Shown here: positions 1 through 64,000 of the stretch, in pieces
Position numbering within the stretch: position 1 is the stretch's first letter
Layout of the letters: each line of letters opens with the position of its first letter
DNA from: the human T2T-CHM13v2.0 reference genome, Homo sapiens
Direction: 5' to 3' (one strand)
Assembly: GCF_009914755.1 (NCBI RefSeq)
Contig: NC_060936.1
Length of the DNA: 64,000 bases
Translations under genes and position numbers: made by a program
Notes under the pieces: model-generated
Database searches by the model: none
The model's input: only the letters and a program-made list of their open reading frames with translations
Told to the model about the DNA's origin: nothing

Positions 1-4
1 TTAG
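1..4 (+). CDS. TBK1: Last base and TAG stop codon of TANK-binding kinase 1
   Basis: The opening (T)TAG-CTTTCTAATAGAAGTTTAAG matches my recollection of the TBK1 mRNA end (...DCL*). Downstream RASSF-type exons fit the known TBK1-RASSF3 gene order. Confidence 0.8.
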
Positions 5-735
5 CTTTCTAATAGAAGTTTAAGAAAAGTTTCCGTTTGCACAAGAAAATAACGCTTGGGCATTAAATGAATGCCTTTATAGATAGTCACTTGTTTCTAC
101 AATTCAGTATTTGATGTGGTCGTGTAAATATGTACAATATTGTAAATACATAAAAAATATACAAATTTTTGGCTGCTGTGAAGATGTAATTTTATCTTTT
201 AACATTTATAATTATATGAGGAAATTTGACCTCAGTGATCACGAGAAGAAAGCCATGACCGACCAATATGTTGACATACTGATCCTCTACTCTGAGTGGG
301 GCTAAATAAGTTATTTTCTCTGACCGCCTACTGGAAATATTTTTAAGTGGAACCAAAATAGGCATCCTTACAAATCAGGAAGACTGACTTGACACGTTTG
401 TAAATGGTAGAACGGTGGCTACTGTGAGTGGGGAGCAGAACCGCACCACTGTTATACTGGGATAACAATTTTTTTGAGAAGGATAAAGTGGCATTATTTT
501 ATTTTACAAGGTGCCCAGATCCCAGTTATCCTTGTATCCATGTAATTTCAGATGAATTATTAAGCAAACATTTTAAAGTGAATTCATTATTAAAAACTAT
601 TCATTTTTTTCCTTTGGCCATAAATGTGTAATTGTCATTAAAATTCTAAGGTCATTTCAACTGTTTTAAGCTGTATTTCTTTAATTCTGCTTACTATTTC
701 ATGGAAAAAAATAAATTTCTCAATTTTAATGTAAA
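5..735 (+). other. TBK1: TBK1 3' UTR
   Basis: Repeat-free AT-rich stretch after the stop. Contains miR-19 8mer TTTGCACA (36-43), miR-200b/c/429 seed CAGTATT (105-111) and two TGTAAATA Pumilio elements (123-130, 141-148); ends at AATAAA. Confidence 0.8.
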
Positions 736-757
736 GAGTTCATGTGTTTCTTTGTAT
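710..757 (+). terminator. Poly(A) signal AATAAA (710-715) with downstream GU/U-rich element
   Basis: AATAAA followed about 25 nt later by CATGTGTTTCTTTGTAT (741-757). Confidence 0.8.
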
Positions 758-905
758 CCAGTTTGTGAAACAAAAGTTATCTTTTGAAAGTAACAATATA
801 GATGATAATCATAAACTACTCAGAATATTGGATCTAGGGACAATTTTGTGTCTCTTCTAAACCCACTAATTCTAAATTTAGTATGAAGTTCTTTCATATA
901 CTTAG

Positions 906-1410
<505 letters not shown>

Positions 1411-2167
1411 TAAAGAGAAATAAATTTGTCTACCAAGAACATCAGTAACTTCATCAGTTTTAAGAAATGATTAGGATCTTAAGTGAGATTATGATGCATT
1501 ATTGTAGTGGAGAATTTTAAGCGTCATATGTACACGTAACAAGTAAATGCAAGGGTGAATGCCTTTATTTAAATAATACAGTTATCCACTGTCAGTTACC
1601 TGTTTAGTTTGAGAGTGTGTGGGGCAAGGAAGTATTTAATCCCTCTTTATTTTAATTTTCCATTTGACCGTCTAATATGGGTATCTTGTATAGTTTAAAA
1701 GCTTGTATCACTGAATATTAGGTAAAATTTTACTCAAATTATGTGATTATTTGATATATTTGCCAATTTAGTTTTTATTTCAGCACCTCTAGCAAACAAC
1801 ACCAATAAATAGAACCTTTATGTGGCGATTGTATTTTTATTAATAGTATTGATAGGAATATATCTATTCCACAGTAGTATTTTTTGAGATTTACTCTTTT
1901 ATTTCCCCCTTACAGTGACATGGAAGAGAAGCATTCTTGCTTTCAGTATTTTACCCTCAAAAATGCATCCTCATTCAAAACATTTATTTTTCAAAACATT
2001 TTAAATAAATAAATGCATGATACCAGTCTGCTAATGTTCAGTGACTATTTAAATGAAATTAGCTTTAAAATAAGTTGTATCTTCACTTTAGTAGCTTTTT
2101 AAAAATATTATAATGTTTTGAAAAGATAGCAATTAATGGTATAAAAATAGTATATATAACAAATAGA

Positions 2168-2468
2168 AGATGGGTGTGATGGCTCATGTCTGTAATCTCA
2201 GCGCTTTGGGAGGCTGAGGCAGGGATATCACTTGAGATCAGGAATTCTAGACCAGCCTGGGCAACATAGCAAGAGCCCTGTCTCTACAAAAAAAAAAAAA
2301 AAATTTTTTTTTAATTGGCCAGGCATGGTGGCATGTGCCACAGTCCCAGCTACTCAGAGGCTGAGCTGCGAAGACTGCTTCAGTCCAGGAGTTAAAGGTT
2401 ACAGTGAGCTATGATTGCCAGCCTGGGTGGCAGAGAGAGACCCTGTCTCAAAAAATTAAAAAAAAAAA
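2168..2468 (+). mobile_element. AluJ
   Basis: Diverged dimeric Alu with A tail. Confidence 0.9.
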
Positions 2469-2479
2469 TAGAAGCGTTA

Positions 2480-2891
<412 letters not shown>

Positions 2892-2894
2892 TCA

Positions 2895-3573
<679 letters not shown>

Positions 3574-3938
3574 TCCAGCTGCCATTATTTTGGAGGTTAC
3601 CAAATTATTGGCTTATAGACCTGATTATACCATGTCAAAAGAAATGCTTCTTAGATATTAAAAAAAATCAACATTTCTTTACAAATGTAGTGTCTTTATC
3701 CATAAATTATCCAGAAAAAAATTACAATAATCCTGAACTTTTTATGATTGTTTTGGTTTAGATTGTTTTTCTTTGGTTTTTGTTTTTTGCAATAGTGTTT
3801 ACCTTTTGTGGTGGTCTGTGTTAAAAGTAAGAGATACATTGTTTAGAATTAAGAAAGGGACTATCAGTAGGAATAAGGACTCTCAACTGAAATGTCAACA
3901 ATTTATTCCCCTTTCAGAACAGCCACCACCAGGGCTAG

Positions 3939-4398
<460 letters not shown>

Positions 4399-4980
4399 TG
4401 AAGGGAAAAACATTGAAAGAAATCTTTACTATTTTAGCTGGATTCTCCACCCCACATCCCACTTTTAAGAAGACCTGAAAAACTCTTACACTGTTGTTTT
4501 AGTTAGACTTGCTCCCCACTTGTCACTTGTAAGAAGAATCAAAGTCCAAATTCCTAAGAAATACTGAAAATGGAATAGGAAACAAAAACATCTGATCTGG
4601 AAATAAAAACTGGCAATATAATAATATCCGTTGTTTCTCTTTAGAGAGTAAATCAGCTCCAAAAATTTGCTGTGGCATATAAAAAGCAAGCCCAAATATT
4701 ACATCAGGCTGTTTAATCGACTTAGCTCCTAAATGAATATATGAATAAGTTTATTTCTTTTGACATAAACAGAATGCACAAGGACCAACTGTTAGACATA
4801 GTCTTAGGAGTGATGATGGGGAACCTCAGTACAAGCTGCGTGGTAGACAACTAGGCATTGATGTCTGCTGAAATGCTGAAATGGATTCAGTAATGTTACA
4901 ATGTTAGAAGTTCTAGAGAATTGTTCAATAAATGGTTAAAGATCAAAATAGGACCCTGGGGGAAAATGGTCTTTTGCATC

Positions 4981-5272
4981 TTTTTTTTTTTTTTGAAGAG
5001 TCTTGCTCTGTCACCCAGGCTGGAGTGCAGTAGTGCTATCATAGCTCACTGCAGCTTCCATCTTCTGGATTCTAGCAGTCCTCCCACCTCAGCCTCCTGA
5101 GTAGCTGGGACTATAGGTACGTGCCACCATGCCCAGCTTTTTTTTTCCTTTTTCTAGAGACAGCATTTCGCTTTGTTGGCTCGGCTGGTCTTGAACTCCT
5201 GGGCTCAAGCAATCCTCCCACCTCAGCCTCCCAAAGTGCTGGGATTACAGGTGTGAGCCCCTGTGCCTGGCC
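4981..5272 (-). mobile_element. AluJ
   Basis: Reverse diverged Alu. Confidence 0.9.
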
Positions 5273-5782
5273 CTTTTACACATTTTTTGACTCATAAGAA
5301 CTAATTTTTTTTTTTCTGGGATAAATTCCTGCTAAAGTTTCAAATAGGTTTCATTTTTCCAGTAAAAATGCACAAAACAAATGGGATCAAGGCTATGGCT
5401 TTAGGAGATTGCTTGTCCATCACCACTAAGTCCTGCAAATTACCACTGACAATTCTGTTGGAAGTTGAGTTAGTGGATCCTGTTTTTTTTCACTCCTCTA
5501 TGAAAAAATTGTGTTTTTATGAACGAGGTCAGGAGGTCCATGCTTGAAAATTACCAAGTGTTGCATTAGGTTAGAGCTTCTCTTAAGAAAGCTTAAAACT
5601 CTTTCTTTAGAAAGAACATCTATTAATACAGTTTCTAGTTATGAGGGCCAAGGTCTAAAGGACAAGCCAAAAGAATGACAGAGGAAGGGGATTTAGGGCT
5701 AACAGGTGGTCCCCAGACATATTGGCTGAAAGGCAGTTCACAGCTAAAGTGTCATATGTGGGTGTTACTGTGCTCCTCATCC

Positions 5783-5951
5783 ATGCTCTCTGTAGCGAGT
5801 CATTCTGGAACACTCCTGGTTCTCGCTATGGCCATAAGAAGTGACTTTCATGAGACCTTCAGAAGAATAGCCCGGCTCTTTTACTGGTTCCCCAAATCAC
5901 TGACCTGCTCAAAGAATCGGAAATCCAAGCTGCTCTGGAGCCAAGGTGGGG
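5783..5951 (+). CDS. RASSF3: Candidate distal first coding exon of a long RASSF3 isoform (MLSVASHSGTLLVLAMAIRSDFHETFRRIARLFYWFPKSLTCSKNRKSKLLWSQGG)
   Basis: Repeat-free open frame; in-frame ATGs at 5783 and 5828 (strong Kozak GCTATGG); consensus donor G|GTAAGT at 5952; ends in phase 1, joining in frame to exon 40169. Confidence 0.6.
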
Positions 5952-6854
5952 GTAAGTTACCTCAGGCTAATGCCTTATTTCAAATCCGTTTTTTTTTGTG
6001 TGTGTGTTACATTTTAAAATGGAGCCTCCCTCGCATGGGCAGGGAGGAGTGGGAAAGAAAAGTCTTGAAGCCTTTAAAAGGTATTCCGCTTGGTCATCTG
6101 GAGGGAAAATTGAGAGAAAATAAAATTAAGCATTTTGAGGCTGATGTATTAGAAGCCATGAACATTGTTACAATCCAATTGTATGCTTTTTAGGCATTTT
6201 GATTCCGAAAAGTTGACTAAAGAGAGATGGAGAATGTTTAGTATTTAAAAACAACAAAAACAGCTCTTATTCTCAGGGACTCTTAACTTGTCTTAGTACT
6301 AAAACATCTTAGAATAAACAGAACACAAAAAATAAGTCACAGTGAGTTCCCCTCCTTTCCATAGAAAACTAAAAAGGTCAGTGGGCCTTAAATCTCTTTT
6401 ATTTGGGTCAGTTTATGCATCATATTTTAGGTATTTATTGATGTGAGAATTTAAAGCACCTTATATTTGCTACCATATAAAGCCCTGCCTTTTCTGTCCA
6501 GTCCTGCCTGACTGGAATATGCAAGGGTCAGAGGAGAGGGGGTTAAAGGGAGTAGATGACCCCTCCAAGTCTGGTATCTGAAGTTCCTGCAGGAGCCCAG
6601 CTTTCACCTTCATACTCTGCAGCACTGGTTGTACTACTCACACTACTGTAAGCCAATTCTCTCACTTCATAATGTTTCATCTTGCAACTGAATCAAAATT
6701 CTCATTATGTTTCTTTCACACCCATGTAGCTCAGAATTTTATGTAAGTGCTTAACAATTACTTAAGATGTATTATGTGTTTGATACATTATCAAACATAA
6801 TCTGATGATGTGCTAGATTATCCAGTGCCAGATCCTCCTTTAAAAACAAGTGAC

Positions 6855-7157
6855 GACTGGGCACCGTGGCTCACACCTGTAATCTCAGCACTTTGGGAGG
6901 CCGAGGCAGATGCATTACCTGAGGTGAGGAGTTCGAGACCAGCCTGGCCAACATGGTGAAAACCTGTCTGTACTAAAAATACAAAAAAATTAGCCGGGCA
7001 TGGTGGCTGGTGCCTGTAATCCCAGCTACTCAGGAGACTGAGGCAAGAGAATCACTTGAACCTGGGAGGCGAAGGTTGCAGTGAGCCAAGATCATGCCAC
7101 CGTACTCCAGCCTGGGCAACAAGAGCTAAACTTCGTCTCAAAAAAAAAACAAAAAAC
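6855..7157 (+). mobile_element. AluS
   Basis: Dimeric Alu. Confidence 0.95.
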
Positions 7158-7223
7158 AGAAGTGACTATGATCTATAATCACCAAGGCAGGTATATGATT
7201 AAGACATTTATTTAAAAGCATGC

Positions 7224-7538
7224 AGACCGGGCGCGGCGGCTCATGCCTGTAATCCCAGCACTTTGGGAGGCCGAGGCGGGCAGATCACCTGAGGTCGGGA
7301 GTTCAAGACCAGCCTGACCAACATGGAGAAACCCTGTCTCTACTAAAAATACAAAATTAGCTGGGTGTGGTAGCACATGCCTGTAATCCCAGCTACTCGG
7401 GAGGCAGAAGCAGGAGAATTGCTCGAAAACCCAGGAGGTGGAGGTTGCGGTGAGCCGAGATTGTGCGATTGCACTCCAGCCTAGGCAACAAGAGTGAAAC
7501 TCCGTCTCAAAAAACAAAAACAAAAACAAAAACAAAAC
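7224..7538 (+). mobile_element. AluSp-like
   Basis: Dimeric Alu with CATGGAGAAACC, flanked by AAAA(G/C)CATGCA repeats. Confidence 0.9.
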
Positions 7539-7789
7539 CATGCAATTCATTTAAAAAAAAAAGAAATTTATAAAATATAAGGCCTAGGACATTTCAATCT
7601 TCCATTTTTTCTTTAATTTTTTTTCATTCTCACTGTCAAAATAGGGAGAATTTAACTTAATCGTTTAAGTCTCTGTTTATATGTACCATTCTTCAGATAT
7701 GGATTAACATAATTTGGGAAGTTAGAGCCCCAAAAGAACTTAAGAAAAATCATCTTCACCAATTGCTTCATTTTAAAGATAAGCAAAAA

Positions 7790-8110
<321 letters not shown>

Positions 8111-8427
8111 TTAGATACCTTAACCTCCCAAAACTATTACATAGGCAGAACCAGAGCTTTATCCCAGATTATCTAATTCTTGGTCTGCTGCTCTTTTTAT
8201 CACACCACAGAGCAATGGTGAGTAAGTAACAGAATGTGAACATACGAGCCCTCACTGAATATTTTACTTATAGCCTTCATCAGTAGATAATCTATACCTA
8301 GAAAGTTTGATTATCTGTTTTTCCAAAGTAAAGCTTATTAGTTTTCTCATTAGTTTGGAGATTGATAGCCTGATTCCAACAATCTTTTTACTTATACACA
8401 ATATTATGAAAGAAAGATTTTTGTTGA

Positions 8428-8729
<302 letters not shown>

Positions 8730-9707
8730 TTTCTGTTGAAATATTACTCTATCATAATGGGATTATTTAAATATATGCTTTATAGGATTATATCCCCTCC
8801 AGAGCAAGAACTATCTTTTCTTCTATCTCCAGTGTTTAACATAGTGTTTTGTATGTGGGCAGTCAATAACTATTTGCTTTACTGAATTGACTTATGAAGA
8901 CAGCCCTATGGAATTTTGAGTTAAAAAAGAATGAATGTATTCTTAGAAATCTGCTAATGCCTGGGGATCCTTGCTCCACCCTTCTGTGTAGATTAATGGA
9001 TTGTGGCAACTATCAACATCAGATTGTCTCTTTAGGATTAAACTCTCTGTCACTCATCAATATCCTAGAGTCATCTAAAGGTTGGCAGAAATATGTCAAA
9101 GTTTCCCTAAGTACCTTCATCCCGATCAACCCACTTGAAAACATAAATGGCCTCAGGGCAAAACCAGTGCATGATATTTTAATATTAATTAAGGCTCCCA
9201 AATGGCTTTACTCCCTGTAACAGCACAATTTAGCTGACTCTCCTGCAGCTCTCCTCTATCTCCCCCTAGAAGACAATAAGTTACATCAAGGCATGATTTA
9301 GGAAGAAATATAGAAGGAAAGTCGTAAATCTGAATTCAGTACATATTTTACACTATGGTCTTGAAGGAGAATGGGGAGGGGTGTATGAGAAAAGCCCACA
9401 TTCCATGGCCTGGAGCCATTTCTAATCTAGTTGAGGAACCCAAGCTATATATAAAAAACAGAGCTCAAGAGCATTGTAGGCTGCTGGGAAGATCAAGGGA
9501 CTTCAGAGTCAAACCTGGCTACTGAGAGCTGTGCTACTTTGAGAGCTTGTGGGACTTCAGAGTCAGACCTGGCTTGTGCTACTGAGAGCTGTGTGACTTT
9601 GAGCAAGTCACTTAGATCTCTCTGATGTGAGCTTTCTTGTCTGTAAAATGTGGAGATTGAACTTGATCTTAAAGTTTCCTTCCAGTTTCATAAATGCCGT
9701 GAAACTA

Positions 9708-10169
<462 letters not shown>

Positions 10170-10956
10170 TTAGGCTCCTGCTTATGGAAACTGGCCTCCT
10201 TTTCTGTGTAACCTGCTCCAGGGCACTTTGGGGTTCCCAGCAGTCATCCTGGTCATTTAATTTCTGTGGTAAGGACATCACTTTCACAGCCTACCTCTTC
10301 ATTTCTTTTCCAAATCATTACTAATGCCCAATCAAATATTGTTTCCAGGACACCCCCTTGAAGATAAAAGCCTATCGTATTAATTTATTTTTAAAAATAT
10401 TTTTTCAGCTCCTTTTCATCATGACTTATAAGATAACCAAACTCTCAGGATGGTCAAAAAATCAGAGCTAGAAGACCTAGCTGTTTTCAGACAGTCTCTT
10501 TACACTAACAATCTTCTCTGGTTCTCCCTTTCACCCCTTCCTGCCCCATGTTTTATCAGTTAATGAGATCTGATGACTGAATGAAAGTCTATTGCTTCTT
10601 GTAAGGAGGCAGATGTAAGCACATCTGGACAACACAGAAACCCACCTCTCACCACAGGGAAGAAGAGAAAGGAGGGGGGCTGCTTATTAGACAGCACCCC
10701 ACTTGTCTCCAGCATTGTATGGCTTTCTCAAGGACACCTATGTAGATCAGAAGCCCTGAGAGAGAGAACCATCATGGAAGAACTGGCAGAGGAACACTCT
10801 AGCATGGATGCTCTGGTGTCTTGTCTATTGGAGGGTAGGGTGTAACCTCCTAGTAGAATGTACTCTCTGTGCATCAGTGGGGCAATAGGCTGATGGACAA
10901 GATGACATCACAAAATCTGTTCTATATTTAGTGACCTATAAAAGCAAATAAATGAT

Positions 10957-11079
10957 CAGCCGGGCACAGTGGCGCATGCCTTTAGTCCTAACTACCCAGG
11001 AGGCAGAAGGGTCACTTGAGGCCAGAAGTTCAAGTCCAGCCTGAGCAACATGGTGAGGGCCCCATCTCTGAAAAAAAAA
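10957..11079 (+). mobile_element. FLAM (Alu left monomer)
   Basis: Monomeric Alu with A tail. Confidence 0.85.
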
Positions 11080-11784
11080 GGCAGATTTTCTCTGTCTCTG
11101 AGAGGGAGACAGCTTGAAACAAATAAGAAACTATCACTGTAAAAGGCTACTTATTTTTCCTCTGCAAGGAGAGAGGAGAAAGTTTAGATGCAGAAAAAAT
11201 ATTTTCATGCACAGAGTTCTTACTAATGGTTTAACGATAACTCAGATCCTTGACAATATTATCAAGCCATTGTAATACAAAAAAAATCAATAGTTATTAG
11301 TCCCTGAAATACACAAGCAAAGGATGGAGAGGGGTCTCCTACATTAAATAACATTCTCTCTGCTTAAGGCAGACAGTCTAGCCCCTTTTATTCTGAGGCA
11401 CTGCTCTAATGAGCAATCTTACTCATATCAATGTTCCTCAAAGTGGTCACTACAACTTTAAATCATCCTCAATAAAGTTATATCAGAAAGTAGCATAAGT
11501 TTATTGGAAGACAATGACAATCCCATGAGAAATTGGCTGATGGTTAGTCAAAACTAAAGACATTGCTTCTAAGGGTTCCTGCCCTCATCCATAAAGTGAA
11601 GCTGTCCCAACTGCTGACCCAAGAATCAGCAGTCTCCCAGAAGGTGAAATGTATAAACAGAAGCTCTCCCGAAGCAAATTATTCAAGCATAGACAGGGCT
11701 GAGAAATGTTCTCAGAGACTAACAACATATAACACATTGGACAAGCAGCTAAAAGACAGGAGAGATGTTAAAAGCCAGATTTCA

Positions 11785-12137
<353 letters not shown>

Positions 12138-12464
12138 TCAGGAGATATATAATAACCTAACACCAAAGGGCCAAAGGAGATTGTGATCAGCATCCAGATT
12201 CAATGTAAATCCTATGCAGCTGGAGACAGAGAGGCCTTGGGCAGGTGAGACATAAGGGGTCTCAGATATGCACATTATTACTGAGGCAAGGTTCCCCTCC
12301 CAGTTGCAGCAGCAAGGCTCAAATCTCAAGAACCTCCAAATTGTTCTAGTCCAGTCAGCCTAAGCCCTCTGGAGACAAACCTGTAGACCATGCAACCATG
12401 GAGAGACCTCACACCAGAGGAACCGTGCAGTATCTCATCAAAGGAAATTACAGAGCTATTCTAG

Positions 12465-13104
<640 letters not shown>

Positions 13105-13633
13105 CAGAATTTAGGTTAAATTTAAATGAAGTAGTGTTTCGATAGGTGCAAAGCAGGGCTGTGTGGGAAGAGATTAACATCAGGTCTGGACTGCAGAGGG
13201 GGACCCAGGCTCCTATTTCCTTAGAAATCACACAAAATTCGTATCTGAAGTTCTGCACCTGGGTTGTAAATCAAGGCTGCCTTTTTTTGTGTCAGAGTGA
13301 CTTAGATCTTCCAGGCAAGAGTGGGATGTTTCATTCCTGCTGATGTTTATTTCAATTAGCAAAGTTTCTCATAGTGCATGGCTTTAGGGATTTCTTAGGG
13401 AATCATTATGACACTTTATAGCTGCCCTGTGTCCCTGAGAGAAAGAAACATTAGCATTATCTGTCTCTATCTTCCCGATCTGATGAACAGTAGGAAAGAG
13501 TTGAACTTTCTCTGTCCAAACTAATTTGTACTACCTTGTTAGTTATTGTATTTTTTTTAAATTTTTGTTTTCTTTATCTCTAATTCTTTCCATGTTTTCC
13601 AATAGCTTCCCAATACAATTTTTCATATAATAA

Positions 13634-13976
<343 letters not shown>

Positions 13977-14305
13977 AATTAAACATTTTAGATAGCTGAG
14001 CACTTTTACACCCCCACCTCCACCCCAGATCCCTTTTTTTTCCTTGATTCCCTCCTTTCTCTTGTTCCAATGTGGACAGTTTGTTTTCCAGGCCTGGTTG
14101 AGCCTTTATCCTGAGAATTCCCTTTACCTCTTTCTTGAGTTGGATCATTTACTTCTTGAGTCCTACTTCTTCTTCATTCTTTGTTTAATCCTTCACTGTA
14201 GTGGGGAACATCTAGCAGCTTTCTGTAAAATGGATATGTGAAAGGCATTTCGTGTCTAATATTCAGAAATTTCCCTATAAAGTGCTTTGGAGTGGGCTTT
14301 TAAAA

Positions 14306-14445
14306 TTATTTATTTGTTTGTTTGTTTAAGGATGGGGGACTCGTTATGTTGCCCAGCAAGGTCACGAACTCCTGGGCTTAAGCAATCCTCCCACTTTAGC
14401 CCCCTGAGTAGCTGGGATTACAAGCAAGAGCCACCACACATGGGT
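14306..14445 (-). mobile_element. FLAM
   Basis: Reverse Alu monomer. Confidence 0.8.
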
Positions 14446-14933
14446 TAAAAAGTACTTATTTAACTAGACACTCACTAGGGCCTTTCAAGCTAGAAACACA
14501 TGTCTTTCAGTTATGGGAAATTTTCTTGCATTATTAATTACCTTCAATGTTCATTTCAGTAGTGCATATATGGTTCAGTATTAAGAAGCTATTAATGTAA
14601 TTCACCATATCAATGGATTTAAAAACTGGAAAATATTTTATGATATTTTCAATATATGTTGTATGGTATTTTCAATATATGTTGTAAAGGCATATAATAA
14701 AATTCACCATATATTTCTGAGTATTTTTTAATCTTAGTAAATAGAAATGAATGGAAATAGATTTTCTTGACATGATTTTTATACATCCTACAAACTAAAA
14801 CCCAACATCAATGTCTGATATATTGCCATTAAAGTCAGGAATAAGCAAGAATTTCCACTATTACCACTAATAGGTAATATTGTTCTAAATATACCATAAG
14901 ATGCAAAAACCCAGTGGGATATAATGTGACTGA

Positions 14934-15293
<360 letters not shown>

Positions 15294-15338
15294 TCAGGAA
15301 AACTAAAAAAAATTAATTAACTGAAAATAAGAAATCCT

Positions 15339-15660
15339 GGCCGGGTGCAGTGGCTCACACCTGCAATCCTAGCACTTTGGGAGGCCGAGGCGGGTGGATC
15401 ATCTGAGGTCAGGAGTGAGAGACCAGCCTGACCAACATGGTGAAACCCCATCTCTACTTAAAAGACAAAATTAGCAGGGCGTGGTGGCGCATGCCTGTAA
15501 TCCCAGCTACTCCGCAGGCGGAGGCAGGAGAATCAATTGAACCTGGGAGGCAGAGGTTGCAGTGAGTCTAAATCGCACCATTGCACTCCAGCCTGGGTGA
15601 GAAAGTGAAAATCTGTCTCAAAAAAAAAAAAAAAAAAAAAAAGAAAGAGAAAGAAAAGAA
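15339..15660 (+). mobile_element. AluS
   Basis: Dimeric Alu. Confidence 0.95.
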
Positions 15661-16242
15661 GGAATCCTATAAGGTATCTATTTGTAAAACTAGTATACCA
15701 TAACTAATAGTTTTTCTTTATAAAAATAATAACCAAGAATAACAAAAAAACAAACTTGTAATATCAGTGAAGTAACAAAATACTTAAAAAATAAACCTAA
15801 CAAGACATGTATAAGGCCTATCAGAGAAATACTTAAAAATTCATCTTAGGAACATAAAATATGATTTACATAGAAAGGTATCCTTTGTTCTTAATGAAAG
15901 GATTCAATATTGTATTGATATTAATTCCTCCCCCCCCCCACTAAGCTATAATCTTGATGTGGTCACAATTAAAATTCAAAAAATATTTTGAGGGAAACAA
16001 AATAAAATGTTCTAAATTTCATCTGGAAGAATAAACATGGAAGAATATGAAAGAAGATATTAACCCTACCAGATATCAAAATATATTACAAAGCTGCTAA
16101 AAAGAATGAAATAGACCTGGAGTTACTAATGTATGGCTATGGAAGGATAAGAGAGAGAACAGGTTGCAGGGCAAGATGTAAGTATGATGCCACTTCCACA
16201 CAGAAAAGTAGGTATACTGTACATACATATATACACACACAC

Positions 16243-16537
16243 TTTTTTTTTTTTTTGACACAGGGTCTTGTTCTGTCACCCGGGCTGGGGTACAGTAGCA
16301 CAATCATGGCCCACTGCAGCCTCAACCTCCTGGGCTCAAGCGATCCTCCCACCTCAGCCTCCCTAGTAGCTAGGACTACAGGCACACACCAGCATGCCCA
16401 GCTAATTTTTGTACTTTTTGTAGAGATGGGGTCTCACTATGTTGCCCAGGCTGGTCTTGAACTCCTGGGCTCAAGTGATCCTCCTACTTTGGCCCCCAAA
16501 GTGCTGGGATTACAGGCATGAGCCACCGCATCCAGCT
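16243..16537 (-). mobile_element. AluJ
   Basis: Reverse Alu with J-type CTCCTGGGCTCAAG. Confidence 0.92.
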
Positions 16538-16867
16538 GCACACTCACTTTATATAGCTATAAAGTTTACATCAGACTTCTAGACATTGGTTACTCTGGGA
16601 AGTGGGGTTGAAGTTGGGACAGGGAAAAATGGGGAAACTTCCTTTTACTCTCTGTTATTTTTATGACTATACTTAAAAGACTATCTAGGCAATCGTAACT
16701 CAATAAAGAAGTGTTTTTAAAATAAAAAATAATTAAAAAGATAAAAAATTAATCATTCATAGTTAATGAGAACAAAAAACAAAGAAGCAAAATCTTTTGC
16801 AGGATGAATTTCAATTCATCACATTCTATGGTTGGCAGAACGCTCACTGCTCTTTCATATACTCCAT

Positions 16868-17247
16868 CTGTTAGTCCATTTTTTGCATTGCTATAAAGAA
16901 AATACCTGAGGCTGGGTGATTTTTAAAGAAAAAAGAGCTATATTGGCCCATGGTTCTGCAGACTGTATAGGAAGCATGGTGCTGACATCTGCTCCTGTGA
17001 AGGCCAGGAAGCTTCCAGTCATGGTGGAAGGCAAAGAAGAAGACAGTGTATCACACGGCAAGAGGGAGCAAGAAAGACAGAAGGAAGTTCCAAACTCTTT
17101 TAAACAACCAGATCTCACATGAAGAGTGAGAACTCACTTATTACCGCAAGGATGGCACCAAGCCATGCATGAGGGATCCATCCCCACATTGGGGATTACA
17201 TTTCAATGTGAGATTTGAAGGGGACAAACATGCAAGCCATATTACCA
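16868..17247 (-). mobile_element. MaLR LTR (MST family)
   Basis: TGTTAGTCCATTTTTTGCATTGCTATAAAG...GGGGATTACATTTCAATGTGAGATTTG, typical of an MST LTR. Confidence 0.85.
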
Positions 17248-17737
17248 TCATAAAGGATCTTGCGGCCAGATGAGTCTGAGAAGCATTGTATACTTGATTT
17301 CCTCCTCGGAGACACCCAACATAAATTAGCACACTTATTTTGTTCTGCAGTTACAAAAAAATGTTTAACTTTGTTGAACCATTGTTTCCAGACTTATTCG
17401 AATGTAATTTTGGCCTCAGCATATCTACCTGCTCTTGTTATCTCTGTCTCATTTGCATACCTCCTAAATTCAAAGAGAGATATTCAAAGAGAGATATGGT
17501 CCAAAGGGAGAGGACCCTGAAAGATAACAGACACAACAGTGTGATGGGGATACCTTTATTACCAAACATATAATCAACAGGGAACACATTTTGGGAAATA
17601 CTGGCAGGTTCATTACTTTTATTCTATGACTAGAGCTCAAAACCCCAAGAAGTCACATGATTGATCATGCATGGGTATATGATTTGAAGTCCTTTCTCCC
17701 ACCTCCCTCGTATTATTGTCAAACATATATTAGCTCT

Positions 17738-18050
<313 letters not shown>

Positions 18051-18394
18051 TTAGGATGATAGAAATCAGATCAGAGTTTGCCTGGACAGAGGAGAGGAGG
18101 ACAGACTGGGAAGGGCCATCATGAGGGTCGATATGTCGTTACTTTACATTTTATTGGGATGTGATTTACCTGTGCATCAAAATTGACCCAACTGGAAATC
18201 TGTGCATTTTATTGTATGTAAACTCTACCTTAAGGAAATGAATCTAAGTGAATATATATATATACATACATTCACTTGTCCCAACCTGAAGTTGGGACAG
18301 GGAAAAATGGGGAAACTTCCTTCTACTCCCTATTTTTTTTATGACTATGCTTAAAAGATTAATTACCTAAGCAATCATATCTCAATAAAGTGTT

Positions 18395-18476
18395 TATGTA
18401 TATAAACACGTATATATGTGTTTATAAGCGCATATATGTGTGTGCGTGTATATATGTGTATGTATTTATATATATA
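18395..18476. repeat. (TA/TG)n low-complexity microsatellite
   Basis: Alternating purine-pyrimidine tract. Confidence 0.8.
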
Positions 18477-18494
18477 AGCTCTGAAGAGATTTAA

Positions 18495-18735
18495 GAGGCA
18501 GAGTAGCATTGTGGCTAAAAGTATAGGCTCTAGAACAAAACTCCCTAGGTCCATAATCCCAGTCCCTCCCCCTGCCTTCTGTGTACGTGACTTTGATCAA
18601 GTTCCTCACCCTGTCTGTCAAATGGGGATAATAATAGTACTACTGTTGCAGGCTTCCTCCATGAAGATTAAGTGGGTTGATAGAGATCATGCATTTATAT
18701 TGAAACCTGGCACACAATAAGTACTCAGTAGATGG
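18495..18735 (+). mobile_element. MIR
   Basis: MIR core-like CTGTCAAATGGGGATAATAATAGTAC...CCTGGCACACAATAAGTACTCA. Confidence 0.75.
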
Positions 18736-18738
18736 TAG

Positions 18739-19079
<341 letters not shown>

Positions 19080-19104
19080 TAATTTCTGATTCTTTAAAGC
19101 AAAT

Positions 19105-19199
19105 ATATACATATTTGTGTGTGTGAGTGTGCGTGCATATGTGTGTGTATACACACACAGATACACACATACATATATATATATATATGCACATATATG
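19105..19199. repeat. (TG)n(CA)n(TA)n compound microsatellite
   Basis: Seen directly. Confidence 0.85.
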
Positions 19200-21556
19200 T
19201 TGTAGGTTCCCAGACTGGAAACCTAGAAATATGTATTAAATATGAATTTAGTGTTTCAGTTCTTTGGATTTCTGTTACTATTCTTGCTAGCTAAAAAAAA
19301 GTATTGCGGTCATAATGGAAAGAAGGACATTGGAAAAAAAAGAGAAGGACCAAAAAACCAAGATGACCGATTGAAATTAGAGGTGTTGGTACAGCCCCTG
19401 GGGAGTCTACATTAAAGTCTTAAAATAGATGGACTTTAAACATCTAGGACCCCAAAGGAGCTAGAGATGACCTTTCTTTAGAGTAACTGAAAGTGATGTC
19501 AAGTGGCTAAACAGCATCCCGAAGGGCTCCAGATGTAGCCTTCTGATGAAAGAGATCTACAGAGAGAGAAGGTGAATGGACTAAGCCACATTTACGGCAC
19601 TGAGCTGGAAATGGTTGTCGGGTCATCTGTAGAAGGATGTGGAGACTGGGGTACCTCAACTAGTGCACAAGCTCCCTGTTGTGGTCTGAAAGGGTGCAGA
19701 GACTTGTGACCCCACCTCACCCAGACCTGGGCCCAGTGCCGCTCCCCCAGCTGACCCACCCAAGCAATGCCTCTGATGTTTGGGACTACCCTCCTCAGCC
19801 CTTCCCTGTAGTGATGTCCAGTTGTGCCCCTGTAGCAGGTGTGCTCCTAAAGTGGACAGGTAGGTGATATCCTTTGATGGAGAAATCCATCCCCACTCCT
19901 TGGGCAGTGGCAGGAGAAAGAGGCCCAAAGTTCCTCTTGTGAGGCTGAGATTAAGATCCCAATGTCAGAGTTTCTGTTCTTTCATCCCCTCCTGCTCTGG
20001 ACCACATCCCTTCATGAGTATGTCCTTGGTGTCAAAGACACCAAGAAGACATCAACTCTAAAAGTAGGTAAATCTCCCTGGGCCAAAACTAAAGTCAGAG
20101 AAGTCTGTCTTTTAATTTCAAAAGTCCTCACTGGATAATCTGACGCTGAAAATGACACGTGGATTGTATCACCTATGCACAAGGAAGAAAGAATCATTTC
20201 CACAGGTATCAGGATTGTTGGTAATGTTGCCCTTCTTCCATGCATCTATGTCGCTGTTTTCCAAAGCTCCATCATGCCCGTCAGTGCCATTTATTGGATG
20301 GCTGCTCTATGTCTGTATTCTACACTGAAACATTGTATTATTACTCCCCACCCCTCTTTATTTTGACCAAAGGAGAGGTTTCAGGAGCTCGAAGAGGGTA
20401 AATAATTTGCCCAGGTCACACAGCTTTAAAGAGGCATAGGCAGAAGAAGTAAATTTTAGTTTCAGCAATGCCTGAGTCTGAGCTCTCCTCCCACCTTCAG
20501 AACCCTCTGGGGTCCCTTCTCCCAAATGCTGGGAACACAGCCCTTCTGCTGGCTTGGTTGATTCATCTCAATTGGAGAAGGGAGTCTGTGAAATTATACA
20601 ACGCTCAACTTGTGAAGCTTCAAATTTTGAGTTTCACACTTGAAGTTCTTTAGGCACGGTAAACTTTTTTGGAACACCATGAAGCATGAAAGCAGATGCT
20701 TTTGGAAATGAACTGTTTTCTATGACATGGTTTTCCAGACAGATCTGGGAAGCTCAGTCAAAGAAGAATGAACATCTTTGAAAATATCAAAAAGTCTATG
20801 TTACAGGGTGGATATTCTCCGGGCTCAAAACTATTCATTGCTTTCTTTTTTTTTGAGGGCATATAAAATAAAAAACAGAAATTGCAACAGAACTTCTGTT
20901 CTCCAGCTGTCAAATCTATTATTTTCCTCCCAGCTCCTGCTGGGGGGATGTGGGGAGAAATCAGCAGGGACCCCTTTTCACTGTCCTTTAGCATGTTAGG
21001 GCATGCCCAATGCTGATGATGAAATATGTGGTTAAAAACGTTTAACCCTTTGTCCTATCCTCCCTCCTCCTCCCACTCAGCCCAGCACGTGCACAAAAGA
21101 CCACGAATGTTACCCACACATAAACACTAGCACCTACCAAGTCTCTTGTCAAAAGCCATTTTAGGATTGCAGCTACCAGATTGTCTGAATGATCTGCCGC
21201 CTTAGATTTTTTTACTAAGAGGATTGAGAGTTGATTCATATAAGGACTATGAAACTTGTGTGCCAGGAGTCTCAACGCAAGAAATAAAAAAAACTGGAAG
21301 TTTCACCCACCTAAATTATCCTTTTGGCTATTGTCATAGCCATTCAGCTACTTGGTTTCAGCTAAAGAGGCTGGGAGGACAGAAATTTCTCTGTCCCAGT
21401 AGGAGTTTAAGATGCAACAAAACAAATGTAGAACTAATAGGCTCCTGGGGGAAAGGTGGGGAAAAGTGTATCTTCATTTCCATTCCTCTCCCACTCCTCC
21501 GGGCTGCTGGGACCCTTTGGAAATCCAGAAAAAGAGTGTTGCTTTTCCACCAACTA

Positions 21557-22121
<565 letters not shown>

Positions 22122-22294
22122 TCAGTGGGAGCTCTCTGTGAAGACCAGCTCCCGAATTTGCATATGATCCAGAGTTGTTTGCAGACTAAGACCAGAAACC
22201 AGGACTCTTTAAACCCTTTGTCCTACCCTTCCTCCTCCTGTAACTGGAGGAAAAGGGCAAAAAAATGCAAGAGGAACAAATGTTTTCAATTTAA

Positions 22295-22464
22295 TTTTTT
22301 TTTTTTTGAGACAGAGTCTTGCTATGTTGCCCAGGCTGGGGTGCAGTGGCTATTCACAGGTGTGATCACAGTGCCTTGCGGCCTCACATTTCTGGGCTCA
22401 AGCAATCCTCCCACCTCAGCTTCCCGAGTAGCTGGGATTACAAGAACATGCCACTGCACCCGCC
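22295..22464 (-). mobile_element. FAM (fossil Alu monomer)
   Basis: 7SL-like GTGGCTATTCACAGGTGTGATC segment. Confidence 0.8.
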
Positions 22465-22586
22465 AAGGGACAAATGTTTTCAATAAAGAGGACTTCATCA
22501 CCTCAGTTTGATCTCCTGCCCCACAGCCCAGTTCCTGAGCTCATCGGGGTGACTAATTCAGAGAGGAATGGGGAAGCTGGTGGTAG

Positions 22587-23106
<520 letters not shown>

Positions 23107-23537
23107 TGACTCTCAGCTGTTGTTCTACCTCCACAACATTCTCACGTACAACACACCCCCAGAAGAAGACCTCTTATTATACTCAGTGATGTCAAGGTGC
23201 CCAGATCTAAAAAAAGGGGGCCCACCTTCCAGTTGAGAACCACTGACTTTTAATGTGCAAACTCCTTTGCATAGATTCAAGGCCCATGCCAGTCTGGCCC
23301 ACATGGCCAGTCTCATCACATCCTCTGCAGCAACTGCATTATTAGCATTATTATATCATGCTTGGAACCAAGGACTGCAAACTCTTATGCTTGTCCTTAT
23401 GAATAAAAGGAGTTGAGTAAAAGAAAAATCAGAAATGGTGAGAACTATGGCAAGCTGAAGAGTTCATGTTCCAGCTTCATCCTCTTTATTCAGTTGTTAG
23501 GCATCAGGTCTTAGAGTTGTGAAAATATTTTCTTTCA

Positions 23538-23921
<384 letters not shown>

Positions 23922-24744
23922 CTACTCTGAATTGCAGATATTTGTGTATGTCTTAAAATCTGGTTTCAAGATTGTGGGTCTGAGGGGGACTATAACTAGA
24001 AGACTGCTTCCTTCTTTTTAGATGCTATGAAAGCATCCTCACTTATTTTTCCTTTTGTTTTCCCCCCATCTCCTTTTAGCAGGCCTGACTGGCAAAGCCA
24101 TGCCTGGGTCAGGCAGCTCTTCTCCTCATTGTCTCATATGAACAGTCATACGCATTCTCCCACTTCATTTTCAGCCTTTTTCAGTTCCATCTCATTGGCC
24201 TACTTAAGATCATAATGAGCCTTGGCTGCGGAATGGGAAAATGGGCTGGCAGGTGGCAGTGGTGAGCGTGGGCGAAATTCCTGCAGACCCAGAATTTGTT
24301 TGCTTCAACATTTCATTTTCAAAGTCTACTTTTTTTCTTGCTCTCTGCTTTGGAGTTTCTTATATTACTGTAGTGTGATCAGAAGCATATAGATCTACTG
24401 TCAGAATAGACGAGAATAAAGGCCATTTGATTCCTCGCTGCTACTGTGATGCGTGTGAAAGACAGTATTGAAAGAGGCACATCATCAGCACGTTACCCCC
24501 GTCCCAAAGGCTGCAGAGTCTCAAGTGGGAGTGACAAGCCAGGTGAACAGGGAGAGATGTCTGTAGTGAGCTCATCTCCCAAATAGAACTCATTATTCTA
24601 ACGATTCCTAGAATTGCCTTCATTTCTCACTATGAGACTGCAGGTCCACCCACCTCAGAACTATCTGGGGTGATTATTCATACTGCTTTCCCACACTCGG
24701 ACAATGTAAGGGCCAGGATTTCTGGAGAAGGGACTATGTATCTA

Positions 24745-25680
<936 letters not shown>

Positions 25681-25834
25681 GGATTCAGTGAACCTGCAGT
25701 TTAACAAGTTACCCAGCTGAAGCTCATGCTGTCCTCCTCTGAGAACTGCTGAATTGCAGAATCCTATCATTGAGTCCCAGTGAGTCCTTCACAATCAATC
25801 AAGGTCTCCAGCAGAGAACCGGACTAAGAACAGG

Positions 25835-26040
25835 GCTTGAGGTTAGAACCTGGTCCTGCCATGTGTTGGCAGATGACTGTAAGAAAGCAGCTTAACCCTT
25901 CAGTACCCCAGTGTCCTCTTCCATAAAAAACAGAAGATAACGACAGTACCTATTCCTTGGGGATGTTTTAAGAATTAAATAAATTAATGCATATAAAGTA
26001 CACTAATATGGCACACAGTAAGTGCACAATAAATGATAGC
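25835..26040 (+). mobile_element. MIR
   Basis: MIR 3' part (AGAATTAAATAAATTAATGCATATAAAG...GCACAATAAATG). Confidence 0.7.
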
Positions 26041-26217
26041 TCTCATTTCCTGCCCAATCCAGTGTTTCCCAAATGTCATTCACAGGCTATCTTCACAATT
26101 TTTGCCATACATGCATAACTCCCTACTAGTATTTTTACTAAGTACCTTACCCCCTTTTTTAGCATCATCCTAAAAAGTGATGCCTGGGGAATTATTTGAT
26201 ATACGATTACATTTTTA

Positions 26218-26906
<689 letters not shown>

Positions 26907-27939
26907 TCAAAATGTTGATTTTAGGTACCACCAGAGTATGTCAACCACTGTCAGGAAACATTGATCTCATCCAACTTCAGTTCCGGCAACTGATGCTTAG
27001 AGTGGTTAAGTGGATTTTCAAAGGTCATGCAGGGAGTTGCTGGAAAAGCCAGAAATACAGGAATTCAGATTTCTTTCTAACTAGGCCAGGGCTCTTTATT
27101 CCACATCAACCTGCTGGTTTTACAGCGGTCTTCAAAGGCACATTGGAAAGTACTGAAAAAGGAACATCCTTTTGTTAGCCTGACATTAGGAAACTGAAAG
27201 AAACCTTATGTATTAAATAGGCTACAAAGGAAACCTCCCTTTAGCATTAAGCAGAAGAGGACGTTGAAAGCATAGGTTCACCTCATTTCACCCCTTCCAG
27301 CCCCAGGGTGGGTGCTGGATAACGGTGCACAGGGCAGGTGACGCTGAAGAGGCCCAGCCCTAGCACTGCCACATGCCAGGCCCCCCGCAGCTGTGACTCG
27401 CAGTGACTGATGATGCTGGAGACAGGAGTCTGCCAAGGATGACAGCAGCTGGGAGCACAAGCTTTAGCGTCAGATGGGCCTGGGTTCTAACCCTCCTCAC
27501 CACTCGCAAACTTGACCTTGGGCAGGTTACTCAGCCTTTCGGAACCTCAGTTCCCTCATCTGTAACATCCTCACAGGTTGCTGAAAAAATTAAGTACTAA
27601 CTAGAGAAAATGCTTAATACAACAGAGGTAGCTTTTATTTTTACTTCATGGTGCACTTCCCTAGATTGAATGATCATATGCCATGAAATGCAAGTAGCTT
27701 TTAACCACAGCTTCAATGTATTAGGAGATATGAAACTTGTTAAACAGAATACTTAGACCTTAAATGTCTTTTCTAATCATGTGAGTCCACAATTCTAAGT
27801 ATCTTTAATATAAATGCAATTACTTTCCAAAAGTCAAGTCTTCAGGAAGTAAAACTGAGCACCACATTAAGCTAATTATTACTGTTTTTTAAGGGTTTAA
27901 TATTGAAGATGTAATAGATATCTGATTTTCCTTGGAGAG

Positions 27940-28350
27940 ACATTTATGCCTTACTTGCAGCTGATCCATGAGTGGACACATACCCAAGCCTGACCAATCA
28001 GCATTTTCTAACACCTAGACATAGACATTTGCTGTAAGTCCATTCAATCAGAGCCAATCCTGGACTCTTAGGAAAGTAAGCACTCTGTCTTCTAGCTGTG
28101 GGCCTAGAGCTGCTGAGAGCCATCCTGCAACCATGAGAGAAGACTTTCCTGGCAATGGTGCCGTCAAGAGGAAAGGAGAGCAGAAAGATGTAAATAGATC
28201 AAGAATCGATGAACTTGTTTGAGTTCCTGGACCCAGCCATACCTGAATGTAGTCTATCACTATACTTATCAGTATGTGAGCCAATAAATTCCCTTATTGG
28301 CCTATCTATTGAGATAGATTTCTTATTACTTACAATCAAAATACTCTCAT
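27940..28350 (+). mobile_element. MLT1-family MaLR LTR
   Basis: CCAAGCCTGACCAATCAG, CCAGCCATACCTGAA, TGTGAGCCAATAAATTCCCT motifs. Confidence 0.7.
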
Positions 28351-28609
28351 CAATAAAATAGGCAATATGATTTGGAAAATATTTTTGGAAAAATACAGAG
28401 AAACTTAACCAACATGTTGTTCACCCAAAGTATTACTATGACAAACAGAAGAGAGAGGTTTCAGAGGACTCAGTCATCATATTTTGTGACAATCGAGCTT
28501 GGTGAGAGATTTTCTTGCTAGTACTATGCTTTTATTCTGCTAACTGAGACCCTGCAAACTTTTCTACCAACCTACTCCCATCTCAGAAGAGCTTGACTTT
28601 GTAACCCCG

Positions 28610-30130
28610 GAAGTCATCACATGAAGATAATGAACAAATCCATCACTCCAAAAGTGTCCCCAGGTCCCTTTGTAATCCTTCTTGTTCACTCCTCCATCCC
28701 TCTCACCTCTAAGTAACCTCTGATCTGCTTTCTGTCATTATAGATTAGTTTGCATCTTTTGGGGCATTATATAAATGGAATGATATAATATATATTCTTT
28801 TTTGTCTGGCTTCTTTCACTCAGTATAATTATCCATATTGCATGTGCATCAATAATTCATTTTTAATTGCTGAATAGTATTCCAGTGCACAACAATTTTT
28901 TTTTTTTTTCCATAGAGACATGGTCTCACCATGCTGCCTAGGCTGGTCTTGAACTCCTGGGCTCAAGCAATCCACCCGCCTCAGCCTCCCAAAGTGCTGG
29001 GATTACATATGTGAGCCACCGTGCCTGGCCCATTGCACAACAATTTATCTATTTTCCTGTTGATGGACATTTGAGTTGTTTCCACTTTTAGGTTATTGAA
29101 AATAAAGCTACTATAAATATTTGTGTACAAGTCTTTGTATGGGCATATGCTTTCCATTCTCTTGGTTAAATATGTAGGAGTAGAATGGCTGTGTCATATG
29201 GTAGATGTATATTTAACTTTTTAACAAACCGTTTTTCCAAAGTAGTTGTATCACTTTACATTCTCACCCGCAGCCTGTAAGAAAAAGTTCCAGTTGCTCC
29301 ACATCCTCACCAAAATGTGGTATTGTCACATCTTCATTTCAGCCATTCCAATAGGTGTGTGGTAGCATCTCACTGTGGTTTGAATTTGCATTTCTCTAGT
29401 GACTAATAATATTGAGCATCTTTTCATGTACTTGTTTGCCATCTGTATGTCTTTTTTTGTGAAGTCTGTTTATGTATTTTGCCCATTTGTTAAGTAGGTT
29501 ACTTGGTTTCTAATTAAGTTTTTAGATTCTTTATATATTCCTATATCAGACATGTGATTTGCAAATATTTACTTTCAGTCTCTCGTCTTTTCCTTCTCTT
29601 AATTGTATCTTTTGACGAGTAGTTCCTAATTTTGATGAAGTCAAGCTTATCAATTTTTTCTTCTATGAATTGTGCTTTTGTCATCTTACCTGGAAAATCT
29701 TTCCCTAACCCAAAGTCACAATGATTCCCTCCTATGTTTTCTTCTAGAAATTGTATAGCTTTAGGTTTTACATTTAGCCTTACGATCTACTTTGAATTAA
29801 TTCTTATGTATGGTGCAAGGTATGGATCAAAGTTGATTAAATAATATGCAAAAAAGATATGAATATCTAATTGTCCCAGCACCATTTTTCAGGGGATTGT
29901 CCTTTTTCCACTGAAGTACCTTTTTACCTTTATTGAAAATCAGTTGACCAAGTATGTGTGAGTTTATTTCTGAACTCTCTAGTCTACCTGAACATTGCTT
30001 TTTAATTTTTTTATTATGGCAAAAATATATATAACATAAAATTTGCCATGTTAGCCACTCTTAATTTTACAATTCAGTGGCATTAATGTTAATCACAGTG
30101 TTGTGCAACCATCACCACTATTTTTTCCAA
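28610..30130 (-). mobile_element. L1MB/MC fragments with embedded FLAM (28895-29030)
   Basis: Reverse L1 3' UTR/ORF2 phrases (GTTGATGGACATTTGAGTTGTTTCC, AATTTGCATTTCTCTAGTGACTAAT). Confidence 0.85.
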
Positions 30131-31127
30131 AATGAACATTTTTTTAACCTCACTTTTTTCTTTAAAAATCTTGGGAACTTTGAATTGTATTCCATAATAA
30201 CTCCCAGTTTTGTTTTAATATAAAAAATAATGTTGCCTTTCTAGAAAGATGAGCTATGTTTAGCCTGTAGCTTTGTGTGATTCCACGGCCTCCCTCCTTC
30301 CCTCGGGTGTGTAAACACCCATTTCAGAACCTCAAAAGAAAGCAGAGAATTTACAGGGACCTTAGAGGTCTTCTAGGAACGCCCCTTTGTTTTAGAGATG
30401 TGAAAAGTGAGAACCCAGATCACAGGGCTGGTAAGTGACAGAGCCAGCTGAGAAATAAGAAATGCTATTTTGGGGCTGCTGAAGGGTTTGCACCCAATCC
30501 TGATGGCCTCCCCTCTACGTGATCTGGCTTTGGTGAAATCAACTCTCCTCTGCCTCAGGACACCAGAAAAGTAAAGTAATGCAATCTTCCTTAGAGGGTT
30601 TCACCAAGGGGTAAAAATGCCTCATAGTCAACAGAAGTGGGAGATCAGGGAGAGAAAAGGACAGCTACCCGCAGATTTCTAACCATTAAAAAGGCAGCCA
30701 TTTGGGAGAGAGCGCTTCGAAAGAGCTTGAGCACAAGTCAACGGCAACACTGAGCAGCTCTGCCCCCTCTCAGGATGGATTGCCGACTGCGAGTTCAAAT
30801 AGAAAACAGCCCTATTTACAGGCCTGGTTGAAGAATGCTGCTGAGCAGCCTCTCCTCTCCTCTTAATTCTTGACTATTATTATAGTGGGCCTTTCCCTCC
30901 AAACACTGGGAATTGTGATCTAACCTATCATGTGAAGTGGAGTTTCCTAGTATTCTTGGAAATATTTAGAAAGCAGTACCCTAATCAATCAGCAGTCCTG
31001 CTCATAAATGCAAATTTTCTGAACAAGAAACATCGAGAGATTCTTTCAATGGCTCACCCTTTCAGAGCACTTACTATGGTGCTGAGTAACATTCTAAGCA
31101 CTTTTCATACTTATCGCAACTCAGTGA

Positions 31128-31428
31128 GGGCTAGATGTGGTGGCTCATGTCTGTAATTCCAGCACTATGGGAGGCCGAGGTGGGAGGACTGCTTAAGTCC
31201 AGGGGTTCAAGACCAGCCTGGGCAACATAGGGAGACCCGATTTCTACCAAAAAAAAAAAAATTTTTTTTTTAAATTAGGCAGGCGTGGCGACACTTGCCT
31301 ATGTTCCCAGCTACTTGGGAGGCTGAGGTAGGAGGAGTGCTTTAGCTAGGAGATCAAGATTGCAGTGAGCCGAGTCATGCCACTCTACTCCAGCCTGGGC
31401 AACAGAGGGAGACCCTATCTCAAAAACA
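31128..31428 (+). mobile_element. AluJ within a MIR
   Basis: Dimeric Alu, TSD GCAA(A)CTCAGTGAG; reverse MIR flanks. Confidence 0.9.
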
Positions 31429-31699
31429 ACAGCATCAGCAAACTCAGTGAGATGGGAACTATTATTTTCCTCATTTTAGAGAAGAAATGGAAGCACAGAG
31501 AGGTTAAATACATTGCCAAAGGTCACACAGCTCACCTAAAGTGTCTGGGTCCAGAGGCCTTAACCACCTCCACAGGCACCTCCAATCAACACTGCCGTCT
31601 CAGAGACGCTCCCTCAGCCTCTTCTAATTTGACTTACAGACACAGGTGTGAACACTTGACGGTCCCTGTGAGCAGAGCTGCTGAGCATGCTGGTGACCA

Positions 31700-31855
31700 C
31701 TTGGAAAAATACATGAAGCCAGGGAGTGAAGAGAGGCCGAGGGCCTGCTCCCTGGTGGGCTCTGAGTCACGCAGGTCAGCCAGGCCTGGCCGGCTCAGCC
31801 TGTTACCATCAGCTGTCTCTCTGTACTCTGCTGCACAGCAGGGCCGGGCTCGAAG
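31700..31855 (+). promoter_or_regulatory. Candidate promoter/5' UTR of an alternative RASSF3 first exon
   Basis: Unique GC-elevated sequence with AP-1 TGAGTCA (31763-31769) upstream of a strong-Kozak ATG. Confidence 0.4.
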
Positions 31856-31922
31856 ATGGGAACTGCGATTTATAAGCTCTCGGGCAAAATCAACTTTCAG
31901 GTGAAGAAAACTCACATACCTG
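31856..31922 (+). CDS. RASSF3: Candidate alternative first coding exon of RASSF3 (MGTAIYKLSGKINFQVKKTHIP)
   Basis: AAGATGG strong Kozak, 67 nt open, donor CTG|GTAGGT at 31923, phase 1, in frame with exon 40169. Confidence 0.5.
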
Positions 31923-32564
31923 GTAGGTTACCCTTGCTTCGGATGGTCTGAGGCCACCAGGGCTGCTGGACAGAATAAGTCCCCATGTCGGTTCAATTGT
32001 TTGTGCCTTTGATGTTACAGAAAGACCCCGCTGGCTTTCAGGGCTAGGGATGAATCCTTCAGCCAGGCCCGCTGTTTTGGTTTCTTGTCATCTGAGTTCA
32101 TTAATAAGCCATTTCACAAGTTAAGTTTTATTTCTTGTAGGCAAACGTGCTTTCAAATGTTGCATGAGTTAAACAAAAGATGAAGACAACAGGGTTCTGC
32201 AGCTTCTTTCTATTACCGGACAGCTCAGGAGGTTTCATTTTCTGTAACAGATGTAACATTAACTCCAGCGTTATTTTGACCAGTTATAAATATAAAGGAC
32301 GAGTGTTTTGCAGTTCAGATTCTTCCTAAAAAGACTCAAGAACTTTCAGGCTAAAGCCATGGCTCCCAGGTCTTTCTCAGGAAGCAACAGAAAATGCATG
32401 CAGGCTTGCAGTCCTGGAAGGAGAATTGTGGGAGGTGCCCAGGTAACAGCAGTGCACCTATAAAATGCTTGGTAGAGCTTGGGGCTTCCTGCGGCTTCGG
32501 GAAATGGGTAGATCTTTATTATTAACAAAATCTAAGTAAAGCTTTAACAGAAATTAAATATCAA

Positions 32565-33109
<545 letters not shown>

Positions 33110-33817
33110 TCAAATATTAAGTAAAAGAGGGGATTTCCCACTTTACTCTCACCAGTGGCTGATAAATGAGCAACCCCAAGGCTAGTAAGGACCTCTGCAA
33201 GGCTGGTAGTAGGAAGGAGGAAGCTCACAAGGAGCAGGTATATGTGTGTGTATGAGAGAGAAAGAGAGAATAGAGAGACAGAGAGAGACAATGGTATTTT
33301 TAGGGTGGGAAGGGGTGGAATGGACTTGGAGAGGAATTCTACCTGATCTTAAGCCATGACCTGCTTGTTTGTGGATAGCGAGATGCCTGTCTTCATGCTA
33401 AGCTATGGAAAATGTTGCCAGGCTGTGTGTTTGCCACGTGACCATCTTACTACCATTATCTAGAGGCTCTTACAACACCAGTAAGTAGTTGTATTTCTAG
33501 AATAGCTTGCCTTGTAGTAAGGCATAGCATTACCATATTTCCTCATCTCTAAGGCACCATCTATTGTGACGTACACCGTCATTTTATGTACCACTAAGGA
33601 AAATGCTGTCAATTTCAGCATGCTGTGTCATTGATGATAAAATGTATGTTCATTTCAGAGACGTTTATATGAAAAAAAAAAAAGAAAAGTACCTTTTAAT
33701 ATAGATGAAATTCAATAGATGGCAGTCCAAAGTTCCTTTGAGTCTTATAAGTCAGTGCTAATCCTGTAAATCGGTGGTCCATATAAGAGCATTCCATTCT
33801 ATTAAAATTACATTTAT

Positions 33818-33920
33818 GGCCAAGCACTGTGGCTCATGCCAGGAGTTCAGGGCTGCAATCATGTCACTGCACTCCAGCTTAGTTGATGGAGTGAGACTCT
33901 GTCTCTAAAAAAAAAAAACA
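33818..33920 (+). mobile_element. Internally deleted Alu
   Basis: Alu head joined directly to the right-arm end and A tail. Confidence 0.75.
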
Positions 33921-33953
33921 AAATAAACAACATTTACAATAAGGGATAAATAG

Positions 33954-34897
<944 letters not shown>

Positions 34898-36344
34898 TGT
34901 TTTCACTTTTTTAAAGTAGGTTTTTAATGGAAGAAAATAGTGGGTCTGCTGTAGGCTGATATTGTAGAGATAAAAGTTAAAAATAATTATGATGGAGAAA
35001 CAAAAATGCATCAAAAGAATAAATGTTTCCTGTGTTGTTAGTGAATTCCCTCTTAGAATACTGTTGACCAGCACACAGCTCTCTAATTCAATTTGTCTGT
35101 GTTGGTTTTATTATCACATAGACACACATAAATAATAACATAATAACTTTATTCTATTTCTCAAATAAGAAAGGAGAGCCTTGGGACTTAAAAAAAATGG
35201 TGCATAGTCTTCAAAGGAGAAGCACATGGAATAAGGAATTGAAATGAATCATATATCCCATTCTATTTTGAATTTAAATAAGGAATTATATAGGATTTCA
35301 GTTCTAGTTCCATTTTGGGTAGAAAACAGAAGATGAGCAGGCAGGTGAGGGATTCAGCGCCCTTTTCCCTTCAATATCGTGTCTATGTTTTACTGAATAA
35401 TAAAATACATAGCTGGTGGTCACATCTCTGTTCTTTGCAGGCAAGATCCAGTCCTATTACTCCATCCACTGCCTGGCAGAACAGAGTTAAACTTCTTGAA
35501 GAAATGGCCTACGCCTAAAACCCACTCCCTTACCTCTCATTTACTTCAAGGCGAGGTCTCTTTGCCCCTAGACTTCCTGACGGCCACATCTCCTGTGCTG
35601 GATTCCGTGCTCATCTTCTTGACTTCTCTACGGCACATCACATTGCTGACCAATTGTTTTCTTGAAGCCTTCTTGGATTTTGACTTCCTTACCCCACACT
35701 CTTGCCTATTTCTCCCCCTATCTCTCTGACTTTTCCTTCTCAGTCTCCCTCAATGCTCACCTTCCTCTGAGCACCTCTTCAGAAGCAGTATTCTCTCCTT
35801 GCCCTAGTTCTTACTAAAATAGAAATAGCTGCCACTTTGTGTAAACTCCAACTCTGGAACATTCTAGAACTTAACGTGGTACATCATTTAAAGCTCCTAA
35901 GACCCCGTGAGGCCCCTGCTATCCCCTCTGTCTCACAAACAGTAAGTTGAGGTTCTGAGTAGGATAGTAATGGGTGCAAAGTCTCACAGCTAAAAAGAGG
36001 TAGAGATAGAATTCAAAGCCAGTGTGTCTGACACACAAACTGTGCTCTTTCCAAAAATAGGTCACCCTCTCTCAGACTGCTCTCAGTCACACCCTTGACT
36101 TCCCATACAACTTAATAAGCTAAACAACTCCCAATCTCCCAACCCCATCTCAGCTCTCCCTCCTGAAGACTCACACGTCCAACTTCTTACTCAACATCTC
36201 TGCTCAGTTCCATTGGCATCTGAAGCTTAAACTGCCCAGAACTCAATCTTTACCCAGAACTCAATCAGTGTCTTTACCTTGAGAAAGGTGACCTGGAAGT
36301 CATTTTAGAGTCCTGTCTTCCCATATCAAAATCCTGACAATACT

Positions 36345-37062
<718 letters not shown>

Positions 37063-37348
37063 GTTTTTAGGCATCTTTCAAATTTGACTTTCCATCTTCA
37101 GCTCTAATTGCCACCCTTTTAGTTGAGAACTGTGCCATTTCTTACAATTATAATATTCTCATCATCATGACTATTATGCTTTATAAATAATATTGTTCTG
37201 ATTATAAAATAATTACATGAGCTCTGTAGAAAACACACAAAAAAAAACACAAATAAAACATAAAATCTCTGTAATCTCAACAACCAAACAGAATTGATCA
37301 TTGGCATATATCCTTATCTTTTTTCTATGTATATATTTTTAAAAATTG

Positions 37349-38027
<679 letters not shown>

Positions 38028-38081
38028 GAATCATAACATATCTTCTCTTTTGTAATTTGATTGTTCTCATGAACAATTTCT

Positions 38082-38378
38082 TGCCTGGGTGCGGTGGCTT
38101 ATATCTGTAGTCCCAGCACCTTGGGAGGCCAAGGGGGCGGATCACTTGAGCCCAGGAGTTCAAGACCAGCCTAGGCAACATGGTGAAACCCCATCTCTAC
38201 AAAAAATACAAAAATTAGGCAAGCATGGTAGTATATGCCTGTAGTCACAGCTACTTCAGAGGCTGAGGTGGGAGGACTGCTTAAACCCAGATGGTTGAGG
38301 CTGCAGCAAGCTGTGATTGCCCACTGCACTCCACCCTGGGCAATAGAGTGAGACCTTGTCTCAAAAGAAAAAAAAAAT
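38082..38378 (+). mobile_element. AluJb-like
   Basis: Dimeric Alu. Confidence 0.92.
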
Positions 38379-38530
38379 TTCTCATACCATTAAATATTAT
38401 TATTCTCCAACATTATTTACTGATCACAATATTCTATCATACAGATAGACCAATAATAAACTTATTATTAAATCAGTTAATATACTTTATTATTAAATCT
38501 GTTAATATAGTCTATCTGTATGATAGAATA

Positions 38531-38788
38531 TTGTGGACATGTGGGTTTCAGGCAGTCCCATCACTCATAGCCCATAGAATGGTCTTTTTATCTCGATGGC
38601 TTACATACGTATCTTCAGAGAACTGAGTTCAGATTCATTCATTGCCATTGCTTCTCTCCTTACTGCCTGTTTTATCTGAAGCTTAACCCTGTGTTATAAT
38701 TTTAGAAACAATGAGATAGTTGGCAGGCTAATGGCTTCATTTTAAGTAGTATCTGATGTGAAGTTTACAACTGAAGCCAATTGGAGTT
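38531..38788 (+). repeat. Composite local duplicate of 40311-40500 plus 43846-43913
   Basis: Manual alignment; about 22 differences in 190 nt for the first part. Confidence 0.9.
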
Positions 38789-38954
38789 CTTTCTTAAGAC
38801 GGCTCCTTAAAAATTTCATTATGTTAGACCTGTCTTCAGTGGGTTACATTACCAGACTCTTGATGAGAGAAATCTATTTGCTGGTGAATAAAATTGTGGC
38901 AGCTCTTATTTATGTGTCTTAATGTGGCTAAGGTAAATGTTTTAAAAATACTTA

Positions 38955-39250
38955 CTTTGGAAACAGTTTGATAGTTCCTCAAAAAGTTAAACTTAGAATT
39001 ACTATATGACCCAGCAATCCTACTCCAAGGTATATATCCAAGAAAATGGAAAACATTATGTACACAGGAAAACTTGTCCATGAATGTTTGGCTATTATTT
39101 ATAACAGCCAAAGAGGGGAAACAGCCTAAATGGCCATCAACAGATAAAAGAATAAACAAAATGTGTTACATTCATATAAAGGAATATTATTCAGCTGTAA
39201 AAAGAAATGAAGAACTGATATATGCTACAACATGTATGAATTTTGAATAT
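38955..39250 (+). mobile_element. L1M 3' fragment
   Basis: TATGACCCAGCAATCCTACTCCAAGGTATATATCCAAGA...GGAATATTATTCAGC. Confidence 0.85.
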
Positions 39251-39260
39251 TTGATAGGTG

Positions 39261-39997
<737 letters not shown>

Positions 39998-40168
39998 TTA
40001 AATGGCTCTGCCTTGTGAACAGATGGGCCCCACACAAACTCATTTTTATTATTCCAGGTTGAATGCTGGCTTTTTGAGCAGGGGAGGGGGTTCAATTTCC
40101 CTTGGCCTGTTGGATGAACAGAGAACGACACAGACCTAACTGGGAACCTAACGTGCTTTCTCTTTCAG

Positions 40169-40293
40169 AGGGTAAATATATATGTCATGCTCACTGCCGA
40201 GACCTGGTACATCTGGATTATCCACAAAATGGGAACGTATCAAGCTGCATGCCGACTTCTGAAGTAAGATATTCAATCAAAAAGAACAGTCAG
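40169..40293 (+). CDS. RASSF3: RASSF3 upstream exon encoding a degenerate second half of a C1 zinc finger ((E)GKYICHAHCRDLVHLDYPQNGNVSSCMPTSEVRYSIKKNSQ)
   Basis: CCTAAC branch points (40135, 40147), pyrimidine tract and AG acceptor (40167-68), donor CAG|GTAGGC (40294), 125 nt open. Peptide aligns with RASSF1A CKFTCHYRCRALVCLDC and RASSF5 CKFTCHPECRSLIQLDC. Confidence 0.75.
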
Positions 40294-40681
40294 GTAGGCA
40301 CTATTGGTGCTTGTGGACATCGTGCGTTTCGGTCACTCCCATCACTCATACCCCATAGAATGGTCTTTTTATCTCCATGGCTTACGTATGTATCTTCAGA
40401 GGATCGAGCTCAGGTTCATTCATTGCCATTGCTTCTCTCCTTGCCGCCTGTTGCATCTGAAGCTTAATCTTGGGTTATAATTTTAGAAACAATAAGATAG
40501 AGTATATCAGTAGTTTTATCCAACAGATTTGTCATAAGATATGAGGCTTTCATCTGCTTGATTACTTGCCACATTCAGGATGCAATCTTGTTAACAGACA
40601 TACTTCCTGCTGCGGAAAATAGGACATGAACTGTAAATGTGTGTTGACTTTTTTTTTAATCCGATGAAGAGCCTCAGCGTG

Positions 40682-40935
40682 AGTCTGAGACCAACCTGGG
40701 CAACATGGTGAGACCCGCATCTCTACAAAAAATAAAAATAAAAATAAAAATAAATTAGCTGGGTGTGGTGGCATGTGCCTGTGGTCCCAGCTACTCACCC
40801 AGCCACTCAAGAGGCTGAGGCAGGAGGATCACATAAGCCCCAGAGGTGGAGGTTGCATTAAGCTGAGATTCTGCCACTGTACTCCATCCAGCCTAAGTGA
40901 CAGAGTAAGATCCCACCTCAAAAAAACAAAACAAA
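40682..40935 (+). mobile_element. 5'-truncated AluJ
   Basis: Partial dimer with tail. Confidence 0.85.
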
Positions 40936-41584
40936 AGAACCTGAGCATGAACACTGTGCTGGGGAAATCTGTCAGGTTTTACTGGTTAAAGCAAAGATCT
41001 TCAACTGGTAGAACTAGTAGATCCTCAACCTGGTTTCAGCCAGCACATCCATTCTCACTCTATTCTCCTGGTTTGCTGAGAGACCAGAAGGGAAGGGGTA
41101 CAGCTGGCAGTGATGCCTGCTCCTCTGCAGACTCAACTATAGCATCCCCTCTCCTGACACATCAAGGTTCTTCTTAAAAGATAGGCTATTTTTTCGGCCA
41201 AGCACAGTGACTCATGCCTGTAATCCCAACACTTTGGGAGGCCGAGGTGGGTGGATTGCTTAAGGCCAGGAATTCAAGACCAGCCTGAGCAACATGGCAA
41301 AACCTCATCTCTACAAAAACTACAAAAATTAATAGGGCATGGTGGTGAGAGGTGACAGCATGCTGGCAGCCCTCGCTCGCTCTTGGCGCCTCCTCGGCCT
41401 CGGTGCCCACTCTGGCCCCACTTGAAGAGCCCTTCAGCCCGCCGCTGCACTGTGGGAGCCCCTTCCTGGGATGGCCGAGGCCGGAGGCGGCTCCCTCAGT
41501 CTGCAGGGAGGTGTGGAGGGAGAGGCACGGGCGGGAACCGGGGCTGCGCGCCAGCTAGATAGAGTTCCGGGTGGGCGTGGGCTT

Positions 41585-41958
41585 GGCGGGCCCCCGCACT
41601 TGGAGTGGCGGGCCCCCGCACTTGGAGTGGCGGGCCCCCGCACTTGGAGTGGCGGGCCCCCGCACTTGGAGTGGCGGGCCCCCGCACTTGGAGTGGCGGG
41701 CCCCCGCACTTGGAGTGGCGGGCCCCCGCACTTGGAGTGGCGGGCCCCCGCACTTGGAGTGGCGGGCCCCCGCACTTGGAGTGGCGGGCCCCCGCACTTG
41801 GAGTGGCGGGCCCCCGCACTTGGAGTGGCGGGCCCCCGCACTTGGAGTGGCGGGCCCCCGCACTTGGAGTGGCGGGCCCCCGCACTTGGAGTGGCGGGCC
41901 CCCGCACTTGGAGTGGCGGGCCCCCGCACTTGGAGTGGCGGGCCCCCGCACTTGGAGT
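41585..41958. repeat. Perfect tandem repeat, 17 x 22 bp (GGCGGGCCCCCGCACTTGGAGT)
   Basis: 374 bp = 17 identical units. Confidence 0.97.
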
Positions 41959-42140
41959 GGCCGGCCGGCGCCGCCCGCCCGGGCAGTGAGGGGCTTAGCA
42001 CCCGGGCTAGCAGCTGCGGAGGGTGCTTTGGGTCCCACAGCAGTGCCGGCCCACCAGCGCTGCGCTCGATTTCTCGCCGGGCCTTAGCTGCCTCCCCACG
42101 GGGCAGGGCTCGGGACCTGCAGCCAGCCATGCCTGAGTTT

Positions 42141-42360
42141 CCCGCCCCGCTCCCCGCCCGCCCGCCCCCCCGCTCCCCGCCTGCCCGCCCCCCCGCTCCC
42201 CGCCTGCCCCCCCGCTGCCCGCCTGCCCCCCCGCTGCCCGCCCCCCGCTCCCCACCCGCCCGCCCACCCCCCACTCCCCCACTCCCCCACACCCTCCCCC
42301 CGCCGCCCCCCGCTCTCCCCCGCCCCCCTCCCGCCCCCCCTCCCCTCCCGCCCCCCGCCG
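42141..42360. repeat. Expanded C-rich low-complexity tract (G4-forming on the - strand)
   Basis: About 220 nt of CCCG/CCCC runs inside LTR12C. Confidence 0.9.
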
Positions 42361-42584
42361 TGGGCTCCTGCACGGCCCGAGCCTCCCCGACAAGCCCCAC
42401 CCCCTGTTCCATGGCACCCGGTCCCATCCACTGCCCAAGGGCTGAGGAGTGCGGGCGCACGGCGCGGGACTGGCAGGTGGCTCCGCCTGCGCCCCTAGTG
42501 CGCGATCCACTGGGTGAAGCCTGCTGGGCTCCTGAGTCTAGTGAGGACTTGGAGAACCTTTATGTTTAGCTAAGGGATTGTGAA

Positions 42585-42937
42585 TACACTAATTGGCTCT
42601 CAGTATCTAGCTCAAGGTTTGTAAATGCACCAATCAGCACTCTGGGTCTAGCTCAGGCTTTGTAAATACACCAATCAGCACTCTGTACCTAGCTAATCTA
42701 GTGGGGACATGGAGAACTTTTGTGTCTATCTCAGGGATTGTAAATGCACCAATCAGCAGCCTCTCAAAACGGACCAATCAGCTCTCTGTAAAACAGACCA
42801 ATTGGCTCTCTGTAAAATGGACCAATCAGCAGGATGTGGGTGGGGCCAGATAAGAGAATAAAGCAGGCTGCCAGAGCACGCCTTGGCACCTCGGTGGGGG
42901 TCCCGTTCCGCACAGTTCTTTAGGTGTTTGCAATAAA
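42585..42937 (+). promoter_or_regulatory. LTR12 promoter: CCAAT array, GATAAG (42849), AATAAA TATA-like box (42857), LTR poly(A) signal (42932)
   Basis: Repeated ACCAATCAG motifs; standard ERV9 LTR U3-R layout. Confidence 0.75.
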
Positions 42938-44460
42938 TCCTGGTACTGCTCACTCTTTGGGTCACACTGCGTTTATGAGCTGTAACGCCCACCGTGAAAC
43001 ACTCATCGCGAAGGTCTGCAGCTTCACTCGTGAAGCCATCGAGACCACGAACCCACCGGGAGGAATGAACAACTCCAGACGCACTGCCTTAAGAGCTCTC
43101 ACACTCACTTCGAAGGTCTGCAGCTTCAGTACTGTGCTAGCGAGACCACGAACCAACCAGAAGGAACAAACTTCTAACACATCAGAAGGAACAAACTCCA
43201 GACATGCTGCTTTCAAGAACTGTAATACTCACCGGGAGGGTCCGCGGGTTCATTCTTGAAGTCCCTGAGACCAAGAACCCACCAATTCCAGACACAGTGG
43301 TGCACGCCTGTGGTCCCAACTACCTGGGAGGCTGAGGTGGGAGGATCACTTGAGCTGGCAAGGTTAAGGCTGCAGTGAGCTGGGACCCGCACCACTGCCC
43401 TTAAGCCTGGGCAACAGAGTGAGACCCTGTCTCAAAAAAAAAAAGGCTATTTTTTCAACGGTTTGGGGGCACTTGCATTAAATTATCTGAGTGTCTTGTC
43501 AGTTTCTGGGAGCTCACAGGCATGTCTGGATAGAATTACTGAAACTAGGCAGCAATATTTATCCTTCCTGCATATGGTAATGAAACTAATTTTCAGTTTA
43601 GGCCAAGAGGCTGATTCTTCACTGCCCTCTGACCAATGCTGAGTACAAAAGACCAAATACATGAGTTTGCCACTTGTTTTTCCCTAACAAAGTTAACTCT
43701 TGATCAGAACAGTAATAGCTGTTTAGAAGAGTGTGTTCAGCGTGTGTGGTTTACATATGCTAAATTCCCATTCAACTCAATTACACTTGGCAGGGACACA
43801 GAAAGCTAATGGGGAATCTGTAAAGGGCATGAACAATAGCTTTTCTGGCAGATTGATGGCTTCGTTTTATGTAGTATCTGATGTGAAGTTTACAACTGGA
43901 GCCGATTGGAGTTTGTGCAAAGTTGTACTAGCCTTTAAATTAAGAAAATGCCTTCATGTCAGGAAAAAAAGCTTGGATTGGGGATGCAGCTTGTAATTTA
44001 ATAGGATGACTTGGGAGACAGCAGCGAGGATAATAGAGGTATTATGAGCAGCTCTAGGGAGAATGAATATATGCTTGTTTGGCTTGGAAAAAAATGTGGA
44101 GTTCAAGTGTAAGGTTTAAACAAATGCTTTGCAAAGTTTCTCAAAAGGTACCTGAACTACTGATACTTGAGTAACTCGCATTGTTTTCTTGTATTGATTT
44201 TGAAAAAGTAATACTGAGCTCTCTGATGTGGCTCTAAAAATTTTAGAAAATGATGAAGTATTTTGATATTTAATTTATTTTAGTTCAATTCTTATAAAAT
44301 TACAGAATTTAAGATTCAGAAATTGATGTCTTAGAGAGTGCCAGATTTGATTTGATAGACGGGTTTATAAAGATCAAGTGAAAGGCGGCTTCCCAATGGG
44401 TTGAGCATAAAATTATTCTAGATTAGGGTGAGAATCCCCTCATTTAAGAAAGCTCCTCTT

Positions 44461-45002
<542 letters not shown>

Positions 45003-45070
45003 TCATAAGGCATCATAAGTATTAGATTATTTCCCAAATACTTTTGCATACCCAAAGTGTGGTGCTGTAA

Positions 45071-45383
<313 letters not shown>

Positions 45384-45805
45384 AATACATTGTTTTAATA
45401 GTCTATCAAATCAGTCTACTCTTGTGAATTGATTTGATACTGCACTTAACTTTTTTTCTTATTGGCTTTAAAGGTGATGAATGATAAATGCAATGGTTCT
45501 CAAGTCATTAACAGAATTCTAAATCTTGTCAATATCTCAAGACCCAGGATTTTAGCCTTTTGGATATGTGTGTCAGCTGATTATGTAGGAGATCTCTCAA
45601 CCCAATTATAATCCCCAGTGTTGTTGGCTTCAAGCACTGATAGAGCGATAAACTTCAGAAAGGTTTCAATTTGGTCCTTGAAAAGAACTATTTAAGCAGA
45701 AACTCCTAGAAGCTATAGAATTTGGCCAAGAACCACAAAAACCATTCCCTCATTCTTATTTTGCTCCCACTTTTTGATATGGAGAGGACATTGAAAGATT
45801 GTTGG

Positions 45806-46477
<672 letters not shown>

Positions 46478-46981
46478 TCAGCTTTAGAGTTTGATGAAAG
46501 CTGGTATTCAGTTTCTAAATTCAATACCATGAAGAAGATGAAACTCAACTTTGATCGATTTTTCAAATCAAATTCTTCCCCCCCACAACCTTGATTCAGG
46601 ATCAAATTCCTGTTGTATTGCATATATTTTTGTGATTATAAAAACAATGCATGATTATTAAAGAAACTGTGGAAAATGTAAAAAGGTTAAGAAAAACGTT
46701 AAAATTGCCTATAATCCCACCACCCAGAGAGATATAATTGCCCTTAGTATTTTAGTGTCCTTCATTCCTCTCTTTTTTCAGTGTCCATTGTCTATATGTA
46801 TTTCTTCGTAAAACTGGAAATCAGTATTTGGATAGATACAGACATAGATATGTTTTCACCCTTCCTTACAATGTGACCATGTTTCCTGCCGCTCTATATT
46901 CTCTGAAAAAGTGAGCTCTAAGGTGTAATATTTATGAATCTTTCATATTGATTTAACAATTCTACTTCATATCTTTTTAAA

Positions 46982-47301
46982 TTTTTTATTGTATTTTATT
47001 TATTTATTTTGAGACAGGGTCTCACTCTGTCGCCCAGGCTGGAGTGCAGTGGCGCAATCACAGCTCACTGCAGTCTTGATCTCCTGGGCTCAAGGGATCC
47101 TCAGCCTCCCAAGTAGCTGGGACCATGGGCAGGCACCATCATGCCCAGCTAGTTTTTTTATTTTTATTTATTTATTTTTTTTGTAGAGAAGAGGTCTCAC
47201 CATCTTGGTCAGGCTGGTCTCGAACTCCTGGGCTCAAGCTATCCTCCTGCCTTGGCCTCCCAAAGTGCCAGGATTATAGGCATGAGCCACAGCACCTGGC
47301 C
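46982..47301 (-). mobile_element. AluJ
   Basis: Reverse dimeric Alu. Confidence 0.9.
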
Positions 47302-48042
47302 AACAATTTTACTTCTTTTGGTGCATTTCTTACTGTTGAACATGAAGCTGCAACAATATCTTTGTATGAAAATCTTTTCCTACATTTCTTCTTGTTTCCT
47401 TAATACAGATTCTGAAGGAGGATTTATCGGTCAAGAGTTTTAATAGCCCTTAATACATACTGCCAACTTCTTTAATAGGAACTTCATACTAGTTTATACC
47501 CTTTCCAGCAGTTCACAAACAAACTTAGCTCACTATAAATTCATCCATAGTCTCCTGAGTAATGTATTCCACCTAAAATCTTTAAATTTTAAATCCATTT
47601 TAAAATTCAATTTTAAAGGGCTTAGTGCTTTAAGATTTGGTGGGCAGGGTGAGGGAATGATCCAGTGGTTTGATCTGTTCCAATTTTCAAATTGTCATTA
47701 GTGAAGTTAAGACTCAGAGGTTAGTAATTTTTGTAAGCCCTTGATCTGGTCTTTCTCAGAGGATGTGGACTTCACAATCAATTGTCTTCAAGGCCCTGAG
47801 AGTGGATCCTTTCCCAAGTGGGAAAGGAAAGGGAAGGTCTGAGTGAACTCCCAGAAAAGTGGGGTACGATAGCCCAACAACACTTGAATTTCTAATTGGG
47901 GTAAGGTGGGGACATAAGGGTGAAGGTGTTAGAAGAGATACTGGAAATAAGGAAAACAGTCCTAGTTATTAAAATCCCTGAGGGGTTTGACTAAATGTGG
48001 AGAGACAGACTGTTCTTCTGCCAGTTGTAGATCCTACAGAAG

Positions 48043-48150
48043 ACCGGGTGCAGTGGTTCTGGCCTATAATCCCAACACTTTGGGGGGATCACTTGAGCCC
48101 AGAAATTTGAGAACTGCCTGGACAACATAGTGAGACCCTATCTCTAAAAA
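48043..48150 (+). mobile_element. FLAM
   Basis: Alu monomer. Confidence 0.8.
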
Positions 48151-48482
48151 GAATTTTTAAATGTTGAAAGCTAATCAGAGGCCACAAAGTCATTCTTAAA
48201 GTCATTGTGCACTTTGCTTCCTTTGTTGTATGTTTGTTTCCTTTGTAACTGATTTACTACTTTACACACTCAGATTTTTAATTATAGCAGCAATTACTAG
48301 ATTCAATGACATAAAGTTACCATTTCTGTCAGTAAAGATTCAATACCAGCTAATTTCACACAGTTCAATTTCACACCTGGGGAATTAATTATTCTTAATC
48401 ATTAGGAGTCAATGGTAAAACTTTCTGATGAAAGCACCTGTAGCAAGGCCTCTACCAAGCTCCCCTCCTGTGGGGGGTGTTG

Positions 48483-48591
48483 ACATGGCGGCCAGCAGCC
48501 AGCACAGCCTCTCTCTCCTGAGCCCCATAAGCGGAGGTAGGGATACAGTAGTTGGTGTGTTTGTGACAGCAAAGCCACCAGAGGGAGCTCT
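48483..48591 (+). promoter_or_regulatory. CTCF motif (GCCACCAGAGGGAGCTC, 48574-48590) and YY1-like motif (ACATGGCGGC, 48483-48492)
   Basis: Near-consensus motifs in unique GC-elevated sequence. Confidence 0.6.
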
Positions 48592-49074
48592 AGCATTGAC
48601 TCCTATATGTTTGTCTGTGTGCCACGGATTCAAAGAAAAACAATAAATGTCTAATGATTGCTTGTGTTTTTGAGCACTCCTTGCACAGTCCTAAGGTTTA
48701 GACACAATCATATCAATATCATTTCATTGTTAACATGAATTAAGCTTCTTTGTGTCTGTCAGATATTCTTTCATGCTTACCACAAGTCTATCAAGATATT
48801 ATTATTCTCACTTTGATTGATGAGGGAGGTGATTAAGTTTTACAGAAATTAAGTGATTTTACAAAAGAAGAAATAACACAGAGATTTTATCTATAGTCTC
48901 AGCGCCCCCCACCCCCTTCCCACCTCCATTAAAGTTCTCCTTCCTGCCCTCTCTTTTCTCTTTTCCTACTGGGAATCTAAAGGAGATAAATCTTGCTTTA
49001 AAACTAAGGAAACAAAGAAGAATGCGTTTTATTTTGTGTAAATTATTCTTCAATATATTTAACATGTAAGGGGA

Positions 49075-49193
49075 AAACAAGAAAGGGAAAGGAAACGAGA
49101 GGGGGAAAGAAAGGGAGAAGAGAGAAGAGGGGAGAGGAGGAGAGGAGAGGAGAAAGAAAAGGAGAAGAGAAGAGAAAGAAAAGAAAAGAGAAA
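49075..49193. repeat. Polypurine GA-rich tract
   Basis: About 120 nt of almost pure purines. Confidence 0.85.
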
Positions 49194-49194
49194 T

Positions 49195-49689
<495 letters not shown>

Positions 49690-50096
49690 TCATGTCCATA
49701 AAGCCCGAAAATGTTCCAATCCTGCCGGCTCACTGCTAAGGGAATACTTCAACCCACAGCACCCCACCTCCACCCACACATTCCTTAGGCTACTGTTTCT
49801 ATGACTCCTTTTCCCTCCTCAAGCTTGCCCGAGATGGCTGTTTGATCTTGGTTTCACCCTTATTCAAATTCAGAAGTAGGGGCAGAGACCAGAGGAAGAT
49901 GTTAGGAATATCCATAACCCCCAAAGATGGCCACTAGACTTACTTCTACAGCACTTTACAGTACCAGACATGTACAAAGTACCTATGCACAGATTAAGAG
50001 CAAGGACGGTCAAGGTATACAGCCGCATATTTGCTGAATGGACTTAGTTAAGTCACTTAATCTCATCCATAAAATGTATGTAATAGGCGGGCACTA

Positions 50097-50430
<334 letters not shown>

Positions 50431-51109
50431 TTAGCATTGCTGTGGAGATTTAATTAGGCAATGCATAGAAAAGTACTTAGCCTGGTGTTTGGTGGGAAAC
50501 TTCAATTAATGTTAACTAATATTATTGTTTTCTTTAATACTCACAACAATCGTATTTGTCCATTTAGCCTAGAACTTGGCATAGACACATGGTTTGTAAG
50601 CGTGTTTGTGGTTAACAGCAGTCTTCAATTAAAGAGAGGCGAACCAACTTGCCAAAGGTCCACAGCTAGTTTTACAACTACGAAATGTTTTCCAAAATAT
50701 TTTCAGTTTTTCTGTGAGACTGAGAGATATTATCTTCAAATAGATTACGAGATGTGCACAGCAACGTCCACCCGCCTTACACAAGAGCAAACAGCTTTCC
50801 AAAAGCCATCAGAAAACCCCTGGGGTTTGTTGGTCCAAGAACAGAAACAATGCAGTCACACCCAGACCCTAAATTTAGGGGGGCCTTAGAGTTAGTTTTA
50901 TTTAAATATTGTAATGTGACTCTGAGCAAGCAACATTTTCTCTGTGCTTTGTTTTTTAAAGGACATGGGAAAATTTACTTTGGGGAGCCAGGGCGCTTGG
51001 CTAGAAAGGGAAGGAGGAAAGAGAGAAAGGAAAGGGTAGAGGGAAAGCTGAGACCTGAGACCCAGGAGAACTCGGGCAAGAGATTTGAACCCTGGGTTCC
51101 ACTGCCCTT

Positions 51110-51615
51110 ATTTTCTTTTTTTAATTTTATTTTTAGTTCTGGGGTACATATGCAGGATATGCAGGTACATGTGCAGGATAAATTTAATTTTTATTTTTAG
51201 TTCTGGGGTACATGTGCAGGATGTGCAGATTTGTTACATAGGTAGATGTGTGCCATGGCAGTTTGCTGCACCTATCAACCCATCACCTAGGTATTAAGCC
51301 CAACATCCACTAACTATTTTTCCTAAGGCTCTCCCTCCCGCTACCCCACCTCCTGACAGGCCCCAGTGTGTGTTGTTCCCCTCCCTGTGTCCATGTGTTC
51401 TCATTGTTCAGCTCCCACTTATAAGTGAGAACATGTGGTGTTTGGTTTTCTGTTCCCGAGTTAGTTTGCTGAGAAAAATGACTTCCAGCTCCATCCATGT
51501 CCCTGCAAAGGACATGATCTCGTTCCTTTATATGGCTGCATAGTATTCCATAGTGTATATGTACCACATTTCCTTTATCCAGTCTATCATTGGTGGGCAT
51601 TTGGGTTGATTCTAT
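51110..51615 (-). mobile_element. L1PA 3' end with short terminal duplication
   Basis: GGGTACATGTGCAGG...CCCACTTATAAGTGAGAACATG; TTTTAGTTCTGGGGTACAT occurs twice. Confidence 0.92.
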
Positions 51616-51619
51616 CCTT

Positions 51620-51896
51620 ATTTTCTTTTTCTTTCTTTCTTTTTTTTGAGATGGAGTTTCGCTCTTGTCACCCAGGCTGGAGTGCAATGGCGCAATCTCT
51701 GCTCACCGGCCTCCGTCCTTATTTTCAAAAATAGCAACTTGGGGCCGGGCTCGGTGGCTCACACCTATAATCCCAGTACTTTGGGAGGCCAAGGCGGGTG
51801 GATCACGAGGTCAGGAGATCGAGACCAGCCTGGCCGACATGGCAAAACCCCATCTCCACTAAAAATACAAAAATTAGCCGGGTGTGGTGCCACACA
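51620..51896. mobile_element. Alu fragments (51620-51706 -, 51743-51896 +)
   Basis: Partial Alus in opposite orientation. Confidence 0.85.
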
Positions 51897-52507
51897 CCAA
51901 AGGCCTGTGAGTCTATAAACGTTTTCTGTCTGCCCTCATCCTGCAGCACTTTCCACACAATCTCTTTTTGATATCACATGATATTTTATATGCTCAGTAC
52001 CAACTTTAGAGGTCTGCAAGTTGTTAGCTTTTCCTTTTCGGTAACTTTGTTAATATCATTATTAGAAGTCCAGTTCAATAATTACACTAGGTTCAGTTTA
52101 AATAGGAAGCAAACAGCTATATGTCTAAGTGCAGAACTGCTGACAAGTGAGGGTGGACCGGGGGGTTAAATATTCCTGACATTGGGCCAGGGAGAGTTGA
52201 AAGTTTGCCAATTGTGGTACTGGTAAACTACTGCAAAGAAATTTGGAAGAGTTATTAAGAATTACAAGAAGATAGATGCTTCAGGATAATATGTCATTTG
52301 CAAAGAGAAGTATGCCATTTGGGGTCAAAAAACATCTGATGCACTGTCCAGGTCACAGAAATCACCAAATCTCAGAAGGAGACGAGACCTTGGATGTCAG
52401 GCAACCTGACTTCCTTTCCAATCAGGCTTATAATCCAACAGGTGACCATCCAGCCTCTACGTAAGCATTTCTCCAGAAGGGAAGTTTCTTAATTTAAGAA
52501 GTTGTCT

Positions 52508-52822
52508 GGACTGAGTGCAGTGGCTCACACCTGTAATCCCAGCACTTTGGGAGGTGGAGGTGGGTGAATCACTTGAGCCCAGGAGTTCAAGACCAACCTG
52601 GCCAACATGGCAAAAACCTGTCTCTACAAGAAATACAAAAATTAGCCAGGCATGGTGGCATGTACTTGTAATCTTAGCAACTCGAGAGGCTGAGGTGGGA
52701 GGATTCCCTGAGCCTGGGAGGCCAAGGCTGAAGTGAGCTGTGATTACGCTACTGCATTCCAGCCTGGGTGACAGAGTGAGATCCTGTCTCAAAAAAAAAA
52801 AAAAAAAGAAAGAAAAAAAAAA
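52508..52822 (+). mobile_element. AluJb-like
   Basis: Dimeric Alu. Confidence 0.92.
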
Positions 52823-53116
52823 GTTGTCTGGGGCATGGTTAGGACTATGCACTTTTGGATTAAGAATGCATTTGTCTCCCTGTAGTTTTAGCCCATTGGC
52901 CCAGTTTCTGATTTGAAGAACACAACAGAACACATTCTTCTCTTTTCAGACCTATGACTATCTTTCTCTTCTCTGGGTCACTGTCCCTCATAAAATGTGA
53001 CGAAAGCAAAGGTTCAGGGTCAATGCTGTCAAAATTCAGATGAGCACTGGGCTTAGCAAATGGAGGGATTAATCCTGACAAGAGCAAATTCAGTAGATTG
53101 AAATGTGTGTGTGGTT

Positions 53117-53418
<302 letters not shown>

Positions 53419-53753
53419 CAAAATGTGTTTTAAATAGAAAGGGGAAAAGGATCAGAGACTGAGAGTACAGACAATTCTTTCAAGGAATTTTGCTCCCAAG
53501 GGGAACTAGAAATGGGATGACAGTGAACCCAACTCCCATGACAATTACAACATGTTTGAAATTACTTTTGTGTATTTTTTACTTGTTTATTGTCTATCTT
53601 CTCCCACTAGAATATAAGCTCTGGCAGCAGGACTTTGCCGCCTTCACCATTGTATTCTCAGTCCCTGGCACATAGTGGAGGCTCAATTAATATTTGTTGG
53701 ATAAATGAATAATGCATTTTGAAAACTGGAAGATTCTGGATCTTACAGTTTTA

Positions 53754-54720
<967 letters not shown>

Positions 54721-54997
54721 TCTCCCCCTTAAAATAGATTAATGAGGCTTCAGGATACACCTCTGCATAGGTTGGGTCATCAAAGAAGCAGAAGCCAAGA
54801 TGGGATTGCACATGAGAGAGATTTACCGTGGGAATGTCTGTGATGGATAAAGGGGAGGGAGCCAGAGAAAGAGAAAAGCCTTCCCACAGCAACACAGAGC
54901 TGACACCTGTGAAGAGAGAGGGGAAGGTGAGAGATTGGGTGGGAAGAGTCTGAGGGTGCAGCACAGTTCTAAAAAGACCTTGAGTGGGGAGTGGAAA

Positions 54998-55271
<274 letters not shown>

Positions 55272-55351
55272 AAGTGGGGAGTTCTTCTATAAAAGAGCCT
55301 GCCCCTGCCTGTTAAAGGAGTCCTTCCTTTTGCAGGAATCGGCCTACATGA

Positions 55352-57074
<1,723 letters not shown>

Positions 57075-57941
57075 TCATGTGCCCATGGTGCCTGTTGTGG
57101 AGTGGCTGATGATGAAGATTAGCTAATGTCACCTGGATAAGTCATTTTGCCTACTTGGTTGATCGGTACCTTTTCCATGGGAGATGCTTTCTGGTGGTTG
57201 TTAATATGTGACACAAAAATTTTCATACTCCATGGCCATTCCTATATGTCCAGCCACATGCCTCTATTCCTACTTTATGACTTGGTGGATCTGACAGAAG
57301 CCAGTTCATAGTGGGCAGTTCTGGGGGTGTGGTTACTTACAACCATAGTCAAGCATTCTCTTTATCAGAGCCCGGTAAAATGTGAGAAAAGGGCTGGCGT
57401 AACTCAAGGAATCAAGTCAATTTAAACCCTATGTCCAATAATCCTTGAAATGACTGAGGATTCCCCTTTCTCTATTTTATAATCACCTGAGTAAATGGCC
57501 AGAGGTCTTTCTGAGGAGTGGCTGTAAGGATTATTACAGTAGATATTTGCTGTGGTATGGCAGGCTCCTTCTCCCTAGGGACCCGGCCACCCCTTCAGTC
57601 AATGGGTTGCAGATCTGAAAACTGGATCAAGTGTGGGAACGTTGAAGGGATGTGGCTTCTGACTGGAGTGATCTCCCTCAGCCTCCTGCCCCTCCTTTCC
57701 TGCCTTTTTCTAGTGTCAACATGACGCTGCACCCTCTTGGCTCCCCATCACTTTTACCCCTAGGGACACCGTGCTCTACTGTCTCACAGCTCCCTTCAGG
57801 TCCAGCCCTCTGGCTGCAGCCTGACCTTGCTAGTCATACTGGTGATTGTGGCTGCCTGGCTCCTGACACTCTGGAGCCTCATATTCCCATGGATATTAAT
57901 GAGTCCAGCTCTGCTACTGTCACTTCTGCCATCGGCGCTGA

Positions 57942-58379
<438 letters not shown>

Positions 58380-59770
58380 CCTTGTGGGTCCATTTTCCTT
58401 AGCTTCTTTATTCTTTTCTCTGCCACCTGCCAGGGCAACTCAAGCATTTCCACTTTTCTCAGCATGGCCTAATATTGCAGCAGGCTTCTAAGAGCCACTT
58501 TAGCAGTGAGTTTCACTCATCCTCTGGGGTCCTTATCAGGGGCCTGTGTCCCCCCCAAAATTGTCCTCTAGTCAAGGAAGTCTTGCTTTTCTAGTCTTAC
58601 TTTCTAGTCTCCTTGAACAAGTACTCCCAAATCTGATTCCAAAGTTTTCCACTGGTTCCTGCTCGCTAATTCTTATAGGTCCTTTGATATATAATCTCTT
58701 TTTTCCCTATCAGGCCCAGCCCTTCCCTGTCTTGATTATACTGCATTTGTTTATTGGCTTGGGAGACAGTAGAGGAATTGGGGGCAGCTCCTGAGAGGGC
58801 AACCTGTTGCCTTGCTGGAGAGGGATGCATTTTCATGGCCACAACCTCCCACCAGGTCTCCTGAAGCCAGCCTTTGAAAGTGGTAGTTCTTACTATGAAA
58901 TGATGGGCCAGCCCGGCAGACCTGGAGGGTTCAGAGGGCTCTGCCAAGTCAACATCCTGAGAGGCATGCATTCAGATGCCCCCATCCCATGTTTCAGAGT
59001 CCCAGATTCCTCCAAACAGGGCCCTGACCTTAGCTTAACTGACTTGCTTTAGCTGAGCATTTAGGCATCTCTAGAGCTCTAGGACTATCAGAGCCTCAGT
59101 CTGTGGCTCAGCTGTGGCAGTTCTTCCACTGCAGGAGAGGAGGACCCTTTTTTAAGCTACCAAACAGGTTCTCTAGCTCTCACAGTCTCTATTGCTTGTT
59201 ATCACTTGGTGGGATGTCAATACAACTTAGCAGTAATCAGTCAACTCTGCTCTCCCTGTAGCTATCATTCCCCCACAACCATAGCTCTCCAATGCCTGGA
59301 TCTCTGCACCTGCACTGCATTCTCCTCCACCAGGACATCTTCCTGAATCACCACTGATGAAATCTTTAGCAGTTGCACCACCACATTGTGCGAGGAACTA
59401 TCCACGCCCCGTATATCATTCAGGGTAGCATCCTCTTAGCCTACTGGGCAATGAGGGAGCCAGTCTCCAAACCCCATCTTACTCTTGTTTTCTCAGACCA
59501 CTGCTGACATTACTCGGGTTAGTCTGAGTTCTTTGAGAAGCAGAAGCTAAGATGGGATTGGATGTGCAGGAAACTCCTTAGGGAATACTTGTGCGGGATA
59601 AAGGAGAGGAGCCGAAATAGGCAAGAAGAGCCTTCAGACGCAAAGCAGGTCTGACCTCTGTGAGAGACGGGGAAGGAAGGAGGATCTGATAGGAGACTCT
59701 CAGGCTGCAGTCACAAAAGCTGCTCAGCCTGGTTGATGGGGCATCCTTGAGCCAAAGTCCGTCATTAAAA

Positions 59771-59847
59771 GAGTCTGTATTAGTAAAGAATGAGTCTGTA
59801 TTAGTAAAGAATGAGTCTGTATTAGTACAGAATGAGTCTGTATTAGT
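59771..59847. repeat. 21-bp tandem repeat, about 3.7 copies (GAGTCTGTATTAGTAAAGAAT)
   Basis: Seen directly, inside the right LTR16. Confidence 0.92.
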
Positions 59848-60525
59848 TGTGCCCTGCTTGCTCAGTCATTGGCTAGCAGCAGCTTGTAGAAAGGGCGTTC
59901 TGTAAATGAGATGGGGGTGGGTCCAGAGGTCTGCAGCTGTGGCCATTAGTCAATTATGCTCCCTGCAGCCGGAGAGCTGAGGGATGCATTTTCATGGCCA
60001 CAGCCTCCCACCAGGTCCCTTGAAGGCTACTTATATCACTATTGTTTGTGTATCTTGTGAGTCATAGTATAAGGAAGCCAGATCTAACCTCAGAGATGAT
60101 TTCACGTGATGTCTTCATTTTAATGATGAAAGAAGAGAAACTTTAAAATTTAAAATAAACTTTCCCAAGGCACATGCATTTCAGATTGGACCATTTTATT
60201 TTGTGTGAAGATATTCCACGCATTGCCGCACATTTGGCATTTCTGGCCCCAGGGACTAGATGCCAGTATTCTCCCTGACCTCCTGCATCATGACAAACAA
60301 AATTGCTCCCCCACCACCTCATTTCTAAAAGCTCCCTGGAGGCAATAAAGTCCCAAGTAGTACCACTGAACAGCTCATTCATCTCAGAGTCAAAATGAAT
60401 ATCCAAACAAGACCCCTGTATAATGCACTTCCATAACATCAAGAGAGCCACTAAAACAAAAAATGCCTCAGGGAGTCACAACCATTCCTGCTTCAGAGAG
60501 TACTCTGCACCTCTTTAGCATTTAT

Positions 60526-62850
<2,325 letters not shown>

Positions 62851-63187
62851 AATAGTACCTTTGATGTACATGGTCCCCTTATAGCTAATGTCATTGCGGA
62901 TTTTGATCATTGACATAAATCTTTTGGCTTTCAATATACAGTATCCCAAATGTTGGGGTTTGTTGTTCTATACACTGTCAGTTGTAAGTATTGACTTCAA
63001 CTGTCAACTGACAGACAATATTTGCTGTTTGACAATGGAGTCTGCATAATTTCTAAAGAGAATCTTTATAAACAAGAAGCCAAGGGGCCCTTGCCCTCTG
63101 AAAACTACTGTACTAACTTTATTGGATTGGGGACTGATTCTTTGTTAGCCCCCTAAATTCAGTAAAGGCCTCCTCTCCCTAACACAT

Positions 63188-63910
<723 letters not shown>

Positions 63911-64000
63911 TAACAACCTCAAACTAAACTGGCACACTTAAGTAGTAGAAGGTAAACTACAAATATCTTGAGAATCAGAAAAAAAAAAAAAAGCCTGGTC

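What the first reader, a model, noticed from the sequence alone, without database searches (positions are those of the whole stretch)
40169..40293. C1 zinc-finger half-exon with two Cys ligands lost by single-base changes
Seen: EGKYICHAHCRDLVHLDY fits the C1 tail pattern C-x4-H-x2-C-x7-C with exact spacing, but the first Cys is GGT (Gly, 40171-73) and the last is TAT (Tyr, 40219-21), each one base from TGT. Splice signals and reading frame are intact. Established: RASSF1A's second exon encodes the same half (CKFTCHYRCRALVCLDC). Inference: zinc binding has been lost while the exon persists, i.e. domain-level pseudogenisation or repurposing.
Basis: partly seen in the sequence, partly recalled or inferred. 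Interest (0 to 1): 0.8.

Follow-up and report, generated by a model that had tools for sequence, protein, structure and literature searches.

The report
Vestigial half zinc-finger exon of RASSF3
This small alternative exon of the human RASSF3 gene is the leftover second half of a C1 zinc finger that fish, frogs, turtles and birds still have intact; mammals have lost two zinc-binding cysteines and the exon for the other half, but still keep part of the peptide conserved.

Summary
Exon 40169-40293 (+) has intact AG/GT splice sites and encodes GKYICHAHCRDLVHLDY... GGT (40171-73) and TAT (40219-21) sit where C1 ligands 5 and 8 belong.

It is the RASSF3 counterpart of RASSF1 exon 2-alpha-beta and the matching RASSF5 exon, with the same intron phase and the same start two bases before the ligand-5 codon.

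- **Ancestral state:** all 20 non-mammalian RASSF3 proteins recovered (6 bird, 3 turtle, 3 squamate, 5 frog, 3 fish) have Cys at both positions. Eleven of them carry a complete C1 finger from a separate GC-rich first exon (1-alpha type).
- **Mammalian state:** all 22 mammal-type proteins (12 named boreoeutherian taxa plus 8 unnamed ORFs) have Gly and Tyr.
- **Missing partner exon:** no 1-alpha exon is detectable in the human window, although the same HMM finds human RASSF1 exon 1-alpha at 5e-8.
- **How the exon is used:** it is spliced to a different first exon conserved across tetrapods (1-beta type, ATG at 5828). No C1 fold can form in this isoform.
- **Conservation:** the first 23 codons stay about 90% identical among eutherians. 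The next 19 codons are 55% identical and the intron flanks 28-47%.

This is an instructive case of domain decay, not a surprise.

The parts
40169..40293 (+). RASSF3 alternative exon (125 nt). It is the counterpart of RASSF1 exon 2-alpha-beta and encodes the relic second half of a C1 zinc finger plus a variable linker.
   Evidence: It shares phase and start point with the RASSF5 exon (L014 2369-2490, 122 nt) and the RASSF1 exon (L013 6135-6029, 107 nt).
40167..40168 (+). Splice acceptor AG
40294..40295 (+). Splice donor GT
40171..40173 (+). GGT (Gly) at C1 ligand place 5. It is Cys in all 20 non-mammalian RASSF3 proteins, in RASSF1 (TGC) and in RASSF5 (TGT).
40186..40188 (+). CAT (His), C1 ligand place 6, retained
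   Evidence: It is nearly invariant; the exceptions are Suricata (Leu) and Candoia (Asp).
40195..40197 (+). TGC (Cys), C1 ligand place 7, retained
   Evidence: invariant C66 of P0003
40219..40221 (+). TAT (Tyr) at C1 ligand place 8, ancestrally Cys
40168..40236 (+). Conserved part '2a' (EGKYICHxxCRDLVHLDYPQNGx, 23 codons; the first codon is completed by the last base of the upstream exon)
   Evidence: mean pairwise identity 0.90 among 10 eutherians; 158 of 184 positions identical in 8 unnamed ORFs.
40237..40293 (+). Variable part '2b' (19 codons). It acts as a linker, with length and frame kept.
   Evidence: identity 0.55, 16 of 19 columns variable; 78 of 152 identical. There are no gaps inside the exon in the alignments.
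5813..5951 (+). Alternative first exon (1-beta type) spliced to the exon above, with conserved start ATG at 5828-5830 (MAIRSDFHETFRRIARLFYWFPKSL...). A longer annotated form starts at 5586.
   Evidence: Bird protein P0025 residues 1-43 align to 5828-5956 at 6.6e-12. The exon is present in frog, snake, birds and eutherians.
5952..5953 (+). Donor GT of the first exon. The last exon base (g at 5951) starts the split codon.

Best explanation
The exon is the human orthologue of the exon that encodes the second half (ligands 5-8) of the C1 zinc finger in the RASSF1/RASSF3/RASSF5 paralogue group. Ancestral vertebrate RASSF3 made an 'A-type' isoform: exon 1-alpha (ligands 1-4) plus this exon gave a complete C1 finger. 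From at least the tetrapod ancestor it also made a 'B-type' isoform, in which a different first exon (1-beta type, MAIR...FRRIARLFYWFPKSL) is spliced to this same exon and gives only a half finger. On the mammalian stem, before the boreoeutherian radiation, exon 1-alpha was lost and ligands 5 and 8 changed (TGT to GGT, TGT to TAT). Both steps are shown; their order is not known. I infer that once the exon served only the B-type isoform, nothing selected for the zinc ligands. In human the exon is used only from the upstream promoter near 5586/5813. The predicted products are a 284- or 299-aa protein whose about 83-residue N-terminus replaces the canonical 37-residue one, upstream of the shared RA and SARAH domains. 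The relic cannot fold as a C1 domain or bind zinc as one. That conclusion is an inference from the missing ligands. The segment EGKYICHxxCRDLVHLDYPQNGK is still under purifying selection, so it most likely acts as a zinc-independent peptide, either a contact surface or a structured linker. The following 19 residues are a freely evolving spacer kept only in frame.
For: Orthology and paralogy: the peptide occurs in RASSF3 isoforms of 12 named mammals. Turtle, fish and bird RASSF3 proteins align to the exon at 1.5e-7 to 9.7e-7. The three human paralogue exons all begin with 2 nt of a split codon followed directly by the ligand-5 codon, and all have lengths of 2 mod 3 (125, 122 and 107 nt).

Ancestral Cys: 20 of 20 non-mammals have Cys at both places and 22 of 22 mammal-type sequences have Gly and Tyr.

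Intact C1 elsewhere: Pfam C1_1 scores above its cutoff in two turtles (28.7 and 27.8 bits against 26.5) and below it in three fish (16.5-22.2). PF00130 is precomputed for a third turtle, a bird and four frogs. The turtle C1 matches the solved Nore1 C1 domains 2fnf and 1rfh at 1.3e-15 and 1.9e-13, with every ligand aligned.

Loss of exon 1-alpha in human: an HMM built from 11 non-mammalian 1-alpha segments scores at best E 0.25 (9.2 bits) over the six-frame window. The same HMM finds human RASSF1 exon 1-alpha at 5.4e-8. tblastn gives the same picture. None of the 16 hits to the turtle C1 region is a mammal.

Continued constraint: mean pairwise identity among 10 eutherians is 0.865 for 1-beta, 0.90 for 2a, 0.55 for 2b and 0.94 for the rest of the protein. 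In 8 unnamed ORFs that read through the introns, identity to human is 158/184 in 2a, 78/152 in 2b, 130/279 in the upstream intron and 94/337 in the downstream intron. Gaps occur only outside the exon.

Precedent: the review PMC2586335 (passages read) describes RASSF1A as 1-alpha plus 2-alpha-beta carrying the C1 domain, and RASSF1B as 1-beta plus the same 2-alpha-beta.
Against: No orthologous DNA from other species was available, so dN/dS was not measured. Conservation of 2a could be partly at the nucleotide level, for example for splicing or regulatory signals. The proteins compared are mostly automatic gene models and ORFs found by similarity, which favours intact, similar copies. There are no data for marsupials, monotremes, afrotherians, xenarthrans or rodents: only canonical isoforms of these groups were recovered. 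The exon may therefore be absent or decayed in some mammals, and the time of the changes is bracketed only loosely. I saw no expression, translation or population data for the human isoform. Birds with both Cys intact also give no Pfam C1_1 hit, so failure of the HMM on the human peptide is not itself evidence of decay. The AlphaFold model was uninformative.
Confidence: 0.8

Rival explanations
1. Dead relic. The exon and its isoform are transcriptional or annotation noise in mammals, evolving neutrally. The apparent conservation comes from recovering only sequences that still resemble the query.
For: Part 2b is about as diverged as the upstream intron (78/152 against 130/279). No expression evidence was seen. 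Rodent, afrotherian, xenarthran and marsupial entries are all canonical isoforms. One primate model (P0024) omits the exon.
Against: Part 2a is 86-90% identical against 28-47% in the flanks of the very same contigs, and those ORFs were not selected for downstream frame. There are no indels or stops in the exon in 22 sequences. The partner exon 1-beta is conserved from frog to human, including its ATG.
Confidence: 0.1
2. The conservation is non-coding. The first about 70 bases are kept as a regulatory or splicing element (enhancer or exonic splicing signals for the upstream-promoter transcripts), and the peptide itself is irrelevant.
For: Protein comparisons alone cannot separate nucleotide-level from amino-acid-level constraint. 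The exon lies in a long intergenic/intronic stretch with annotated regulatory features nearby (the hub table lists an enhancer at 48415-48464).
Against: The conserved block coincides exactly with the part that was structured in the ancestral domain. It ends inside the exon, not at a splice site. The reading frame and exon length are kept in all sequences. CRDLVHLD is kept from sturgeon (CRDLVTLD) to human, as expected for protein-level constraint.
Confidence: 0.07
3. The relic still binds metal in a new way. The invariant Cys62, His63, Cys66 and His71 of the 299-aa isoform (C-H-x2-C-x4-H) form a small new zinc site.
For: C62 and C66 are invariant, H63 is nearly invariant and H71 is conserved in tetrapods in the 25-sequence alignment, although the classical partners are gone.
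Against: The same residues are equally conserved in species with the intact finger, so their retention may be simple inheritance. Suricata has Leu at the His63 place. The spacing matches no zinc-knuckle motif that I know of (recalled). No structural support was obtained.
Confidence: 0.03

Closest known systems
RASSF1 exon 2-alpha-beta and the RASSF1A / RASSF1B isoform pair
   Same: The position in the gene and the intron phase are the same, and both exons begin 2 nt before the ligand-5 codon. Both encode ligands 5-8 of the C1 finger. Both are used with two alternative first exons, one supplying the first half of the finger and one not (PMC2586335, passages read; for RASSF3).
   Different: RASSF1 keeps all four ligands (CKFTCHYRCRALVCLDC) and keeps exon 1-alpha. 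According to the review, RASSF1B encodes only the RA and SARAH domains, whereas the RASSF3 1-beta exon carries a conserved ATG and ORF. No 1-beta-like peptide was found in the RASSF1 locus (best E 0.028, in an Alu-like stretch).
RASSF5 / Nore1A C1 domain (PDB 2fnf, 1rfh)
   Same: The turtle RASSF3 C1 matches it at 1.3e-15 with all eight ligands aligned. The human RASSF5 exon has the same phase and the same ...CAG|gt end.
   Different: Human RASSF3 has 2 of the 4 ligands in this exon and none of the first four. Reviews list only RASSF1 and RASSF5 as C1-bearing RASSF proteins in human (PMC7915224, passages read).
Atypical (non-lipid-binding) C1 domains, e.g. Vav1
   Same: They derive from the same fold family. 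Nore1/RASSF-type C1 domains are usually counted among the atypical ones (recalled).
   Different: Atypical C1 domains still have the full HX12CX2CXnCX2CX4HX2CX7C motif (PMC8178753, passages read). The human RASSF3 relic does not.

Membership tests
C1 domain (Pfam PF00130, C1_1) | Eight zinc ligands with the spacing HX12CX2CX13-14CX2CX4HX2CX7C (PMC4477140 and PMC8178753, passages read) | tested here: not met
   The human isoform has only ligands 6 (His) and 7 (Cys). Ligands 5 and 8 are Gly and Tyr. Ligands 1-4 are absent because the first exon is of another kind.
C1 domain (Pfam PF00130, C1_1) | Profile HMM match at or above the gathering score (26.5 bits) | tested here: not met
   There was no C1_1 match for the exon peptide at E up to 10, nor for the 299-aa human isoform at E up to 1. 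Turtle orthologues pass (28.7 and 27.8 bits).
C1 domain (Pfam PF00130, C1_1) | Descent from a C1-encoding sequence | tested here: met
   The exon is orthologous to the exon encoding ligands 5-8 in turtle, bird, frog and fish RASSF3, and paralogous to the RASSF1 and RASSF5 exons with the same phase.
C1 domain (Pfam PF00130, C1_1) | Binds two zinc ions and adopts the C1 fold | not testable with these tools
   The AlphaFold model had mean pLDDT 36 and says nothing. Loss of zinc binding is inferred from the missing ligands.
RASSF1/3/5 'second C1 exon' (2-alpha-beta type) | The exon starts with 2 nt of a split codon directly before the ligand-5 codon, and its length is 2 mod 3 | tested here: met
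   RASSF3 is 125 nt, RASSF5 122 nt and RASSF1 107 nt.
RASSF1/3/5 'second C1 exon' (2-alpha-beta type) | Spliced in frame to the first exon shared with the short (C-type) isoform | tested here: met
   P0003 reads ...KKNSQ|DVEKEKETHSYLSK.... The DVEKE exon was found at C12:64663702-64663818, and canonical isoforms share it (P0045 and P0065).
RASSF1/3/5 'second C1 exon' (2-alpha-beta type) | A partner exon 1-alpha encoding ligands 1-4 is present in the locus | tested here: not met
   The best window hit to an HMM of 11 RASSF3 1-alpha segments is E 0.25. The positive control (human RASSF1) scores 5.4e-8. tblastn found nothing below E about 5.

The most novel reading that the evidence does not exclude
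After losing its zinc ligands and its partner exon, the 23-residue relic (EGKYICHxxCRDLVHLDYPQNGK), together with the tetrapod-conserved 1-beta peptide, has been kept in mammals as a new zinc-free module. For example, it may retain the intramolecular contact with the RA domain that the Nore1 C1 domain makes. That would give mammals a regulated long RASSF3 isoform that nobody has characterised.
Probability: 0.3. Interest if true: 0.55.

Novelty: new variant of a known kind. Interest (0 to 1): 0.35.

Why it matters
Textbook and review accounts say that only RASSF1 and RASSF5 carry a C1 domain and that RASSF3 resembles only their short isoforms (PMC2586335 and PMC7915224, passages read). The data here show three things.

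- RASSF3 began with the same A-, B- and C-type isoform architecture as its paralogues.
- Non-mammalian vertebrates still have a C1-bearing RASSF3.
- Mammals keep a decayed but partly constrained remnant.

This is a clean natural example of an exon shared by two isoforms being released from one constraint (the zinc ligands) while another persists. It also identifies an uncharacterised, conserved long isoform of a tumour-suppressor-family gene. Finally, it warns that functional work on non-mammalian RASSF3 need not transfer to mammals. It does not change any major concept.

Tried and rejected
1. Pfam on the 41-aa peptide alone gave 0 families at E up to 10. PDB phmmer with it gave only GDF2 at E 1.1, which is chance. 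The peptide is too short to score on its own.

2. My first idea was that the human first exon (H-x12-F-x2-S...) is a decayed first half of the finger. I rejected it. Turtles, a bird and frogs have a quite different GC-rich 1-alpha exon, while birds, a frog and a snake also have the MAIR... exon. They are two separate exons. MAFFT's juxtaposition of them is not evidence of homology.

3. I looked for a relic 1-alpha exon or its CpG island. The only strongly GC-rich block (about 41350-42500) lies downstream of the exon and is made of tandem repeats. It is not a promoter relic.

4. AlphaFold2 of the 284-aa Cebus isoform with a 17-sequence alignment gave mean pLDDT 36.4 and pTM 0.22. Even the RA domain was poor, so the model is uninformative. 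I did not use the second job.

5. The ESM Atlas search with residues 16-98 returned only RASSF3 and RASSF5 clusters at 0.76 and 0.75, below the useful range.

6. tblastn of the 1-beta peptides against the RASSF1 locus and the RASSF5 exon region gave only chance-level hits.

7. The whole-genome six-frame search with the turtle protein found the exon (E 7.3e-4) and the RASSF5 counterpart (E 0.53). It did not find even the intact RASSF1/5 1-alpha exons, so it is not a sensitive test for a relic.

8. Of four answered paper searches, looked for a RASSF3 C1 remnant and found no paper that describes one. One search was too broad to be useful. only retrieved the C1 motif.

The marsupial and monotreme state remains unknown.

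Full report
**1. What is in the sequence**

Window 40169-40293 (+) is flanked by a good acceptor (ctaac...ctttctctttcag|A) and a good donor (CAG|gtaggc). Only the frame starting at 40171 is open. It gives GKYICHAHCRDLVHLDYPQNGNVSSCMPTSEVRYSIKKNSQ; the other two frames have stops.

- The two leading bases AG complete a codon begun by the last base (g, 5951) of the annotated upstream exon, giving Glu.
- That upstream exon is open in the matching frame and contains an ATG at 5828 (MAIRSDFHETFRRIARLFYWFPKSLTCSKNRKSKLLWSQGG).

By itself the 41-aa peptide is too short for any profile. Pfam found nothing at E up to 10, and a PDB sequence search found only a chance hit.

**2. Relatives**

A search of the large protein collection with the peptide returned 20 proteins from 20 candidates, all covering 100% of it at 63-100% identity.

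- The hits included human RASSF3 isoforms of 187 and 299 aa, and RASSF3 models from primates, carnivores, bats, a whale and others.
- Eight were unnamed ORFs that read through both introns.

A second search used residues 1-135 of the 299-aa human isoform and gave 88 hits from 149 candidates. It added:

- bird, snake and frog isoforms with the same first exon at 51-58% identity;
- turtle, sturgeon, paddlefish and arapaima proteins of 340-389 aa.

A third search used the turtle C1 region and gave 16 hits from 19 candidates. It added a third turtle, a bird, four frogs, a lizard and a chimeric cobra model. None of these hits was a mammal.

**3. The ancestral state**

I tabulated the four ligand places of the exon in every protein that contains it (43 rows including the window's own peptide).

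- All 20 non-mammalian proteins (6 bird, 3 turtle, 3 squamate, 5 frog, 3 fish) have Cys at places 5 and 8, for example turtle DCRYTCHSHCRDLVHLDC.
- All 22 mammal-type proteins have Gly and Tyr. These are 14 named entries from 12 taxa (four primates, four carnivore groups, two bats, narwhal, peccary) plus 8 unnamed ORFs.
- Two lineages have lost a further ligand independently: the meerkat has His to Leu, and the boa Candoia has His to Asp.

Eleven non-mammals carry a complete finger, for example turtle HRFRLEEAVRTWCDLCCHFIFSQSLRCADCRYTCHSHCRDLVHLDC.

- Pfam C1_1 scores above its cutoff in two turtles (28.7 and 27.8 bits against 26.5), and below it in the three fish.
- The turtle region matches the solved Nore1 C1 domains 2fnf and 1rfh at 1.3e-15 and 1.9e-13, ligand for ligand.

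The C1 motif is as given in PMC4477140 and PMC8178753 (passages read). The second paper also notes that in the Vav1 C1 domain one zinc is held by the N-terminal His and the C-terminal Cys. From memory of the PKC-delta C1B structure, ligands 1, 4, 5 and 8 form one zinc site and 2, 3, 6 and 7 form the other. On that recollection the two human substitutions hit the same site.

**4. Paralogue exons**

The turtle protein found the RASSF1 and RASSF5 genes in the window's own genome. I read the corresponding exons.

| Gene | Locus coordinates | Length | Start of exon |
|---|---|---|---|
| RASSF5 | L014 2369-2490 | 122 nt | AC + TGT... |
| RASSF1 | L013 6135-6029 | 107 nt | AT + TGC AAG TTC ACC TGC CAC TAC CGC TGC... 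|
| RASSF3 | window 40169-40293 | 125 nt | AG + GGT... |

All three begin with two bases of a split codon directly before the ligand-5 codon, and all have lengths of 2 mod 3. This shared intron position and phase, together with the sequence match, establishes that the window exon is the RASSF3 version of RASSF1 exon 2-alpha-beta.

**5. Two first exons, one of them lost**

In non-mammals the exon is found behind two different first exons.

- A GC-rich exon supplies ligands 1-4 (turtles, the ibis Theristicus, four frogs, three fish).
- The MAIR...FRRIARFFYWFPKSL exon has no C1 features (five birds, a snake, the frog Nanorana).

This mirrors RASSF1A (1-alpha plus 2-alpha-beta, C1 domain) and RASSF1B (1-beta plus 2-alpha-beta), as described in PMC2586335 (passages read).

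Every mammalian protein recovered has the second kind. The window runs from the end of TBK1 to 24 kb beyond the exon, so it covers all the space in which an upstream RASSF3 exon could lie.

- tblastn with five 1-alpha-bearing proteins gave only the exon itself, plus chance hits at E of about 5 or more in the relevant query range.
- An HMM of 11 non-mammalian 1-alpha segments gave a best window score of 9.2 bits (E 0.25), in the TBK1 3' region.
- The same HMM found human RASSF1 exon 1-alpha at 30.6 bits (E 5.4e-8). tblastn controls agree.

The first half of the finger is therefore gone from the human locus, or is unrecognisable.

**6. Is the remnant still constrained?**

Mean pairwise identity among ten full-length eutherian isoforms:

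| Segment | Mean pairwise identity | Variable columns |
|---|---|---|
| 1-beta exon | 0.865 | not quoted |
| First 23 codons of this exon (2a) | 0.90 | 7 of 23 |
| Last 19 codons (2b) | 0.55 | 16 of 19 |
| Shared RA/SARAH part | 0.94 | not quoted |

The eight unnamed ORFs give an internal control, because they read through the introns. Their identity to the human translation is:

- 130/279 in the upstream intron;
- 158/184 in 2a;
- 78/152 in 2b;
- 94/337 in the downstream intron.

Alignment gaps occur only outside the exon. CRDLVHLD is unchanged from turtle to human and differs by one residue in sturgeon.

The former helix-and-ligand part of the finger is thus still under constraint, long after zinc binding became impossible, while the rest of the exon behaves as an in-frame spacer.

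Caveats:
- Without orthologous DNA I could not compute dN/dS.
- Most sequences are automatic models found by similarity.
- Rodents, afrotherians, xenarthrans, marsupials and monotremes appear only as canonical isoforms.

**7. Mechanism proposed**

Shown:
- the exon's orthology;
- ancestral Cys at both places;
- an intact C1 in non-mammal RASSF3;
- the absence of 1-alpha in human;
- use with the 1-beta-type exon;
- differential conservation within the exon.

Inferred:
- Loss of 1-alpha left the exon serving only the B-type isoform. That isoform never had a complete finger, so the ligand cysteines were no longer selected.
- The remaining conserved peptide has a zinc-independent role.

The order of the two losses is unknown. 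[quoted passage not shown] A residual contact of that kind is the most attractive function for the relic, but it is speculation.

**8. Comparison with what is known, and novelty**

The reviews I could read state that only RASSF1 and RASSF5 carry a C1 domain, and that the RASSF3 N-terminus resembles only RASSF1C and NORE1B (PMC2586335 and PMC7915224, passages). Three of the four answered searches of the held library looked for a RASSF3 C1 remnant and found no paper that describes one; one search was too broad to count for much. The fourth only retrieved the C1 motif. The library is incomplete and supplements were not consulted.

The exon itself is already annotated in predicted transcripts (hub table). 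The turtle, frog and bird C1 domains are already flagged by precomputed Pfam. So the finding is a new, degenerate variant of a known domain-and-isoform arrangement. It is evolutionarily neat and of moderate interest.

**9. Things that did not help**

The AlphaFold model was poor (pLDDT 36). The Atlas search was uninformative. A GC-rich block downstream turned out to be tandem repeats.

Noticed in passing
window 40311-40500 and 38531-38719: A 190-bp stretch of the intron just downstream of the exon is duplicated 1.8 kb upstream at 88% identity. The exon itself is not part of the duplicate, and Alu-like repeats lie between the copies. One unnamed ORF (P0021) also matched both copies.
   Followed up: partly
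window 41350-42830: There is a block with 70-80% G+C. It holds a near-perfect 22-bp tandem array (41584-41966, 17.4 copies, 99% matches), a degenerate C-rich repeat (42141-42359), and 41-bp and 24-bp repeats containing CCAATCAGC (42567-42830). It looks like an LTR12-type retroviral LTR with a VNTR; that name is recalled and was not tested. It is not a CpG-island promoter relic of RASSF3.
   Followed up: partly
outside the window (RASSF3 RA-domain exons; alignment A1): All ten eutherian RASSF3 proteins lack an 8-residue segment (ETAFYLPx) just before the NTLHISS strand, and a 2-residue VM after HETGE. Birds, reptiles and frogs have both; of the two fish aligned, both have the 8-residue segment and one has the VM. 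This is a second mammal-specific change in the same protein.
   Followed up: no
window 5586-5951 (+) and 4738-6097 (-): The conserved 1-beta-type first exon of RASSF3 lies wholly inside the last exon of the antisense lncRNA LOC105369803 (hub table). The region is AT-rich and has no CpG island. An unnamed carnivore-like ORF (P0033) shows the region is alignable well upstream of the ATG.
   Followed up: no
proteins P0017 (Suricata) and P0030 (Candoia): There are independent extra losses of the His ligand: His to Leu in the meerkat and His to Asp in a boa that still has both Cys. This suggests relaxed constraint on the ligands wherever only the half-finger isoform is modelled.
   Followed up: no
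proteins P0108 (Naja naja) and P0024 (Rhinopithecus): These look like gene-model artefacts. The cobra entry fuses the exon peptide to a retroviral Gag-like protein (PF02093). The snub-nosed monkey model joins the first exon directly to the DVEKE exon without this exon, which by my count should shift the frame.
   Followed up: no
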